A DNA stretch of 64,000 nt from Phycisphaerae bacterium (GTDB lineage: Bacteria > Planctomycetota > Phycisphaerae > SM23-33). Shown here piece after piece: positions 1 through 64,000 of the stretch (positions within the stretch are counted from its first letter, which is position 1; each line of letters starts with the position of its first letter). The translations under genes and the position numbers were made by a program. Where the stretch lies: positions 10,629 to 74,628 of the forward strand of contig JASLNT010000006.1 of NCBI GenBank assembly GCA_030745875.1, in the 5' to 3' direction. Below the pieces are notes generated by a model, which had not been told where the DNA came from, made no database searches, and saw nothing but the letters and a program-made list of their open reading frames with translations.

Positions 1-2
1 TT

Positions 3-485
3 CAACTACTCGACGATATCGAGGACTTCGATACGCTGCTGACCCGCGCGCTGCTGACCAGGACGCAACGAGATGAACTCGTCGCCCGCGTTTTCGCAGG
101 GCGAGTCAGCGATCCGGTCGAAGCGTTCATTACAATTCTTGGAAGGCGCGACCGTCTTTCGATTCTCCGCGGCGCCACAGTTAAGTACAAACAACTACTC
201 AATATTCGCAAGGGCCTGCTCGAGGTGCACGCAACAACCGCCAGCCCCCTTGATGAGAACCGACACGCCGAACTCGCCCGGATGATATCCGAGGAACTGG
301 ACAGCGATATCATCCTGATCGATCATGTCGATCCGGACATGCTGGGCGGAGTTGTGATTCGAGTGGGCGACAGAGTGTTCAACGCGTCGCTCTCCAGGTC
401 CATCGAAAAACTATCCAACCGTCTCGCCAGACGAATAGCCCTGGCCGCAATGCCTTCGAACCTGAAGGAGGTTATGCCTGAATGA
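3..485 (+). CDS. atpH: F1 ATP synthase delta subunit (OSCP), 5' partial
   Basis: Frame-3 translation from the window edge reads ...[47 protein letters not shown]...[23 protein letters not shown], a typical delta/OSCP C-terminus; immediately upstream of atpA. Confidence 0.8.
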
Positions 486-2338
486 AATTTAACGCTGACG
501 AAATAACCAGTGTGATTCGCGAAGAAATCGCCCGTTTCAAACGGGAGATGGACGTTAGCGACGTGGGGCGCGTGCTGGAGGTCGGAGACGGTATTGCGCA
601 GATATTCGGCCTGGGCGACGCAATGGCCGGCGAGATGTTGGAGTTCGAGGGCGGGGCGATGGGGCAGGTGTTCAACCTGGAACAGACCTCCATTGGCGCA
701 GTTATCTATAACGATTCAGATACGGTGCGTGAAGGCACGATCGTACATACATCCGGACACCTCCTGGAAGTTCCGGTTGGTATGGAGATGATCGGAAGAG
801 TGGTCGACCCGCTCGGGGCTCCGCTTGACGGGCTCGGACCGATCGCAACTGAGGACAACCGACCCGTGGAGGTCATCGCTCCCGGTATCGCCGGACGACA
901 GCCCGTAACCGAACCGCTGCACACAGGCCTCAAAGCCGTTGACTCAATGACGCCGATCGGCAGGGGGCAGCGGGAGCTTATCATCGGAGACCGCAAGACG
1001 GGCAAGACCGCTATCGCTATAGATGCGATTATCAATCAGAAAGACACCGGCGTGGTCTGTGTCTACGTCGCCGTCGGGCAGAAGGAGTCGACAGTCGCCG
1101 GTGTCGTCGAAACTCTTCGCGCCAACGGAGCGATGGACCATACAATCGTGGTCTCGGCGGCCTCGTCCGATCCGGCTCCGCTGCAGTACATCGCGCCTTA
1201 CAGCGGATGCACGATGGCTGAGTATTTCATGTACGAACACGGGCGACATACGCTCGTGGTCTACGACGACCTGAGCAAACAGGCCGCCGCATACAGACAA
1301 ATCTCGCTGCTGCTGCGGCGCCCGCCCGGTCGCGAGGCCTATCCGGGCGATGTGTTCTACCTTCACAGCCGTCTTCTCGAGCGCGCCTGCAAACTGGCTG
1401 ACCGATACGTTATCAGCAGCGCCTCGGACGACGACCCGCTGGTTGATGAGGACGATCAGATCTACGTCGGCCCGATGGGTTTGGCGCGTGCGAATCTGGA
1501 GATCAAGGAAAAGGCGAACCCCGACAGGTTCAAGGCCCATTGCCTGAAGGAATCGGGCGGTTCGATGACAGCCCTGCCGATATGCGAAACGCAGGAGGGC
1601 GAGGTCGCCGCCTACATTCCAACCAACTTGATCTCGATAACCGACGGGCAGATTTACCTCGAACCGTCGCTGTTCTTTGCGGGCGTGCGTCCGGCGATCA
1701 ATGCGGGAATCTCGGTCAGCCGAGTCGGTTACAAAGCCGCCGACCAGGCGATGAAGGAAGTCGCCAAGTCGTTGCGTTTGGATCTTGCGGCTTTCAGGGA
1801 GCTTGAGGCGTTCGCCCAGATGGGCATGGAGCTCGACCCGGCCAGCCAGAAACAACTGGACCGCGGGCAGAGAATAGTGCAGTTGCTTACGCAGAAACAG
1901 TATGCGCCGATGGAGGCGATAGATCAGGCGATAGCAATTTTCTGTGCGGCCGGCGGACTGCTCGACGACCTGTCGGTCGATGAGATTCCGGAGTTTGAAG
2001 TCGGCGTGTTGGGATACCTCAAGAGCGACCACGCGGAATTCTACGAGGAGATACTGGCCGATCGGTCGCTGGACAAGGCCCGGACCAAGAGGCTCAAATT
2101 CCTGATAAATGAGTACAAGGAAACCGCCTACGCGGACCTGGTGCGCGTACGCAAGCGAGCCGCCCGCCAGACGAAACTTATCGAGCAGGAAGCTGAGAAA
2201 CGCACCAAACAGAACATCGCCCAGGGCGAAGACGAGACCGAAGAGCAGGTCGAAGATCAAGTCGAAGACCAACAGGACTCTGCGCCTGAAGATCAGGCGG
2301 ACACTGAAGTCGAAGATATGCAGGAAAGCGAATCGTAA
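482..2338 (+). CDS. atpA: F1 ATP synthase alpha subunit, unusually long (618 aa) with loop insertion and acidic C-terminal tail
   Basis: Walker [45 protein letters not shown] and [10 protein letters not shown]...[14 protein letters not shown] motifs; overlaps atpH stop (ATGA). Confidence 0.95.
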
Positions 2339-2395
2339 TTGTGAGATATGCGGACTGCCTGATAAGTCCATAGAGCGCCGGACTGGAAAGTAACC

Positions 2396-3280
2396 GTGGC
2401 TAAAGCCAGAAGAATTCTCAAACACGCCAACGCCGTCAAGAACATCCGCACTATAACGCGGACGATGGAAATGGTTGCTGCGGCGCGGTTTAAGCGAACT
2501 CACGATCTGGCTGTGGCTGCGCGTCCGTACACGGACCATCTTGCGGGCATGGTTGCCGACATTCTCGCCCGTGTTCCTCGCGAGAAGCTCACGCATCCGC
2601 TGATGACCGCCCCGAAGGATGTTGAGACAGTGGTGCTGCTGGTGATTACCTCCAACCGCGGGCTTTGCGGGTCGTTCAACACCGCTGTGCTTAGACTGGC
2701 TTGCGAGCGTATGGAGCAACTGCGGGAAAGCGGTTACAAGGTGCGACTCCACGTTGTCGGCAAGCGAGGGATTCAGTTCTTCCGCTTCCGCAAGATTGAA
2801 GTTGCGTTGGAGTATCGCGATTTCACCGACATGCCGCAATACGAGGGCATTCGCGACGCCGCCGTCAAGTTGATGGACACGTATCTGGACGGTGAGATAA
2901 GCGATGTGGAAATAGCCTACATGCAGTTCATATCGTCCGGGCGCCAGAGTGCTTCAATCGCACAGATTCTGCCCATTAGCGACCTTCCAAGCCTCGCCCA
3001 ACAGAGGCCCGGGGAGGAAATCCTGCCTTACGACTTCCATCCCTCGCCGGAAGAAATATTCGAGAAGCTTCTGCCGGCGGCGATAGTACAGAAAATCTAT
3101 CAGTGCTTCATGGACGCCGCGGTGTCCGAGCAGGTAATGCGAATCGCCGCCATGCACGGAGCCACCGAATCGGCGGATGAGATGATCCAGAAACTGACAG
3201 TTCGCTACAATCGTGTCCGTCAATCGCAGATCACGACGGAACTGGCCGAGATCATGGGCGGGCGCGTCGCCTTGGAGTAA
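2396..3280 (+). CDS. atpG: F1 ATP synthase gamma subunit (GTG start)
   Basis: N-terminus AKARRILKHANAVKNIRTITRTMEMVAAARFKRT and C-terminus ITTELAEIMGG are canonical gamma. Confidence 0.9.
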   Translation: MAKARRILKHANAVKNIRTITRTMEMVAAARFKRTHDLAVAARPYTDHLAGMVADILARVPREKLTHPLMTAPKDVETVVLLVITSNRGLCGSFNTAVLRLACERMEQLRESGYKVRLHVVGKRGIQFFRFRKIEVALEYRDFTDMPQYEGIRDAAVKLMDTYLDGEISDVEIAYMQFISSGRQSASIAQILPISDLPSLAQQRPGEEILPYDFHPSPEEIFEKLLPAAIVQKIYQCFMDAAVSEQVMRIAAMHGATESADEMIQKLTVRYNRVRQSQITTELAEIMGGRVALE

Positions 3281-4789
<1,509 letters not shown>

Positions 4790-4793
4790 GAAG

Positions 4794-5084
4794 ATGGGTG
4801 ATATGACAATTGCAGTTCTTGTTGCGTTCTATCTGTTCCTGGCAACCAGATGGGATCTTGTTCGTAGACCTCTGCCGTTTGTCGTGGGCGTCCTTGCTGT
4901 GATTGTGGTGATACTGGCGGGCTTCTTCAATCTTGGCCGCAGTACGGTGACTGTAGGCGATGTATTCACGATTATTGGAGCTTTAGTCGCGTTTGCCGCT
5001 GGTATCGCCACATGCGCCAATATGAAGCTGCCGATCGATATGTCCGCCCTGACGCCCGATACGGTCGAAGAACCAGAGGAATAA
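4794..5084 (+). CDS. small 2-TM membrane protein of unknown function, inserted between atpD and atpC
   Basis: ATG at ~4794 is 5 nt after the atpD stop; 96 aa with two hydrophobic helices (IAVLVAFYLFLA, VVGVLAVIVVILAGFF, IIGALVAFAAGIA); start taken as the internal Met of the 4581..5084 ORF. Confidence 0.45.
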   Translation: MGDMTIAVLVAFYLFLATRWDLVRRPLPFVVGVLAVIVVILAGFFNLGRSTVTVGDVFTIIGALVAFAAGIATCANMKLPIDMSALTPDTVEEPEE

Positions 5085-5090
5085 CAGCTG

Positions 5091-5600
5091 ATGGATGTAT
5101 ATGACGCTATACGACAACGCCGAAGCGTGAGAAAATTTGAAGATCGGGCCATCGCCGACGACGTACTTGCCCGCATTCTGGACGCCGGGATACTAGCCCC
5201 AACCGGTAGAAACACCCAGGAGTGGAAGTACGTCGTCGTGCGGGAGCCCGAGGCGCGAAACCAACTGGCTGGAGCGTGCGAACAGGAGTTCGTCGGCAAG
5301 GCGCAGGTTGTCGTCGCGGTGGTTTCGCTGGATCCGGTCCGCGAGATGTATTGCGGTATACAGGCCGGACCGGTCGATTGCGCAATTGTAATAGACCACA
5401 TGACGCTGGCGGCTGTGGCCGAAGGCCTGGGAAGCTGCTGGATCGGACATTTCGATCAGGACAAGTGTCGCACGATCCTCGACGTGCCCGAATCGGCAAA
5501 AATCATAGAGATGCTCGTGCTCGGTTACCCCGCCGACACGCCTACAGAGAAAAAGCGAAAATCTCCCGAAGAACTGACGTGCTGGGAGAAGTTCTCGTAG
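5091..5600 (+). CDS. nitroreductase-family flavoprotein
   Basis: AIRQRRSVRKF, LAPTGRNTQEW and CWIGHFD motifs of the NADH-oxidase/nitroreductase fold. Confidence 0.8.
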   Translation: MDVYDAIRQRRSVRKFEDRAIADDVLARILDAGILAPTGRNTQEWKYVVVREPEARNQLAGACEQEFVGKAQVVVAVVSLDPVREMYCGIQAGPVDCAIVIDHMTLAAVAEGLGSCWIGHFDQDKCRTILDVPESAKIIEMLVLGYPADTPTEKKRKSPEELTCWEKFS

Positions 5601-5635
5601 GATCTCAGGCCTTGAATTGACACAGGACTCCGAAG

Positions 5636-6085
5636 ATGCCGCCGTATAAACGCCCGTTTCGTTGCGAAATACTCACACCGCTGGGCAGCCGGTGCGCCTG
5701 CGACGCAGTTAGCGTAATGTTCCCTGCTATGGACGGTCAGTACGGTGTGATGGGGGGGCGAACTCCGCTGGTGACCATGCTGGGCGTAGGCGTTCTGAGC
5801 GTTGAACCGGTCAAAGGCGGATCGCAGGAGTTCTTTCTTGCGGGCGGTTTTGCAACGGTCAGGGAGAATACTCTGATCGTTCTCGCCGACGAATGTCAAG
5901 CCGCCAGCGATATCGACCGAGAAGAGGCGTGGGAGGCTATTTCGCAGGCCCGCGCGATGCCCGATGAAACCGACGAGCAGTTCGAGGCTCGTTGTGAGGC
6001 TCTCGATCTGGCGAGGAAGCGATTTGCGCTTGCCCAGTCCAAAGGCGCCGGCAGGCGACAACGCGAGTCTGGTTCGGACGCATGA
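5636..6085 (+). CDS. atpC: F1 ATP synthase epsilon subunit
   Basis: CEILTP...GVMGGRTPLVTML..GVLSV...FFLAGGFATVRENTLIVLAD pattern of the epsilon beta-sandwich, followed by a helical tail. Confidence 0.8.
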   Translation: MPPYKRPFRCEILTPLGSRCACDAVSVMFPAMDGQYGVMGGRTPLVTMLGVGVLSVEPVKGGSQEFFLAGGFATVRENTLIVLADECQAASDIDREEAWEAISQARAMPDETDEQFEARCEALDLARKRFALAQSKGAGRRQRESGSDA

Positions 6086-6107
6086 ATAACCCCGATGTGA
6101 GGTAACG

Positions 6108-7025
6108 ATGAAGTGTATTAGAATTGGAACGCGCCGAAGCATGCTGGCTTTGACGCAAACGGGGCATGTGGCTGAGGCGATTCGCGCAGCAAACACAAAC
6201 GTCACCACCGAACTGGTCGAGATAGTAACCACCGGTGACGAGACGGTCGGTCCGTTGTTGGATGTCGGCGGGAAGGGGCTTTTCACCGAGCAGCTCGAAG
6301 ATGCGTTGCGGGACGGGTCGATCGACATGGCTGTCCACTCAGCCAAGGACGTGCCAACATACCTTGACGACGATCTGACGATATCGGCCGTTCCGCTTCG
6401 CGCTGACCCTCGTGACGCGCTGGTCACCGCCGACGGTCTGGACCTGCGTGAGCTTTCAGGCGAAGCTACGGTCGGTACGGGCAGCCTGAGGCGAAGGGCG
6501 CAGGTTCTGGCGTGGCGGGGTGACGTGACGGTCGTGCCTATTCGCGGTAATATTGAAACGCGATTGAAGCGGGCTCTGCCCGACTCGGATCGCAAACTTG
6601 ATGCTGTAGTGCTTGCGATGGCCGGTCTTATTCGCGGTGGTCTGACCGAGAAGTACGCCGGGCATATCCGCCCGCTGGTGGATGTTATGCCCGCCGCGGG
6701 GCAGGGCGCCCTTGCCATCGAAACGCTCGTAGGCAACGATGATATCGCGCCGATTCTTGAGCCCATCAACGATCCGGATTCATTCGAAGCCCTCAATGCC
6801 GAACGCGCCGTTCTGGCCGCTCTCCAGGCCGATTGCCACAGTTGCATCGCCGTCCACTTCAGCCGACTCGACGATAAGTGGATGGGAACCGCCATGGTCG
6901 CACGCGAAGACGGTTCGGATCTGATAAAAGAGATCGACGTCGGCGGCGGGGCGGCCAGGGAGTTGGCGGACAAACTCGCCGCAACATTACGCAACAAAGG
7001 CGCTATGGAACTCCTCCACGAATAG
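6108..7025 (+). CDS. hemC: hydroxymethylbilane synthase (porphobilinogen deaminase)
   Basis: IRIGTRRSMLALTQT, GGKGLFTEQLEDAL, DMAVHSAKDVPT motifs. Confidence 0.9.
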   Translation: MKCIRIGTRRSMLALTQTGHVAEAIRAANTNVTTELVEIVTTGDETVGPLLDVGGKGLFTEQLEDALRDGSIDMAVHSAKDVPTYLDDDLTISAVPLRADPRDALVTADGLDLRELSGEATVGTGSLRRRAQVLAWRGDVTVVPIRGNIETRLKRALPDSDRKLDAVVLAMAGLIRGGLTEKYAGHIRPLVDVMPAAGQGALAIETLVGNDDIAPILEPINDPDSFEALNAERAVLAALQADCHSCIAVHFSRLDDKWMGTAMVAREDGSDLIKEIDVGGGAARELADKLAATLRNKGAMELLHE

Positions 7026-7083
7026 CAAACACCCATTCGAGACAATCTCATTTCGAACAGTCAGCCTCATCTGGAGATACTCT

Positions 7084-9240
7084 ATGTCAACTGAAACCAG
7101 GTACTTCCGCATTCTCGGCCTGTCGCTTCTGCTTATCGTCGCCGTGTCGACGACGGACCTGTTGGCGGCCCGGAAGGACAAGGCTCCGCCTGAATTCCGC
7201 CTCGCGAACATATTCACCGACAATATGGTGCTCCAGCAGGGCAAGAAGATCACGATATGGGGCTGGTCTAAAGGCGGCGCGCAAGTTTCCGTAACGCTGA
7301 CCCAGGACGAGAAGATCGGCGATTCTGACGGAGAGGAACCCGAACAGGCCGATACGGATGAATACTCGGTGACGGTTCAATATGTGGAGAAGAACCCGCC
7401 CAAGCTTGCGACAAAAACCATTCAGGCGAAAGCTGCGTCAGACGGTCGCTGGTCGGTCAAGTTCGACCCCGCCAAGGCCAGTTTTCAACCGACGTGGATT
7501 ATCGCAAAAAGCGGTGACGCTTCGGTCGTCGTGCGGAATGTGCTGATCGGCGAGATATGGGTGTGCGCCGGACAGAGCAATATGGGATGGAGCAACTTCA
7601 ACCGCAAGGATCGCGAAGGCGCATCGGCCGATTTTCCCGGGCTGCGCTACGTGGCGTGGGAGGATTCCTGGTACAAGCCCCTCGATGACATCAGCCCTCG
7701 CAGGAATATATCCTGGCAGACGTGCTCGCCGAAGTCAGCCCAGAGGTTTGCGGCCGTTCCGTACTTGTTTGGAATGTTCCTGCATCGCTACCTGAAGACC
7801 CCCGTTGGGATCATCAACGTAGCTCGCGGCGGAACGCTTGGCCAGACCTGGTGCCTGAGAGAAGAACTCGACAGTATCGACAATAAGATCATCAAGACTG
7901 TTCTGAAAGACTATGACGCCGAAACGGACATCTGGGACGATCCGAAAAAGGTGAAGCAGATAATGATCGAATGGGAAGAAGCCTGCGCCCAAGCCAAGAT
8001 CGAATATGAAAAGAAGGTCGCCAAAGCTCAAGCCGACGGCAAGAAGAAACCCCGCCTGCGATTGCCCAGAGCCCCGGGCGATCCGCGCAGCGGGTGGAGC
8101 CCGCCGGCCGGTCTGTTCAATGCGACCATCATGCCGATAAGGAACCTCAGCGTTAGAGGCGTGCTTTACTACCAGGGCGAGAACAACAACTTTCTGCGAT
8201 GGACCAGATACGAACACACGTTTCCGAAAGTCCCTGTCTCGTTCCGCAAGGCTTTCGGCGACGACTCCCTGCCTTTCGGATGCATAAGCCAGCCCGGTTG
8301 GGGCGCGTTTGCTACGGACCCGGAGGTGGCGACTATCGCAGAGGGCTATGCTATCGTTCGCGATATCCAGCGACGCGCGCTGGCGAAAGATCCGAATGCG
8401 GCGATGATTGCGACATACCCGTCGGGGAATTCATACATTCATCCGGGCGAGAAGCTCCCCGTCGCCGAATACGCTTCACTGTGGGCGTTGGCGAAAGTCT
8501 ACAAGAAGCCCGTCGTCCACCGAGGAAACGCCTACAAGAGAATGGAGGTCGAAAACGGCAGGGCGTATCTGTTCTTCGACAGCGATCCGGTTGTCTACGA
8601 GAAGTGGAAGCATATAGAGAAAAACGCGTATTGGCAGGTGTTGCCCTGCGCCAGAGAAGGCAAGGCCGATTTTCAGGGCTTCATAATCGCAGGCAAGGAC
8701 CGTCGCTGGTATCCGGCTGGGGGGAAACACGCCCGTCTTGACGGTAAGCCCTGTATCGAAATCTGGAGCGATCTGGTTAAGGACCCGGTCGCCGTTCGCT
8801 ACGGATGGGCCAGTTGGCCTACGGGGAACATGGTCGGTCGCGAAAGACTGCCCATAGCGACTTTCCGCACAGACGACTGGCCGATCCCGGAAGGCGTCAG
8901 TTACTCTGCTGAAGCCAAAGCTCGATGCAGCGAAATTCTCGACACGTTGAAAGCTAAAGCCCAGAAGGACGCTCTCGACCGCAAAATCCGCCAAATCCTC
9001 TTTGACCTTCCAAAGCTGGAAAAGGAGCTTCACATTCGAAAAGGCCAAAGCAACGGTCTGAAGATGCTCCTGGCAAGCAAGATCGCACGACTTGAGGGCG
9101 TGCTTGACGAATTGGAGAGCGATGACTGGCTTGCCAGGAACATCAGCAGCTATCCGCTGTTGGTAGAGAAGATCAAGACCGCACGAGCGAACATCGCAGC
9201 AATTGGGACGGAAGTTCGGAAAATCGAAGACAATAAGTGA
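7084..9240 (+). CDS. secreted sialate-O-acetylesterase-like (SASA/SGNH) hydrolase with coiled-coil C-terminus
   Basis: Signal peptide, LIGEIWVCAGQSNMGW motif characteristic of the sialic-acid 9-O-acetylesterase family; 718 aa. Confidence 0.55.
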   Translation: MSTETRYFRILGLSLLLIVAVSTTDLLAARKDKAPPEFRLANIFTDNMVLQQGKKITIWGWSKGGAQVSVTLTQDEKIGDSDGEEPEQADTDEYSVTVQYVEKNPPKLATKTIQAKAASDGRWSVKFDPAKASFQPTWIIAKSGDASVVVRNVLIGEIWVCAGQSNMGWSNFNRKDREGASADFPGLRYVAWEDSWYKPLDDISPRRNISWQTCSPKSAQRFAAVPYLFGMFLHRYLKTPVGIINVARGGTLGQTWCLREELDSIDNKIIKTVLKDYDAETDIWDDPKKVKQIMIEWEEACAQAKIEYEKKVAKAQADGKKKPRLRLPRAPGDPRSGWSPPAGLFNATIMPIRNLSVRGVLYYQGENNNFLRWTRYEHTFPKVPVSFRKAFGDDSLPFGCISQPGWGAFATDPEVATIAEGYAIVRDIQRRALAKDPNAAMIATYPSGNSYIHPGEKLPVAEYASLWALAKVYKKPVVHRGNAYKRMEVENGRAYLFFDSDPVVYEKWKHIEKNAYWQVLPCAREGKADFQGFIIAGKDRRWYPAGGKHARLDGKPCIEIWSDLVKDPVAVRYGWASWPTGNMVGRERLPIATFRTDDWPIPEGVSYSAEAKARCSEILDTLKAKAQKDALDRKIRQILFDLPKLEKELHIRKGQSNGLKMLLASKIARLEGVLDELESDDWLARNISSYPLLVEKIKTARANIAAIGTEVRKIEDNK

Positions 9241-9300
9241 ATCTCACGGCCGGGCGCGTTGATAATTGTAATGGGCGCGCCAATAATTCATTTGTAGGCG

Positions 9301-10995
9301 ATGTTAATAAGCTCAGGAGTCGGTGGACGAATGGCTGAACGAGGCGGAGATCGAAAACTGTTGGTTCTGCGGGGACCTTCCCTGGAGGCTGAGGGAATCC
9401 TGGGGTTTCTGTCCGAGCACTTTGACGTCCACGTAACTGCGGAGCTTGACGAGGCGCTCTCTGCAATTGAGCGGGAGGAATACGCCGCAGTCCTTTCCGA
9501 GACGGCGGATTTTCTACCGCTTGAACGGGGCGCAGTTACTCAGCAGGCCGCGGTCGTGCTGAATACGCTTGGCGACGGAGTGGGTATTGTAGACCGTGGC
9601 GGGGAGCTTGTATGGGCCAATCGGCGTCTGAGACGATTGGCTCGCGAAGTCCTGAATCCGCTGCGGGAGATTTGCGTCAAGGCGTTCAAGGAGTTCGACA
9701 AATCTGAGGATAATCGCGACGATCGCGGCAGGCGATTCTCTATCAAGCCCGATGAGCGTCAGTACATTGAAGTGATCTGTTCGCCGATTCGTGACATCGA
9801 GGGCAATATTCGTCATATCGCCGCGGTAGTGGTTGACGCAAGCGGTCAGATGCGACAACAACTCAAGCTGAATGCAATCGACCGGGCCGGGCGGGAACTG
9901 GCGCATCTGGATTTCGAAACGCTTTCAAAACTGGACGCATCAGAGCGACTGCGGCTGTTGGAGGAGAAGATCATCAGTTGCAGCCGGGATGTTCTGGATT
10001 ACCAGCATTTTGCGGTTCTCCTGCTGGATCAGAATACGAATCGGCTTGAGATTATCGTTTCAGAGGGTCTCAGCCAGGACGCTCTTGAATTTGAGATATT
10101 CGCCCGCACCGAGGGCAACGGGATATGCGGCTATGTGGCGTCTACGGGTCGCAGCTACATCTGTCCGGACGTTTCGAAAGACACCTTGTACCTGCAGGGC
10201 ATGCCCGATGCGAAAAGCTGCCTGACCACGCCGCTCCTGCTGGGCGACAGGGTAATCGGCGTGCTGCATGTTGAGTCTGATCGTCCGGCGATGTTCAGCG
10301 AGGCCGACCGCCAGTTTGCGGAGATATTTGCGAACTACCTGGCCATTTCACTGCACATTTTGAACTTGCTTGTGGCCGAGCGGTACAGCACCCACACGCA
10401 GCTCACCGGTTCGATGTCGGCTGAATTGGCTGGACCCATCAACGACATGATCACCGATGCGACGGAATTGATGGAGGACTACATCGGAATTGACGAGATT
10501 CGTCAGCGTCTCGGCGCGATCATCGATCGCGCATGTCAGGCGCGCAAATCCCTGACCGCCTGGAGCGGTTCGGCCGTCGGCGCCGTCACGGGCACAGTCG
10601 AGTCCAGCGGATATGATGCTGCGCTCGCGGGCAAGTGCATTCTGGTCGCCGACGACGAGCCTCTCTTGCGCGAGACCGTCCGGGACGTTCTGCAGCCCTG
10701 CGGATGCACTGTGGACCTCGCCTGCGACGGTCAGGATGCGATCGAGAAGATCTCCGCTAAGAAATACGATCTGGTTATCTCGGACATCAAGATGCCTGGT
10801 GCGGACGGATACGAGGTTTTTGAGGCCGCCAGGACCGCTTCCGGCGATACGGCGGTTATTCTGATGACCGCGTTTGGATACGATCCCAAACACTCGATAG
10901 TTCGTGCTAATCGTGAGGGACTAAGCTCCGTGCTGTTCAAACCTTTCAAGGTTAACCAGCTTCTCGATGAATGCCGCACCGCAATATCGCCATAA
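9301..10995 (+). CDS. multi-domain response regulator: pseudo-receiver / PAS / GAF / degenerate DHp / C-terminal receiver
   Basis: C-terminal receiver KCILVADDEPLLRETV...DLVISDIKMPGADG...ILMTAFG; GAF-like CGYVASTGRSYICPD...LHVESD; DHp-like SAELAGPINDM lacks the His. Confidence 0.75.
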   Translation: MLISSGVGGRMAERGGDRKLLVLRGPSLEAEGILGFLSEHFDVHVTAELDEALSAIEREEYAAVLSETADFLPLERGAVTQQAAVVLNTLGDGVGIVDRGGELVWANRRLRRLAREVLNPLREICVKAFKEFDKSEDNRDDRGRRFSIKPDERQYIEVICSPIRDIEGNIRHIAAVVVDASGQMRQQLKLNAIDRAGRELAHLDFETLSKLDASERLRLLEEKIISCSRDVLDYQHFAVLLLDQNTNRLEIIVSEGLSQDALEFEIFARTEGNGICGYVASTGRSYICPDVSKDTLYLQGMPDAKSCLTTPLLLGDRVIGVLHVESDRPAMFSEADRQFAEIFANYLAISLHILNLLVAERYSTHTQLTGSMSAELAGPINDMITDATELMEDYIGIDEIRQRLGAIIDRACQARKSLTAWSGSAVGAVTGTVESSGYDAALAGKCILVADDEPLLRETVRDVLQPCGCTVDLACDGQDAIEKISAKKYDLVISDIKMPGADGYEVFEAARTASGDTAVILMTAFGYDPKHSIVRANREGLSSVLFKPFKVNQLLDECRTAISP

Positions 10996-11164
10996 CGCCG
11001 CCCGGACGCTAGGGCGATGGTTCAAAGGGGGCTGTTTTTCAGCGAGATTTCCCTGCATTTCTGTGCTGCGCGCAAGTCAAGTAGGCTCTGTCAAGAGACG
11101 ATAAAGTGATTGGACGGCCTTGGAAAAACGGAGTTGCGAAGGCTATATGCGCTTGGAGGAAACT

Positions 11165-11192
11165 GCAAAGTCGTGCTGGTGCACGACTTTGC
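11165..11192. promoter_or_regulatory. perfect 12-bp inverted repeat (GCAAAGTCGTGC-TGGT-GCACGACTTTGC) 9 nt upstream of the first pseudopilin start
   Basis: Seen directly in sequence; no U-tract follows, so this is an operator or translational hairpin candidate rather than a terminator. Confidence 0.4.
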
Positions 11193-11200
11193 GCTAAACG

Positions 11201-11716
11201 ATGAGAGTAAGGAACATTCAGTTTCGGCGCGGAATGACGTTGTTGGAGGCGTTAATGGCTTCGGCGTTGCTTTCGATGGGCGCTGCTGGTGTGTTGCTTC
11301 CGTTTAACGTTGGAGCTCAGAGCGAACTGGAAGACGCCCGCAGGACCCTTGCGCTATATCTGGGTCGAGAGCTTGTTGAGGAGATTATTTCCAAACCGTT
11401 CGACGATCCTGAAGGGGCGTTTGGGGTGGGGCCTGACGCCGGGGAAATATCCAGGCAATACTTTGACAATATCGACGACTACGACGGATACAAGGACGGC
11501 TACGAAGAGACGATAAGCGCTATCGTCGGCATGAGGAAGCAAACCATCGATGCGGTGGCGATTGAGGGGCTGCATCGCGAGGCGGTAGTCAGGTATCTCC
11601 ACGTCGCCGGGCAGGATATGGGCGATGATCCGAACTTCGTGCGAGTGGTGGTGATCATGAGATACAAAGGACAGGTGCTCCTGACTCTCAGACGACTGGT
11701 TCACTTACCTCAGTAA
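11201..11716 (+). CDS. prepilin-type minor pilin/pseudopilin (GspI-like size)
   Basis: Leader MRVRNIQFRRG then MTLLEALMASALL with Glu at +5 (class III signal peptide). Confidence 0.7.
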   Translation: MRVRNIQFRRGMTLLEALMASALLSMGAAGVLLPFNVGAQSELEDARRTLALYLGRELVEEIISKPFDDPEGAFGVGPDAGEISRQYFDNIDDYDGYKDGYEETISAIVGMRKQTIDAVAIEGLHREAVVRYLHVAGQDMGDDPNFVRVVVIMRYKGQVLLTLRRLVHLPQ

Positions 11717-11723
11717 CCGATTA

Positions 11724-12395
11724 ATGGAACGTATCATGAGTAGAAACACCAAGGGATTTACGCTTGCAGAGATGTTGACGAGCATGCTGGTCATGTCAAT
11801 TATCTCTTTGGCGGTGGTGTCTCTGACAATGTCGCTGACCACCGCGCAGGAGTACTCCGCGGACTTCTATCGTCACGTTCAGATCGCACGCAATTCACTG
11901 CGGCGCATCGAGCGAGACATAAACAAGTCGAAACTCATAACCGCAGGCAACTCGAACACGCTCGTGTATTGGCTGGAAGACGCCAACGAAAACGGGGACA
12001 TTGAGTTGACCGAGTTACGGTTGATCACAACAGACCTCGCTACAGGCAAGGTAATGCTCTGCCGCGCCGAATTCCCCGCATTCTGGCCTCCGTTGTGGAA
12101 AGACCAATGGGACAACGCGATGACAGTACCCATCGCCACGAATCTCAACAGCGCCGTCTCCTGGATCAAAAACGCGCAGTGGGCCAAACAGGTTGAACTG
12201 GCGACCGAGGTTACATCGCTTGACTTTAGCGCATCTCCCGCCATACCGACGGCCGAGCTGCTTCAGATCGAGTTGACGGTCGGCGAGGGCCCGGGCGCGG
12301 TGCAACTGCGAAGCACTGCGTCAATGCGTTCGAACAAACTATCGGATCTCTTCATGGACTTAGGACTTTATTACCTGGCGCCGCCGGAAGACTAA
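11724..12395 (+). CDS. prepilin-type minor pilin/pseudopilin (GspJ-like size)
   Basis: MSRNTKG then FTLAEMLTSMLVMSII (cleavage/methylation motif). Confidence 0.7.
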   Translation: MERIMSRNTKGFTLAEMLTSMLVMSIISLAVVSLTMSLTTAQEYSADFYRHVQIARNSLRRIERDINKSKLITAGNSNTLVYWLEDANENGDIELTELRLITTDLATGKVMLCRAEFPAFWPPLWKDQWDNAMTVPIATNLNSAVSWIKNAQWAKQVELATEVTSLDFSASPAIPTAELLQIELTVGEGPGAVQLRSTASMRSNKLSDLFMDLGLYYLAPPED

Positions 12396-13517
12396 ATGAA
12401 CACCGTAACCGTTAACAAATTGACGCCGACCAGTCGCAAAACCGCTGGTTTTGCGCTGCTCATGGTGCTCATGCTGATCGCGACCGCTTCGGTTGTGGGG
12501 ATCAGTTATATATACGGGGCGCAGGTCAAAACCGCCAGCACGGGCAACCTCATGCTTGCCTCGTCGGCGAGATATCTCGCCGAATCCGGTTTGCAGCACG
12601 GTCTTTATGCGCTTCAAACCCGCGCTACGCCTTTCGGTTCCGCTGATGCGCCCAACGGACCGTATCACGTCGAGGCCGGCGACGGAGGATACGTGTTCTA
12701 CATTGCAGCGACATCTGATCCGAGGAACTACCGGATTGTCGCCACGGGCGAGGAAGGCGAGATTTCTCAGACAGTTGCAATGACTGTCAGGCTAACCAGC
12801 CAATACGCCGAGAAGATGAACGATCTTGATCCAATGTATTGGTGGCGTTTGGGAGATTCAGGATTCGCCGCCGTGGACGAAGCGGAAAGAGAGGATGGAA
12901 CGTACGTCAATGGCGTAACGCGGGGCGTCAGCGGAGCGATTCTGGGCGACCCCGATACGGCGGCTGACTTCCGGGGAAGCAATGATTACGTTGACATCAG
13001 TAACGTAGAGAAACTGGATTGGCCCCGCGTGACGTTTGGCTGCTGGGCCCGGGCCGATGCGTGGTCCGACGCCTTTCCCAGGCTTATGGCCAGAGGTGAA
13101 AGCCAGAGCGGGTTAGACAGGCGTTGGCAAGTAAGCGTTACACATACGCGCAAATTGCGATTCGTTCTGAGGCTGAAGAACACTAATGAGATATGCACCG
13201 GGCAGACACCGCTGAGCCTGGGCGAGTGGTTCTTTGTGGTGGCTACGTTTGATAAAGATGCTAGGAAGATGGTGATCTATCTCAACGGGCGGCAGGACGG
13301 CGTTAGGAACAACACGTTGGGGGAGGATATCAAGGACGACGATGATGAACTGGATGCTTGGATCGGCGACCATCCGACCATTGCCGGGCAGGCTCAGTGG
13401 TACGGTCCGATCGACGAAGCATTCATCTTGAAAGACAAGGCGATGACTCCCGACGAGGTAAGAGAACTATTCGAAGCCAGCATACCGAGTGTGAAAGTGA
13501 TTTCGTGGGATGACTAG
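12396..13517 (+). CDS. GspK-like minor pseudopilin with C-terminal LamG/concanavalin-like domain
   Basis: N-terminal AGFALLMVLMLIATASVV without Glu+5 (GspK style); C-terminal WFFVVATFDKDARKMVIYLNGRQDG resembles LamG. Confidence 0.6.
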   Translation: MNTVTVNKLTPTSRKTAGFALLMVLMLIATASVVGISYIYGAQVKTASTGNLMLASSARYLAESGLQHGLYALQTRATPFGSADAPNGPYHVEAGDGGYVFYIAATSDPRNYRIVATGEEGEISQTVAMTVRLTSQYAEKMNDLDPMYWWRLGDSGFAAVDEAEREDGTYVNGVTRGVSGAILGDPDTAADFRGSNDYVDISNVEKLDWPRVTFGCWARADAWSDAFPRLMARGESQSGLDRRWQVSVTHTRKLRFVLRLKNTNEICTGQTPLSLGEWFFVVATFDKDARKMVIYLNGRQDGVRNNTLGEDIKDDDDELDAWIGDHPTIAGQAQWYGPIDEAFILKDKAMTPDEVRELFEASIPSVKVISWDD

Positions 13518-14028
13518 TATCGACAGGAACAATTCGATGGCGTTTGCGCCGCATCGAGCGATATCCGCTCGGGGTTTCTCGTTGGCGGAAGTGCTGATTA
13601 TGGTGTTGGTTCTCGTTGTTGCGATGGCGATAGCGGTTCCGATGCTCGGATCCACCAACTACTCGGTCGCGCGGGCCGGGGCGAGACGGTTAGCCTCGGA
13701 TCTGCAGTTCGCCCAGGACAGTGCGATTACCACGCAGAAGGATGTGACTGTAACTTTTGACGTAAACAGGGAATCGTATTGGTTGTCCAACGCAAGTGGC
13801 GTCCTGATTCATCCGATTACTAATGGTGCGTACATGGTTGACTTCAGAGCCATTAAGGAGTTGTCGCATTTGGACATTGCAAAGGTTTCCGGAGGCGCCA
13901 CAGTCGTGTTTGACACAAGCGGAGTACCGAATGTGGGAAGCACAGTGGCCTTGACTGCGGGCGACAATACGTTCTATGTTACGGTAAGTGCTGTTACAGG
14001 AACGGTTAATGTTGCAGCAGAAGAATAA
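13510..14028 (+). CDS. prepilin-type minor pilin/pseudopilin (GspH-like); real start may be the Met near 13537
   Basis: ...AISARG then FSLAEVLIMVLVLVVAMAIA cleavage motif. Confidence 0.65.
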   Translation: MTSIDRNNSMAFAPHRAISARGFSLAEVLIMVLVLVVAMAIAVPMLGSTNYSVARAGARRLASDLQFAQDSAITTQKDVTVTFDVNRESYWLSNASGVLIHPITNGAYMVDFRAIKELSHLDIAKVSGGATVVFDTSGVPNVGSTVALTAGDNTFYVTVSAVTGTVNVAAEE

Positions 14029-14076
14029 GTTCGCCCGATTTAGGGCGCGATTGATTAAGAGAGAGGCGAAAGAGCG

Positions 14077-15243
14077 ATGAAACTCTTGAGGCGAAAAGAA
14101 CAGTGTCCCATCGCGTTGGATATTGGCGCAGACAGCATCAAGATGCTTCAGCTTGATGAAGTCGACGGCGCCCTTATCGCGCGTGCATGCGGACAATGGC
14201 AGTTTCCGTCGACAGCGATCGATCCCGAGCAGAGGCGCGAAATGACCATCGGCGCTATCCGCGAAATACTCCGGAGAGGTGATTTTAAGGGACGCAGGAG
14301 CGTTTCATCCTTGTCGGGCTCCGAAGTTGACATCAAAAACGTCCGCATCGAGAAGCTCTCTGAGTCTGAGACGCTAAAGGCGTTGCAGTGGGAGGCGCAG
14401 GATCGTTTCGCGTTTGACGTGGTCCCGGATCGGCTCAAATACGTCAACTCGGGACAGGTGCGGAGCGGATCGGAAACACGCAGCGAAATTATCATGATGG
14501 CCGCTTCGGAGAAGGCCATTGACGATCACCTGAGCCTGCTGGATGCTGCGGGGCTCAGGCCCGAGCACATATACCCCGAACCGCTTGCTGTTTTCAGGAT
14601 GGCCCAGAGATCGCTAAGGCGAGAGGCCGATCGAGACACCGTCTCGGTGGTGCTGGATCTCGGAGCTCAGGCTACTCGGGTTGTAGTCGCTCGCGGACGA
14701 CAGATTGTATTCATCAAGACCATTAACATCGGAGGGCGATCCTTTGACGACGCCGTCGGCGCCCAGTTGAATCTGGAGCTTGCTGATGCGGTGGAACTGA
14801 GAGCCCGGGTTATGCAGGCCGGAGCCAAAGCGATGGGCGGGAACCGCAAGTCCGACCAGGACGAATCCGAAGAATCGCGAAACGATGTGGACTGGACTAT
14901 ACGCGACGCCGTTCGCGGTAGGGTTGAGGAACTCGCCAAGGAAATCGCCCTCCGTCTGAGGTACTGCAGCGTAACGTTCCGCGGGTTAAGACCGACCACT
15001 GTGATGATGGCGGGGGGCGAAGTGTACGATCCGGCCATCATGGAGTTATTGACTGAGAATCTTGGCGTCGAATGCAACGTATCTCAGCCTTTGCGCGGAA
15101 TAGACGTTTCGCGCGTGTCGCTGGGCATGGGCCCTCGAACGCCGATGTGCGAATGGGCTGTGGCTGCAGGTTTGGCTATGCGGGATCAGGATATTGCGCC
15201 TCACAAGAAGGAGGTCAAAGATGAACGTCGATTTTCTGCCTGA
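14077..15243 (+). CDS. pilM: type IV pilus assembly protein PilM (actin-like ATPase)
   Basis: ALDIGADSIKMLQLD N-terminus and overall PilM/FtsA-like architecture. Confidence 0.85.
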   Translation: MKLLRRKEQCPIALDIGADSIKMLQLDEVDGALIARACGQWQFPSTAIDPEQRREMTIGAIREILRRGDFKGRRSVSSLSGSEVDIKNVRIEKLSESETLKALQWEAQDRFAFDVVPDRLKYVNSGQVRSGSETRSEIIMMAASEKAIDDHLSLLDAAGLRPEHIYPEPLAVFRMAQRSLRREADRDTVSVVLDLGAQATRVVVARGRQIVFIKTINIGGRSFDDAVGAQLNLELADAVELRARVMQAGAKAMGGNRKSDQDESEESRNDVDWTIRDAVRGRVEELAKEIALRLRYCSVTFRGLRPTTVMMAGGEVYDPAIMELLTENLGVECNVSQPLRGIDVSRVSLGMGPRTPMCEWAVAAGLAMRDQDIAPHKKEVKDERRFSA

Positions 15244-15844
15244 GCGGATCATTGTCCAGCGTGCAAGGGTCGAGCGACTCTTCCGACAGGGATACCTTGT
15301 GGGAATGGTCCTCGTTACGCTTATAGGGCTGGCGTACTTCAAAGAGGACCGCATCTCAGCAGCCCAGGCTCAACTGTCGGGTCTGAACAGCCAATCGGCC
15401 AACCTGAAAATGCAGGTCGGAACGATGTACAAGCTGCAGGAGCAGTTATGCGATCTGATGATAAAGCAGCGCATAGACACGCGTCTGGGAAGCCGGATAG
15501 ACGGTATGGACATACTCGGCGAGCTCGGGCACATACTGCCCGCCACCATGACTCTTACGAGCTTGCAGCTTGACGCGATGCAGGTGGAGACGCCGCTGAA
15601 ACCTGTGGTCGGCGGGGCGGGCGCCAACCCTACGCGGGGAGCTAAGAAACGTACGAAGATCGTAAACAGGCTGAAACTGACGATAACGGGCCTGAGTCCC
15701 AACAATGTGGATGTCGCAAATTTCATAGCTGATCTGTCGGCCAGCCCTCTGTTCGAGGAAGTTGATATGGGTTACGCCAAGAACATTAAGTACCGTCAGA
15801 AGCCGGCCAAGGAGTTCCAGGCGAGTTGCTACGTGATTCGCTAG
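15221..15844 (+). CDS. pilN: PilN-like bitopic membrane protein
   Basis: MNVDFLPERI... single TM LVGMVLVTLIGLAYF then periplasmic coiled coil; overlaps pilM end. Confidence 0.7.
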   Translation: MNVDFLPERIIVQRARVERLFRQGYLVGMVLVTLIGLAYFKEDRISAAQAQLSGLNSQSANLKMQVGTMYKLQEQLCDLMIKQRIDTRLGSRIDGMDILGELGHILPATMTLTSLQLDAMQVETPLKPVVGGAGANPTRGAKKRTKIVNRLKLTITGLSPNNVDVANFIADLSASPLFEEVDMGYAKNIKYRQKPAKEFQASCYVIR

Positions 15845-15859
15845 AAGGAGTCCAAACAG

Positions 15860-16402
15860 ATGAAACTTGAAAAAGACACCTGGATAGTCATCGGAATACT
15901 CGCCGTGATGGTTGTAGGCTCGGTGGTGTTCGTTTATCGATCGCAAGGTAAGAGGCTGGCCGAGTTCGAGGCTCAGGTTGTGGCGATCGAAGCGACTGTG
16001 AAAACGCAAGCGCAGACGGTTGCGAGCTTTCCCGGACTGGTCAAACAGATCCAGTCGATGCGTGCGCGTTACAAGAACTTCGACAGGCGCCTGCCCGTTC
16101 GCCAGGAACTGGGCGGATTCCTGAAAGAACTGTCGGGCTACCTCGGTGACGAGAACTTCTCCGACCAGTTGATCGAGCCCGGAAGCCCGACGCGTGAGGA
16201 ATTGTTCCACACGCTTCCGATCATCATGCGATTCAGGGGTTGTTATCTCAAGAGCGTCGATTTCTTCAAACGAATCGGCGAGATGGAGAGGCTTACGAGA
16301 ATCCAGAAGCTCAAGATCACAAAACAGCCCACCAAAGACGACCAGGACGATCCGACACTGGATATAGAGTTGCAGTTGAACATCTACTTCACCGAAAGTT
16401 GA
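15860..16402 (+). CDS. pilO: PilO-like bitopic membrane protein
   Basis: N-terminal TM WIVIGILAVMVVGSVVFV, coiled coil, position after pilN. Confidence 0.65.
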   Translation: MKLEKDTWIVIGILAVMVVGSVVFVYRSQGKRLAEFEAQVVAIEATVKTQAQTVASFPGLVKQIQSMRARYKNFDRRLPVRQELGGFLKELSGYLGDENFSDQLIEPGSPTREELFHTLPIIMRFRGCYLKSVDFFKRIGEMERLTRIQKLKITKQPTKDDQDDPTLDIELQLNIYFTES

Positions 16403-16452
16403 CCCAACCGTTGTTCCATTACGGTTTCAGGAACCGACGGAGAAACGAAAAA

Positions 16453-17070
16453 ATGGCTAACAGAAGCAACAACATACAGATGTGGAAGAAGCGGCTGGTT
16501 GCCGAGCTTGCCCGCGACAAGAAGAAGGCGGGCATTCTGATCGTGCTGGCGATAACAGCGGTGTTCTTTGTCGGCAAATTGCTGCTGAAGGGTTCTCCCG
16601 CCGCTGCGGTTGCGATGCAGACGGCGGCTCCTGTGACCCCGCAGGCTCCGGTTGAGCCTTCGGGGATGCAGAATCCCGCCGCGCTGCCTCTGGTCGATGA
16701 AATACAGGGAATGAAGACCCCCAGGGATTCGGTGAAACGCATTACCCGCGACATTTTCATGCCGAACCCGAAGGTGTTCCCGCTCGTCGTCAAAAGCACC
16801 GGGACTGAGGCGGCCAATAAGCCTAACGTTGTCAAGGACGAGGAAGCAAAACGGACCGCGGAGCTCAAGCGCAAGACCGAAAGGATTCGCCAAGAGGGCG
16901 CAGAACTGCACCTGGAGGGAGCCATCATCGGCCGCGTGCCAATTGCGATTATCAACGGTTCCGTGCTCGGGCCAGGCGGCGTGATCAACGGGTTCCGCAT
17001 AGTCAAAATTGAATCGCAGACCTGTGTCGTAGAGAAAGAAGGAATCAAGCTGAGCTTGACTATGGAGTAA
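16453..17070 (+). CDS. PilP-like / pilus assembly accessory protein (TM, Pro-rich linker, C-terminal beta domain)
   Basis: MANRSNN... TM GILIVLAITAVFFVG, Pro/Ala linker, C-terminal RIVKIESQTCVVEKEGIKLSL; assignment by position only. Confidence 0.4.
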   Translation: MANRSNNIQMWKKRLVAELARDKKKAGILIVLAITAVFFVGKLLLKGSPAAAVAMQTAAPVTPQAPVEPSGMQNPAALPLVDEIQGMKTPRDSVKRITRDIFMPNPKVFPLVVKSTGTEAANKPNVVKDEEAKRTAELKRKTERIRQEGAELHLEGAIIGRVPIAIINGSVLGPGGVINGFRIVKIESQTCVVEKEGIKLSLTME

Positions 17071-17113
17071 TGGACTGCGCTGGTGCGCCGGTTCGATAAC
17101 TCGGGAGAATGAA

Positions 17114-18553
17114 GTGACTACCGCTAAACGATTAGGGCTGACAACGATTGCACTGGTTTCAATGGGCGCTAGCGCAGCATACTACGCCACCACCATGGCG
17201 ATGAAGGGATATGGCGTTTCGTCCAGTCTGAACTATCTGGTGCTCGCGCTGATTGCTGCACTGACAATACTGATGCTCCTTGTCTTCTGGAGAAGCGTGC
17301 ATCGGGGGATGTCGCAGGTGGCCAGGCAGCTTTGCGAAATGGCTGACACCGGTGAGATCGGGCTGGTGATGGTTCGCGGGAGCAACGAATTAACGGAAGT
17401 TACGAATCCACTGAACAAACTGCTGACGGGGATCGAGGAAGAGGTCGAATCACTCCGAAGCGAGAAACGCGAACTTCAAATACAAAGTCGGATCGCCTCG
17501 GCGGAGAAGCATCACACCGAAGCGATTATATTTTCAATCTCGGATGCGGTCATCGTGACCAACAGGTTTGACGAACTTGTTCTCGCCAATGAGGCGGCTG
17601 AGGAATTGCTGGACTTCAAGCTGAACACGTCGCTGCGCAAGAATATCGATCGAATTGTCTCAGACGGTAGTCTGGTGCGTCTTATTCGTGAAACTCGCAA
17701 TCACGGGCTCAGGTCAATACGCAAGGTCGTTGAGCACAGTATCGACAAGAACGGTGTGGCGAAAACCTTCACCGTTACGTTGAGTTGCGTTGCGGCTTCA
17801 AACGATGAGGTTTCGGGCGTGGTGGCGGTCCTGCACGACATAACTCGCGAAAAAGAAATCGCGAGAATGAAGACTGACTTCGTTTCAAATGTTTCGCACG
17901 AATTGAAAACTCCTCTTGCCTCGATCAAGGCTTATATCGAGATGCTCATCGACGGCGAGGCCGAGGATGAGCAAACCAGGTGTGAGTTCTACGATATTAT
18001 CTCCGGTGAGACCGATCGTCTGCATCGTCTCATAGAAAACATACTGAACATATCTCGCATTGAGTCCGGAGTGGTGAAGGTTGTTCGCGAACCGATCAGT
18101 CTCACCGGCGTGGTCAAACGCGTTATCGACGTTGCCTCGCCGCAGGCGAAACTCAAGAGTATTGAACTCGAAGAACGCCTCGCCCCGGTGTTCTACCAGG
18201 TCGAAGCCGACGAGGACATGATCTACCAGGCGGCGATGAACCTTGTGTCCAACGCGATAAAGTACACGCCGGAAGGTGGTAAGATAATCGTGGAAGTCTC
18301 GGTGGATGAGCGGCGCGGCGTGGCGGTGTGCGGTGTCGCAGACACCGGCGCGGGGATTCCCACGGCGGATCTACCGCATATTTTCGAGAAATTCTACCGC
18401 GTAAACGCCAACAAGAAACTCGCTAAAGGAACAGGCCTGGGACTTACGCTGGTCAAACATATTATCGAGAGCGTCCATAACGGCGAACTCTCGGTGACTT
18501 CTGAGGAAGGCCAGGGCAGCAGGTTCGGCTTTGAACTACCGGTCTTGAAGTGA
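17114..18553 (+). CDS. sensor histidine kinase (2 TM, PAS, HisKA, HATPase_c)
   Basis: FVSNVSHELKTPLASIKAYIEML H-box; GTGLGLTLVKHII G2 box. Confidence 0.85.
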   Translation: MTTAKRLGLTTIALVSMGASAAYYATTMAMKGYGVSSSLNYLVLALIAALTILMLLVFWRSVHRGMSQVARQLCEMADTGEIGLVMVRGSNELTEVTNPLNKLLTGIEEEVESLRSEKRELQIQSRIASAEKHHTEAIIFSISDAVIVTNRFDELVLANEAAEELLDFKLNTSLRKNIDRIVSDGSLVRLIRETRNHGLRSIRKVVEHSIDKNGVAKTFTVTLSCVAASNDEVSGVVAVLHDITREKEIARMKTDFVSNVSHELKTPLASIKAYIEMLIDGEAEDEQTRCEFYDIISGETDRLHRLIENILNISRIESGVVKVVREPISLTGVVKRVIDVASPQAKLKSIELEERLAPVFYQVEADEDMIYQAAMNLVSNAIKYTPEGGKIIVEVSVDERRGVAVCGVADTGAGIPTADLPHIFEKFYRVNANKKLAKGTGLGLTLVKHIIESVHNGELSVTSEEGQGSRFGFELPVLK

Positions 18554-18600
18554 TTGGATACTGTGATATTTGGACCGACACAACCTATGGGAATTGAGCA

Positions 18601-18993
18601 ATGAGTAAAAGAATTATTGTAGCAGACGACGAGGCGCACATCCTGCACGTGGTGTCAATGAAGCTGCGCAACGCAGGATACGACGTGCAGACCGCTGAAG
18701 ACGGTGAAGAGGCGCTGGAACTCTGCCAAGCCGACCCCCCTGATATGCTCATTACCGATTATCAGATGCCCTATATGAGCGGAGTGGAGCTCTGTAAAGC
18801 CCTGAGGCGGTCGGATAGCACGAAAGACATTCCCGCCATGATGCTCACCGCCAGAGGATTTGACATCGAACCTCCGGAGATGATTGAGGCGGGAATATCG
18901 GCGGTGTTGGCTAAACCGTTTTCGCCGAGAGAAGTGCTCAGCAGGGTCGTCGAGCTTGTCGGTGAGGCCCAGGATTCACCAGTTGGAGTATAG
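18601..18993 (+). CDS. single-domain CheY-like response regulator
   Basis: IIVADDE...DMLITDYQMPYMSG...LAKPF. Confidence 0.85.
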   Translation: MSKRIIVADDEAHILHVVSMKLRNAGYDVQTAEDGEEALELCQADPPDMLITDYQMPYMSGVELCKALRRSDSTKDIPAMMLTARGFDIEPPEMIEAGISAVLAKPFSPREVLSRVVELVGEAQDSPVGV

Positions 18994-18999
18994 CATCTC

Positions 19000-20664
19000 A
19001 TGGACATGATAAGAGCAACCGCATTGCGCCATACGGCAATGCTTGAGAGTATCGCCGAGAACCTCAACGTCCGCCTTGCGGACCTGGGCGTTCATCTTTC
19101 GGTGCGCGATGATGAAGGAGTAGTTGTCGGACAGTCCGACCCATGCTGCGAATTCTGCCAGGTGATCTGCAACGCCGATGAGTCATGCGATGCTGTTTGT
19201 GCGGCAACGGCTGCAAGCGTAATGGAAAACAGCGCGCCCGAATTCGCCAAATCCAAAATCGGGTGCTCGGTCATGGCGCTGCCTGTCAAGCGCCGTCGGA
19301 GAGTCATTGGTTCGGTAACGGTGTGTATGCCTGTCGATTCCATGCTCGCAGAAGAGCACTTCTCGCTGATCTGCGACCAACTGCAGTTGGACCGTGAGGC
19401 AATGGTGCGTCTCGGTCGAGAGGCCTGCGACAACGTCGGAATATCTCCTGAGCATCTTACCGGACTGCTTGAGCAGATGTTGGCCGCCGAGACTATCTGC
19501 CACACAAGTACTGAAGAGCTGGACACCCTGTCTCGCAACCTGGCGAAAACGTATGAGGAACTGTCTCTGGTCTATCGTATCAGCGGTTCCATGCAGCTTA
19601 CCCAGACCCCCGAGGGCTACTTGAAGAACGTCTGTTCGGAACTCGTTGAGGTAATGGGCGTGAGCACCGCGTTGGCGATCGTCTATCCGCATACGACGGG
19701 CTCCGAGGACCGGGATATGATCGTCGTCGCCGGGGGTTGCGGGCTGGATAACGACGACTTAGCTTTGCTGGCGTCCAAGTACATGGTCCCGCGATTCGGT
19801 CCGGAGAATCTCGGCGTTGTGGACAACCACTTTGAACACGAGGAGCACAATTGGCCCTACGGGCAGGTTCGCAGAATCGTTAGCGTCCCTCTTGTTACTG
19901 ACGGACCGCGAAGCGGGATTCTGATCGGCATAGACAAGCTCGATCGCGAATTCGACAGCTTCGACTTGAAGCTCTTGAGGTCTATCGGCAACCAGTCAGC
20001 GGTCTTCCTGGCGAACAGCCGCCTTTACGGCGACCTGGAAGGCCTGTTGATGGGCGTGTTGCACGCTCTGTCGGCAACCATTGACGCCAAAGACCCTTAC
20101 ACGTGCGGTCACTCGCGGAGAGTGGCGCTTATCTCGCGTCGCCTAGCCGAGAAGATAGGATTTGACGCCAAACGCGTTCATCGGATCTACCTTGCAGGTC
20201 TGCTGCATGATATTGGGAAGATCGGAGTGCCCGAGGCGGTGCTCTGCAAGGCCGGAAAACTCACCGAAGACGAGTACGCTCAGATGAAGAACCATCCGCG
20301 TCTCGGAGCGAAGATCCTGGGCGGTATTCGCCAGCTCGACGACGTTATTCCGGGCATTCTCTGTCACCACGAGCGCCTCGACGGTAAGGGTTATCCAAAC
20401 GGACTGAACAGCGGGGAGCTGTCTATGGACTCCCTGATAGTCGGGATCGCCGACAGTTTTGACGCGATGACCTCTGATCGAACCTACAGAAAGGCCTTGC
20501 CCGTGGACGTTGTTCGCAAGGAAATAGAAGACAACGCCGGTCTGCAATTCGCTCCTTCGCTTGTGGCTGAGATGCTGTCGTGGGATCTCCAGGCCCTGCT
20601 CGACGAACTGCACAAGCCCGCCGAGACGGTCGTACTATCCCACGATCCGGGGAGTACGACATGA
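19000..20664 (+). CDS. HD-GYP c-di-GMP phosphodiesterase with N-terminal Cys-rich region and GAF-like domain
   Basis: HSRRVA...LLHDIGKIGVP...HHERLDGKGYPNGL (HD-GYP signature). Confidence 0.85.
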   Translation: MDMIRATALRHTAMLESIAENLNVRLADLGVHLSVRDDEGVVVGQSDPCCEFCQVICNADESCDAVCAATAASVMENSAPEFAKSKIGCSVMALPVKRRRRVIGSVTVCMPVDSMLAEEHFSLICDQLQLDREAMVRLGREACDNVGISPEHLTGLLEQMLAAETICHTSTEELDTLSRNLAKTYEELSLVYRISGSMQLTQTPEGYLKNVCSELVEVMGVSTALAIVYPHTTGSEDRDMIVVAGGCGLDNDDLALLASKYMVPRFGPENLGVVDNHFEHEEHNWPYGQVRRIVSVPLVTDGPRSGILIGIDKLDREFDSFDLKLLRSIGNQSAVFLANSRLYGDLEGLLMGVLHALSATIDAKDPYTCGHSRRVALISRRLAEKIGFDAKRVHRIYLAGLLHDIGKIGVPEAVLCKAGKLTEDEYAQMKNHPRLGAKILGGIRQLDDVIPGILCHHERLDGKGYPNGLNSGELSMDSLIVGIADSFDAMTSDRTYRKALPVDVVRKEIEDNAGLQFAPSLVAEMLSWDLQALLDELHKPAETVVLSHDPGSTT

Positions 20665-21008
20665 CAACGAGCATACCGGTTGAAGACTACGGACATGCGG
20701 TGATCCTTAAGCCCAAAGGCGAACTAACTGAGGATACGCTCGGGGCTTTCAGGGAAGTTGTGGAGCATCAGCTTGAAGACGACGCGGTTGTCGATGTCAT
20801 AATTGACATGGATGAGATCACGTTTGTCGACTCGATCGTGCTGGAGTATCTGTTGGACCTGCAGGATTCTCTGCAAGAGAAGTTCGGACAGGTGCGGTTG
20901 GCGCGATGCGATGAGAATATCGCCAAGATCATGGAGATGACGCGCCTGGACCGAGTGTTTGAAATGTTCAAGGAAACAAATGACGCCGTTAGAGTACCCG
21001 GCGCGTAA
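20661..21008 (+). CDS. STAS-domain anti-sigma-factor antagonist-like protein
   Basis: ATG overlaps the HD-GYP TGA (ATGA); AVILKPKGELTED...ITFVDSIVLEYLLDLQ typical SpoIIAA/STAS. Confidence 0.75.
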   Translation: MTTSIPVEDYGHAVILKPKGELTEDTLGAFREVVEHQLEDDAVVDVIIDMDEITFVDSIVLEYLLDLQDSLQEKFGQVRLARCDENIAKIMEMTRLDRVFEMFKETNDAVRVPGA

Positions 21009-21034
21009 GTAGACCAAAGAGAGGCAGCCGTACA

Positions 21035-22750
21035 GTGATCAGTACACCGATTAAAGCCAGAAAACTCCAACTGGGCCAGCTCCTGGTCCGTAGAGGCGTA
21101 CTTACCGAGGAGCAGGTCAGTGAGGCTCTCGAATACCAGCGAGCTGCAGAAGGAGCCTTGTTGCTGGGCGAAGTACTGCTCAAGCTCAAACTGTGCACTG
21201 AAGAGCAGATTATGGAGTCTCTCGCCGAGGGCTGTGAGGTTCCATTCGCACACGTCACACCGAAAATCGCCGACGCCAAGGTAATCGAACTGCTTCCCAG
21301 AGAGTTCCTTGAGAAGCACACCGTACTGCCGTTGTTCAGGATTCGAGATCAGTTGATTCTGGCGGTTACGGAACCGGCCAACGTGTTTCTCATTGAGGAA
21401 GTGCAGCGACTGACCGGATGCGAGGTGGTCATTGTCTGCACGACGGGCAAGGACATCTCAGCGACGCTTGAGAACCACCTCCCGTCGGCTAACGTTTTTG
21501 TAATCGATGAAATATTCGACGAGTCCGACGCGAGTGAATTGTCGCTCGTCGAAGAGAAGATCGAAGACATAACCGACATTGAGGCCGCCGCCGACGGGTC
21601 TCCGGTTATAAAGCTCGTGAACTATCTGGTCTTTCACGCCGTTCGGGAAGGGGCCTCCGACATACATGTGGAGCCGGACGAAAACGCGCTGCGCGTACGG
21701 TATCGCGTGGACGGATCGCTGTATGAGAAGATACGTCCGCCCCACAAGATGTTGCCCGCCATATCAAGCCGCATCAAGATCATGGCCGGGCTCGACATCG
21801 CCGAACGCCGACTGCCGCAGGACGGTGGAATTCACGTGATGATGGACGGGCGCCCGATCGACCTGCGAGTCTCAACCATGCCCGGGCAGCACGGTGAGAA
21901 GATCGTAATTCGCGTGATCGACAACAGAAGCATAATGGTGAACCTCGAGAAGCTGGGGTTCAGCTACGAGATGCTCAAGCAATGGCAGAAGATCATTGGG
22001 GCTCCCAACGGGATCGTTCTGGTCACTGGGCCCACCGGTTCGGGCAAGAGCACGACGCTCTATAGCGTCCTGAAGGAACTCAACAGCGACGATGTCAACA
22101 TCTGCACGGTTGAGGATCCGGTGGAGTTCAACTTGAAGGGCGTTAACCAGTTTCAGGTTAACGAGCGAATTGGTTTCTCATTCGCCTCGTCGCTGCGGGG
22201 CCTGTTGAGGCAGGATCCCGATATCGTGATGATTGGCGAAATCCGCGACGATGAAACCGCCTGCATCGCCGTCCAGGCGGCGCTTACCGGACACCTGGTG
22301 CTCTCGACTCTTCACACCAATAACGCGCCCGGCGCTATTACGCGTCTGATGAACGTGGGCGTCGAACCGTACCTGGTGGCGGCGTCGCTGGTGGGGGTCC
22401 TGGCACAGAGGCTGGTCCGCAAGATCTGCACGAGCTGTAAGGAAGCGTACGACCCTCCAGAGAACATTCGACGCGTCGTAGAGAAGATGGCCGGCGCGGT
22501 GGAGACGTTCTATCGGGGCAATGGTTGCCCGAAATGCCGCAATACCGGTTTTTCCGGGCGTATCGGAATATACGAGTTGCTGGTGCTCACCGATGATCTG
22601 CGACACAGAATCAGCGAAAATGTGTCAGTAGACGACATTCGCAAGGCGGCCATTGACTGCGGTATGACGATACTGCGGCAGGACGGCATGGACAAGGTCA
22701 AAGCAGGAATCACGACGGTTGAGGAAGTCCTGAGTGTGACGACGGGATGA
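21035..22750 (+). CDS. pilB: type II/IV secretion ATPase GspE/PilB
   Basis: N-terminal T2SSE_N, Walker A LVTGPTGSGKSTTLYS, tetracysteine CTSC...CPKC. Confidence 0.9.
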   Translation: MISTPIKARKLQLGQLLVRRGVLTEEQVSEALEYQRAAEGALLLGEVLLKLKLCTEEQIMESLAEGCEVPFAHVTPKIADAKVIELLPREFLEKHTVLPLFRIRDQLILAVTEPANVFLIEEVQRLTGCEVVIVCTTGKDISATLENHLPSANVFVIDEIFDESDASELSLVEEKIEDITDIEAAADGSPVIKLVNYLVFHAVREGASDIHVEPDENALRVRYRVDGSLYEKIRPPHKMLPAISSRIKIMAGLDIAERRLPQDGGIHVMMDGRPIDLRVSTMPGQHGEKIVIRVIDNRSIMVNLEKLGFSYEMLKQWQKIIGAPNGIVLVTGPTGSGKSTTLYSVLKELNSDDVNICTVEDPVEFNLKGVNQFQVNERIGFSFASSLRGLLRQDPDIVMIGEIRDDETACIAVQAALTGHLVLSTLHTNNAPGAITRLMNVGVEPYLVAASLVGVLAQRLVRKICTSCKEAYDPPENIRRVVEKMAGAVETFYRGNGCPKCRNTGFSGRIGIYELLVLTDDLRHRISENVSVDDIRKAAIDCGMTILRQDGMDKVKAGITTVEEVLSVTTG

Positions 22751-22796
22751 TGCGTCGCGTGCGTGCTCGCAGATCGAGCACGCTGAGAGGATAAAT

Positions 22797-24017
22797 ATGG
22801 CGGAATTTGCATATAAAGTCAGGGACGAAACGGGAACTTTCGGCAGCGGTACGCTGCAGGCCGACAACGTCTCACACGCCACCCGCATCCTCAAGGGTGA
22901 AGGCAAGGCGATCGTCTCGCTCCAGGAGGACTTCGGCCAATACGCCAGCGAAGAGACCCCGTTGCTCGGTGGGATCAAAAAGGTCAAGAAGGACGACGTG
23001 ATCTTTTTTGCGGCCCAGTTGGCGGTAATGGTTGACACTGGCGTTCCCCTGAGTGAAGCGCTGGATATGATAGGCTCTCAGACCGACCACACAGGTCTCA
23101 AGAAGCTGCTGGCCGAAGTGTCGGAAGACGTTAAGGGGGGAATGGAGTTCTCCAGCGCATTGGAGAAACACCCCAGGCAATTCGACACGTTGTTTGTGTC
23201 GTTAATGCGCGCTTCAGAGGCGTCGGGTACGATGGGGCCAATGCTCCAGCGAGTCAGCGACTACATGGAGGAGCAGCGCAAGACGCGAAAGCGCATCAAG
23301 GGCGCAATGATATATCCGTCCTGCATGCTGGGTTTCTGCGTGGTTATCATCATTTGCCTGCTTGTATTCGTGTTGCCCAAGTTTGAGAAGATATACGCCG
23401 GTAAAAAGGCCGTCCTGCCCGCTCCCACGCGATTCCTGCTTGGCATAAGCCACGGTGTTACGGATTACTGGCCTTACCTGTTGGGCGGTCTGGTGGTCGG
23501 CGTAACCGGATTGGTGATGTATGTGCGCACCCCCGGGGGACAACAGGCCCTGGACACATTTCGCATACGCATGCCGATAATGGGAGGCATGTTTCGCAAG
23601 GCGTGTCTCGCCAGATCGCTGCGATGTCTCTCTACGATGGTCAGCACGGGCGTAAGTATGATCGAGGGGCTTGACATTACTTCGCGCGTGTCGGGAAATC
23701 GCCACTACAAAGCCGTATGGGACAACGTCGCCGAAGGCGTTAAGGAGGGGTCGAATCTTTCTGACGGACTCATTGACTCCCCGTTAATTCCAGGCAATGT
23801 CTGCCAGATGATAAGCGCAGGCGAGAAGTCGGGCAAGCTGGGCATGGTCATGGATCGCGTCGCGCGATTCTGTGAAGACGACCTCAAAGTTGCGGTAAAA
23901 GCCATTACCGACATGATCGAACCGGCGATGATCATAATCATGGGTTTGATCGTCGGCGGGATCGCAATGGCGTTGCTCCTGCCGGTCTTCAAGATGTCCA
24001 AGGTCGCCGGCCACTAG
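22797..24017 (+). CDS. pilC: type II secretion / type IV pilus platform protein GspF/PilC
   Basis: Two GspF repeats, 3 TM, 406 aa. Confidence 0.9.
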   Translation: MAEFAYKVRDETGTFGSGTLQADNVSHATRILKGEGKAIVSLQEDFGQYASEETPLLGGIKKVKKDDVIFFAAQLAVMVDTGVPLSEALDMIGSQTDHTGLKKLLAEVSEDVKGGMEFSSALEKHPRQFDTLFVSLMRASEASGTMGPMLQRVSDYMEEQRKTRKRIKGAMIYPSCMLGFCVVIIICLLVFVLPKFEKIYAGKKAVLPAPTRFLLGISHGVTDYWPYLLGGLVVGVTGLVMYVRTPGGQQALDTFRIRMPIMGGMFRKACLARSLRCLSTMVSTGVSMIEGLDITSRVSGNRHYKAVWDNVAEGVKEGSNLSDGLIDSPLIPGNVCQMISAGEKSGKLGMVMDRVARFCEDDLKVAVKAITDMIEPAMIIIMGLIVGGIAMALLLPVFKMSKVAGH

Positions 24018-24077
24018 TTGCGACTCCAAAGATTCCGATACAGGTCAGTTCTTTCCACCAACGCGCACGTTCTGTAG

Positions 24078-25357
<1,280 letters not shown>

Positions 25358-25369
<12 letters not shown>

Positions 25370-26260
25370 CGGTCTTGTTGTCGGTTGCGCAGTTGCAGTC
25401 CGACGCCCGAAAAGTCGGACCTCGCCGGACTTGAGACTCACCAAAAGTTTCCCCGACATGTGAATAACGCCTTCGTCCTGCGACATCTCGTCCATGTTGT
25501 AATACAGCGGTACGCTGTGGGGCTCCGGTATTTCGAAACGAGTGTCTCGCAGGCACGAAACCAACAGCAGTCTTTCGTCGTCGCCAAGTGTTTGTCGCAC
25601 GACGGTTGGTTCAAGGCTTGCGGCCAGCCACAGGCCCGCTCCCGCTGCTATAACCGTGACGCAGGCGATGGCAATTCGCCATGCGGGGCGACGTATCAGG
25701 ATACTCGCCCCGAGCAACACGCAAGCCAGAGTTGCCGCCGCAAACACGTTCTGCAGCGTGCGATTCGACCAGACCGGGGGGAGGTAATCCCCATCATCGT
25801 ACGCCTCGGGATCAAGGAAGGCCTGTGCGGTGACCATTTCCGCCGGCCAATCAATCGTCAGGTTAAACTCTGCAACAAGAGGCGATATGGCTGTCTTGCC
25901 AGCCAGCAGGCGAACCGTGTAGGAATCCTCGGCGGACATTGCAGGCAGCGAGACGCTGATGTTCCGGGCGGGCGCCTGAGGCGGGATCGTAATGTTGAAG
26001 AGCATTGTGGGCCCGCCGCGCGTCGAGCGGATAGTAATGCAGCGGATAACGTCGGGCTTCTGACTTCCAGTCGAATCGTACTGCACCGTCAGATTCGCCC
26101 GACGATATGGGAACTCCGAGCCGTCGGGAGATTCTTCGCGATGCAGCGAAACGCGAATCGGTGCGTCGTCGGCGGGCGATGTCGTCTGCGCCATAGCTGT
26201 GTGTGTCGCAAGAAACACAACTGCGCAAAGTCCGGGTATTCGCATTTGGTTTATCTTCAC
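25358..26260 (-). CDS. secreted/membrane hypothetical protein (signal peptide plus a late TM)
   Basis: Signal peptide LCAVVFLATHTAMAQ; overlaps upstream GDE gene by 4 nt (operon). Confidence 0.5.
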
Positions 26261-28272
26261 ATCGCCTCCCGATAAGTCTTCACCAGGCGTTTGGCCCGGA
26301 GCAACTCAGCCATCGACCACGCCTGGGCGACACAGCCCCTCGGCGAGTGCGGGGGATCGCCGTCAAATATCTCACTGACATAACCCAGTGCTGCTTCGGA
26401 AAGATGTTCGTCGAATTGCCCCAGCCATTTGTCGGCCTGCTCGACAGCTTCCGGCTGGTCGGCGTGAACCTTCAAGTACGCCTCGATGAACGGTCCGATA
26501 AGCCACGCCCAGACCGTGCCCTGATGATACGCGCGGTCGCGCTGCTGGAGGGAGCCTTCGTAGCTGCCGGTGTAGCACGGATCTTCAGGCGACAACGTGC
26601 GCAAACCGCGGGGGGTAAGCAAATGTTGCTGGACAGTTTCGACGACCGCCTGGCGCTGCGGGGGGCGCAGAGGACTGTGCGGCAGGGAGACTGCGAGTAT
26701 CTGGTTCGGGCGAATCGAGGCGTCCATCATGTCGTCGTTGATGCAATCGTAAAGGCATTGGCGGTCGTCGTTCCAAAATGCCCGCTCAAACGCCGGTGCG
26801 ATTACGTCGGCCAGGTCGGCGTAATGTCGTCCGAGGCGTTCATCCACTCCCTCGCAACGATGCGCCATTATCCGGTGAGCGCTGTACCACAGGGCGTTAA
26901 TCTCGACAGCTTTACCGTAGCGGGGAGTAACCGTCTCGGAGTCCAGGGCGGCGTCCATCCATGTAAGTTGCGTATTCTCCGTTCCGCCCGTCAGGAGCCC
27001 GTCCGCATCGGCGTGGATATCGAATGAGGCGCCTTCGCGGTACGTTTGGAGAATGGTGTCGCACACCGCCAACAGAGTATCCTTCCAGAAGGACACGTCA
27101 CCGCTGGCCTGGACGTACCGTTCGGCGGCAATGATAAACCACAGCGACGCGTCGATGCTGTTGTAGTGCGGCGAGGCTCCGTAATCGTCAAAACAGTTCG
27201 GGATCATACCGTTTGACAAATACTGCGCGAAGGTCTTAAACACTTTGCGCGCTCGCGAAAACCGTTTGGTGGCCAGCAAAAGTCCGGGCAGCGCGATGAA
27301 CGTATCGCGACCCCAGTCGGCGAACCAATGGAATCCGGCGAGGATAGTCGTCGAGGACGGCGCGTTGGGAAAATCGCGATTGACCACGAAAATGTCGCCC
27401 GTAACGGCAAGCATGCGTGAGATCTCGTCAGCATCCGGACCAACAGAGGCGGCCAACTCCGCCCTCCGCTCTGATCGCCGCTGAAGCGTCGCCTCGAAAT
27501 CGAAGCTCACGGGCCCGTCCAACGCTGCTGTCAAACAGCAACTGCGTCCGTCGTCCAGAGCGTATGTGAATGTTCCGGGGCGGTAGAGGTCTTCGTCTGC
27601 GTCCTGCCTGCGAATCGCTTCATTGCGGTAATGAAAACTGTACCACCAATCGGGAGACGCCTGGAACTGTCCGTCGTGGCCCATCAAATGCAGCGTGTGG
27701 GTCGGGTCGGCGGAATCCTGGACCACCGCACCGGAGTCAGTAGTCTTGAAGGTCAACTGGTTTTCGGGCGACGAGTGACGCAAATGGTGGAAATCCCGCA
27801 GTGCGGTGAATGGCGACAATACCAGTCGCCCGGAACCGCCTCGCAGCGTGTAGCGCAGGGTTACGGCGTTGGCGGCCTCTGCGAGGAGGATTTCCTTGGT
27901 CAAAACGCCATCGCCGATACGGTAGACAAACGTGACGGCCGCCTCATTGCGGAACTCCGTAAGAAGGTCGACACCCATTGGCGAGAAGACCGCATCGAAC
28001 TCATTGGTCGCCAGTTCATAGCAGTCTCGATCCGTCTCGATGCGTTCCATCACCGTTGACAGCATCATCATCCTGCCCACCGGAGGGGTTGTGGCGGCTA
28101 TAAGGAGCCCGTGGTATCTGCGCGTATTGCATGAGGCCAGAGTGCCCGAGGCGAAGGCTCCGAGACGATTTCCCACCAGCCACTCGCGGGCAAGGAGCGA
28201 TTCGATCTGCTGGTTACTGCAGTCGACAACCGCAGCTGTCTGCAATGGTTCTGTTGAGTTCGCGGGGGTCAT
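26257..28272 (-). CDS. glycogen debranching enzyme (amylo-alpha-1,6-glucosidase, GDE_N_bis + GDE_C type)
   Basis: EWLVGNRLGAFASGTLASCNTRRYHGLL N-terminal signature; 671 aa. Confidence 0.8.
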   Translation of the reverse strand: MTPANSTEPLQTAAVVDCSNQQIESLLAREWLVGNRLGAFASGTLASCNTRRYHGLLIAATTPPVGRMMMLSTVMERIETDRDCYELATNEFDAVFSPMGVDLLTEFRNEAAVTFVYRIGDGVLTKEILLAEAANAVTLRYTLRGGSGRLVLSPFTALRDFHHLRHSSPENQLTFKTTDSGAVVQDSADPTHTLHLMGHDGQFQASPDWWYSFHYRNEAIRRQDADEDLYRPGTFTYALDDGRSCCLTAALDGPVSFDFEATLQRRSERRAELAASVGPDADEISRMLAVTGDIFVVNRDFPNAPSSTTILAGFHWFADWGRDTFIALPGLLLATKRFSRARKVFKTFAQYLSNGMIPNCFDDYGASPHYNSIDASLWFIIAAERYVQASGDVSFWKDTLLAVCDTILQTYREGASFDIHADADGLLTGGTENTQLTWMDAALDSETVTPRYGKAVEINALWYSAHRIMAHRCEGVDERLGRHYADLADVIAPAFERAFWNDDRQCLYDCINDDMMDASIRPNQILAVSLPHSPLRPPQRQAVVETVQQHLLTPRGLRTLSPEDPCYTGSYEGSLQQRDRAYHQGTVWAWLIGPFIEAYLKVHADQPEAVEQADKWLGQFDEHLSEAALGYVSEIFDGDPPHSPRGCVAQAWSMAELLRAKRLVKTYREAM

Positions 28273-28478
28273 AGGTTACTCATCGGCACGTCGTATATCC
28301 TAATTATAGGTGATTATGAATCGCAAATGGAGCCCCATAAACGAATCGAGTGCAAACTGCGGCCAACGGTTGCCCGGAAGAGTCTGGAGTTTATGGAACT
28401 TGCATGCGGCTGTAAGCGTCGTATTATGTACGGATAGATCTATTTAATTCATGTAGCGGCGTTGAGAGAAGACGGACT

Positions 28479-30383
28479 ATGCATATAAGCAAAATGAACG
28501 TGCGGCTTGTTCGATTGGCGGCGGCTGCGGCGATGCTGGGTTTGATGCTGGACTGCGCCCCGGGCGGTCCGCCAAGCGGCAAGAAACCGGGACTGCACAT
28601 AAAGCAGGCCTCTACGGTTAACTTCCGGTCCAGCAGCTATCACGTGATGACCGATTCGGGCGGTGGTCGCTGGGATATCCAGTATTACGGGTCCGTGTAC
28701 CGCGGTTTGTCATACTGTTATTCCGGTGGGATGTATCTTCAGGTGGGCGGGACGAATTTCCAGGCCTCAAACTACCAGGGATGGGTCAATAAGGAAGGTG
28801 AACTCGAACTTGGCCCATGGAAACGAAACAACCTGACCGTCTACCGGCGCATCAAGGCGTACAAGGATCACCCGCTTGCCAGGTGGCTGGATATTCTGGA
28901 GAACCCGACGGCATCGGCGATTACAGTGCAGGTGTCGATATACACCAACGTTCGGTATTCGGTTTCGCAGTCAAAGACAAGCAGCGGGAACAAAACGTTC
29001 GGAGCCAAGGATTGGGCGATATGGACCAAAGGCTCAAGTTCAAGAAGCATTCCCACGCTTCACGTCATGACGAGTCCCGAGGCGAGAGTCCGCCCGTCGG
29101 TCAGCGTATCCAGCAGCCAGATATACTCTCGCTACAACCTGACCATACCGCCGGGCAAGACCGTAGTGCTATGCCATTTCGAAGCGCAGAACCGCGACCC
29201 GAACAAACTCGAGAAATTGATGAAGGAGTTCCCGACCAAAGCGCTCCTGAAAGATCTGCCCGGGTCGGTGCGCAGGATGATCCTGAACATCAAAGCCGGC
29301 GGTTGGATAGAAGGAGTCGACCTCGAAAGACACGCCAAGTCCGACCGGGTTGTGTTGGCTAACGGCGATCTTATGCTTGGGACTGTCGGCAACAAGTCGT
29401 TCAAGATATCGACGCTGTTGGGCGATATGGACCTGCCCGCAGGCGAGTTGCTGGGCATGGTTACGGGCAAGAAGGGGCAATTGCGGTTTGTTATGACCAA
29501 CGGTCAGGTTATCGGCGGGTGGGGCCAGGGCGTCAAGCTGGACCTGTCGCTGCCCAGCGGAGGCAAACTCAGTATTCCGATCGAGAAGATCAAACAGTGG
29601 TCCTATCATATCAGCAAGGAAAGACCCGACGACTTGGCTGAGCTCGGACCGTACGTGGCGCTCAATACGGGCGATATTCTTGCTATCAAGACCGACCCGG
29701 ACGCGACTAAACTCAGCCTCCAGACGAAGTACGGGCGGATCGAACTGAACCCCGCCGAGTTGCTTGAGATTACCCGCAATGAGCGAAAGGGCGCCAAGAC
29801 CGCGTATCTGGCTTCGTTTGCGAACGGTTCCGAGGTCTCCGGGGATTTCGAAAGCGAGAAATTGCCTTTGCAGCTCAAGCTCGGGGCGCGGAGGGTGGAC
29901 GTTCCGCGAGACAAAGTGGACCTGATGTTCTTCAGCGAAGACAACAAGCCCGAGCCTGGAGCCTGCGAGATGATCCTGGACAACTCCGACAGACTTCTGG
30001 GGTCGATCAGCGACAAGGTATACCGCCTGGCTACGGACTTCGGCGAGGCTGAAGTAGCGGCTGACAAGTTCAAGCGACTCACCTTTAAGAGATCCAAGCC
30101 TGACGGACCGGTGGTTGCGATAGTCGAAATGCTGAACGGGACGATCCTTCGCGGCCGCCTGGACAAGAATAAGATCGGCTTCAAGGTTGGCTCGAGCATA
30201 AAGACGGGCATCCCCGCGGGAATCATAACATCGCTAACGCGTCCTGACCCGGTTGCCGGCTCGGACGACAAGGCAAAGCCCCCGCCGCCCCCAGCGCCTC
30301 CGATGCCCGCAATTCCCGGTATACGCGTACTAAACGCCCGGGAAGGCGCCGTCAGGTTGAATCAGGTGTTGGACCGCAGTTAA
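28479..30383 (+). CDS. secreted hypothetical protein with Pro-rich C-terminus
   Basis: Signal peptide LVRLAAAAAMLGLMLDCAPG; C-terminal KAKPPPPPAPPMPAIPG. Confidence 0.55.
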   Translation: MHISKMNVRLVRLAAAAAMLGLMLDCAPGGPPSGKKPGLHIKQASTVNFRSSSYHVMTDSGGGRWDIQYYGSVYRGLSYCYSGGMYLQVGGTNFQASNYQGWVNKEGELELGPWKRNNLTVYRRIKAYKDHPLARWLDILENPTASAITVQVSIYTNVRYSVSQSKTSSGNKTFGAKDWAIWTKGSSSRSIPTLHVMTSPEARVRPSVSVSSSQIYSRYNLTIPPGKTVVLCHFEAQNRDPNKLEKLMKEFPTKALLKDLPGSVRRMILNIKAGGWIEGVDLERHAKSDRVVLANGDLMLGTVGNKSFKISTLLGDMDLPAGELLGMVTGKKGQLRFVMTNGQVIGGWGQGVKLDLSLPSGGKLSIPIEKIKQWSYHISKERPDDLAELGPYVALNTGDILAIKTDPDATKLSLQTKYGRIELNPAELLEITRNERKGAKTAYLASFANGSEVSGDFESEKLPLQLKLGARRVDVPRDKVDLMFFSEDNKPEPGACEMILDNSDRLLGSISDKVYRLATDFGEAEVAADKFKRLTFKRSKPDGPVVAIVEMLNGTILRGRLDKNKIGFKVGSSIKTGIPAGIITSLTRPDPVAGSDDKAKPPPPPAPPMPAIPGIRVLNAREGAVRLNQVLDRS

Positions 30384-30403
30384 GAATCGCCTGCTGAGGT
30401 CGG

Positions 30404-31204
30404 TTATCTGGACTGAGTCAGCAGCATCGTAAGAATGCCCGCAAAGGCGCACAACGCGGCGAAAATGCTGCACGCCAGCGCCAGGACCACCAGCGTTGTA
30501 AGCTTGCCCGTGCGTCCCTCGACAACCTTGGTGAGTTCCTTCACGTCTTTGGCGATTTCGGCGGCGGCGTGCGCTGTTCCGTCGTCGGAACCGGCCGGGG
30601 CGTTCTCAACGGCGGTCTTCAACTCTTGAAGGGATTCCTTGAACTCCTGGAAGTCGGGTCCGCCAACCGGTTCAGGCGAGTTGGCGAGCCCATCTCTGAT
30701 CGCGGCAAGTTGCTCTTTGATCTGCGCGAGATCGGCGGGGTCTGTCCCGGCGGCGCCTCCAGCCGACAGCGCCTTGAGAGCCGCCGCCATGCGATTATTT
30801 GTCGAGGCGATGCTGTCGGAGGATCGCTGGACGTTTTCAGCCGCCGCAGCGAGTTTTGCATAAGCGAGCTTGAAAGTGTTGTCGATGGCGGACCTAGTGT
30901 GCTTCCCGGACAACGAGACGGTTTTGGACGCGTTTTCCAGCACCGAAATAACGTTTGTCAGCAGTTCCAACCCGCGCTGCGATCTGGCCCGCGCCTCGCC
31001 GACGGTCTGCGGGGGTTTGGGCTGGTCGGGCTGAGATGCGGATGCAACGGCGGCGCCTTTGGCGGTGGTGGGGGCCTTTGCGGCTGCGACAAGGTCGGGA
31101 ACGGACGTCGTCGCGTCGGCCGCATGGCTTGCCAACTGGCCCAGTGCGTCGGCCTGCGACTGTTTATTGGATTTCGGATCAACCATTACGCATTTCTCCC
31201 GCAC
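30404..31204 (-). CDS. tail-anchored coiled-coil protein (C-terminal TM)
   Basis: Ala/Gln-rich helical body, single C-terminal TM LTTLVVLALACSIFAALCAFAGILTMLL; 49 nt downstream of flotillin gene. Confidence 0.5.
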   Translation of the reverse strand: MREKCVMVDPKSNKQSQADALGQLASHAADATTSVPDLVAAAKAPTTAKGAAVASASQPDQPKPPQTVGEARARSQRGLELLTNVISVLENASKTVSLSGKHTRSAIDNTFKLAYAKLAAAAENVQRSSDSIASTNNRMAAALKALSAGGAAGTDPADLAQIKEQLAAIRDGLANSPEPVGGPDFQEFKESLQELKTAVENAPAGSDDGTAHAAAEIAKDVKELTKVVEGRTGKLTTLVVLALACSIFAALCAFAGILTMLLTQSR

Positions 31205-31252
31205 AGGCGTTGATCTGGCCTGCAGGCGTGCAACTATGGAGTGTGATTAGTT

Positions 31253-32749
31253 CTACTTCTGATCGGTTTCAGGAGCCTTCTTGGGCTGCGGTTTGGTTTT
31301 GGCGGGGGCGTCTGAAGCGGTCTTACCGAGGTACTCGGGCAGGTCCAGCCCGACCTGTCTAGCCAGTTCGTGCATCGGAGGGAGCGCGCCCATGAGCCTT
31401 TGTCCGAGTCCCGACATGCCCTGTGAATCTCCGCCTCCGTCCCAGACGATGATCTTCTCGATGGGCAGCGATTGTATGGCCTTGGCCTGGATGTCCGCGA
31501 CATCGGTGAGTTTTTCGACGATGAGCAGTGACGCCAGTTGTTGTGCTCCCTGACACGAACTGACGAGATTCGCGTAACCCTGGGCTTTTCCATCGAGTAT
31601 CGCCTGTATGCCTTTGGCTTCTGCGGTCATTTTGGCGAGCATGGCTTCGGCTTGACCTTCGGCGATTCGGATCGCCTGCTGCTTCTGTGCGTCGGCGGCG
31701 ATGACGACTTTTTCTCTTTGTGCGTTTGCGGGCACTACAATCTCGGCGTTGAGGCGAGCTTCTTCGCGTTGGGCGCGGGCTTCTTCGGCGGCTTTTTCGG
31801 CTTCTTCCTGTGCGACACGAATGGCTCCGTCGGCTTTTCTGGCTGCAGATTCCGCGCGGTTTCTGGCCTGCTGTTCGGCGACATTCTGGTTGGCGCGGTA
31901 TTCGGCTTTCTTGGCGTCGGCCTCGGTTTCGGCGCTGACGGCTTCAGCTTCGAGGGCTGCGACCTGTTGGCGCCTGCTGCGGTCGGCTCCGGCTTCACCG
32001 ATATCGGCGGTGGCGTTGGCGTCGGCTACTGCGACGCGAGTGTCTCTCTGTCGTTCTGCGACACCTGTCTGACCGGACTTTTCCTGTTCGGCGACGTCGA
32101 TGTTCGCCTGGTTGATGGCTTCGGCGGCGGCTTTTCGCCCGAGGGCGGTGATGTAGCCCGACTCGTCCTCGATATCGCGGATATTAACGTTGATCAAGTA
32201 CAATCCGATCTTCTCCAACTCCATCGACACCGCCTCGTTGACCTTACCGAGGAACGCCTGCCTGTCGCGATTGATCTCTTCGATTTTCATCGTTGCGATT
32301 ACCGCACGCATCTGTCCGAGAATAATGTCCTGGGCCTGGGCCTGGATCTGCCCGCGCGACAGCGCCAACAGACGCACCGCCGCATTCTGCATGATTCCCG
32401 CCTGATTGCTGATCGCAGCGGTCACCGTGGTGGGTACGGTAACGCGGATGTTCTCCTGCGACAGGGCGTTGGTCAGGTCGATCGGAACTACGAACGGTTC
32501 GAGTTCAAGGTAGTCGTACGCCTGAATGAGCGGCCAGACGAACGCCGCCCCGCCGTGAACACACTTTGCCGCTCCGCTTCCAGTCTTACCGTAGATGACA
32601 AGAATCCTGTTCGATGGGCAGCGTTTGTATCGCTGGGCGAAGAACATCACCACGCCGATAACCACAACCGCCAGAATAATCAGCAGTATGACGGCTGTTG
32701 GTACTCCGTCTCCTGCTGCCAGTACAGTCGATGTAATAATGCTGCTCAT
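31253..32749 (-). CDS. flotillin-like SPFH/band-7 protein (YqiK/FloT type)
   Basis: N-terminal TM, SPFH domain, long EA-rich coiled coil (AEQEK...AEEARAQREEARLNAE). Confidence 0.85.
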   Translation of the reverse strand: MSSIITSTVLAAGDGVPTAVILLIILAVVVIGVVMFFAQRYKRCPSNRILVIYGKTGSGAAKCVHGGAAFVWPLIQAYDYLELEPFVVPIDLTNALSQENIRVTVPTTVTAAISNQAGIMQNAAVRLLALSRGQIQAQAQDIILGQMRAVIATMKIEEINRDRQAFLGKVNEAVSMELEKIGLYLINVNIRDIEDESGYITALGRKAAAEAINQANIDVAEQEKSGQTGVAERQRDTRVAVADANATADIGEAGADRSRRQQVAALEAEAVSAETEADAKKAEYRANQNVAEQQARNRAESAARKADGAIRVAQEEAEKAAEEARAQREEARLNAEIVVPANAQREKVVIAADAQKQQAIRIAEGQAEAMLAKMTAEAKGIQAILDGKAQGYANLVSSCQGAQQLASLLIVEKLTDVADIQAKAIQSLPIEKIIVWDGGGDSQGMSGLGQRLMGALPPMHELARQVGLDLPEYLGKTASDAPAKTKPQPKKAPETDQK

Positions 32750-33444
32750 TAGTCATTTCCCTTTCCGTTGGCGGTTGAATCTGCGGACTGAGCGGAACCC
32801 ACCGCTCGTACTGAAACGGTGGAGTCATCAAGTTTGCTGAGAACTTCTACGGGCGTTCCGGCTGATATCGCTTCATCGCCCACGCTGCGTGCGTCAACCA
32901 TGGATATCACTCCGGTAACAGTCACCCGGACTTTACCTATACCGTCTGCGGGGATGTCCATGTAGACCGCGCCGCGCGTGCCGACACAACTGGCTATCCG
33001 CGGATTGCCTGATTCGGCGAGTTTTCTCATCCAGTTAATCAGAAGCGTTACGACGAACCACCCGGCCAGTCCCCATCCGAAGGCGTATGACAAGGCCAAC
33101 GGTTTGTATTCGCCCTGATCCAGGTACATTGCCCCAGCCCAGAAGAACAGCGTGCAAAAAGCCAATATCGCCCTGATACTGAAAAGACGGAAGGCGTCAA
33201 GGCTGTCTATGGCGTCTCCCGCATCTGCGGCGTCGGCGGCGTCCATGGCGTCTGCGGCATCGCCGACGTCGAGGTCGAAGTCTGCGTCGACCGCTCCGTC
33301 AACATCCATATCCCCGCCGGACAGACCGATCAAAGACGCTACGAACTGCCATATGAAGATAATGCTGAAGAATGACGCGGCGATGTAAAACGCCTGTGTC
33401 ATTGTCGCCATATCGCTCCACCACTGAGTAAACGTTGCCATCAT
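32749..33444 (-). CDS. NfeD-like membrane protein (YqiJ type) upstream of flotillin
   Basis: Membrane N-terminus, acidic DADFDLDVGDAADAMDAADAADAGD segment, C-terminal OB-fold-like GKVRVTVTG...GTPVEVL; start taken at internal MMATF. Confidence 0.65.
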   Translation of the reverse strand: MMATFTQWWSDMATMTQAFYIAASFFSIIFIWQFVASLIGLSGGDMDVDGAVDADFDLDVGDAADAMDAADAADAGDAIDSLDAFRLFSIRAILAFCTLFFWAGAMYLDQGEYKPLALSYAFGWGLAGWFVVTLLINWMRKLAESGNPRIASCVGTRGAVYMDIPADGIGKVRVTVTGVISMVDARSVGDEAISAGTPVEVLSKLDDSTVSVRAVGSAQSADSTANGKGND

Positions 33445-33759
33445 TTTGAATCTCCCTGCATTACGGTTCACTCCCGCCCGCGGGCGCACCCCGGACGAAG
33501 CTTGTTCAAAGAGAATACATGCTGGACGGTGGTCCTGCAAGCGACAAAAGGTCGTCTGGGGCAAGGTTCTTCCCGCGGGTGTTGAAGGGATCGCCCCAAC
33601 GCCGATGACATTAAAATGAAGAGTTACGCAGATACGCCAAGAAAACGCCAAAACGCTCAAAAAGTGCGTCTGTTATCTCTTGTCATAAGAATTCGTGCTG
33701 CTATAATTAAGGTAGCCCACCGGTGCTGCATGAACCCCCCGCAGACAGGAGTTACTCTC

Positions 33760-35994
33760 ATGCGAAAGTCGGCCGCAATATTAAACTGTATATTAGTATC
33801 CGCGTTTCTTTTGGTTGGCGGTGTCGCCTTTGGCGCCGACAAGAATGCAGCGTTTTCCGATGCTGCGGTGAAGGCGGCTATTGCTGACGGCGTGAAATTC
33901 CTTTGGTCCAAGCAGCAGGACGACTTCGGTTGGGAGGGCCATGGAGGCGACAAATATCCCACCGGACCGGGCGCCATGGCGATTTATGCGCTGTTGGAAA
34001 GCGGCGTGAGTCCGCAGGAACCGAAAATGAAGAAGGCTCTTGCGTGGTTGGAGAGAACTCCCGATCAAAAAGTATACTGCATCGGAATGCGCGCCAACGC
34101 CTGGGAGGTAGCCAACCGCACCACCAACGACAAGTACAAGGAAATCCTCAAGAGCGACGTGCGAAGAATAATCGAATCGTCCGCGGACGGGAGCTTCCAT
34201 TACGACACCGACGGTTCCCCGAAGAAAAACGGGGATAACTCAACCAGCCAGTTCGGTCTCCTGGCGATGTGGGCCGCAAGCCTTAATGATATCCCTATCC
34301 GCACTGCTGTCTGGACAAAATGCATGAACCACTGGATCCGCACGCAGTCGCCGGAGGGCGGATGGGACTACAGGGGCGTCGGAAACAAGCCCACCATGAC
34401 CGCCGCCGGCATCGCCAGCATGTACGTGTGCGTGGACAATCTCTACTCTCAGACGTTCGTCAAGAAACCCGCTCGGGCCCAGGACTTCAAAGCGCTTATG
34501 GTCATCCAGAAGGCCGTGAACCGTCTCGACAAGAACTTCAAGAGCTGGGGCGGAGGACACGGCAACTACTACATGTACGGTATCGAGCGAGTCGGGCTGG
34601 CATGCGGATACAAGTACTTCAACGGCAGGGACTGGTACAAGGAGGGCGCCATTCACCTCCTGAAAAGCCAAAAACCCGACGGATCATGGGGCGAGGTCTA
34701 CGCAACTTCGTTTTCGATGCTGTTCCTGATTCGAGGCCAGCACCCCGTGCTGTTCAACAAGCTGATGTACAACGGCGACTGGAACAACCGCCCGCGCGAC
34801 CTGGCGGCGCTTACGCGATGGATGTCGAAAACGTACGAGAAGACATTCAACTGGCAGATCGTTGACTTGAAGATGCCCATTCACGATTGGCACGATGCGC
34901 CGATACTCGTGATCACCGGCACGAAAGCTCCTGCGTTCACCGACGCCGATGTCAAGAAGATGCGAAACTTCGTCCAGCAGGGCGGAACAATACTGAGCGT
35001 TAGTGAATCGACATTCAGCAGTAAACCGTTCAGCGATGCGATGCGCAGCACCTACGAGCAGATGCTTCCCGATTACAAACTCAAGATGCTGCCGGACGGG
35101 CACGAACTTTACACTCGCGGTGTTTACTACAACGTTCCGGCGACGCAGTTGAAGTTCGAAGTGGTCAGCAACGGTGTCAGACCGCTGATAATCCACACCG
35201 AAAAGGATATGGCCGCACGCTGGCAAGCGGGCGTCAGCACAACGTCGGACGGGTCGCCGCACTTCAAAGGCGCCACGAATATCGCCCGCTATGTCGCCGG
35301 GCAGTTGTACAACCTGCGTCACCGCGGAGTAAGTCATTGGGCGAGGGACCGCGGCGGAGCCGTCAACAAGACCATTCGCGTAGCTCGCGTCAAGTACAAC
35401 GGGAACTGGAATCCCGAACCGATGTCCGACAAGGCGCTGCAGATAAAAATGAAGAATCGCGCCAAAGTCAAGCTGGAGATCGGCGAGGCGATCGGGATTG
35501 CCGACTTGCCCGCATGCGGCCTGAAATTGGCCATGATGACGGGCACGGATGCAGTAGCGTTTAGTCCCGCCGAAACAGACGCCATGAAACAGTACGTCGA
35601 GGGCGGAGGAACTCTGTTGATCGATGTGGCGGGCGGCAATGGACGAACTTACGGCGGAGTCAAGCCGTTCGCACGTTCGGTTCGCACTGCGTTGAAGACC
35701 ATGTTCTCCGGCCGCCGTAACCGGCCCAGGCAACTGGCCTCTTCGGCTCCGCTGTACACCCTCGAAGGGAACACCATAAAGAACATCAAGTTCCGACAGC
35801 ACACGCAATTGAAGATGACCGAAAGACACCCGCAGTTGAGGGCTGTGATGGTCGGCGGGCGCCCGGCGATTCTGTTCTCGGAATTGGATTTGACGGCCGG
35901 ACTGGTGGGTTATCCGTCGCTGGCGGTGGACGGTTACACTCCGGATTCCGCTTTCAAAATGGTGCGCAACATCATCCTCTACACCAACAAGTAA
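33760..35994 (+). CDS. secreted protein: N-terminal prenyltransferase/terpene-cyclase-like alpha-alpha toroid repeats plus C-terminal DUF4159-like (ThuA/GATase-like) repeats
   Basis: Signal peptide MRKSAAILNCILVSAFLLVGGVAFG; GGW/DGSF/DGSW repeat motifs; duplicated ILVITGTKAPAFTDADVKKMRNFVQQGGTIL and AMMTGTDAVAFSPAETDAMKQYVEGGGTLL segments. Confidence 0.55.
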   Translation: MRKSAAILNCILVSAFLLVGGVAFGADKNAAFSDAAVKAAIADGVKFLWSKQQDDFGWEGHGGDKYPTGPGAMAIYALLESGVSPQEPKMKKALAWLERTPDQKVYCIGMRANAWEVANRTTNDKYKEILKSDVRRIIESSADGSFHYDTDGSPKKNGDNSTSQFGLLAMWAASLNDIPIRTAVWTKCMNHWIRTQSPEGGWDYRGVGNKPTMTAAGIASMYVCVDNLYSQTFVKKPARAQDFKALMVIQKAVNRLDKNFKSWGGGHGNYYMYGIERVGLACGYKYFNGRDWYKEGAIHLLKSQKPDGSWGEVYATSFSMLFLIRGQHPVLFNKLMYNGDWNNRPRDLAALTRWMSKTYEKTFNWQIVDLKMPIHDWHDAPILVITGTKAPAFTDADVKKMRNFVQQGGTILSVSESTFSSKPFSDAMRSTYEQMLPDYKLKMLPDGHELYTRGVYYNVPATQLKFEVVSNGVRPLIIHTEKDMAARWQAGVSTTSDGSPHFKGATNIARYVAGQLYNLRHRGVSHWARDRGGAVNKTIRVARVKYNGNWNPEPMSDKALQIKMKNRAKVKLEIGEAIGIADLPACGLKLAMMTGTDAVAFSPAETDAMKQYVEGGGTLLIDVAGGNGRTYGGVKPFARSVRTALKTMFSGRRNRPRQLASSAPLYTLEGNTIKNIKFRQHTQLKMTERHPQLRAVMVGGRPAILFSELDLTAGLVGYPSLAVDGYTPDSAFKMVRNIILYTNK

Positions 35995-36004
35995 CGCCGA
36001 ACGG

Positions 36005-37420
36005 TCAATCCAGATCGAATTGGAAGTAGCGCGATGCGTTGTGGTGGGAGATATCCGCAGCCATCGCACCGATCATTTCGGGATTGTCGGGCAGCAGCCC
36101 GGACTCCATCTCGCCTCCGAGTATGTTGCACAGCATTCGACGGAAGTACTCGTGCCTGGTGTACGACAAGAACGATCGTGAATCGGTGAGCATTCCGACG
36201 AAACGGCTGAGCAGGCCCGTATTCGACAGCGCGTCGATCTGTCTGGTCATTCCATCCAACTGATCCAGGAACCACCACCCGCTGCCGAACTGCATCTTGC
36301 CCGGATATCCGCCCTGGAAATTCCCCGCCATCGTAGCCAGCATCTCGTTATCGCACGGATTCATGTTGTAGAGAATCGTCCTGCCCAGGGCGCCGTTGCT
36401 GTCCAGGCGGTCGAGCAGTCCGCTCAGCCCGATCGCTGAGTCGCCCTGGCCGATTGAGTCGACGCCGCAGTCAGGTCCGATTTGCCCAAAGAGTCGCGTT
36501 GAGTTATTCCGCAACGCCCCGTAGTGAATCTGCTGAGTCCAATCGGCCTGGGAGTCCATCACCCCGAAGCGGAACATCATCGCAGACTTGAACTTGACCG
36601 CCTCGGATTCGTCGATCTCCCGCCCGGAGCGAAGTTTTTCGAATATCACGCCGATCTCGGCGTCGGAGTATTCCGCCCAGCAGACAGAAGCCAAACCGTG
36701 ATCGCTGAGTCGACAACCCGCCTCGCCGAAAAACGCATGCCTGACGCCCAGGGCCTGCATGAACGACGCGAAGTCCGAGATGTCCACATCCGCGACCGCC
36801 GCCAGCCTGTCGGTCCATTCGTTGAAAGCTGCGGGCGATTCGACCGCCATGGCCTTGTCCGGGCGGAACGTCGGAAGCATCCGGATATCGAACGACTCAT
36901 CGGCTGCAACCGCCTGGTGGTGCTCCAGCGAATCGGTCGGATCGTCGGTGGTGCACACGAGCACCACGTTCATCCGCTTCATTATCCCTCGCGCCGAGAA
37001 CTCCGGCGAGGCGAGTTTCTCGTTGCATTCGTCCCAGATGCTTCGTGCGGTGTCGGGGCAAAGCAGGCGGTCGGATATTCCAAAAGGCCGCTTCAATTCA
37101 AGGTGAACCCAGTGATACATCGGATTGCGGAGCGTTTGAGGAACCACGGCCGCCCATTTCTCGAATTTCTCCCAATCCGACGCATCACCGGTTATGTACG
37201 TTTCATCCACGCCGGCGGCGCGCATCAATCGCCATTTGTAGTGGTCCCCGTTCAGCCATATGTGCGTGAGATTCTCGAACCGCTGATCCTGCGCCACCTG
37301 TTGCGGAGGAAGGTGACAATGGTAGTCGATTATCGGAAGGTCCCGGACATATTGATGGTAAAGGCTCCGGGCGGACTCAGTCTGCAGGAGAAAATCGTCG
37401 GTAATAAACAGATCGCTCAT
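36005..37420 (-). CDS. uxaC: glucuronate isomerase
   Basis: LPIIDYHCHL N-terminal motif; full-length UxaC homology. Confidence 0.9.
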   Translation of the reverse strand: MSDLFITDDFLLQTESARSLYHQYVRDLPIIDYHCHLPPQQVAQDQRFENLTHIWLNGDHYKWRLMRAAGVDETYITGDASDWEKFEKWAAVVPQTLRNPMYHWVHLELKRPFGISDRLLCPDTARSIWDECNEKLASPEFSARGIMKRMNVVLVCTTDDPTDSLEHHQAVAADESFDIRMLPTFRPDKAMAVESPAAFNEWTDRLAAVADVDISDFASFMQALGVRHAFFGEAGCRLSDHGLASVCWAEYSDAEIGVIFEKLRSGREIDESEAVKFKSAMMFRFGVMDSQADWTQQIHYGALRNNSTRLFGQIGPDCGVDSIGQGDSAIGLSGLLDRLDSNGALGRTILYNMNPCDNEMLATMAGNFQGGYPGKMQFGSGWWFLDQLDGMTRQIDALSNTGLLSRFVGMLTDSRSFLSYTRHEYFRRMLCNILGGEMESGLLPDNPEMIGAMAADISHHNASRYFQFDLD

Positions 37421-37484
37421 CGTTTGTTGTTCCTGGTGACGGCGTTTTGAGAGGCGGACGGCTTACGGTGAAATAATGCAGCAG

Positions 37485-38816
37485 TCAGCCCCCAAAGGCA
37501 AGTAGTTCTTGTCGAACAGTGCTCAGGTGTGCTTTTGGCAATTTGTCGCGAACATCGTAGACGAGCAGTATCTTCCCGTGCCTGACATACAATCGCCCGC
37601 CGAATACTACAGGATGAGCCCACAGCGGTCCGCTGCCGCCGGGGAGTATCTTGAAACTGCTGACCGGTTTGAAGCCTTCAGGCGAAGGCTTCGCCAGATA
37701 GATCCTCTTGCTGTCGCTTTGGACATAGAGCATCCCGTCGGCCCATGTCAGGGCGGCTGTCTTTGCGCCCGCGGCGTCGTGTGAGACGGAGTACATTGTC
37801 TTGCCCGTTTTGAAGTCCACGCACGTCAGTCGGGAGCCTTTTGAGGAGTGACCGAAAAGATATCCGTCGACGAGGACCACCCCGCCGTGCGTGTTGTCGA
37901 GCTTCGGATTCCTCCAGGCCGTAGAGACCGAGCACTTGCGTCCGGTTACTTTCAGTTTCAGGAGCGTTCCGCCTCTTTTCGGGCCCGATACGAAGACGTG
38001 TCCGTCGTGATAGACAGGCGTCATTATGTTCTCATCCAATAAGACGCGATGCTCGGATCTCCACAGCAATTTACCCGTATCAGCCGCCACAGACACTATC
38101 GACTGCGACATCGCGGTGACGATCTGCCTTAACCCGCCGTATTCGATAACGATCGGCGAGGCGTACCCCGGTTTGTCGCCAACGCTGCGTGATGTCCAGA
38201 CGGTCTGACCGGTGTTCTTGTCCAGGGCTACGATGCTGGTCTGCTTGCCCCCAACTGCGAAAATAACGTTCTTCCCGTCCACAAGCAGCGATTCGGACAG
38301 GCCCCACGTGCAGTTTTCGCCTTTGAACTGTTTCAGGACGTTCGTCGCCCATATCTCTTTCCCGGTTTCAGCGTTCAGACATATCGCCGCACCATCCGGG
38401 CCGAGATGATACACCTTACCCAGATCGACAGTCGGTGTCCCGCGGGAACCGGCGTAGGATCGATTGGTCACCGGTCCGTTCTTGGCCTGCCATACTATCT
38501 CGCCGCCGGATTTGATGGCTGTTATTACGGTGTGATCGTCGATATTGCCCGTGGTGTAGATTATCCCGCCGCTGATGGACACGCTCGCATAACCCTTACC
38601 GAGCCCGGATTTGGCCCACAGGAGCTTCGGTCCGTCTGCGGGCCATTGCTTCAGCAGGCCCTTGTCGCTCGACTTGCCGTCCCTGCGCGGTCCGCGGAAC
38701 TGCGCCCACTGATCGGGTGCGGCGGCGGTGGGGGGGGATTGGCTCTCGTCAGCCGCACCGAGCGACACAACGAACGTCACAACGAACATCCACGCACCTA
38801 ACCTTGAAAACATCAA
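37485..38816 (-). CDS. secreted PQQ-repeat beta-propeller protein (BamB-like)
   Basis: Signal peptide; repeated WAKSGLGKGYASVSISGGIIYTTG-type PQQ blades. Confidence 0.75.
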   Translation of the reverse strand: MMFSRLGAWMFVVTFVVSLGAADESQSPPTAAAPDQWAQFRGPRRDGKSSDKGLLKQWPADGPKLLWAKSGLGKGYASVSISGGIIYTTGNIDDHTVITAIKSGGEIVWQAKNGPVTNRSYAGSRGTPTVDLGKVYHLGPDGAAICLNAETGKEIWATNVLKQFKGENCTWGLSESLLVDGKNVIFAVGGKQTSIVALDKNTGQTVWTSRSVGDKPGYASPIVIEYGGLRQIVTAMSQSIVSVAADTGKLLWRSEHRVLLDENIMTPVYHDGHVFVSGPKRGGTLLKLKVTGRKCSVSTAWRNPKLDNTHGGVVLVDGYLFGHSSKGSRLTCVDFKTGKTMYSVSHDAAGAKTAALTWADGMLYVQSDSKRIYLAKPSPEGFKPVSSFKILPGGSGPLWAHPVVFGGRLYVRHGKILLVYDVRDKLPKAHLSTVRQELLAFGG

Positions 38817-38834
38817 TCGTCTCCTGGACGGACG

Positions 38835-41306
38835 TTACTTTGCCCGCTTCGGTTTGTACCACAGCGACTTCCAGTACTTCTGGTCTGTTTCGAAAACATC
38901 GATCTTGTCTTTGGACGGGTCGAACGAGTCAGGCAGCACGCCGTATTTTTTCATCTCACGGATGTATTGGCGGTTCGGTTTGAACTGCGGCGTGCCGAAT
39001 CGCGGTGTGGCGTCCATTCTGGTCTTGCCCAGTTGCAGCGACGCGAGCATGCGTTTGTAGTCCGGATCGTTCTTCGTCTTGAACACGCCGGGGCAGCTTT
39101 CGCGTCCGCCTGCTTTCTTCGCCAGCGGAGCCATCAGCACCGACGAGAATTCCGGCCGCGTAATGTTCACAATCGCGTGCGAACTATACAACGCCAGCGG
39201 GTCGTTCGGTATGATCTTTCGCTCGTGCCTCGCCACCGGCCGCTTGATGCCTCGGTTATTGGCTCCGTCCACGTGAAAGGGGACTCTTGGGAGTTTCTTA
39301 CCGTTGTGACATGAACCGCACCTGCGCTTAAGAACGGCTCCGACCCCGCCGAGTGCGGTTCCGGCGGCGTGGCCTTCGCGTCCCTGCTGTTCCTTGTTTC
39401 GCAGGCCTCCGTAGGATCCTGCGTAGGGTGCGGCGCTTTCGATCCACATCCAGATCGTTCGCCATTCGCGCTGCGAGACCTTGACCTTCTTGTGCTTTGC
39501 GTGCGTGCCGTTGATCTTCTTCATCAGCGGGCTGGCGTATGTGCCGATTGTTCGCGGCGGCTGGTTGCCGTATCCGTTGCGCCCGTCAGCCACCTGGAGT
39601 CGTGCGAACATAGCGTAGTAGGGCAGCGACCACATCCTGCCCAGATCGCCGGCAAGAGAGAGCTTGCCCTTGAATTTTGTGGGGTTGTGGCATTTCACGC
39701 AGTGCTTGTCGAATATCGGTTGGATGTCGCGATTGAAATCCAGCACGTCCGGATAACCCTCAAAGCGTTTGATCTTACTGGGCGGGCGTTTCATCGCCTG
39801 CAGCACGCGCGTTCGCATCACCGGTGCGGTCCTGGTGCGATTCTCGTGGCATCCGGCGCAACTCGTAACCTCTCCCGGGGCGACGCTGACGAAACTCTGC
39901 ATGCGTTTGACCGACAGGTCGTTTTCGTCCAGGGCGACAAAGAACACCGCACGGTTGGCCGGTAGAGTGAAAGAAGCTGACCCGTCTTCCTCTACGGGAA
40001 CCGTGCCGAGCACACGCTCCAGCGTAAACGTGCCCAGCCATGACGTCAGGTCCGGTCCGCCGGAAAAGTTCACCGGTTTGGGCAGCGATTCGAGGATCAA
40101 CAGCTTCTTGATGTCTCCTCGCTTGATCCCGCCCATATTCCTGCCATTGTAAACGTCGGTCAGCACCAGTTGCCCCGTGTCCAGCGATGGATTTGTCACC
40201 GGCAGGACCACGCGCTCGCGAGCGCGTTTGATTATGGGGCGGGGTTCGTGGCAGTTCAGGTTCGACGAGTAGATCACTTCGCTCTGGCCTTTACCGTTGA
40301 TTATCTGAATCGTCTTATATTGTGCGGCCAGAACGCAATTCTCATTGAAAGCCCACGGGTCGATATATCGCCCCTTGCGATTGTTGCTGGTGAGCTTTCG
40401 GATGCCTCTGGCGTCGTCCGGACCGAATGCGTCCGAGAAAATCGCCACCGCGCCATAGTGGTCCCGCTGTCCGTGCCCGGGCGATTCCAACCCGATAATC
40501 TTGTTAGTGCCCGGAATCGGTTTTGCGTCGATATACAGCGGGTAGTGTCTCTGGTTTCCGTAGTAGACCATCTGCCTGGTCCCGTCGGGGTTCACCGTCC
40601 AGAGATGGTGATATCCAATCTGGCTGCGGTCGGTGTATTCCCACCTTGTAAAGACTATGCGTCCGTCGGGCAGGACTGCGGGGGTGTTGTCGTGCTCGTT
40701 GTTGGACGATATCTGCACGATATCGCCTCCCTTGGCGTCGCAACGGAAGAGCGTGCCCACCTGCGTCATCCAGCAGTTCACCCAGCGCTTGCATCGCGTC
40801 GACACGAATACTATCCCGCCGTCGGGCAAGTACGTCGGTTCGTAGTCGTCAAACCGCCCGGAGGTGATCTGCTTGAGCCCCGACCCGTCGATATTTATCT
40901 CGTAGAGATTGTAGAAATGCGATTTGGGTTTGCGCATCGAAAAGAGAATCTTCTTTGCATCGTAGTGCACCTGGGGATCGCGTATCGAGCCTCCCTTGGT
41001 GTCGAGGATCACCGTAAGTTTGCCCGTCGGCAGGTTCAGTTTGCACAGTCTCCCCGTACCGGGCTTGCCGTTGGCCGCGTAGGCGGGTTTCTTCTCGTCG
41101 TCGCAGTAGTAACCAATGTTCGCGTACCAGTGCCCGTCACTGTACGAACTGCGATTAGCGAAGATTATGTCGGTGACGCCCTTCATGGGCCCGGCCAGCG
41201 CCTTGGCGAGCATCGGTCCGGGTTTCCGGGCGGGCCGCCGCGGGGCGGCGCCGGCAGCGATTGCGGTTAGCCCAGGCAGCACGAGTAATACAAGAAGTCT
41301 TTTCAT
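38835..41306 (-). CDS. secreted PD40/TolB-like beta-propeller protein with C-terminal triple-CxxCH (planctomycete cytochrome c, PSCyt-like) region
   Basis: Signal peptide MKRLLVLLVLPGLTAIAAG; PD40-like blades (ILFSMRK...YEINIDGSGLKQIT, AVLPDGRIVFTRWEY); CAGCH, CVKCH, CGSCH motifs. Confidence 0.7.
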   Translation of the reverse strand: MKRLLVLLVLPGLTAIAAGAAPRRPARKPGPMLAKALAGPMKGVTDIIFANRSSYSDGHWYANIGYYCDDEKKPAYAANGKPGTGRLCKLNLPTGKLTVILDTKGGSIRDPQVHYDAKKILFSMRKPKSHFYNLYEINIDGSGLKQITSGRFDDYEPTYLPDGGIVFVSTRCKRWVNCWMTQVGTLFRCDAKGGDIVQISSNNEHDNTPAVLPDGRIVFTRWEYTDRSQIGYHHLWTVNPDGTRQMVYYGNQRHYPLYIDAKPIPGTNKIIGLESPGHGQRDHYGAVAIFSDAFGPDDARGIRKLTSNNRKGRYIDPWAFNENCVLAAQYKTIQIINGKGQSEVIYSSNLNCHEPRPIIKRARERVVLPVTNPSLDTGQLVLTDVYNGRNMGGIKRGDIKKLLILESLPKPVNFSGGPDLTSWLGTFTLERVLGTVPVEEDGSASFTLPANRAVFFVALDENDLSVKRMQSFVSVAPGEVTSCAGCHENRTRTAPVMRTRVLQAMKRPPSKIKRFEGYPDVLDFNRDIQPIFDKHCVKCHNPTKFKGKLSLAGDLGRMWSLPYYAMFARLQVADGRNGYGNQPPRTIGTYASPLMKKINGTHAKHKKVKVSQREWRTIWMWIESAAPYAGSYGGLRNKEQQGREGHAAGTALGGVGAVLKRRCGSCHNGKKLPRVPFHVDGANNRGIKRPVARHERKIIPNDPLALYSSHAIVNITRPEFSSVLMAPLAKKAGGRESCPGVFKTKNDPDYKRMLASLQLGKTRMDATPRFGTPQFKPNRQYIREMKKYGVLPDSFDPSKDKIDVFETDQKYWKSLWYKPKRAK

Positions 41307-41474
41307 CGATGGCATTCCTTTATCCAGTCGCCCGAACATGTCAGGGCCGCTATATACTAGTAAGAACGCCTGTGAGACGAAAGACTTGCGTTCGAGCGGA
41401 TTTGACAGTGGCGTCGACAATGTGGTATTGTTGTAATAGTGCATGGAAGGTGCGGTTCGACCGAAAGGCTTGAG

Positions 41475-41951
41475 ATGGCGAGTTACGGCTACGATGAAGA
41501 GTACTCCGGGATCAGGAAGTTCCTGAATCCGCGGAATCCGATAGTTCGAAACGGTTTGCTTGTTGTGCTGGGGGCGGTGGCGCTTTACTTCCTGTGGAGT
41601 TCGATAAGCAGCCTTACGGGCATCGGCCAGGACACGGGAGTTATCGGCGACCAGTGGCGAGTCTCCTGCGTCCAGTGCAACGCTGAATCGGTCGTTTCAC
41701 GGGCCGCCCACAACAAGAAACAAGCCTCGGACCCGAAGTTGCAGCCGTATCCCGATTGCCCCGAATGCGGCGCGAAGGCCGGGTGTGTCGATTTGACCCT
41801 CTGCCCGAAATGCGATAAGGGATTCCCCAGCGACGCCGCAAAAGCCGTCCGCAAATCCGTAGACACCGGCGAGGCGGTCGACGAATACTCCTTCGATCTG
41901 ATTTGTCCCCATTGCAAGCATGACTTGAAAGGGGATTTGTCTCATGAGTAG
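41475..41951 (+). CDS. membrane-anchored double zinc-ribbon protein
   Basis: One TM (LLVVLGAVALYFLW); four CxxC pairs (CVQC, CPEC, CPKC, CPHC); 8-nt overlap with the downstream DUF1559 gene. Confidence 0.5.
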   Translation: MASYGYDEEYSGIRKFLNPRNPIVRNGLLVVLGAVALYFLWSSISSLTGIGQDTGVIGDQWRVSCVQCNAESVVSRAAHNKKQASDPKLQPYPDCPECGAKAGCVDLTLCPKCDKGFPSDAAKAVRKSVDTGEAVDEYSFDLICPHCKHDLKGDLSHE

Positions 41952-42852
41952 CTCCAGAAATCTCCAGAGGAACCTTAACGTGACCTACACCAGAAATCCG
42001 AACATTCAGGACGCACGTGCGGGGGCATTCACGCTTGTAGAACTCCTTGTGGTGATAGTGGTTATTATGATTCTGGCGTCGCTTGTAGCGCCGCTTTCGA
42101 GCGTTGCCACCGAGCGGGCGCGCCAGAGCAACTGTGGTGAGAAACTCAAGAACCTTCACCAGGCCGCCGCGTTGTACGGAAGTGCGAACGGCAACCTCGT
42201 TCCGCTGGTTCACGAGGCTACCGATTTCGGCGCCGTGGGCAAGATTCTCGCCAGCGGCGGGCGGTTCGCAGAGAAGTACATGGGGCAATCGTGGAATGGA
42301 GAGGGCAACAAGGCCACCGGCAAGTACGCCGACATGCTGAAGGACGACAACGTGTTCCAGTGCCCCGGAGCGCTCGAGAAGGCGGACCATTTCCTGAAGA
42401 AGGAAAGCACAAACTACCGGCTTACCGCGTTTGGTCTGTATACAGGCGGATCCAGCGGGCTGCACCCGTCAATGATGACTATAGGCGGAACCGTCCAGAA
42501 ACTGGCCGAATCTTCAAGGGGCGGGACAAAAATGCACCCCGCCGGCGAGGTCGCGATGGCGATGGACTGGATATGGTCCCGCAACGCTCAGGGGCTTGGC
42601 GGTTTCAACGGCGGATCGCTGAAGAATCACAACAAGGGCGCCAACGTTCTTTACGGTTCAGGCTCGGTGAAATGGGTGAATTACGGTACGATGCGCACAG
42701 TCCCGACCGTTCCGGGTTTGCTCATACCGCCCGGAACCTACGGTTTTGTGAAGGGCGGAACGAACGGGACGCACATTTTCGCCCCGTGCAGGGAAGTTAT
42801 CAAACCCAGCACCTCCGAACCCAGAAAGCCCGGTGTAGGGGTTATGTGGTAG
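41944..42852 (+). CDS. DUF1559 (H-X9-DG-like) prepilin-type pseudopilin
   Basis: ...RAG then AFTLVELLVVIVVIMILASL class-III leader; C-terminal HNKGANVLYGSGSVKW resembling H-X9-DG. Confidence 0.8.
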   Translation: MSSSRNLQRNLNVTYTRNPNIQDARAGAFTLVELLVVIVVIMILASLVAPLSSVATERARQSNCGEKLKNLHQAAALYGSANGNLVPLVHEATDFGAVGKILASGGRFAEKYMGQSWNGEGNKATGKYADMLKDDNVFQCPGALEKADHFLKKESTNYRLTAFGLYTGGSSGLHPSMMTIGGTVQKLAESSRGGTKMHPAGEVAMAMDWIWSRNAQGLGGFNGGSLKNHNKGANVLYGSGSVKWVNYGTMRTVPTVPGLLIPPGTYGFVKGGTNGTHIFAPCREVIKPSTSEPRKPGVGVMW

Positions 42853-43085
42853 GGATAATACTCTGCGGGGGAGCGGTTAACGCTTGATGTCAATCGGCGG
42901 GGGCGCTCGGCGAGAGCAAAAAGCAAATCTAATATGCAATACCTGCGTTATGTATGTCGTTATGCATAAAGTCAGGTGGAATATCGTGTTTCCGCGTTAC
43001 CAGTCGAGGTCTCGGACCACTAGTATATTGTTGTTGACGCATATGACCGGCGGCTGGACCTGCGAAAGAAAACGTAATATGCCTA

Positions 43086-43114
43086 TTGACGTTTCGGAGT
43101 ATTCGGACTATAAT
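43086..43114 (+). promoter_or_regulatory. near-consensus sigma70 promoter (TTGACG-17nt-TATAAT) in an AT-rich island, ~180 nt upstream of the first paralog
   Basis: Seen in sequence: -35 TTGACG at 43086-43091, 17-nt spacer, -10 TATAAT at 43109-43114. Confidence 0.45.
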
Positions 43115-43299
43115 CTTTTTATGCTATAGCCCGCCATACTTGGGAGAGTTGGGATCTCTTTGGCGGTAATGAGTTGTTCGGTAGCATCTGCCGAACGTGA
43201 CTAACGGAGAAGTTGTCCATCCTTAGGGTTATGCAGCGTTGATTGTTTCTTCGGGAGAGAAGTGATAGGACCGGCCTGTGAGGCGGCCTGCGAGCTACT

Positions 43300-44589
43300 A
43301 TGAGTGAAGAACGAGGCAATACGGCATTAGATACATTGTCCGACGCGCACCATGAGACCATCAAGACCGTTCATTCGGTGAGGAAATGGGTTGCGGCGCT
43401 GGCTGTGCTGGGTTTTGCGTCGTGGGTGATTCTCGCTATGGTGATATCGCAAAGTCGGGTCCCGTCGGCAGCCAGCGGAAACGCCGCCTACGCAACCAGC
43501 AAACCCATGATCGCCACTGACGGTCCGTGGGGTCGGCTTGAATACAGTCCGATAGTAGTTTCTCCCCCGCGTGAGTACGTCGCCGAGAGCGCCGTGGACT
43601 TCTCCGGACCGGTGGTGTGGCATTTTCCAAATGTGGGATCGACGGGGCTCAGTCGCCTGCTCAAGGAGATCGGTTTTGACGCAGGGCTCGTAGCTGATTT
43701 GGAGATTATCGCTCGAGCGAACGTTTCGATGCCTGGAATGAGCCTCCATCCGTCGAAGGAATTCGTGCTGGGCCTCAGCGCGGATAATCGGGCAAAACTC
43801 TATCTCGCCCTTGCCGATTACCCCCAAAACACCGATTGTCGCAATCAGTTCCTGTTTCGCGGCCGGACGACCGAGGAGTGGTTCGCCGGATCCGATGTTT
43901 CTCCGGAAACAAGGAAACTTGTGGAGCCCTTGATATACCGACACGGTAATTTCATGTACTTCGCCGACATGCGGAGTATCGATGCGGACATTCCCTCCAA
44001 GGAACAGCGATTGGAGCTCCTGAGAACGCTCAGGCGAGATTCCACTTTCCTGGTTCACGTGAAAGTGTCGAACAAGGAGGATGTTGACGGGCTTGTCAAC
44101 TACTGGGGACGGGCCGGGCGAGTGCAGGATGTGCGACCGATCCTTGAGTCGCTGGCGGGGCGTCCCGAAGAACAGTTAATCAACATCACACATCTCCTGC
44201 CTCCGCTGGCCCGGAGGAAACTCTACACTTATTCAGCTCGGTTGATTCAGGACTTCAAGATGACGCGCGACTGCCACTGGACCACCGCAAATTTCTTCCA
44301 GGAAACGCCTGACGATAAGTTTGCCGACGCGAACATGTTCTTCGCCGAACTGAGAGAGGAATTCTATCGAATCCACGGAAATCTGCAGTTGGGCGACGCT
44401 GCTCTGGTTGTCGATTCCAGAGGGGCGCCGGTTCATTCGGCGACCTATATTGCTGACGACATATTCTTCCACAGATGCGGGTCAGACTCATCGTCCCCAT
44501 GGGCGCTGACTAAGGGGGAGGACCTGCTGGGCTTCTACCCGCGGCGAGGGAAGCTCACGATTCAGTACTATCGGCGGAAGAATATGTAA
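43300..44589 (+). CDS. membrane-anchored hypothetical protein, paralog 1, with NlpC/P60-like Cys...GD...His signature
   Basis: One TM (WVAALAVLGFASWVILAMVI); C-terminal RDCHWTTANFF ... LQLGDAALVVD ... VHSATYIADDIFFH. Confidence 0.65.
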   Translation: MSEERGNTALDTLSDAHHETIKTVHSVRKWVAALAVLGFASWVILAMVISQSRVPSAASGNAAYATSKPMIATDGPWGRLEYSPIVVSPPREYVAESAVDFSGPVVWHFPNVGSTGLSRLLKEIGFDAGLVADLEIIARANVSMPGMSLHPSKEFVLGLSADNRAKLYLALADYPQNTDCRNQFLFRGRTTEEWFAGSDVSPETRKLVEPLIYRHGNFMYFADMRSIDADIPSKEQRLELLRTLRRDSTFLVHVKVSNKEDVDGLVNYWGRAGRVQDVRPILESLAGRPEEQLINITHLLPPLARRKLYTYSARLIQDFKMTRDCHWTTANFFQETPDDKFADANMFFAELREEFYRIHGNLQLGDAALVVDSRGAPVHSATYIADDIFFHRCGSDSSSPWALTKGEDLLGFYPRRGKLTIQYYRRKNM

Positions 44590-44655
44590 GCCCAGGGTCT
44601 GTTTACGGACCAGCCGCAGAGCAGGGGATGTTCCCGCTGGAACGGTGCAGTAACT

Positions 44656-45960
44656 ATGCAGGGCCGTATGGACACCCAAGAACACGATATGCTGGACGAC
44701 GATTCCGTTGAGTTGCTTGCTGAGGCGTCCGAGATCATTCGATCCGCGAAGAAGTGGATTATCGTCCTCTCGGTCGCTGCAGTCTTGTCGTGGGTGCTCA
44801 GCGGGGCGGTGTTGATTCTGACTTCCCACGCTCGTATCGAAACAGCCGATGCTCGCGGATATCCGCCTGCTGATTCCTACCGAACGAACTCCGGACCCTG
44901 GGGGCGACTTGAGCACCTTCCGGTAGTCATTGCCCCGCCGCTTGAAAACGTCTCTGAGAATATCGAGGATTTCTCGGCGTCGGCGGTGTGGCGGTTTCCA
45001 AACGTCGGACCGGCGGAATTGCCCGTTCTATTCGAGAGTATCTCCCTTTCGGACTCCCTGCGGACCAAACTGCTGTCGATGGCTCAGATCGATATTTCGC
45101 TCCGCGGAATGGTGATCCGACCTTCCAGAGAATTCGTACTCGGGCTCAGCCGCATCGACAGGGGGAAGCTCTACACGGCGTTGTGCGGTTACATGGAAAA
45201 CGGCGATCAGCAGAAACAGTTCGTATTTCGCGGAACTTCCCCGGAGCAGTGGTTCACAGGATCGGGCGTGTCTCCGGACACCAGGAAGCTCGTCGAGCCC
45301 CTCATCTACCGCCATCGCGGGTTCATGTACTTCGCGGATCTGAGGAGCATTGCAGAGACGGTAAACCCGCCAAGCCAACTTCCCCGTCTGGTTCGGGCAT
45401 TGAGTCGAGATGCGACGGTTCTTGTTCATCTCAAGCTTGACAAGAACGATAACATTGACGCGTTGGTGAAGTACTGGGGATGCGGCGGGCGGGAGCAACA
45501 GGTCAGACCGATCCTTGAATCGCTCGTGCGAAACGGGGTCGAGCGGGAGATCAATATCGTACATCTTCTACCTCCGCTGGCCAGGCGGAAGCTCTACACG
45601 TATTCGCCGCGACTGGACGCCGAGACCAGGCCCAAACGAGACTGCAACTGGACAGCCGCGAATTTCTTCAACGAGACGCCCGACGATCGGTTTTGCGATC
45701 CCAAAGAAGTTGTCAAGATGCTGCGAAACGACTATCGCCGAGTCCACAGCAGCCTCCAGTTGGGCGACATTGCAGTTGTTCTCGACGAGAAGAAGATGTC
45801 GGTGCATTCGGCTGTGTATGTCGCCGACGAAATTTACTTCCACAAATGCGGACCGGGCGCCTCGGCGCCGTGGACCCTCGCTCGGGAAAAAGACCTCGCA
45901 AGCTACTACCCGCGAACCAAACAAGGCTCCATATGGTTCTATCGCCGCAAAGACCTGTAG
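44656..45960 (+). CDS. membrane-anchored hypothetical protein, paralog 2 (tandem duplicate of 43300..44589)
   Basis: Colinear with paralog 1; same motifs RDCNWTAANFF, LQLGDIAVVLD, VHSAVYVADEIYFH. Confidence 0.65.
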   Translation: MQGRMDTQEHDMLDDDSVELLAEASEIIRSAKKWIIVLSVAAVLSWVLSGAVLILTSHARIETADARGYPPADSYRTNSGPWGRLEHLPVVIAPPLENVSENIEDFSASAVWRFPNVGPAELPVLFESISLSDSLRTKLLSMAQIDISLRGMVIRPSREFVLGLSRIDRGKLYTALCGYMENGDQQKQFVFRGTSPEQWFTGSGVSPDTRKLVEPLIYRHRGFMYFADLRSIAETVNPPSQLPRLVRALSRDATVLVHLKLDKNDNIDALVKYWGCGGREQQVRPILESLVRNGVEREINIVHLLPPLARRKLYTYSPRLDAETRPKRDCNWTAANFFNETPDDRFCDPKEVVKMLRNDYRRVHSSLQLGDIAVVLDEKKMSVHSAVYVADEIYFHKCGPGASAPWTLAREKDLASYYPRTKQGSIWFYRRKDL

Positions 45961-46005
45961 GCTCCAGCGCGCAGTATGTGGGTCCGGGGAGGCCGGGCGA
46001 CTGAA

Positions 46006-47241
46006 TTACTTACCGCTCTTGATCGGATCGGACAGGATTTCGATGTCCTTGTACTCCACGTGCATTTCCTGCCCGCCGTGCAACTGCAAACCAAGATAGC
46101 CCTCGCTTCGCCCAGGATCGTTCTTCAATTCCGCGGTCTTGCGATCGTTAACGTGCACGACGATTCGCTTACCGCGCGCCGAGACTGTCATCTGGTTCCA
46201 CTGGCCCTGCTTGACGAGTTTCTTGATCTGCTTGGCGTCGGGCCTGGTGACCCAAGCCCGCCCGCCGGTCTCGTACAGCCCACCGACGGCCATGTCGTCA
46301 GCGGCGATCTCGGCTTGGAAACCGTTGACGTTAACGTTGCTCTTGACTTTGTCGACGCGGAAATAGAGCCCGCTGTTGCCTTTTAAGGCTTTGAACTTCA
46401 GGCGGATCGTAAAGTCCTTGTACTTCTTATCGCTGAGCAGAATCCCATGCTTGCGTTCAGTTTTGGGGCAGGAGCCCACGATCGCTCCGTCCTTGACCTC
46501 CCACTTACCGCCCGGAGTTGCGGACCATCCCTTCAGCGTTTTTCCGTCAAACAGGGGCAGCCACTTGCGATGCCCCAGATCCTTGATCTTCAGATTCCTC
46601 CAGCAGACCGACACCGGATCGGCCCGCTTGCCCACACCGTGGACCTGCAACCCGATAAAACCGCTCAACGTCATGGAGTCAACCAGGTCAGCCGCCGCCA
46701 CGCCGTTCAACTGCGTCTTAAGCGAATCGGCAATGGCCTCGACGCGGACCTTGTTCCACTCGTTCTGCTTGAAGGCCTTGCGCGCCGGTTCGTTGCCCAG
46801 GAGGTTGTTCAACCAGCCGCGACGGCCTTCCTCGTAAATGCCCGCCGTCCAGGCCCGTTTGGACGGATCTATCTCAACCTGGTATCCATGGACTCGCCCG
46901 GACTTGTACGACTGGAGGCTGTTGGAGCGGATCTGTACGCCTGAGTTAAGCGACGGGTCGACCTTGAATTCGTATTCGAGAACGAAGTCGCCGTACGCTT
47001 TCTTCGTGCAAAGAAAACTGTTGGGCGTATTCGGAACTGACGAACCGACGATCACGCCGTCTTTGGCTTGGTATTTCGCCTTCCCGCCAAACTGCTTCCA
47101 TCCGTCGAGGGTTTTACCGTCAAACAAAGGGACGAACTTCACTTCAGCCGCAACAGGTTTGGGTTTCTCTTCCGCCCGCGCCGCGGCCGCAAACAGTACG
47201 ACACTGGCGACTAAAACGCTCTTACCGATCAGATTCATCAT
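46006..47241 (-). CDS. secreted protein with two tandem DUF1080 (3-keto-disaccharide hydrolase / LamG-like) domains
   Basis: Signal peptide MMNLIGKSVLVASVVLFAAAARA; duplicated FVPLFDGKTLDGWKQ / WLPLFDGKTLKGWSA blocks; start taken at internal MM. Confidence 0.75.
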   Translation of the reverse strand: MMNLIGKSVLVASVVLFAAAARAEEKPKPVAAEVKFVPLFDGKTLDGWKQFGGKAKYQAKDGVIVGSSVPNTPNSFLCTKKAYGDFVLEYEFKVDPSLNSGVQIRSNSLQSYKSGRVHGYQVEIDPSKRAWTAGIYEEGRRGWLNNLLGNEPARKAFKQNEWNKVRVEAIADSLKTQLNGVAAADLVDSMTLSGFIGLQVHGVGKRADPVSVCWRNLKIKDLGHRKWLPLFDGKTLKGWSATPGGKWEVKDGAIVGSCPKTERKHGILLSDKKYKDFTIRLKFKALKGNSGLYFRVDKVKSNVNVNGFQAEIAADDMAVGGLYETGGRAWVTRPDAKQIKKLVKQGQWNQMTVSARGKRIVVHVNDRKTAELKNDPGRSEGYLGLQLHGGQEMHVEYKDIEILSDPIKSGK

Positions 47242-47395
47242 GTCTTGCTCCTTAGGTTGTAAGGCGATTGTATCGACGGCGGGGCCTGCGGCAAGTCTGT
47301 TTTTCTTGACTCGGACGCAGGCATGCCCAAGAATGGAATTAGGCGTTCCAAACGATAAATGAAACCACCTATCGTCTCGATCACAAGGAGATGGC

Positions 47396-48841
47396 ATGAT
47401 GACATTTCGAAAACTCCTCCCGGCCGCGATAATCGTTCTCCTGGCGGGCGTCGAAACCGGATCGAGAGCCTGCGACACATGGGTCGCCATGCGCGACCAG
47501 ACAACGTGCGGGTATACAATCCACGCCAAGAACAGCGACAGGCCGGTTTTCGGATGCCAGCCCCTGGTCTACAACGCAGCAAAGAAATGGCCCGCCGGCG
47601 CACAAATAGACCTCGTGCGGACGAAGATCCCCCAAGCCGCCGAAACTTACGCAACGCTCGGATCCAGCCCATACTGGTCATGGGGATATGAAGAAGGGAT
47701 AAACGAGCACAGTGTCGCGATAGGCAACGAAGCGGTATGGACGAAACCGCTGGCCGAAGACGCCGCCGCCCACCGTGCGGGCAAGAGCCCCAAATTCGGA
47801 CCCAACGGTATGGACCTGGTCAGGTTGGGACTCGAACGGGGCAAGACCGCCCGCCAGGCGCTCGATGCGATAGCCCGCGTCGTCGAGAAACACGGTCAGT
47901 TCGGGTCCGCCAGCCCTACGCGAGGCGTCTCGGGCGGATATCACAACTCCTTCATTATCGCAGATCCCAACGAGGCGTGGATTCTCGAAACCGCCGGACA
48001 CCGATGGGCCGCAAAGCGACTGAAGAAGGGCGCCACGTCAATCTCGAACGCACTATCGCTTGGAACAGACATCGATCTGAAGTCCGCCGACCTGGTGTCT
48101 TACGCGATTGGAAAGAATTGGTGGCCGGAGGGCAAGGATGCGGAATTCCATTTCCAGCACGCGTACTCGCCGCGAACCAAGAAGGACGACCCCGTTGTCA
48201 CCCGAGTGCACGGACGGGCCGCCTGCTCGCGCAGGATGCTGGCGGAGAAACCCGGAAAGGTGGATGTTCGGTGGATGATGAACATTGCGAGATGTCGGCA
48301 GATCGGGCTGAACATAACCGCCAGCTCCGCCGTCAGCGTCCTTCCGCACACCGACGCGGAACTGCCGGTCTATTGGTGGTGTCCTTCAACGCCCGCGGCC
48401 AGTTGCTACATTCCTTTCTTCGTTCACGGATCGGGCGTACCGAAAATCGTATCGACCGCCGGAACGCACGGCAGTGCGGTGGAAATGCCCAGCAAGACCA
48501 AACGCGATAAGTTCTCCGACAAATCGTACTGGTGGTTGGTTCGCGATCTGGCTGACAAGGTCCGGGCCGACCCCAAGACTCGCGCCCCGATTGTCAGAGA
48601 AGCCTTCGACGCCCTGGAGAAGGAGTTCCAAAACGGGTTGGGCGATCTCGTAAAAACGGCCGCAAAACTCAGAAAGAGCGGAAAACCAGAAGCTGCGGCG
48701 AAAATACTGGACGCGTACACCAACGAATGTTTAAAGAAAGTGCTGGTCCGTTTAGAATCGCTTCGCAACCGCTTCTCGGAGAAACCGCAGCCCAAAAGTT
48801 CTGAGAAAGGTTTCCGCGATGTTGTCGGACCGAAGCGGTAG
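47396..48841 (+). CDS. secreted peptidase C69-family (Ntn-hydrolase) dipeptidase-like protein
   Basis: Signal peptide then ACDTWVAMRDQTTCGYTIHAKNSDRP (N-terminal nucleophile Cys pattern of C69). Confidence 0.55.
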   Translation: MMTFRKLLPAAIIVLLAGVETGSRACDTWVAMRDQTTCGYTIHAKNSDRPVFGCQPLVYNAAKKWPAGAQIDLVRTKIPQAAETYATLGSSPYWSWGYEEGINEHSVAIGNEAVWTKPLAEDAAAHRAGKSPKFGPNGMDLVRLGLERGKTARQALDAIARVVEKHGQFGSASPTRGVSGGYHNSFIIADPNEAWILETAGHRWAAKRLKKGATSISNALSLGTDIDLKSADLVSYAIGKNWWPEGKDAEFHFQHAYSPRTKKDDPVVTRVHGRAACSRRMLAEKPGKVDVRWMMNIARCRQIGLNITASSAVSVLPHTDAELPVYWWCPSTPAASCYIPFFVHGSGVPKIVSTAGTHGSAVEMPSKTKRDKFSDKSYWWLVRDLADKVRADPKTRAPIVREAFDALEKEFQNGLGDLVKTAAKLRKSGKPEAAAKILDAYTNECLKKVLVRLESLRNRFSEKPQPKSSEKGFRDVVGPKR

Positions 48842-48883
48842 GGGGGTTGCAACTGCGAACATCAGGCGGGTATGGTATGCGGC

Positions 48884-49537
48884 ATGAATCGACTGAAGAT
48901 CATAGTGACCGCCGGACCCACCCGCGAGTACGTCGATAGTGTCAGGTTTATCTCCAACGCATCGAGCGGGCTGATGGGTTGCGAAGTCGCCGCCGCCGCT
49001 GCACACGCGCACGACGTCACGCTCCTGATCGGAGGGGCGGGAGTTCCAGCGGAGATCTCGACGCGACTTGATTCCGTTCGGATAGTCCCGTTCGGCGGGG
49101 TGTGCGATCTGAAGGAGAAACTCACCGGGCTTTTTGATGACTGCGACGCGCTTGTAATGAGCGCGGCGGTGGGGGACTTCCGACCCGCCAGCCGCTTTGA
49201 AGGCAAGATTCCCCGCAAGGGCGGACCTGTTGTATTGCGACTCGAGCCGACCGAAGATATTCTCGCCGGTCTGGCCGCGGGCAAACGGAGCGAGCAGATC
49301 GTTATCGCCTTTGCAGTAGAAGACGGGCCCCGAGAGGAAATTGAGGCCAAGGCAATTGACGAAATGAAAGCCAAAGGCGCCGATTATGTTGTTGTAAATA
49401 CTCCCGCAGCAATGGGTCGCGAGGAATCGGAGGCGTGCATTCTATCGGTCGGCGGGGTGAAACTGCCCTGGGCCAATCGCCCGAAAAGCGTCCTGGCTCG
49501 CGAGATTGTCGACCTTCTGGAAGCGTCTGAAGCCTAG
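48884..49537 (+). CDS. coaB: phosphopantothenate-cysteine ligase (stand-alone CoaB domain)
   Basis: KIIVTAGPTREYVDSVRFISNASSGLMGCEVA matches CoaB; no CoaC (flavoprotein) half present. Confidence 0.8.
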   Translation: MNRLKIIVTAGPTREYVDSVRFISNASSGLMGCEVAAAAAHAHDVTLLIGGAGVPAEISTRLDSVRIVPFGGVCDLKEKLTGLFDDCDALVMSAAVGDFRPASRFEGKIPRKGGPVVLRLEPTEDILAGLAAGKRSEQIVIAFAVEDGPREEIEAKAIDEMKAKGADYVVVNTPAAMGREESEACILSVGGVKLPWANRPKSVLAREIVDLLEASEA

Positions 49538-49609
49538 GACGCTCCAGACACTTACCAAAAACCATGACCCGCCGGACAGCAACCGGACGTTTCAGATGGA
49601 GAGAAAAGT

Positions 49610-50062
49610 ATGAGCGGTCCGATAAAAATAGAAATACGCCGTAAGGACGGATGCCAAGACATAGCGCTCCCGCAGTATATGAGCGAGCACGCCGCGGGCA
49701 TGGATGTGTGTGCAGCGTGCGAGGGCGAAGTTAGAATCGCCCCGGGAGACGTGAAACTTGTGCACGCCGGTTTCTATATGGCCGTTCCGGTCGGTTATGA
49801 GGCGCAGATGAGGCCTCGCAGCGGGCTGGCTTTAAAACATGGTATTGTGCTGCCTAACTCACCGGGCACTATCGACGCGGACTATCGCGGAGAAGTGTGC
49901 GTAATCCTGGGCAATGTCGGGCGTGACGAATTCGTGGTCACGCGCGGCATGCGGATAGCCCAGATGGTAATCGCGCCGGTGACGCGGGCGGAGGTAATCG
50001 AGGTCGACACGCTCGACGAAACTGCCAGAGGAACCGGCGGGTTCGGGCATACGGGCGTTTGA
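49610..50062 (+). CDS. dut: dUTP diphosphatase
   Basis: [37 protein letters not shown] motifs. Confidence 0.9.
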
Positions 50063-50099
50063 CTGCAAGGAAGCACAGGAAGTAAGACGGACGCTAAGG

Positions 50100-52553
50100 A
50101 TGGCAAAAAAGAGAGCATCGTCCACCAGGACAAAGAGCAGGTCTGGAAGAAAAGCTGCGCCGGCGGCGGCGGAGCCTACTCGATTCGCGGGCGGGCAATT
50201 CGCCAGATACTGTCTGGTTCTATGTCTCGCCGGAGCGGTTACGCTTTCATGGCTGAGCCTGCTTACGTACAGCCCCACAGATCCGCCCGCGACGCTGCTG
50301 TCGCCGGCGAAAACACCGGTCTCCAACGCGGCCGGTTCCGTGGGAGCGCATCTGGCGTACACGTTGCGTCACTATCTCGGCGGCGGGGCGTACATGGGAC
50401 TGGGCTTCGCCACAATCGCCGCAGTCGTCATGGTCTTCGGGGGCAGGGTTAGGGAGTGGCGGTGGCGATTGGCGGGGGTGGTCCTGTTGATCACCGCGAC
50501 AAGTGCAGCGCTTTTCCTTATGGACCCTGAAAGGATCGCTGACGATTACGCCAGCGGCCCGGCGGGAGTTGTGGGGTTGGCTACGGGGCGATTCCTGCTG
50601 GCCAGATTCGCGCCTGTCGGTTCGTGGGTGATGCTGATAATCGCGTTGTGCATCGGACTGATGCTCACCGCTGACAATTTCGTGCTGCGCCTTCCGCACT
50701 ATGGAAAGAAAGCCTGGACTCGCGGAGGCGAAATCACCCAGGCGGTGGCGTCTCTGAAAAGCCCAGCACCGGTTCGCACGGCGGCGAACCTTCCGCTTTC
50801 ACCGCGCAGTGCTGCTGCGGTTCCGACCGCACCGCCCATACCCCAACCGCGACTCGCTGCCGCGCCGCCGCAAGGCGACACCGACGAATCGCTCCCCAGC
50901 AAGGCCAGGAAAGTTATCGCCAAACTGCTGCCTAAACCGTCTTCGACCCCCAAAAAGCCCAAGCCTGCGAAGCAACCGAAACCGGTTCCAACGTCCGGGG
51001 CGATGAGCGGGGGCGGGGTGAGCAGCGATTCGGATGAATTCACGCTTCCGTCAACCGATCTGCTGGTCGAACCGCAGTGCGGATACATTGAAAGCCAGCA
51101 GGCCTACGCCTCAACGCAGCGGGACATTCTGCAGAGAACGCTGGATGATTTCCGCGTCGAGGCCAGTGTTGTCGGATTCATGACCGGTCCGGTTATCACA
51201 ATGTTCGAACTGTCCCTGGCGCCCGGAGTGAAAGTGCGCCAGATAGCGAATCTCAGCAACGACGTAGCGCGTGCGCTTGCTGTTCCGGGCGTGCGTATCG
51301 TCTCGCCCATACCGGGCAAGGACACTATCGGTATTGAAGTTCCGAATCTCGAGAAGGAAATCGTTCGCATCAAGGAGCTGATGGCGCTTGCTCCGGGTTC
51401 GGATGAGAGTATGCAGCTTCCGCTGTATATCGGCAAGGACGCCAGCGGCGGGCCGATTGTCTCGGACCTGGCGGGAATGCCCCACATGCTGATCGCGGGC
51501 ACGACCGGATCGGGCAAGAGCGTGTGCATCAACGCGATCATCATGTCGATGCTGATGCTGCGGACGCCCGAAGAAGTGCGACTGATCCTGATCGATCCGA
51601 AAATGGTCGAAATGGCCGCCTTCGAGAATGTTCCGCACCTGCTCTGCCCGATCGTTAACGACATGCGTCGAGCCGAGAGCATCCTTGAGTGGGCCGCGAC
51701 CAAGATGGATGAGCGGTACGAACTGCTCAAGGAAGCCGGAGTAAAGAACATCAAGGGCTATAACGAGCTGGGCGAAGATGAGCTCTACGCGCGATTCCAC
51801 GCCGAAACCGACGCCGACAAGGCCAGCGTCCCCAAAGCACTGCCTTTCTTCGTGATCATCGTTGACGAACTGGCTGACCTCATGATGACATCGGGCAAGG
51901 AAGTTGAAGGGTATATCATCCGCATCGCACAGAAGGCTCGTGCGGTTGGAATTCACCTGGTTCTGGCTACCCAGCGACCGAGCGTGAACGTTGTAACCGG
52001 ATTGATCAAATCGAACATGCCCTGTCGCACCAGCTTCAGGGTGGCTTCGCGACAGGAAAGCCGTATCGTTCTCGATCAGAACGGAGCGGAAGTTCTTCTG
52101 GGGCACGGTGACATGCTGTTCCTCGAACCGGGAACGTCGAACCTGAAGCGAGCCCAGGGCGCGTTTGTGGCTGAGAAGGAGATTCAAACGGTTGTTAAGA
52201 GCATCTCCAAGGGCAGAAAGGTCGAATTCAACGCCGAACTCAGCCGCCTTAACTCTTCGCCTATTGGCGAGATCAGCATCGAACGCGATCCCCTGTTTGA
52301 CAAGGCCGTCGGAATTATTCTCCAGAGCAAGCGGGGCAGTGTTTCGCTGCTCCAGAGGCGTTTGCAGATCGGTTACAGCCGCTCCAGCCGGATAATCGAC
52401 CAGATGGCCGATTCGGGCATTCTTGGCGATTACAAAGGCAGTCAGGCCCGCGAAGTGCTGATGACTCCCGAAGATTGGGAAGCCCTGCAGGCCTCAATAC
52501 GCGCCGACCAGAGCGGTGCGTCAAGCTATGACGGTGCGCCGACCAGTTCCTGA
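50100..52553 (+). CDS. ftsK: DNA translocase FtsK/SpoIIIE
   Basis: N-terminal TMs, Pro-rich linker, Walker A GTTGSGKSVCINAII, C-terminal gamma winged helix. Confidence 0.9.
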   Translation: MAKKRASSTRTKSRSGRKAAPAAAEPTRFAGGQFARYCLVLCLAGAVTLSWLSLLTYSPTDPPATLLSPAKTPVSNAAGSVGAHLAYTLRHYLGGGAYMGLGFATIAAVVMVFGGRVREWRWRLAGVVLLITATSAALFLMDPERIADDYASGPAGVVGLATGRFLLARFAPVGSWVMLIIALCIGLMLTADNFVLRLPHYGKKAWTRGGEITQAVASLKSPAPVRTAANLPLSPRSAAAVPTAPPIPQPRLAAAPPQGDTDESLPSKARKVIAKLLPKPSSTPKKPKPAKQPKPVPTSGAMSGGGVSSDSDEFTLPSTDLLVEPQCGYIESQQAYASTQRDILQRTLDDFRVEASVVGFMTGPVITMFELSLAPGVKVRQIANLSNDVARALAVPGVRIVSPIPGKDTIGIEVPNLEKEIVRIKELMALAPGSDESMQLPLYIGKDASGGPIVSDLAGMPHMLIAGTTGSGKSVCINAIIMSMLMLRTPEEVRLILIDPKMVEMAAFENVPHLLCPIVNDMRRAESILEWAATKMDERYELLKEAGVKNIKGYNELGEDELYARFHAETDADKASVPKALPFFVIIVDELADLMMTSGKEVEGYIIRIAQKARAVGIHLVLATQRPSVNVVTGLIKSNMPCRTSFRVASRQESRIVLDQNGAEVLLGHGDMLFLEPGTSNLKRAQGAFVAEKEIQTVVKSISKGRKVEFNAELSRLNSSPIGEISIERDPLFDKAVGIILQSKRGSVSLLQRRLQIGYSRSSRIIDQMADSGILGDYKGSQAREVLMTPEDWEALQASIRADQSGASSYDGAPTSS

Positions 52554-52592
52554 GTGATGTTATGCGCGGCCTGGGTTTGAGAGGCGATTATC

Positions 52593-53738
52593 GTGAATGA
52601 AACACTCGACAATTCAGTTTCGGGTCGACCGGGTATCAACCGGTATACCGCGTCTATGCGCGCCGCCTGGGTGGTTTCGGGCTCTACGTGCCTTCGATTG
52701 GGGCGATCTCTTGGTTCGCTGGCTGGGGGGCTCGCCGACGAAGGGATCTACCTGGCGGCGATTTGCGGAGATGATGCGCCTGTCGGCGCGTTCAGCGACT
52801 GGCCGATAGACGTTACTCGCTTTTTCATGCGAAGATGGTTTCGCCCGGGCAGGGCGATCGCCCGCCTGGGTGAGAAGCTGCAGGAACAAGGCGTGCAGTT
52901 GCTCCATGCTCTGGACGCCGAAGCCGGACAGACCACCTCGCTTCTCGCCAGCCAGTTGAATTGCCCGCACGTTGTAAGCTCCTACTCGCTTGACGACGGG
53001 CGCGCCCTGGGGCGCATGGGCGTGAGACCCGCCATGGTGCTCGCCGCCAGCCAGTCCGTGCGACTCGACCTTATCAACAGCCATTGCATTCGCCCCGATC
53101 GCGTGACCGTGGCGCCCCCTCCGGCGCATCCGGTTGCAGAGGCGAACTGTTTCCGCAGACCGGACCGATGCGCGTCGATCGTCACCAGTGACGTCTTCGA
53201 CGATTACGGCGCCGTCGCAGCGGTGCTCGACGCATTCGCCAAGCTCCAGTACGACAAGACCGAGTGCCTGTTCTTTGCAGTTGGAAACGGTCCGGCGGAG
53301 CACGCACTGAGAAAACACGCCGAGAAACTCGGTTTGTGCGGTTCGCTGACGTTTGTAGACCGACTCGACAGCCGGCAGCTTGCGGGCGTGTTCGAGGCTG
53401 CCGATATCTACATCTCGCCGCGAGGGACAAGCAGCGTGAATCTGGACGCGATGTTGGCGATGGCTTCCGGAGCGGCGGTGCTGGCGCCGGAAGATCACGT
53501 TTCGGATTTCCTGATCGACGGTCAGACCGCCTCGACGTTCCGATCCAGGGACGCTAAGGACATCGCTGAGCATCTCGGGGATATGCTCAGCAACCGCGAG
53601 AGGACGGTGTCTTTGGCTGAAGGGGCGTTGGAGTATCTGGCGGAGAACCATCGTCCGTGGCGAGCGGTTCAAAGCGTTGCGGAAGTCTACAACGGCGTGC
53701 TGGCGGGGTCGGAAAATCACGTACCGCTGTCGGCGTGA
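52593..53738 (+). CDS. glycosyltransferase, GT-B fold (GT4-like)
   Basis: C-terminal ADIYISPRGTSSVNLDAMLAMASGAAVLAPED nucleotide-sugar binding region. Confidence 0.55.
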   Translation: MNETLDNSVSGRPGINRYTASMRAAWVVSGSTCLRLGRSLGSLAGGLADEGIYLAAICGDDAPVGAFSDWPIDVTRFFMRRWFRPGRAIARLGEKLQEQGVQLLHALDAEAGQTTSLLASQLNCPHVVSSYSLDDGRALGRMGVRPAMVLAASQSVRLDLINSHCIRPDRVTVAPPPAHPVAEANCFRRPDRCASIVTSDVFDDYGAVAAVLDAFAKLQYDKTECLFFAVGNGPAEHALRKHAEKLGLCGSLTFVDRLDSRQLAGVFEAADIYISPRGTSSVNLDAMLAMASGAAVLAPEDHVSDFLIDGQTASTFRSRDAKDIAEHLGDMLSNRERTVSLAEGALEYLAENHRPWRAVQSVAEVYNGVLAGSENHVPLSA

Positions 53739-53742
53739 GTTG

Positions 53743-54633
53743 TCAGGCCTGCAGTTCCACGCCGAAACCCTGAAGCAACCGAGCAAGTTCATCGCGATAT
53801 TCGTCGCTTAGCGGGGACATGGGCAGTCGCAACTCATTGCGTATCATCCCAGCCATCGCAAGGGCCGCCTTGATCGGAATCGGATTTGTCTCGACGAACA
53901 TGCCCTTGAACAGCTTAAAGAGCTTCAGGTGCAGTTCGCGGGCCGTCGGCAGGTCGTCTGAGGCGATGGCGTCGCAGAACTTTCGCACTTCGCCCGGGAG
54001 AATGTTCGCCAGGACGCTGATTACGCCCACGGCGCCGACCGACGCGAGCGGGAGGGTTAGCGAATCGTCTCCGGAGAGGATTGTTATGTCGCAGGCGGAG
54101 GCAATTTCACTGGCGATGTCGAGCTTGCCGGTGGCCTCTTTGATCGCGATCACCATCTCGATCTCGTTATACATCCTGATGACTGTCGCGGGGGTCAGTT
54201 CAATGCTCGTCCTGCCGGGGATATTGTAGAGTACGATGGGCAATTCGATTTCACCCAGGCGCTGAATGTGTTCGAACATTCCCTGCTGCGTGGGCTTGTT
54301 GTAGTAGGGATTCACGATCAGGCACGCATCGGCCCCGACGTCTTTGGCTCGTTGGGTCAGACGCACAGCTTCGTCGGTCGAGTTCGAGCCCGTACCGGCG
54401 ATAACGGGTACGCGTCCGGCGGTCTGTTTGACGACGAATTCCACAACGTCGCCGTGCTCGACATGACTCAGCGTGGGCGACTCTCCGGTCGTTCCGCACG
54501 GGACAATTCCCTGCGTGCCGCCGGATATCTGGAATTCGATCAGGCCGGCAAGCGCGTCGTAGTCAATCTGACCGTCGGCGAATGGCGTGACTATCGCCAC
54601 CATCGAACCGTGTAGTTTTGGCATGTCAGTCAT
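53743..54633 (-). CDS. dapA: 4-hydroxy-tetrahydrodipicolinate synthase
   Basis: GSMVAIVTPF, GIVPCGTTGESPTLS motifs. Confidence 0.9.
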   Translation of the reverse strand: MTDMPKLHGSMVAIVTPFADGQIDYDALAGLIEFQISGGTQGIVPCGTTGESPTLSHVEHGDVVEFVVKQTAGRVPVIAGTGSNSTDEAVRLTQRAKDVGADACLIVNPYYNKPTQQGMFEHIQRLGEIELPIVLYNIPGRTSIELTPATVIRMYNEIEMVIAIKEATGKLDIASEIASACDITILSGDDSLTLPLASVGAVGVISVLANILPGEVRKFCDAIASDDLPTARELHLKLFKLFKGMFVETNPIPIKAALAMAGMIRNELRLPMSPLSDEYRDELARLLQGFGVELQA

Positions 54634-54726
54634 TTGGCTGGTCTCGTGTTAATTTCAGGGCTCTGCTGAAAAGCAATTACTTATATGCATGCTACACGCG
54701 CAAATCGTTTAATGCAATGTTCGGGC

Positions 54727-55464
54727 TTAACGGACAAGGCGTTTCATTTCGGCAACTGCTCGCCTTAGACCGGTGAAGACAGCCCTGGCGATGATGGAAT
54801 GTCCGATATTAAACTCACAGAATCCCTCCATTTGGGCGACGGGCTCGATATTCGTGTAGGTGAGCCCGTGTCCGGCGTGCACGATCAGTTCGGCGTCGAG
54901 CCCGGCCTGCAGACCGATATGGATCTCAGCTAGAGTCGATGCGATCAGGGCGGGGTCCGGGTTGCCTCCATCGGTTCCCAGGCAGGCGTTGGCGTAGGTT
55001 CCGGTGTGAATTTCAATCGCTTCGCATCCGGCGCGGCGGGCGGCGAGTATTTGCTCGGGAACGGGATCTATAAACGCGCTGACCGAGACGCCCGCGCCGC
55101 GAAGGGCTTCAGTGACCTCGCCGACCCGGTCGGCGTGGGCGAGTACGTCCAGTCCGCCCTCGGTGGTTATTTCCCGCCGGTTCTCGGGGACCAGGGTCGC
55201 CTGGGTCGGCGCTAACGCCAGGGCGATATCCACGATTTCCGGATCCAGCGACATTTCCATGTTGAGCTTGCAGGTGACGGTTTTCTTCAGGAGATCGGCG
55301 TCGCGGTCGCAGATGTGTCTGCGGTCTTTTCGCAGGTGGAAGGTGATACAGTCGGCTCCGGCGAGCTGTGCCTCGGCGGCCGCCCAGACGGGGTCCGGTT
55401 CGACGGTCTGTCTCGCCTGGCGAACAGTCGCCACATGATCGATATTTACGCCTAAGCCTGCCAT
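54727..55464 (-). CDS. pdxJ: pyridoxine 5'-phosphate synthase
   Basis: LGVNIDHVATVRQAR, ITFHLRKDRRHI motifs. Confidence 0.9.
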   Translation of the reverse strand: MAGLGVNIDHVATVRQARQTVEPDPVWAAAEAQLAGADCITFHLRKDRRHICDRDADLLKKTVTCKLNMEMSLDPEIVDIALALAPTQATLVPENRREITTEGGLDVLAHADRVGEVTEALRGAGVSVSAFIDPVPEQILAARRAGCEAIEIHTGTYANACLGTDGGNPDPALIASTLAEIHIGLQAGLDAELIVHAGHGLTYTNIEPVAQMEGFCEFNIGHSIIARAVFTGLRRAVAEMKRLVR

Positions 55465-55575
55465 GGTGATAATCTCCCGTTCGATCGAGTCAATTCAGGA
55501 ATCGAACGGGACAATTGTGCGCCCAAGCGGGTCGGCGGTCAAGCAATGAGTCATGAGTCGCGCCGAATAGTGCGC

Positions 55576-55616
55576 AAAAAAAAGCGGACGAGGCGCAAGT
55601 TGCTCAGACCTGCGCC
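55576..55616 (-). terminator. rho-independent terminator on the minus strand (8-bp hairpin with G-U, then U8)
   Basis: Minus-strand RNA GGCGCAGG-UCUGAGCAA-CUUGCGCC followed by UCGUCCGC UUUUUUUU; lies downstream of the repeat array and upstream of pdxJ. Confidence 0.5.
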
Positions 55617-56740
55617 ATCGCCCTTCGCCGTTAGTAGAGAATCCCACAGGCTAACGTGGGACCGTAATGGCGGGAGGCTTCAAAGGAGGAGAGAAGAAGC
55701 TGTCCGGTAGGCGATCAACTCCACCGGCCCGATTCCATGACGGACTCTCTACCGCGATAGAGAGTCTCAAATACGATGTGCAGGTCTGGAAGGAGGAAAA
55801 TGACCTTACACACGCTAAAGACTCTCGTTTCATATAGCGGTTGACCGTTCCGCGGCCCGCAAGGGAAGAAGCAAGCGGGGGGTGTCTGAACTCATCCGGT
55901 CGACCACCATCGGTATCAGTGCCTGTATTCAGTTTTAATCGTATTATTATCCCGAGCGGCGTCGGGTCTGATCTCAAAGGCAGCGAGACGCAAGTTGCTC
56001 AGACCTGCGTCATCGCTCTTCGCCTTTGACGGAAAGTTCCACTAGCCAAGTGCCGTTGCGGCGAGACGCTTCAAAGGAGGAGAGTTGAAGCTCCCAGCAG
56101 GCGCTCAACTCTGCTGGCTCGTCCTACAACAAAACTTCCGTCGGTAGAGAGTTTGTGCATGTCAACGCTGGGTAAAGGAGGAGAAACGCCCATGCGTTTG
56201 CACAAAGCTCTCGTTCTGAAGGATGATCGCGCGTTCCAAGCGCTAAGCAAGCGTACATCTTAAGCAAGCACCGGAGCGCTTCGAGCCATCCTCGTTTTCA
56301 TCACTCTTTATTATGCGAGCGTCGTATAGTCCGTCTCCCGACTTCCGCCGGGTCTGTTAGTAAGGGGACGAGAGGCAACCAGCTCACAGTTGCCTCATCG
56401 CCCTTTGCCTTTGCAGAGATACCCTCGGAGATTCCACTCCTCTGCGTGCTCCCATCCCGGGTGACGAATCACCCGCAATACGCTGGTGGGCTTTGACCTC
56501 CACCAGTAACACGCAGACTGGTAACTAAATATCTCTGCACTCCCGAAAGCCCTCAAGCAACACTGATCTATGCGTCTGGAGGGATCAGTCGGTATGGGCT
56601 ATTACCTCCACACCATGTCGCCCTCAATGGGGGCTTCCGCTTTTCGGCACATCGCCCTGCCATCCAAACGAATACCCTCCGTACCCGTTTGAAATTCAAT
56701 GTTCCGTTAGTACGACTCACCCGACCGCTTAAAAGCTGCT
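55592..56740. repeat. three ~390-bp imperfect tandem units, each with a terminal hairpin, a second hairpin at +110 and an SD-led mini-ORF at +205 to +222; candidate structured ncRNA array
   Basis: Hairpin-1 at 55592-55616, 55987-56011, 56372-56396 (stems covary, loops conserved); hairpin-2 at 55704-55727, 56094-56117, 56483-56506 (stems covary, loop GGCG(A/C)UCAACUC conserved); SD-ATG mini-ORFs at 55800, 56192, 56594. Confidence 0.5.
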
Positions 56741-57180
56741 CAAGCCGCCGGAGTGTCTGTCCGGTTCGTTCGCTCAACTGCGAGTCGAACCAAGGACCTC
56801 CACTGTCCGCCGTACGCCGGATAGACGAAATACAACGCTCCGCCCATCCTGGCTATTAACTCTTGTCTGCCCGATCCGGTTCCTCCGACGACCGCTGCGA
56901 TAACGCCAGGCCAATATCGGCCCAACCAGTGCAGCGTCTCGTCCGTTGGTTCCAGGAACTCACGGTCGATCAGCACGAACAGGTTTATCTCGCCAACAGG
57001 CGGATTGAACTTCAGTTCGCTTTGACGACGGTAAACAAGCAGACTTCCTTTATTCAGTTGTTCGAGCGACAGCGCCAGCGGCGCCGCATCGCTCAGCTCC
57101 GCACATACGGTTACGATGCGCGGTCCATCCGGTTCGGCTGACCCATAGGCCGAGCCATCTTTCGGCTCCCTCACGTCCAC
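56740..57180 (-). CDS. hypothetical protein (146 aa), directly upstream (minus-strand sense) of the repeat array
   Basis: Long ORF with GC-typical codon use; no recognised motif; its 3' end contains a hairpin-2-like inverted repeat (GGTTCG...CTCAACTGCGAG...CGAACC). Confidence 0.35.
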   Translation of the reverse strand: MDVREPKDGSAYGSAEPDGPRIVTVCAELSDAAPLALSLEQLNKGSLLVYRRQSELKFNPPVGEINLFVLIDREFLEPTDETLHWLGRYWPGVIAAVVGGTGSGRQELIARMGGALYFVYPAYGGQWRSLVRLAVERTNRTDTPAA

Positions 57181-57834
57181 AACTAGGCTCCTCGATCAAA
57201 TTCCCTATTCCGAGTCCCTCGACTCGTAAGTGCGTACATACCCGAAGCGCTATTCCTGCAGGCAACCCCTCGCCTGTAGAGAACGCTGGCGCGACCAATA
57301 GTTGGAGAATGTAGAGAGACATAGAAACGCTGTCTCGCAACACAGTCCCGGGGATGTCCTTACCTCCGGCAATTAAAACTGCAAATGGTTCTCCAGAAAA
57401 GATCCTCGCACGTATCGGCTATCTTTACACGGTAGACATATTGCAATGGCGGCGCCAAACAGCGGAGCGTGTGATAAGAAAAAAACAAACAACAGTATTC
57501 GACAGGAAAACACGGGGTAATTATTCACGGAATAATTCTTAGCTCAAAATCTCGCGTAATACAGCGCAGCGTGCGGCGCTGCAAGGTGCGACAGTAGCGC
57601 AGCAGATAGCAGCATCAAGTGTCGCATGATATGCGCATATATCGACGTAACGTCTTGCAAAGAGACGCACTGCGTTCAACTGTCGCGCAAGTTCAAAGAG
57701 CGTCGAACGCGACGCGTGAGCGGAGGCGTGTTGCGGGCTAACTAGAATTTAAAAAATATACTGGACAAAATTCAAAGCAGATCACTTGAACTCCTGATCT
57801 CAATTGCTACGATATATAATGATGTAAGACGTAA

Positions 57835-59943
57835 TTGGCGCCCCGGCCGGCCGCTATACTGATGGAGCAGGTTATGAGCGAAGGTGAAAACTGCGACCTG
57901 GGTGACTCCGCTTCCACTGGGAAGGGACTGTTGTCGCCGATAATCAAAATTCTTCTGGGCAGACGTCTGCGCCCGCTTCTTATCCTGTCGCTTTATTGTT
58001 TTCTGATTTTTCCCGTCTTCCGGGTCGCGGTGTTCCTCGCCACCCGCGAAGCCGTCCAGAACACCACCGTCTGGGAAATCGGCGTGTGTTTTGGCTACGG
58101 GTTCCAGTTTGACGCGGTGGTCGTCGGATATACGGTGCTTCCCATGGTGCTGGCGCTCGGGCTCGCGCCGGGCCCGACCTTCTTCAACAAGGTGTTCCGA
58201 CGAACCGTTACGATCTACATCACGGTGGTTATGACGGTTGTTATGATTCTGGAAATCGTCAACGCGGTTTTCATGGTGAATTTCCGGCGCCGCCTGAACT
58301 GGGCGTCGCTCAACTATCCGAAGTATTACCGTGAGACGGCTACGTTTATCTGGGATCAGTATAATCTCTGGGTGATTCTGCTGATTCCGCTGCTTGCTGG
58401 AGGCGTGTATCTGCTGTACCGAGTGCTTCGAAATTATTGCTGGCGCGGGCGGTTGACTTTCAATTCACCGCCGAAGCGGCTGGCGTTGACTGCGGTGACG
58501 ATCGCTTTGTGCATCATCGCGTGTCGCCCGACATTCGGGCACTTTCCGCTCCGCCCGGGTTCTGAGGAGCATTCGTCCAACAATATGGTCAACCAGGCGT
58601 CCACCAATACGCTGTTTTCGCTGTGGCATGCGTTCATGTCGATGCTCGAGGACGGTGACGACGAGAAGAAGTACTACGACCTTCCGTCTGTGGATGACGC
58701 CCGGAAGGTTGTGAGCACACTGTTGTTGCAGGAAGGAGACGAGCTGGCCCCGACGAACTCCAGACCGTTGCGAAGACGGATTGTAAGCGGGCGAAAAATG
58801 CTCGATCTCAATGTTGTTGTCATAATCATGGAAGGGCAGGCGAATGAACCGGTCGGGGCGCTGGGATACGGCGGGCCTCACACGCCTGAGCTGGACAGGA
58901 TATGCAGGGAGGGGATGTTCTTCGAGCAGTTGTACGCCACCGGCGCCAGAACCTCCAGAGGCTTGACCGGAGTGCTTGTCGGGCATCCGGACCTCGGGGG
59001 AAGAACGCTGCTGGAACGGGAGGATGCAGCAGGGCGGTTCCAGACTCTGCCCGGGGTGATAGCGGCGCGGGGATATCGAACGATCTTCATGACCGGAGGC
59101 GACCCGAACTACGACAACATGAAGGCTTTTCTCGCCGCCGGAGGCGTGGAAACAGTCATCGGACAGGAGCAGATCGGTCCGAAATCCGCCGGCGGGTGGG
59201 GCGTGCCCGACGAAATGATATTCCACAAGGCTCACGAGACGTTCGTGTCCATGGGCGACGAGAAGTTCTTCGCCGCCGTCCTGACCGTTTCGAACCATCA
59301 ACCGTACCACGTTCCTCAAGGCCGCACCGCGATGCTTCCCAACGACACCGAAGCGAACAGAATGCTCAACGCGTATCGATACGCCGACTGGGCTCTGGGC
59401 GAATTCTTCCGCGAAGCCCGCCAGGCCGACTACTTCAAGAACACTCTGTTCGTCATCGTTTCCGACCACGGACACGGGGAGTACCTTGACCAGGGGCTTG
59501 CGATCGACGTTCCGGGTTACAGGCTTCCCTGCGTCTTCTACGCGCCGGGCATCATATCGCCCCGAACCGTCTCGACGATCGCCTCCCAGACCGACATCGC
59601 CCCGACGCTGCTGGGCATGCTGGGCGGAACGTACGAACACAGCTTTATCGGCCGCGACATTCTTCGAGTCGCCCCGGGCGACGGATTCGCCCTGCTCCAC
59701 GAAGACAGGCACCTGGCGCTGTTGCGACCGGGCCGCGTGTGGATCACCGGACCGATAAACAGGCGAGCTGCGCCCCGCCCGGTCCCGAAACTGTACAGCG
59801 TTACTCTCGACAGTATGGTTCCGTTCGCCCAGGCGGACGCCGATCCTCTGGAATGTGCAACCATGCGACGCGACTTGTTGTCGCTTTACACGATAGCGCT
59901 TCAGCAGTACTTGAACGTCAAGCAGAAAGGAAGTCAGCATTGA
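57835..59943 (+). CDS. LTA-synthase / phosphoglycerol-transferase-family membrane sulfatase-fold enzyme
   Basis: 5 N-terminal TMs plus extracytoplasmic alkaline-phosphatase-superfamily domain (VVIIMEGQANE..., FVIVSDHGHGEY). Confidence 0.8.
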   Translation: MAPRPAAILMEQVMSEGENCDLGDSASTGKGLLSPIIKILLGRRLRPLLILSLYCFLIFPVFRVAVFLATREAVQNTTVWEIGVCFGYGFQFDAVVVGYTVLPMVLALGLAPGPTFFNKVFRRTVTIYITVVMTVVMILEIVNAVFMVNFRRRLNWASLNYPKYYRETATFIWDQYNLWVILLIPLLAGGVYLLYRVLRNYCWRGRLTFNSPPKRLALTAVTIALCIIACRPTFGHFPLRPGSEEHSSNNMVNQASTNTLFSLWHAFMSMLEDGDDEKKYYDLPSVDDARKVVSTLLLQEGDELAPTNSRPLRRRIVSGRKMLDLNVVVIIMEGQANEPVGALGYGGPHTPELDRICREGMFFEQLYATGARTSRGLTGVLVGHPDLGGRTLLEREDAAGRFQTLPGVIAARGYRTIFMTGGDPNYDNMKAFLAAGGVETVIGQEQIGPKSAGGWGVPDEMIFHKAHETFVSMGDEKFFAAVLTVSNHQPYHVPQGRTAMLPNDTEANRMLNAYRYADWALGEFFREARQADYFKNTLFVIVSDHGHGEYLDQGLAIDVPGYRLPCVFYAPGIISPRTVSTIASQTDIAPTLLGMLGGTYEHSFIGRDILRVAPGDGFALLHEDRHLALLRPGRVWITGPINRRAAPRPVPKLYSVTLDSMVPFAQADADPLECATMRRDLLSLYTIALQQYLNVKQKGSQH

Positions 59944-60467
59944 ACATCGAGGAATTCATCCGTGACGTACCGGACTTTCCCAAACCCGGAATCATTTTCA
60001 AAGACATCACGCCATTGCTGGGGAACATCGAAGCTCTGCGTCAGACCGTGCGACTGCTGGCCGATCCGTATCGCGACAGCGGCGTGGAGATTGTAACGGG
60101 CGTGGAGTCGCGCGGATTCATCTTCGGGGCGATGCTCGCTGACGAACTTGACGTTGGATTCGTACCGATCAGGAAACCGAACAAACTGCCCGCCGAAACA
60201 ATAAGCGAGAGTTACGAGCTTGAATACGGGACCGACACGATAGAGATTCACGCCGATGCGATCTCGCCCGGCCAGAAAGTTCTAATGTGCGACGATCTGA
60301 TCGCCACGGGCGGTACTGTAGAGGCCGCCTGCAAGCTGGTGAAGAAGCTTGAAGGCGATATCGTCGGGGCTGTCTTTGTGGTCGAGTTGAGTTTCCTCCC
60401 CGGACGGGAGAAACTCGACGCACTAGGCGTGGAAAGTCACAGCCTGATCGAAGTTAACGGCGAGTAA
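59940..60467 (+). CDS. apt: adenine phosphoribosyltransferase (TTG start overlapping upstream TGA)
   Basis: DFPKPGIIFKDITPLL, LMCDDLIATGGT PRTase motif; the only in-frame start that does not overlap the upstream gene is TTG at ~59940. Confidence 0.85.
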   Translation: MNIEEFIRDVPDFPKPGIIFKDITPLLGNIEALRQTVRLLADPYRDSGVEIVTGVESRGFIFGAMLADELDVGFVPIRKPNKLPAETISESYELEYGTDTIEIHADAISPGQKVLMCDDLIATGGTVEAACKLVKKLEGDIVGAVFVVELSFLPGREKLDALGVESHSLIEVNGE

Positions 60468-60535
60468 CGTATCGACCGGGGCCTTGAAAGCAACCCAATC
60501 GGCCCGATCGGAGAATTCCGGTCGGGCCGTTGCAT

Positions 60536-60754
60536 TCAGAAGATCGCGTAGATGAACGGCGCCAGGGCGCTGTTTGTTGACAGAAGCACCAGGAGGCTCA
60601 CCACCAGCAGGACAACAAGTATCGGTATCAGCCACCATTTCTTGTTGTGACAGACAAAGTCCCACAATTCGCGCAGAAAAGAAGGGGGGCGAGTGTCGGC
60701 CTGTTCGGCAAAACTATCGCTTCGGCGGTCAGTGGTTTTCGGTTCTTTGTCCAT
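60536..60754 (-). CDS. DUF5989 (SxtK-like) small membrane protein
   Basis: LRELWDFVCHNKKWWLIPILVVLLVVSLLVLL matches the family that accompanies SxtJ/carbamoyltransferase genes. Confidence 0.6.
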   Translation of the reverse strand: MDKEPKTTDRRSDSFAEQADTRPPSFLRELWDFVCHNKKWWLIPILVVLLVVSLLVLLSTNSALAPFIYAIF

Positions 60755-60757
60755 AGT

Positions 60758-61165
60758 TCAGAACTGACGGAAATATCGCTCAGGGGCGGTTTGTTTGCGT
60801 TCTCGCCAGTAACTCCCGGCGGCCCGATCGGCACGTCGTTGCATCGGGTCCCGGCCGAACAGTCGCATAATGACGCCCGTGGGAGTTACTACAACATAGT
60901 ATACAATTCCCAGGACAATCAGCGAGATAACTATTCCAATTGGAGCGGCGAGATAGCTCATGCCAAGATAGACAATGCGAACGCAAGGTGGTCTGACCGC
61001 TCCCAGGCCCGCCACAGCGGCGCCCGACACCCAGATCAGAATGGCGGTCGTCAATGATCCGGTCGACTCCAGCACCAGGTATCCGACCAGTGCTGCAAAA
61101 ACACCGCCCGCCAGCGAAAACTGACACAACGTGCGGGGCGACGGGTTTTTGTTTATCTCGATCAT
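60758..61165 (-). CDS. SxtJ-family membrane protein
   Basis: 3-4 TM small protein immediately downstream of the carbamoyltransferase in the same orientation. Confidence 0.6.
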   Translation of the reverse strand: MIEINKNPSPRTLCQFSLAGGVFAALVGYLVLESTGSLTTAILIWVSGAAVAGLGAVRPPCVRIVYLGMSYLAAPIGIVISLIVLGIVYYVVVTPTGVIMRLFGRDPMQRRADRAAGSYWRERKQTAPERYFRQF

Positions 61166-61175
61166 TGTTAGTTAG

Positions 61176-63014
61176 TCAGTCAAGGTCGAATTTCGCAAGG
61201 TATTCGTCCACGTCGTGCGTCCGGACGGACGGCTGGTCGGCCTTGCAGAGCACGAATCGCTCCATTACCAGCACGTCCATATTGGTCGCCATGAAGCAGT
61301 TGTACGCATCCGATGGCGTGCAGACTATCGGCTCGCCCCGAACGTTAAAACTCGTATTGACCAGCAGCGGGCAGCCGGTCTTGCGCTCGAAAGCCTTCAG
61401 TAACTTGCAGTATCGCCCGTGCCTGGCCTCGTCGACGGTTTGCAGCCGCGCCGAATAATCCACATGAGTGATCGCCGGAACCACAGATCTCCGCACGGAT
61501 CTCTTGTCCAGCCCGCCTGCGGATTCTCCCTCCCCCGCGGGCTCGATTCGCTTGTCTCCCGCCACAGGCGCCGTCAGCAGCATATACGGGCTCGACAGGC
61601 CCTTACGTGTCTGGAAGAACTCACCGGCCCGATCGTCCAGCACCGACGGAGCAAACGGTCGGAACGACTCGCGGAACTTTATCTTGCGGTTCATCACTGA
61701 TTGCATCGTCGGGCTTCTTGCATCTCCGAGTATGCTTCGGCAGCCCAAGGCTCTCGGGCCGAATTCCATGCGGCCTTGGAACCATCCGACGATCTTCTCA
61801 CCTGACAGCAATTCAGCGGTGTGATTGCAGAGGGAGTCATCGTCGCCGAATTCCTTGTATATCGCGCCGGCGTCCTTCAGGAACGCTTCGATTTGCTCCG
61901 GCTCGAAACTCGGACCAAGGAGCGATCCGGATTGGCTGTCTTCAGGCAGGGCGGACCGGGGATTGTCCAGCAGTTGATGCCATATCAGCATCGCAGCGCC
62001 AATCGCGCCTCCGGCGTCTCCGGCGGCCGGTTGGATCCATATGCGATCGAACGGTCCTTCCCGAACGAGGAGCCCGTTGGCTACGCAGTTCAACGCCACG
62101 CCCCCAGCCAGGCACAGATTCTCCATCCCGGTCTGGTCGTGAACGTGTCTGGCGATTCGCAGAATGATCTCTTCGGTGACCTTCTGTACCGAAGCGGCCA
62201 GATCCATCTCACGCTGGGTTATCGGGGTTTCGGGCTTTCTGGGCGGACCGTCGAAAAGGGCGGTGAACTTCCGCGAAGTCATCGTGAGCCCGCAGCAGTA
62301 GTTGAAGAACGACATGTCCATGTGAAACGAACCGTCATCCTTTATGTCGATCAGCTTGTCGGTGATAAGGTCGACGTACCTGGGCGTCCCGTACGGCGCC
62401 AGCCCCATCAGCTTGTACTCTCCGCTGTTTACCTTGAACCCGCAGAAGTACGTGAACGCCGAGTACAACAGTCCAAGCGAATGGGGGAAGTGCAGTTCGT
62501 GAGTCAGCGAGATGCGATTACCGCGACCGACGCCATAGCTCGCGGTGGCCCATTCGCCAACACCGTCCAGCGTAATAATTGCAGCCTCCTGGAACGGCGA
62601 GGGGAAGAACGCGCTGGCTGCGTGCGATTCGTGGTGTTCGGGGAAGATATATCGTTTCTTGTAGGCTTTGTTCAGCCCGCGATCGAGTTGGCGTCTGGTG
62701 TGGAGTTTCTGTCGCAACCATAGGGGCATTGCTTTTGCGAAACTGCGAAAACCCAGCGGGGCGAAGGCGAGGTACGTCTCGAGAATCCTGTCGAATTTCA
62801 GCAGCGGTTTGTCGTAGAAACCCACGTAGTCCAGATCCCCAGCGGTCAGGGACGCCGCTGACAGGCAGTATTCGATGGCGCGTGAGGGAAAGGCCTGATC
62901 GTGTTTCTTTCGGGTGAACCGCTCCTCCTGGGCGGCGGCGACCAAGCGTCCGTCGACGAGCAGCGCTGCAGCCGAATCGTGGTAAAACGCCGATATGCCT
63001 AGTATTGCGGTCAT
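61176..63014 (-). CDS. carbamoyltransferase (NodU/CmcH/SxtI family)
   Basis: N-terminus MTAILGISAFYHDSAAALLVDGRLVAAAQEERFTRKKHD is the canonical carbamoyltransferase start; ~612 aa. Confidence 0.85.
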   Translation of the reverse strand: MTAILGISAFYHDSAAALLVDGRLVAAAQEERFTRKKHDQAFPSRAIEYCLSAASLTAGDLDYVGFYDKPLLKFDRILETYLAFAPLGFRSFAKAMPLWLRQKLHTRRQLDRGLNKAYKKRYIFPEHHESHAASAFFPSPFQEAAIITLDGVGEWATASYGVGRGNRISLTHELHFPHSLGLLYSAFTYFCGFKVNSGEYKLMGLAPYGTPRYVDLITDKLIDIKDDGSFHMDMSFFNYCCGLTMTSRKFTALFDGPPRKPETPITQREMDLAASVQKVTEEIILRIARHVHDQTGMENLCLAGGVALNCVANGLLVREGPFDRIWIQPAAGDAGGAIGAAMLIWHQLLDNPRSALPEDSQSGSLLGPSFEPEQIEAFLKDAGAIYKEFGDDDSLCNHTAELLSGEKIVGWFQGRMEFGPRALGCRSILGDARSPTMQSVMNRKIKFRESFRPFAPSVLDDRAGEFFQTRKGLSSPYMLLTAPVAGDKRIEPAGEGESAGGLDKRSVRRSVVPAITHVDYSARLQTVDEARHGRYCKLLKAFERKTGCPLLVNTSFNVRGEPIVCTPSDAYNCFMATNMDVLVMERFVLCKADQPSVRTHDVDEYLAKFDLD

Positions 63015-63160
63015 GTCTACATGGATACTATCGACTGCAACGGGCCGCGCCGCCTGTAGCGATTCTAATTCAATTACCGCAGACCTGCAAGACGGGCGGC
63101 CAATTGCGTTCGCGCAAATCGTGATTGACAAGCACCCCCGAGAGCATAGAATCGTCGCAA

Positions 63161-64000
63161 ATGGAATCGGAAAGCCCCACACGATCCGGCGCGCCTGCAT
63201 CTTCGTCCAGACGGCGCCTTGTCGGCTGGCGGAAATGGGTGACGCGGTTCCTGATAGCGATTCTCTCACCGGTTCTGTTCCTTCTCATCCTTGAGGGCGG
63301 ATTGCTCTTATTCGGTTACGGTTACTCCACCAACTTCTTCGTGAAGGACGAAGCAACCGGGCGGTACGCCTCCAATGAGAAGTTCTCCTGGCGATTCTAC
63401 GCCCCGACAATCGCAAAGAATCCGCTCCCGTTTTCGATCGCCTCGCCCAAACCGAAAGGCGTCTTTCGCATTTTCATTCTCGGAAGCTCCGCCGCCTGGG
63501 GCACGCCGTCTCCATCTTTCAGCTTCTCCCGCATACTGTCGGTAATGCTTTGCGAGCGATATCCCGATGTGAAATTCGAAGTGGTCAATACCGCGATAAT
63601 GGGCGTCAATTCGCACATTGTCCTGCCGATCGCTCGCGACTGCGCCGATTTCGAACCGGACATGTTCATCGTGTATCTGGGCAATAATGAAGTGATCGGA
63701 CTTCACGGGCCTAAAACGCACGGCGGCGGGGCGATGCCCGGCATGGCGTTCATACGAGCGAGTCTATGGATCAAGTCGACGCGATGCGGACAGTTGATCG
63801 GTTCACTGCTGGGCGGTTCCGGGCGGAACTCCGCTCCGTCCAAACCGCAGGACCTCGAATACTTCCGCAAGCACCTGACCGCCGCCGATGATCCTGACCG
63901 CCTGGCGGTTTACGAGAATTTCAGCGTTAATCTGAAGGATATAATCAGTGTCGGGCTCGACAGCGGGGCGCGCGTGCTGCTGGCGACGGTTGCAGTCAAC
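63161..64000 (+). CDS. membrane-anchored SGNH/GDSL-hydrolase-like protein, 3' partial (runs off the window)
   Basis: My own translation (not in the ORF track because no stop in window): MESESPTRSGAPASSSRRRLVGWRKWVTRFLIAILSPVLFLLILEGG...FRIFILGSSAAWG...IVYLGNNEV; divergent from the carbamoyltransferase gene. Confidence 0.5.
   Translation, partial: MESESPTRSGAPASSSRRRLVGWRKWVTRFLIAILSPVLFLLILEGGLLLFGYGYSTNFFVKDEATGRYASNEKFSWRFYAPTIAKNPLPFSIASPKPKGVFRIFILGSSAAWGTPSPSFSFSRILSVMLCERYPDVKFEVVNTAIMGVNSHIVLPIARDCADFEPDMFIVYLGNNEVIGLHGPKTHGGGAMPGMAFIRASLWIKSTRCGQLIGSLLGGSGRNSAPSKPQDLEYFRKHLTAADDPDRLAVYENFSVNLKDIISVGLDSGARVLLATVAVN

What the first reader, a model, noticed from the sequence alone, without database searches (positions are those of the whole stretch)
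43300..45960. Tandem paralogous membrane-anchored proteins with a cryptic NlpC/P60-like (papain-fold) catalytic signature
Two adjacent colinear ORFs of 429 and 434 aa share one N-terminal TM helix and a large extracytoplasmic body. I recognise no named domain, but both conserve, with canonical spacing, a Cys block (RDC[HN]WTxANFF), a GD block (LQLGDxAxVxD) and a His block (VHSAxYxADxIxFH). That matches the Cys ... GDLVFF ... HVGIY layout of NlpC/P60 / CHAP / transglutaminase-like papain-fold enzymes. They look like a duplicated pair of uncharacterised cell-envelope hydrolases or transferases, driven by a near-consensus promoter in an AT-rich island, which suggests an acquired cassette.
Basis: partly seen in the sequence, partly recalled or inferred. 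Interest (0 to 1): 0.65.

Follow-up and report, generated by a model that had tools for sequence, protein, structure and literature searches.

The report
Membrane-anchored divergent NlpC/P60 hydrolase pair
Two neighbouring genes encode membrane-tethered enzymes whose hidden catalytic domain belongs to the well-known NlpC/P60 cell-wall hydrolase fold; they represent a large, unnamed family found in several bacterial phyla, fused to a second domain that resembles nothing named.

The parts
43086..43114 (+). Sigma-70-type promoter-like site TTGACG-17 nt-TATAAT upstream of ORF A
   Evidence: 11 of 12 consensus matches. Both hexamers and part of the spacer (GAGTATTC) are conserved in orthologous loci L001, L004, L005, L006, L007 and L085. 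Promoter function is not shown.
43127..43244 (+). Conserved core of the 5' leader of ORF A (candidate cis-regulatory RNA or operator region). In the window's own MFE fold the helices are P1 43131-43136/43161-43166, P2 43142-43147/43155-43160 and P3 43176-43184/43188-43196.
   Evidence: A covariance model built from six orthologous leaders scores 98-122 bits on them and 63 bits on the divergent L211. It matches nothing else in about 1 Mb of other loci except one spurious hit. Pair counts: 78% paired against 31-43% for slid controls, and 7 pairs with changes on both sides. No Rfam match. Folding energy is not unusual, z = -0.05.
43300..44589 (+). ORF A, 429 aa: short N-tail, TM helix, linker, unnamed alpha/beta body, C-terminal NlpC/P60-fold domain
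   Evidence: It is identical to a protein annotated only as a hypothetical protein of a Phycisphaerae MAG (P0001). The ATG at 43300 aligns with the start codons of the orthologs.
43390..43455 (+). ORF A transmembrane helix (about residues 31-52)
   Evidence: Hydropathy 2.57 over 19 aa. AF2 models a helix over residues 13-52, followed by a low-confidence linker 53-68. 133 of 135 full-length relatives have such a segment.
43522..44184 (+). ORF A N-terminal body domain (about residues 75-295), unnamed, with a roughly 40-aa strand-helix-helix periodicity
44185..44586 (+). ORF A NlpC/P60-fold catalytic domain (residues 296-429)
44272..44274 (+). Codon of Cys325 (A), the predicted nucleophile, within RDCHW
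   Evidence: TGC. It lies at the N-terminus of helix 325-330. Cys in 142 of 149 relatives and Ser in 4.
44392..44397 (+). Codons of Gly365-Asp366 (A), the 'GD' motif just before the first core strand
   Evidence: The GD motif is described as characteristic of the NlpC/P60/CHAP/amidase cluster in PMC10318531.
44434..44436 (+). Codon of His379 (A), the predicted general base
   Evidence: Invariant in 64 of 64 and 147 of 149. Aligned to the MepS catalytic His and to the His of 2evr.
44470..44478 (+). Codons His391-Arg392-Cys393 (A): the third-residue position and its covarying neighbour
   Evidence: Position 391 aligns with the MepS third His. Positions 391/393 covary: H-x-C in this clade, T/S-x-N in most of the family.
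44656..45960 (+). ORF B, 434 aa, paralog with the same architecture. TM about 44758-44826, body 44893-45555, NlpC/P60 domain 45556-45957. Cys330 at 45643-45645, GD at 45763-45768, His384 at 45805-45807, His396-x-Cys398 at 45841-45849.
   Evidence: A 58%-identical ortholog follows an A-type ortholog at the same syntenic site in L084. B was not modelled separately.

Best explanation
ORF A and ORF B are an old, retained tandem duplicate of a bitopic envelope enzyme. Each has a short cytoplasmic tail, one membrane helix and a flexible linker. After that comes a body of about 360 aa in which an unnamed alpha/beta domain of about 220 aa is fused to a divergent C-terminal NlpC/P60 (papain-fold) domain. 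The predicted active site is Cys325 at the start of a helix, His379 on the strand after the GD motif, and His391 on the next strand (Cys330/His384/His396 in B). That is a Cys-His-His triad like that of MepS. The most likely chemistry is thiol-mediated cleavage of an amide bond through an acyl-enzyme intermediate. The most likely substrate is the peptidoglycan stem peptide, reached from the outer face of the cytoplasmic membrane. The N-terminal domain would act as a substrate-recognition or gating module. What is shown: the genes, their paralogy, residue conservation, the predicted fold and the alignment of the catalytic residues. What is inferred: topology (N-in, C-out), catalysis, substrate and the role of the N-domain. 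The two genes are probably co-transcribed from the conserved promoter through a conserved leader about 180 nt long.
Against: No biochemical data exist for any member. The window's own proteins do not hit Pfam NLPC_P60 at all, and the best family member stays just below the gathering score. Foldseek gives no hit at E <= 0.001. The hhalign match covers only the GD-His-His block, not the Cys helix. The positive-inside bias is modest, so the orientation is not secure. No peptidoglycan gene is consistently linked to the family: no neighbour recurs in more than 12 of 80 loci. In most of the family the third-residue position is Thr, which is unusual for NlpC/P60. NlpC/P60-fold enzymes also include acyltransferases, deamidases and depalmitoylases.
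Confidence: 0.55

Rival explanations
1. Same fold and catalytic centre, but the substrate is not peptidoglycan. The enzyme would be an envelope amidase, esterase or acyltransferase acting on a lipid, lipoprotein, exopolysaccharide-linked peptide or secreted peptide, and the unnamed N-domain would bind that substrate.
Against: The best structural neighbours are all canonical, non-permuted peptidoglycan endopeptidases, and lipid-acting members score much lower. The GD motif and the order and spacing of Cys-GD-His-His follow the cell-wall hydrolase group.
Confidence: 0.25
2. The orientation is the reverse (N-out, C-in). The catalytic body would then be cytoplasmic and process a cytoplasmic amide, for example peptidoglycan-recycling peptides or a thiol-polyamine conjugate.
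Against: The majority bias favours N-in (70 against 36), and ORF A has 3 K/R before the helix against 1 after. An N-terminal signal-anchor followed by a disordered linker and a large globular body is the usual layout of exported bitopic proteins (general knowledge).
Confidence: 0.1
3. The pair is a horizontally acquired cassette, for example a toxin/immunity or defence module.
For: A near-consensus promoter sits in an intergenic spacer with GC 0.49. Tandem copies recur in the family.
Against: GC and GC3 of both genes match their neighbours. The locus is syntenic with related Phycisphaerae contigs whether they carry one copy or two. The promoter and leader are conserved together with the gene. 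No mobile-element or toxin-type genes are adjacent. The two ORFs are full-length paralogs of each other, not an enzyme with a small partner.
Confidence: 0.03
4. One or both proteins are catalytically dead scaffolds or regulators, like the non-catalytic NlpC/P60 protein RipD.
For: Non-catalytic NlpC/P60 domains exist (RipD, 4jxb, appears). A few family members have Ser, Pro or Gly in place of the Cys.
Against: Both window proteins keep Asp-Cys, GD, His and His. The Cys is kept in 142 of 149 relatives and the His in 147 of 149, which argues for selection on catalysis.
Confidence: 0.04

Closest known systems
Canonical NlpC/P60 (MEROPS C40, Pfam PF00877) peptidoglycan DL-endopeptidases: E. coli MepS/Spr, B. 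subtilis LytE and CwlO, E. faecium SagA
   Different: Sequence similarity is below the Pfam threshold. The Cys motif is DC[HFY]W[TS]xxNFF instead of DCSG[FL]. Anchoring is by an N-terminal TM helix rather than a lipobox, LysM or SH3b. There is an obligate unnamed N-domain of about 220 aa. Most family members have Thr/Asn instead of the third His.
Multi-domain NlpC/P60 enzymes whose extra N-terminal domains shape the active site (YkfC-like BCE_2878 3h41; cyanobacterial AvPCP/NpPCP 2evr)
   Different: Their accessory domains are SH3b domains (my recollection). Here the accessory body has no SH3b or other recognisable fold. Whether it contacts the active site could not be measured.
CHAP domain amidases/endopeptidases (for example the LysGH15/LysK CHAP domain, 4olk)
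   Same: Same superfamily. There is an aromatic residue two positions after the Cys (C-x-W). The family-wide T-K-N pattern puts a polar residue and an Asn two positions apart on the third strand, reminiscent of the Glu-x-Asn of CHAP (my recollection of LysGH15 C54/H117/E134/N136, not tested here).
LRAT/PLAAT and other membrane-anchored, circularly permuted NlpC/P60-superfamily acyltransferases
   Same: Papain-like Cys/His enzymes tethered to a membrane by a single helix.

Membership tests
NlpC/P60 superfamily (papain-like clan, cluster of NlpC/P60-CHAP-amidases) | Papain-like alpha+beta fold: a helix carrying the nucleophile packed on an antiparallel sheet carrying the His | tested here: met
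   [not shown]
NlpC/P60 superfamily | Conserved nucleophilic Cys at the N-terminus of the helix, preceded by Asp | tested here: met
   Asp324-Cys325 begins helix 325-330. Cys in 142 of 149 and Asp or Asn in 143 of 149 relatives. A Pfam NLPC_P60 alignment of one member starts 3 residues before the Cys.
NlpC/P60 superfamily | 'GD' motif on the first core strand | tested here: met
   Gly365-Asp366 in 148 of 149, aligned to the GD of MepS and of 2evr. The motif is described as characteristic in PMC10318531.
NlpC/P60 superfamily | Catalytic His on the following strand, in non-permuted order Cys then His | tested here: met
   His379 in 147 of 149, aligned to the MepS catalytic His. It lies on strand 377-385.
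NlpC/P60 superfamily | Third polar residue (His, Glu, Gln, Asn or Asp) orienting the His | tested here: met
   In the window proteins His391 (A) and His396 (B) align with the MepS third His. Family-wide this position is Thr or Ser with Asn at +2 (129 of 149), so the identity of the third residue in most members is unresolved.
NlpC/P60 superfamily | Cys and His side chains within catalytic distance | not testable with these tools
   Model coordinates are not exposed. Only secondary structure and fold matches were available.
Pfam PF00877 NLPC_P60 (family-level membership) | Score at or above the gathering threshold (23 bits) | tested here: not met
   There is no hit for either window protein at E <= 10, nor for ORF A's C-domain scanned alone. 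The best family member reaches 22.1 bits, and 19 of 34 give sub-threshold hits. I therefore file it in the superfamily, not in PF00877 as currently modelled.
Peptidoglycan DL-endopeptidase (functional class) | Cleavage of gamma-D-Glu-mDAP or a related stem-peptide bond | not testable with these tools
   Inferred only from the nearest structural neighbours. There is no conserved peptidoglycan gene neighbourhood.
Known cis-regulatory RNA families (Rfam 15), for the conserved leader | Match to a curated covariance model | tested here: not met
   No hit at E <= 1 in the window 42000-47000 or in six orthologous loci.
Structured cis-regulatory RNA (generic), for the conserved leader | Statistically supported covariation in helices | tested here: inconclusive
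   Only ten distinct rows were available (seven full-length leaders, two partial, one antisense fragment). 7 pairs changed on both sides. 7 of 500 shuffles reach the observed percentage paired, 10 of 500 reach the covariation score, and 23-32 of 500 reach the pair-type measures. With six sequences nothing exceeded the shuffles. MFE z-score is -0.05.

The most novel reading that the evidence does not exclude
The family is a distinct, so far undescribed class of envelope enzyme. A previously unseen repeat-like domain of about 220 aa would be obligately fused to a divergent NlpC/P60 centre and direct it to a substrate other than the classical stem-peptide bond. One possibility is an envelope polymer or lipid particular to Planctomycetota, Verrucomicrobiota and Acidobacteriota. 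In the Phycisphaerae clade, expression of the A copy would be controlled by a new structured leader RNA that senses an envelope-related signal.
Probability: 0.15. Interest if true: 0.7.

Novelty: new variant of a known kind. Interest (0 to 1): 0.42.

Why it matters
Cell-wall remodelling enzymes of Planctomycetota, Verrucomicrobiota and Acidobacteriota are poorly known, and these phyla were long debated with respect to peptidoglycan. This analysis assigns a fold, a catalytic triad and a testable activity to a family of about 1,900 sequence clusters (at least 579 species) that every source labels only 'hypothetical protein' and that no Pfam or NCBIfam model covers. It also defines an unnamed accessory domain of about 220 aa, and it reveals a coordinated active-site switch (Thr/Asn to His/Cys) that could be used to study how the third catalytic residue works in this fold. 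A Pfam-type model built from alignment A1 would annotate thousands of proteins. The conserved leader, if it proves functional, would be a new regulatory element linked to an envelope hydrolase.

Tried and rejected
1. Direct sequence searches of both full-length proteins against Pfam, NCBIfam and PDB gave only noise: DUF3615, PmbA_TldD, AMMECR1, an antibody Fab and RdgC.
2. The AFDB50 fold library was unavailable, so no predicted-structure relatives could be searched.
4. Internal repeat hypothesis for the N-domain: hhalign between five segments of about 40 aa gave at best 71% and 63% probability over 10-14 columns, which is not convincing.
5. Conserved gene neighbourhood: clustering the neighbours of 80 loci found no partner in more than 12 loci, only clade-local synteny.
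6. Acquired-island idea: rejected on composition and synteny.
7. Leader RNA: the metagenome pattern scan was too loose. Its 120 hits were essentially all chance, and the one model hit (L185) has no family gene downstream. RNAalifold recovered only the P3 hairpin. Covariation with six sequences did not differ from shuffles. The fold is not unusually stable.
8. A literature search for NlpC/P60 together with Planctomycetes returned nothing. The 2023 papain-like classification never mentions Planctomycetes or Acidobacteria.

Full report
OBSERVATION. They are clear paralogs, 49% identical over 414 residues with E 6e-148. Each starts with a short polar tail followed by one strongly hydrophobic segment, at about residues 31-52 in A and 35-57 in B. 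Neither protein matches any Pfam, NCBIfam or PDB sequence above noise. ORF A is identical to a protein annotated only as a hypothetical protein of a Phycisphaerae MAG, and ORF B to its neighbour on the same contig (P0001 and P0026).

MOTIFS. In an alignment of 64 close homologs, Cys325 is kept in 63, and Gly365, Asp366 and His379 in all 64. In 149 aligned sequences (147 diverse representatives plus the two window proteins) the counts are Asp/Asn324 143, Cys325 142, Gly365 and Asp366 148 each, and His379 147.

At the sequence level the signal is weak but specific. When residues 296-429 of 34 family members are scanned alone, 19 hit Pfam NLPC_P60 and no other family recurs. The best reaches 22.1 bits against a cut-off of 23, over a stretch running from three residues before the Cys to beyond the third-residue position.

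I recovered genuine MepS, Acd24020 and LytE sequences from PDB alignments and aligned them. Profile-profile comparison with the family's C-domain gives 86% probability and E 4.8e-6. It places GD on GD, His379 on the MepS catalytic His, and position 391 on the MepS third His. The family profile aligns the same block to the cyanobacterial endopeptidase 2evr. In the model, Cys325 opens helix 325-330, while His379 and His391 lie on adjacent strands 377-385 and 388-392. This is the papain-like arrangement. The 'GD' motif and the Cys-His-His triad are described as hallmarks of the NlpC/P60-CHAP-amidase cluster in PMC10318531. I could not measure the Cys-His distance, because model coordinates are not exposed.

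SIZE AND SPREAD OF THE FAMILY. The word-indexed search found 72 homologs. The exhaustive profile search found 1,891 representatives at 50% identity with E <= 0.001, of which 998 have E <= 1e-30. Nearly all are 400-450 aa and match end to end. In species-representative genomes at least 579 loci encode a relative. They come from Planctomycetota (Phycisphaerae, Pirellulales, Thermoguttaceae), Acidobacteriota (mainly Vicinamibacterales), Verrucomicrobiota (Opitutaceae, Limisphaerales) and a few others. The family is therefore not Planctomycetota-specific. No source gives any member a name.

A VARIANT ACTIVE SITE. Positions 391 and 393 covary. The window's clade has His-x-Cys, while most of the family has Thr/Ser-x-Asn (129 of 149). 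The window proteins thus have the canonical NlpC/P60 Cys-His-His triad. In most relatives the His-orienting residue is probably Asn393. That last point is inference.

GENOMIC CONTEXT. The genes have ordinary composition (GC 0.56-0.57, GC3 0.66-0.69, against 0.57 for the window). Only the 447-nt spacer upstream is lower, at 0.49. The neighbours are a prepilin-like N_methyl protein upstream and, downstream, a convergent 3-keto-disaccharide hydrolase, Peptidase_C69, CoaBC-like DFP and FtsK. The same neighbours flank the orthologous gene in related contigs. Some of those contigs carry only an A-type copy (L001, L085, L086, L207). Others carry a tandem pair: L084, with 65% identity to A and 58% to B, and L209 and L211, whose second genes I did not compare. 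A-type orthologs in single-copy genomes are closer to A (63-70%) than B is (49%). The duplication is therefore older than these lineages, and B has been lost or kept differentially. That is inference. This refutes the 'acquired cassette' idea. Tandem arrays recur elsewhere in the family: three copies in a Thermoguttaceae locus, pairs in three Verrucomicrobiota loci, and two double-length proteins in the representative set. Across 80 loci no neighbouring gene is conserved beyond clade-local synteny, so context gives no functional partner.

MECHANISM. The best reading is a bitopic protein with its body on the outer face of the cytoplasmic membrane, acting as a cysteine amidase or endopeptidase. 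Cys325 would be activated by His379, which is oriented by His391. Cys325 would attack an amide bond and form an acyl-enzyme that water then resolves. The nearest structural relatives are all non-permuted peptidoglycan DL-endopeptidases, so the stem peptide is the most likely substrate. The N-domain may select or gate it, as accessory domains do in YkfC-type enzymes (my recollection). The N-in, C-out orientation rests on a modest positive-inside bias, 70 against 36 of 135 relatives. Fold membership I rate at about 0.9. The complete statement, including periplasmic peptidoglycan hydrolysis, I rate at about 0.55. The main rival, at about 0.25, is the same chemistry on a non-peptidoglycan envelope substrate.

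NOTICED IN PASSING: A CONSERVED LEADER. The promoter-like site TTGACG-17-TATAAT (43086-43114, 11 of 12) is conserved upstream of A-type orthologs whose proteins are only 54-70% identical. So is a leader of about 180 nt, with a strongly conserved core of about 120 nt at 43127-43244. A covariance model of the core scores 98-122 bits on the six sequences it was built from and 63 bits on a further, divergent locus (L211). It finds nothing credible in about 1 Mb of other loci. Three helices are proposed, with several compensatory changes. For example, P2 is GAGAGTT/AACTCTC in L005, ACAGCC/GGCTGT in L006 and AGAAC/GTTCT in L211. Pair counts are suggestive: 78% paired against 31-43% for slid controls, with 7-32 of 500 shuffles reaching the observed values. 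This is not conclusive with so few independent sequences, and the fold is not unusually stable (z = -0.05). No Rfam family matches. Two alternative readings remain open. One is an operator, suggested by the inverted repeat GTTCGG-N9-CCGAAC. The other is an 8-codon uORF (MFGSxCRT) that overlaps P3 in 5 of 7 leaders.

VERDICT. The horizontal-acquisition inference and the phylum-specificity question are answered in the negative. This is a large, unnamed, architecturally distinct branch of a well-known enzyme superfamily. It is useful for annotation and moderately interesting, but not a new kind of system on present evidence.

Noticed in passing
window 43086-43299 (core 43127-43244): The promoter and a leader of about 180 nt upstream of ORF A are conserved at the DNA level in orthologous Phycisphaerae loci whose proteins are only 54-70% identical. 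Three candidate helices show some compensatory changes and no Rfam family matches. This is a candidate new cis-regulatory RNA, or an operator region; structure is unproven.
   Followed up: partly
window 43174-43200: An 8-codon uORF (TTG start; M/L-F-G-S-I-C-R-T-stop) coincides with the P3 hairpin. An equivalent uORF with an ATG, GTG or TTG start and a stop at the same place occurs in 5 of 7 orthologous leaders, but not in L005 or L211.
   Followed up: partly
window 44470-44478 and 45841-45849 (residues 391-393 of A, 396-398 of B): There is a coordinated active-site substitution. The window's clade has His-x-Cys, where 129 of 149 diverse family members have Thr/Ser-x-Asn. This suggests that two alternative ways of orienting the catalytic His exist within one family.
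   Followed up: partly
L011 2916-7092; L046, L074, L077; L084, L209, L211; proteins P0073 (768 aa) and P0095 (706 aa): Tandem duplication of this gene recurs independently in Thermoguttaceae (three copies), Verrucomicrobiota (pairs) and Phycisphaerae. Two database proteins are double-length with two full matches (fusions or missed stop codons).
   Followed up: partly
[not shown]
   Followed up: partly
window 41944-42852, plus a roughly 166-aa ORF upstream in L001, L085, L086, L207: A prepilin-type N-terminal methylation-motif protein (about 290-300 aa), preceded by a small ORF with no Pfam hit, is always found just upstream on the same strand in this clade. Whether it is functionally linked to the hydrolase is unknown.
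   Followed up: no
window 38835-41444 (- strand): An 869-aa protein combines a hydrazine-synthase alpha-subunit middle domain (PF18582, E 7e-19) with PD40 beta-propeller and cytochrome c signatures. It is conserved next to a PQQ-like beta-propeller protein in related contigs. This is unusual outside anammox bacteria.
   Followed up: no
L017, L018, L031, L033, L035, L055 (35-105 bp downstream of the family gene, same strand): In six loci labelled Vicinamibacterales or Acidobacteria (some labelled Acidimicrobiia or Solibacteraceae), a 146-aa protein that looks like a single-domain response regulator (not scanned) immediately follows the family gene. This suggests clade-specific co-transcription with a signalling protein.
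   Followed up: no
window 46006-47529 (- strand): The listed 507-aa ORF for the 3-keto-disaccharide hydrolase overlaps the start of the Peptidase_C69 gene (47396). Orthologs are 408-414 aa, so the true start is probably about 95 codons further in.
   Followed up: no

What the first reader, a model, noticed from the sequence alone, without database searches (positions are those of the whole stretch)
55570..56800. Array of three ~390-bp tandem units with covarying hairpins, terminators and SD-led mini-ORFs in a 1.2 kb gene-free region
No ORF of 60 aa or more with coding character lies between pdxJ and the LTA-synthase gene; instead the DNA is organised as three imperfect tandem units with a 385-395 bp period. 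Each unit begins on the + strand with a 25-nt hairpin (55592, 55987, 56372). Read on the minus strand these are perfect 8-bp stems with G-U pairs (GCGCAGG/CUUGCGC twice, AGGCAAC/GUUGCCU once), a conserved loop (UsUGAGCwr) and a conserved 5' flank (GGCRAAGRGCGAUG). The copy nearest pdxJ is followed by U8, a genuine terminator. At +110 in every unit there is a second hairpin whose stem changes completely between units (CCGGU/ACCGG, CCAGCA/UGCUGG, CUGGUGG/CCACCAG) while the loop is conserved (GGCG(A/C)UCAACUC). Compensatory stem changes with conserved loops are the hallmark of a selected RNA structure. At +205 to +222 every unit has a strong Shine-Dalgarno (AGGAGG) with ATG opening a 14-, 23- or 32-codon ORF (MTLHTLKTLVSYSG; MRLHKALVLKDDRAFQALSKRTS; MGYYLHTMSP...), sharing only an LH(T/K) element. 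This could be a family of structured small RNAs ending in terminators, or a tandem set of small-protein or leader-peptide genes with regulatory hairpins. Either would be undescribed as far as I can tell.
Basis: seen in the sequence. Interest (0 to 1): 0.8.

Follow-up and report, generated by a model that had tools for sequence, protein, structure and literature searches.

The report
Triplicated structured RNA behind sigma-54 gene
The 1.2 kb "empty" stretch encodes, on the minus strand, a previously undescribed, highly structured non-coding RNA of Phycisphaerae built from three ancient tandem copies, probably a sigma-54-controlled regulatory RNA that displays ribosome-binding-site-complementary loops; the mini-ORFs on the other strand are not real genes.

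Summary
The three ~390-nt tandem units are real. The conserved 52-nt cores lie 395 and 385 nt apart and occur nowhere else in the 64 kb window. The RNA strand is the window minus strand.

About 29 distinct related loci from Phycisphaerae MAGs and metagenomes carry 1, 2 or 3 such units. Across 51 distinct units, 96.9% of cells in the four core helices are paired, against 40-51% in slid controls. Twenty-six of 32 pairs show compensatory changes. G-U pairs outnumber A-C by 137 to 10, which fixes the strand.

In the window's clade the three units are orthologous position by position. Only the last keeps a U-tract terminator (U8 at 55576-55583).

The RNA directly follows a conserved 146-aa orphan receiver-like gene, which sits behind a conserved sigma-54 promoter. 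In distant relatives a receiver-less sigma-54 activator gene lies just upstream.

Hairpin loops carry CCUCC (anti-Shine-Dalgarno-like) motifs, six in 1.16 kb. The mini-ORF start codons are not conserved.

There is no Rfam hit and I found no description in the literature. [quoted passage not shown] The function remains inferred.

The parts
57442..57457 (-). Sigma-54 type promoter (TGGCGC-CGCCA-TTGCA), about 265 nt upstream of the start of the 146-aa gene
   Evidence: Pattern hit. On its own this is not enriched (8 hits against 10.8 expected in the window). However, TTGGC(A/G)C-N5-TTGC(A/T) sits at the same relative position (-1013 to -1066 from the first T hairpin) in every 3-unit locus with enough upstream DNA. 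It sits at -808 to -843 in most of the single- and multi-unit relatives with enough upstream DNA (at -1375 in L059); none was found in L023, L028, L044, L050, L081 or L085.
57181..57441 (-). Conserved, apparently structured 5' UTR ending in the RBS box UUUGAUCGAGGAGCC
   Evidence: Alignment A7 of 8 orthologues gives 52 predicted pairs, 16 with compensatory changes. Not analysed further.
56740..57180 (-). 146-aa orphan receiver-like (CheY fold) protein gene, directly upstream of the RNA
   Evidence: 31 homologues at 56-99% identity, none with a Pfam family. The AlphaFold model has pLDDT 80 and a (beta-alpha)5 topology. Foldseek best hits are receiver domains of the NtrC-family activators HupR, LuxO, DctD and NtrC1 (E 1e-6 to 1e-5, TM 0.66-0.71).
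55576..56739 (-). Whole non-coding RNA region: three tandem units from the stop codon of the 146-aa gene to the U8 tract
   Evidence: Six orthologues align over the whole length with 78% column identity. Nucleotide identity to the window is 0.73-0.81, higher than the adjacent CDS at 0.66-0.76.
56355..56739 (-). The core model hit is 56362-56548.
   Evidence: Covariance model hit of 126 bits. Orthologous to unit 1 of other species (0.81 identity) and distinct from units 2 and 3 (0.54-0.56).
56563..56588 (-). Unit 1 hairpin CUGAUC/GAUCAG with a CCCUCC-containing loop
   Evidence: Read from the sequence. Conserved as GAUCCCUCCAGAC in A2. CCUCC site at 56578-56582.
56412..56541 (-). Unit 1 helix P1 enclosing hairpin A (56483-56506, loop AGGUCAAAGC) and a B-position hairpin without CCUCC (56454-56479)
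   Evidence: Coordinates mapped from A4. Pair statistics.
56364..56409 (-). Unit 1 T hairpin (GGCAAAGGGCGAUG-stem-UGUGAGCUG-stem-CUCGUCCCC), with no U-tract
   Evidence: -28 kcal/mol for the 71-nt segment, z -3.2.
56336..56354 (-). Post-T hairpin CCCGGC/GUCGGG between units 1 and 2, followed by an AU-rich spacer
   Evidence: Helix in A6: 6 pairs, 2 of them with compensatory changes. Coordinates.
55969..56335 (-). Unit 2. The core model hit is 55977-56151.
   Evidence: Covariance model hit of 156 bits. 0.84 identity to unit 2 of other species.
56147..56213 (-). Unit 2 helix P0 (GAGAGC/ACUCUC) enclosing hairpin B' (56169-56192, loop CGUUUCUCCUCCUUUA)
   Evidence: Consensus structure of A6, in which 11 of 22 pairs show compensatory changes. 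Coordinates read.
56028..56142 (-). Unit 2 helix P1 enclosing hairpin A (56094-56117, loop AGUUGAGCGC) and hairpin B (56068-56091, loop CUCUCCUCCU)
55979..56024 (-). Unit 2 T hairpin, with no U-tract (followed by CCUUUGAGAUC)
   Evidence: -31.5 kcal/mol, z -4.1.
55950..55968 (-). Post-T hairpin CCCGAC/CUCGGG between units 2 and 3, followed by an AU-rich spacer containing UUAAAACUGAAUAC
55576..55949 (-). The core model hit is 55582-55762.
   Evidence: Covariance model hit of 149 bits.
55760..55826 (-). Unit 3 helix P0 (GAGAGUC/GACUCUC) enclosing hairpin B' (55782-55806, loop AUUUUCCUCCUUCCA)
   Evidence: Coordinates read.
55633..55753 (-). Unit 3 helix P1 enclosing hairpin A (55704-55727, loop AGUUGAUCGC) and hairpin B (55677-55700, loop CUCUCCUCCU)
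55576..55629 (-). Unit 3 T hairpin (55584-55629) plus U8 (55576-55583): the intrinsic terminator of the whole transcript
   Evidence: A U6-U10 tract follows the last hairpin in all the full-length 3-unit loci whose 3' end is on the contig. The simple terminator scan missed it, probably because the loop it sees exceeds its 3-8 nt limit.

Best explanation
SHOWN:
- The 55576-56739 stretch is the template, on the minus strand, of a conserved and highly structured non-coding RNA family restricted so far to Phycisphaerae (Planctomycetota).
- The basic unit is a 330-390 nt multi-domain RNA. It contains a 5' helix domain and a helix P0 holding a hairpin with a CU-rich loop. It also has a multibranch domain P1 and a strongly conserved terminal hairpin T.
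- P1 holds hairpin A (loop AGWUGAGCGC), hairpin B (loop CUCUCCUCCU) and a variable hairpin C.
- T reads AAGGCGAAGGGCGAUG-stem-yUGAGCaa-stem-CUCGCCC. In single-unit relatives it is followed by a U-tract.
- In the window's clade the unit was triplicated long ago. The three paralogues are each conserved position by position, and only the last keeps the U-tract.

INFERRED (about 0.6):
- The array is transcribed together with the upstream 146-aa receiver-like gene from the conserved sigma-54 promoter, as a long structured 3' UTR ending at U8.
- It may be cut at the AU-rich spacers into unit-size RNAs.

INFERRED (about 0.35-0.4):
- The RNA acts in trans as a base-pairing regulator.
- Its five loop-exposed CCUCC(U) motifs mimic the 3' end of 16S rRNA and pair with Shine-Dalgarno regions of target mRNAs. 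One candidate target is its own operon's RBS, GAUCGAGGAGCC. Pairing would block translation.
- The three units raise dosage or valency and have diversified: unit 1 has lost the B-loop motif.
- This is how the alphaproteobacterial cuckoo/CcsR tandem sRNAs are thought to work.
For: Repeat and uniqueness.

Homologous loci:
- The same three-unit array lies downstream of the 146-aa gene homologue in syntenic contigs.
- Genome and metagenome pattern scans give further loci with 1, 2 or 3 units.

Structure, on a MAFFT alignment of 51 distinct units:
- 96.9% of cells are paired, against 40-51% when the partner is slid by 1-3 columns.
- 26 of 32 pairs have changes on both sides, and 0 of 500 shuffles reach the observed values.
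- The 5' half has helix P0 and hairpin B' with covariation.

Strand:
- G-U 137 cells against A-C 10. Pairing is 96.9% on this strand against 89.1% on the other.
- The U-tract follows the last hairpin on this strand only.
- The strand is the same as that of the flanking genes and the sigma-54 promoter.

Selection:
- RNA-region identity is 0.73-0.81, above the neighbouring CDS at 0.66-0.76.
- Same-position units across species are 0.78-0.84 identical, against 0.54-0.73 for paralogues.

Context:
- The sigma-54 promoter is conserved.
- The upstream protein has a receiver fold.
- A receiver-less sigma-54 activator (Sigma54_activat + HTH_8) lies immediately upstream in distant loci.
- In single-unit loci the RNA's first conserved box starts within 20 nt of the stop codon. 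This favours co-transcription.

Anti-SD motifs:
- Six CCUCC sites on the RNA strand in 1.16 kb, against about 1 per kb per strand in the window.
- Five of them lie in loops of covarying hairpins.
- CUCCUCC is 90% or more conserved in the B loop.

Precedent: cuckoo/CcsR RNAs (PMC4615179, PMC8034643).
Against: - There is no expression data. Transcript ends, processing and co-transcription are all inferred.
- No target is known, and 5-7 nt of SD complementarity gives no specificity on its own.
- The units carry far more conserved structure than a simple base-pairing sRNA needs: hairpin A with its UGAGC loop, and the nearly invariant AAGGCGAAGGGCGAUG flank of hairpin T. This hints at protein binding or a tertiary fold.
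- Unit 1 lacks the B-loop CCUCC and instead has three GGAGG motifs on the RNA strand. The CCUCC loops could therefore be engaged intramolecularly.
- In L064 and L059 each unit has its own U-tract. In L085 no receiver-like gene precedes the RNA, and a TATAAT box lies upstream. Independent transcription of units therefore occurs in some lineages.
- No sigma-54 promoter lies directly in front of any unit.
Confidence: 0.5

Rival explanations
1. Protein-binding or scaffold RNA. The repeated, sequence-invariant loops (UGAGC in hairpins A and T; CCUCC in B and B') and the invariant T-hairpin flank would be binding sites. The partner could be the co-encoded receiver-like protein or a global RNA-binding protein. 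The RNA would then sequester that protein or act as part of a ribonucleoprotein, in the manner of CsrB/RsmZ or 6S-type sponges.
For: - Loop and flank sequences are nearly invariant across about 29 loci while the stems covary.
- The units are large and multi-domain.
- The same loop motifs recur 2-3 times per unit and the unit number varies from 1 to 3. Multivalency of this kind is typical of sponges.
- The RNA is almost always linked with one small protein gene.
- In the CcsR system the co-encoded protein CcaF1 binds the RNA (PMC8034643).
Against: - A receiver fold is not a known RNA-binding fold.
- L085 has the RNA without the receiver-like gene.
- No candidate RNA-binding protein gene is conserved nearby.
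Confidence: 0.2
2. Cis-acting 3' UTR. The structured array mainly controls stability or translation of the receiver-like mRNA it is attached to. For example, the CCUCC loops could fold back on the operon's own RBS (UUUGAUCGAGGAGCC), giving feedback on a sigma-54 signalling module. There would be no trans targets.
For: - The RNA starts at the stop codon of the gene.
- The RBS box GACCGAGGAGCC of the gene in the window clade is identical to the first conserved box of the RNA in single-unit loci.
- GAGGAG is complementary to CUCCUC in the B loops.
Against: - 1.16 kb of conserved structure in three maintained paralogues is excessive for a stability element.
- Some relatives have separately terminated units (L064, L059) or lack the gene altogether (L085).
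Confidence: 0.12
3. Plus-strand products: either tandem small-protein or leader-peptide genes with AGGAGG Shine-Dalgarno sites, or a CsrA-type sponge with GGA-containing hairpin loops.
For: In the window, AGGAGG is followed by ATG three times. On the plus strand the hairpin loops read AAGGAGGAG.
Against: - Start codons are absent in orthologues (ATG becomes AGG, AAG, ATA or GCG) and ORF lengths run 2 to more than 50 codons.
- G-U against A-C is 137 to 10, in favour of the minus strand.
- On the plus strand the U8 becomes an A8 placed before the hairpin.
- Promoter, gene and terminator are all oriented on the minus strand.
Confidence: 0.03
4. Leader, riboswitch or attenuator controlling the downstream pdxJ gene.
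For: The array ends in a terminator about 110 nt upstream of pdxJ on the same strand.
Against: - The downstream gene is not conserved. It is pdxJ in part of the clade and an opposite-strand LptD-like gene in L006/L007. Elsewhere it is an FGGY kinase, an S41 peptidase or a PEP-CTERM protein.
- The constant neighbour is the upstream gene.
- A sigma-70-like promoter match lies between the terminator and pdxJ.
- There is no Rfam riboswitch hit.
Confidence: 0.03
5. A neutral, decaying tandem duplication, or a dispersed REP/MITE-like repeat, with no function.
For: The copies are diverged (55-73% identical within the genome).
Against: - Each copy is conserved with its orthologue at 78-84%, above the level of the adjacent coding sequence.
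- Compensatory changes maintain the helices.
- The element occurs only at this locus in 64 kb.
Confidence: 0.01

Closest known systems
Cuckoo / CcsR RNAs of Alphaproteobacteria (RSs0680a-d = CcsR1-4 of Rhodobacter sphaeroides; SmelA075/C14 family) - PMC4615179, PMC8034643
   Same: - Homologous RNA modules in tandem clusters of variable copy number.
- Hairpin loops exposing a CU-rich anti-Shine-Dalgarno-like motif (CCUCCUCCC there; CUCUCCUCCU, UUUCCUCCUU and CCCUCC here).
- The cluster lies directly behind a small protein gene and is co-transcribed with it from an alternative-sigma-factor promoter.
- There is one terminator-like hairpin after the cluster.
- Maturation from the 3' UTR occurs at U/AU-rich sites. 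That is shown for CcsR and only inferred here.
   Different: - No sequence or Rfam-level homology.
- Cuckoo RNAs are 2-4 adjacent simple hairpins, small sRNAs. Here each unit is 330-390 nt with extra conserved domains: P1, hairpin A with its UGAGC loop, and the invariant T hairpin.
- The exact CCUCCUCCC 9-mer is absent from the window.
- The promoter type is sigma-54 rather than RpoHI/HII.
- The partner protein has a receiver fold rather than DUF1127.
- The phylum is Planctomycetota.
NrsZ of Pseudomonas (PMC4253122)
   Same: - A sigma-54/NtrC-linked regulatory RNA built from repeated similar modules.
- The number of modules varies between species (1 to 6).
- The modules are separated by spacer hairpins and processed into single units.
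- The functional motif sits in the hairpin loop.
   Different: - NrsZ modules are about 40-60 nt single stem-loops with the loop motif ACAGGCAG.
- NrsZ's sigma-54 promoter directly precedes the RNA.
- NrsZ activates translation by freeing an SD.
- No homology.
Pxr sRNA of myxobacteria (PMC5568312)
   Same: - Encoded next to a sigma-54 activator gene (nla19).
- Tandem paralogues occur in some genera.
- The paralogues diverge more from each other than orthologues do.
   Different: - Pxr is about 100 nt with 2-3 stem-loops.
- Every Pxr paralogue has its own sigma-54 promoter. Here none is found in front of the units.
- No homology.
3'-UTR-derived sRNAs such as GlnZ from the sigma-54/NtrC-dependent glnA mRNA (PMC9731577)
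   Same: The regulatory RNA shares promoter and terminator with an upstream coding gene whose transcription depends on sigma-54.
   Different: GlnZ is a single short Hfq-dependent sRNA. Here there is a 1.16 kb triplicated structured RNA, and processing has not been shown.
Large 'ornate' bacterial ncRNAs of unknown or partly known function (OLE, GOLLD, ROOL, raiA) - from my own knowledge, not tested beyond Rfam
   Same: Unusually long, with many conserved helices supported by covariation and invariant loop nucleotides. Lineage-restricted and discovered by comparative genomics.
   Different: No Rfam match to any of them. Internal tandem repetition of a whole unit and the sigma-54/receiver gene context are not features of those families.

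Membership tests
Any Rfam 15 family (4227 models) | Score at or near the family's gathering threshold | tested here: not met
   Permissive cmscan (E up to 10) of 55300-57900 gave only three chance-level eukaryotic hits of 14-19 bits. Nothing passed the gathering threshold in the whole window, nor in four related loci.
Cuckoo / CcsR RNA family | Consensus of 2-4 adjacent hairpins of similar size (PMC4615179) | tested here: not met
   The CU-loop hairpins are not adjacent. They are embedded in larger domains (P0, P1) together with other conserved hairpins.
Cuckoo / CcsR RNA family | Every hairpin loop carries CCUCCUCCC | tested here: not met
   The loops read CUCUCCUCCU, UUUUCCUCCUUCC, UUUCUCCUCCUUUA and CCCUCC. 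The exact 9-mer is absent from the region. Hairpins A, C and T carry other loops. Some relatives have CCCUCCUCCUCC.
Cuckoo / CcsR RNA family | Clustered tandem copies, co-transcribed with an adjacent small protein gene and processed from its UTR | tested here: inconclusive
   The tandem copies and the adjacency to a small gene are shown. Co-transcription and processing cannot be tested without RNA data.
NrsZ | Sigma-54 promoter directly upstream of the RNA, and about 40-60 nt stem-loop modules with loop motif ACAGGCAG | tested here: not met
   The sigma-54 promoter lies upstream of the protein gene, and none lies in front of any unit. The modules are 330-390 nt with different loop motifs.
Pxr | About 100-nt triple stem-loop RNA, each paralogue with its own sigma-54 promoter, downstream of nla19 | tested here: not met
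   A sigma-54 activator gene is adjacent only in distant relatives and is separated from the RNA by the receiver-like gene.
Intrinsic (Rho-independent) terminator | G+C-rich stem-loop immediately followed by a U-tract on the transcribed strand | tested here: met
   Met for the last hairpin only: a stem of about 15 bp, then GC, then U8 at 55576-55583. A U6-U10 tract is conserved after the last hairpin in relatives. Hairpins T1 and T2 lack the U-tract.
CsrB/RsmZ-type CsrA sponge | Multiple GGA motifs in hairpin loops of the transcribed strand | tested here: not met
   The GGA/AGGAGG motifs are in loops only on the plus strand, which is not the structured strand (G-U 137 against A-C 10). On the RNA strand the loops are CCUCC.
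Small-protein / leader-peptide genes | Conserved start codon, reading frame and length in orthologues | tested here: not met
   ATG is kept in 1 of 8, 1 of 8 and 2 of 8 loci. Lengths run 2 to more than 50 codons.
Riboswitch / attenuator of the downstream gene | Conserved association with a functionally coherent downstream gene | tested here: not met
   The downstream genes differ: pdxJ, an opposite-strand LptD-like gene, an FGGY kinase, an S41 peptidase and a PEP-CTERM protein.
Response-regulator receiver domain (the 146-aa neighbour) | (beta-alpha)5 fold, phospho-acceptor Asp after beta3, and conserved Lys after beta5 | tested here: inconclusive
   The fold is met. An Asp at the end of beta3 (D72) is nearly invariant. 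The Lys position after beta5 reads Y/D/H-P, judged by eye. There is no Pfam Response_reg hit. The protein is probably an atypical or pseudo-receiver.

The most novel reading that the evidence does not exclude
The region encodes a new class of large 'ornate' RNA. It would be a 1.16 kb sigma-54-induced transcript whose three internally repeated 390-nt domains fold into a pseudo-trimeric architecture. It would present up to five copies of the 16S rRNA anti-Shine-Dalgarno sequence. Such an RNA could act as a ribosome-3'-end mimic that titrates SD-bearing mRNAs, or factors that recognise the anti-SD, on a signal. It might work together with an orphan pseudo-receiver protein. That would make it a global translation-control device rather than an ordinary target-specific sRNA.
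Probability: 0.12. Interest if true: 0.85.

Novelty: new variant of a known kind. Interest (0 to 1): 0.65.

Why it matters
- Regulatory RNAs of Planctomycetota are almost unexplored. My literature searches found no described sRNA of this phylum matching this element.
- This is a strongly supported new RNA family, and the evidence is purely comparative: about 29 distinct loci, 26 of 32 covarying pairs, and each paralogue conserved above the level of the adjacent coding sequence.
- Its size is unusual: 330-390 nt per unit and 1.16 kb as a triplicate.
- It sits in a clear regulatory frame. The order is a sigma-54 promoter, an orphan receiver-like gene, then the RNA. In relatives a receiver-less sigma-54 activator lies next door.
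- It gives a concrete entry point to sigma-54 signalling output in Phycisphaerae.
- It may be an independent evolutionary invention of the tandem RNA with anti-SD loops processed from a small-protein mRNA, a design so far known from Alphaproteobacteria. That would make the generality of this mechanism testable.
- It also shows that apparent 'SD + mini-ORF' patterns can be the antisense shadow of CCUCC-loop RNAs.

Tried and rejected
- Tandem Repeats Finder found nothing, because the copies are too diverged.
- The simple terminator scan found none in the region, although the U8 terminator is evident. The T hairpin probably falls outside the scan's loop limit of 3-8 nt.
- Rfam at a permissive threshold gave only chance hits.
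- Single-sequence folding does not discriminate the strands, because both strands fold well. The strand was settled only by the G-U/A-C asymmetry across homologues.
- I tested whether the hairpin A loop (GGAGW) kisses the hairpin B loop (WCUCC). I tabulated the variable base next to each motif and found no covariation: U/U 12, A/C 9, A/U 6. The contact is neither supported nor excluded.
- I looked for a sigma-54 promoter directly in front of the units, as in Pxr and NrsZ. There is none.
- I looked for sigma-70-like promoters in the AU-rich spacers. There is a recurrent (A/C)CNGAAUA motif about 20 nt before each unit's first box, but no convincing -35/-10 pair.
- The mini-ORFs are rejected.
- I considered a T-box. 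The GGUGGU in the 5' box of unit 3 resembles the T-box sequence, but there is no Rfam T-box hit and no amino-acid-related downstream gene.
- A hairpin spanning the stop codon of the 146-aa gene is conserved but has little covariation, and its UGAGC loop is not universal.
- Literature searches for Planctomycetes or Phycisphaerae sRNAs gave nothing relevant.


Full report
**1. What is in the sequence**

Between pdxJ (54727-55464, minus) and a 146-aa ORF (56740-57180, minus) lie 1275 nt without any conserved ORF. Repeat analysis finds a 52-nt core in three direct copies at 55582, 55977 and 56362, spaced 395 and 385 nt. A degenerate core pattern hits only these three sites in the 64 kb window, with 0 expected. 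Tandem Repeats Finder and Rfam find nothing.

ORF 56740-57180 is a real gene, with 31 homologues at 56-99% identity, so the finding's interval runs into coding sequence.

**2. Relatives**

I looked up contigs that encode homologues of the 146-aa protein. Four further syntenic groups of contigs appeared in which that gene is followed by 1.2-1.5 kb of gene-free DNA. Each contains exactly three copies of the core, spaced 382-401 nt, on the strand of the gene. Only the last copy is followed by U6-U8. Six orthologous regions align end to end with 78% column identity.

One exact-pattern scan each of the genome and the metagenome collections brought more loci, all from Phycisphaerae or Planctomycetota MAGs and environmental contigs:
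- Single units with a U-tract: L013, L034, L038, L044, L048, L077, L085.
- Pairs spaced about 435 nt: L023, L028, L046.
- Triplets: L056, L059, L064, L081.
- In L064 every unit has its own U-tract.

A covariance model built from 51 distinct units finds exactly three hits in the window, all on the minus strand (126-156 bits), and none elsewhere in the 64 kb.

**3. Structure and strand**

The consensus was derived on a MAFFT alignment that was not fitted to any structure. The 180-nt core has these elements:
- A closing helix P1.
- Hairpin A, loop AGWUGAGCGC.
- Hairpin B, loop with CUCUCCUCCU.
- A variable hairpin C.
- The terminal hairpin T, which has an almost invariant 5' flank AAGGCGAAGGGCGAUG and loop yUGAGCaa.

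Of 1622 pair cells, 96.9% form standard pairs, against 40-51% when the 3' partners are slid by 1-3 columns. Twenty-six of 32 pairs show changes on both sides, and no shuffle out of 500 reaches any observed measure.

The 5' half of the units adds further elements, again with compensatory changes:
- A hairpin just after the preceding T hairpin.
- An AU-rich spacer.
- A helix P0 (GAGAGUC/GACUCUC) that encloses another hairpin with a CU-rich loop (UUUCUCCUCCUUUAC or UUUUCCUCCUUCC).

G-U cells number 137 and A-C cells 10. The helices are therefore 96.9% paired on this strand and only 89.1% on the complement. Together with the position of the U-tract, this fixes the RNA strand as the window minus strand.

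**4. Evolution**

In the window's clade the units are orthologous by position. Unit i of one species is 78-84% identical to unit i of another. Paralogues in one genome are 54-73% identical. The triplication therefore predates these species, and each copy has been kept.

Nucleotide identity of the RNA region to the window (0.73-0.81) exceeds that of the adjacent coding gene (0.66-0.76).

The internal T hairpins end in CCUUAC or CCUUUGAG where single-unit relatives have CCUUUUUU. I read them as decayed terminators that now allow read-through (inference).

**5. Context**

The 146-aa protein has no Pfam family. It is modelled with confidence (pLDDT 80) as a (beta-alpha)5 protein. Its best structural matches are receiver domains of the NtrC-family sigma-54 activators HupR, LuxO, DctD and NtrC1. 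The Asp after beta3 is kept, and the Lys after beta5 appears to be replaced.

A canonical sigma-54 promoter, TTGGC(A/G)C-N5-TTGC(A/T), lies upstream of this gene in nearly every locus with enough sequence. In the window it is at 57442-57457, minus strand. The 260-nt leader between promoter and gene is itself conserved.

In distant relatives the gene immediately upstream is a sigma-54 activator that lacks a receiver domain (Sigma54_activat + HTH_8).

In single-unit loci the first conserved box of the RNA begins within 20 nt of the stop codon. No sigma-54 promoter precedes any unit. The simplest reading is one sigma-54-dependent transcript: leader, receiver-like gene, RNA unit(s), terminator.

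There are exceptions. L064 and L059 have a U-tract after every unit. L085 has no receiver-like gene and a TATAAT box upstream.

Downstream genes are unrelated between loci. The RNA is therefore not a leader of pdxJ.

**6. The mini-ORFs**

The plus-strand AGGAGG boxes are the complement of the conserved CCUCC loop motifs. The frames run 2 to more than 50 codons. These are not genes.

**7. How it probably works**

The following is shown:
- There are six CCUCC sites on the RNA strand within 1.16 kb, against about one per kb per strand in the window.
- Five of them sit in loops of covarying hairpins.
- CUCCUCC is 90% or more conserved in the B loop.
- CCUCCUU is the core of the 16S rRNA 3' end. 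This is established knowledge; the organism's own 16S is not in the window.

I therefore favour (about 0.35-0.4) a trans-acting regulator whose loops pair with Shine-Dalgarno regions. It would be made under sigma-54 control and possibly cut into unit-size RNAs at the AU-rich spacers.

Alternatives:
- A protein-binding or scaffold RNA (0.2). The invariant UGAGC loops and the T flank argue for this.
- A purely cis-acting 3' UTR that feeds back on the operon's own RBS (0.12). In the window clade that RBS box, GACCGAGGAGCC, is identical to the first box of the RNA in other clades.
- Several small-probability readings, listed under the rival explanations.

Unit 1 carries three GGAGG motifs on the RNA strand, while units 2 and 3 carry the CCUCC loops. 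Intramolecular masking is therefore possible. My one test of a loop-loop contact showed no covariation.

**8. Comparison with known systems**

The closest working analogue is the cuckoo/CcsR family of Alphaproteobacteria. These are tandem homologous sRNAs whose hairpin loops carry the anti-SD-like CCUCCUCCC. [quoted passage not shown] One terminator-like hairpin follows the cluster (PMC4615179, PMC8034643).

The present RNA is not a member of that family. It has no Rfam or sequence similarity, its loop hairpins are neither adjacent nor uniform, the exact motif is absent, and its units are several times larger with additional conserved domains.

NrsZ (PMC4253122) and Pxr (PMC5568312) share the sigma-54 link, the modular or tandem build and the variable copy number. 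They differ in size, motif and promoter placement.

**9. Verdict**

This is a real and strongly supported RNA family that, as far as Rfam 15 and the searchable literature show, has not been described. It is a new variant of the tandem modular regulatory RNA theme, unusual for its size and for its sigma-54/orphan-receiver context. Function and transcript architecture remain inferred, because no expression data were available to me.

Noticed in passing
window 57181-57457 (minus): A conserved sigma-54 promoter is followed by a roughly 260-nt conserved leader with predicted helices (for example UGGAGAA/UUCUCCA and GCCGGAGGUAAGGAUAUCCCCGGG) before the 146-aa gene. Distant relatives have only about 45 nt there. 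This may be a second regulatory RNA element.
   Followed up: partly
window 56740-57180 (minus): The 146-aa protein is an orphan receiver-fold protein with no Pfam hit. It is closest in structure to the receiver domains of NtrC-family activators. It keeps the Asp after beta3 but apparently lacks the conserved Lys after beta5, so it may be a pseudo-receiver.
   Followed up: yes
L023:6888-7958 (minus), L064:2349-3407 (minus), L077:4317-5357 (plus): In distant relatives a sigma-54 activator without any receiver domain (AAA+ plus HTH_8, about 350 aa) lies directly upstream of the receiver-like gene. This looks like an NtrC-type regulator split into two genes in reversed order. The window's clade has no such gene adjacent.
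   Followed up: partly
window 57189-57203 (minus); L044, L048, L064 at the RNA 5' ends: The RBS box of the 146-aa gene (UUUGAYCGAGGAGCC) is nearly identical to the first conserved box (UUGACCGAGGAGCC) of the RNA in single-unit loci. It is complementary to the CUCCUC of the RNA loops.
   Followed up: no
window 56497-56501, 56605-56609, 56676-56680 (CCTCC on plus = GGAGG on the RNA strand): The 5'-most unit carries three GGAGG motifs on the RNA strand, whereas units 2 and 3 carry the CCUCC loops. Intramolecular GGAGG-CCUCC masking between units is conceivable.
   Followed up: no
window 55743-55766: A near-perfect palindrome (GACTCTCTACCG/CGATAGAGAGTC) lets the 3' arm of helix P0 pair with the 5' arm of helix P1 of unit 3. 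This is an alternative fold that competes with the consensus structure and appears in the single-sequence MFE.
   Followed up: no
L085 (oriented 1550-2125): One relative has the RNA without a receiver-like gene upstream. A TATAAT box lies about 200 nt before the conserved part, which suggests an independently transcribed copy.
   Followed up: partly
L012 and L028 (contigs of one MAG, binchicken_co17_320): The same MAG carries two separate loci of the RNA family, so some genomes hold more than one array.
   Followed up: no
window 56720-56757 (minus): A conserved hairpin (CCGGCRGC/GCYGUCGG) holds the stop codon of the 146-aa gene in its loop. It has few compensatory changes, and the loop is UGAGC-like in most loci but not all.
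   Followed up: partly
window 60536-63269 (minus): A three-gene set runs carbamoyltransferase (Carbam_trans_N/C), then an SxtJ-family protein, then DUF5989, according to the precomputed Pfam marks on the source contig. It is also present next to the locus in relatives.
   Followed up: no
window 57354-57542 (plus): The 62-aa gene called on the source contig lies antisense to the sigma-54 promoter and leader and has no Pfam hit. It is probably a spurious call.
   Followed up: no
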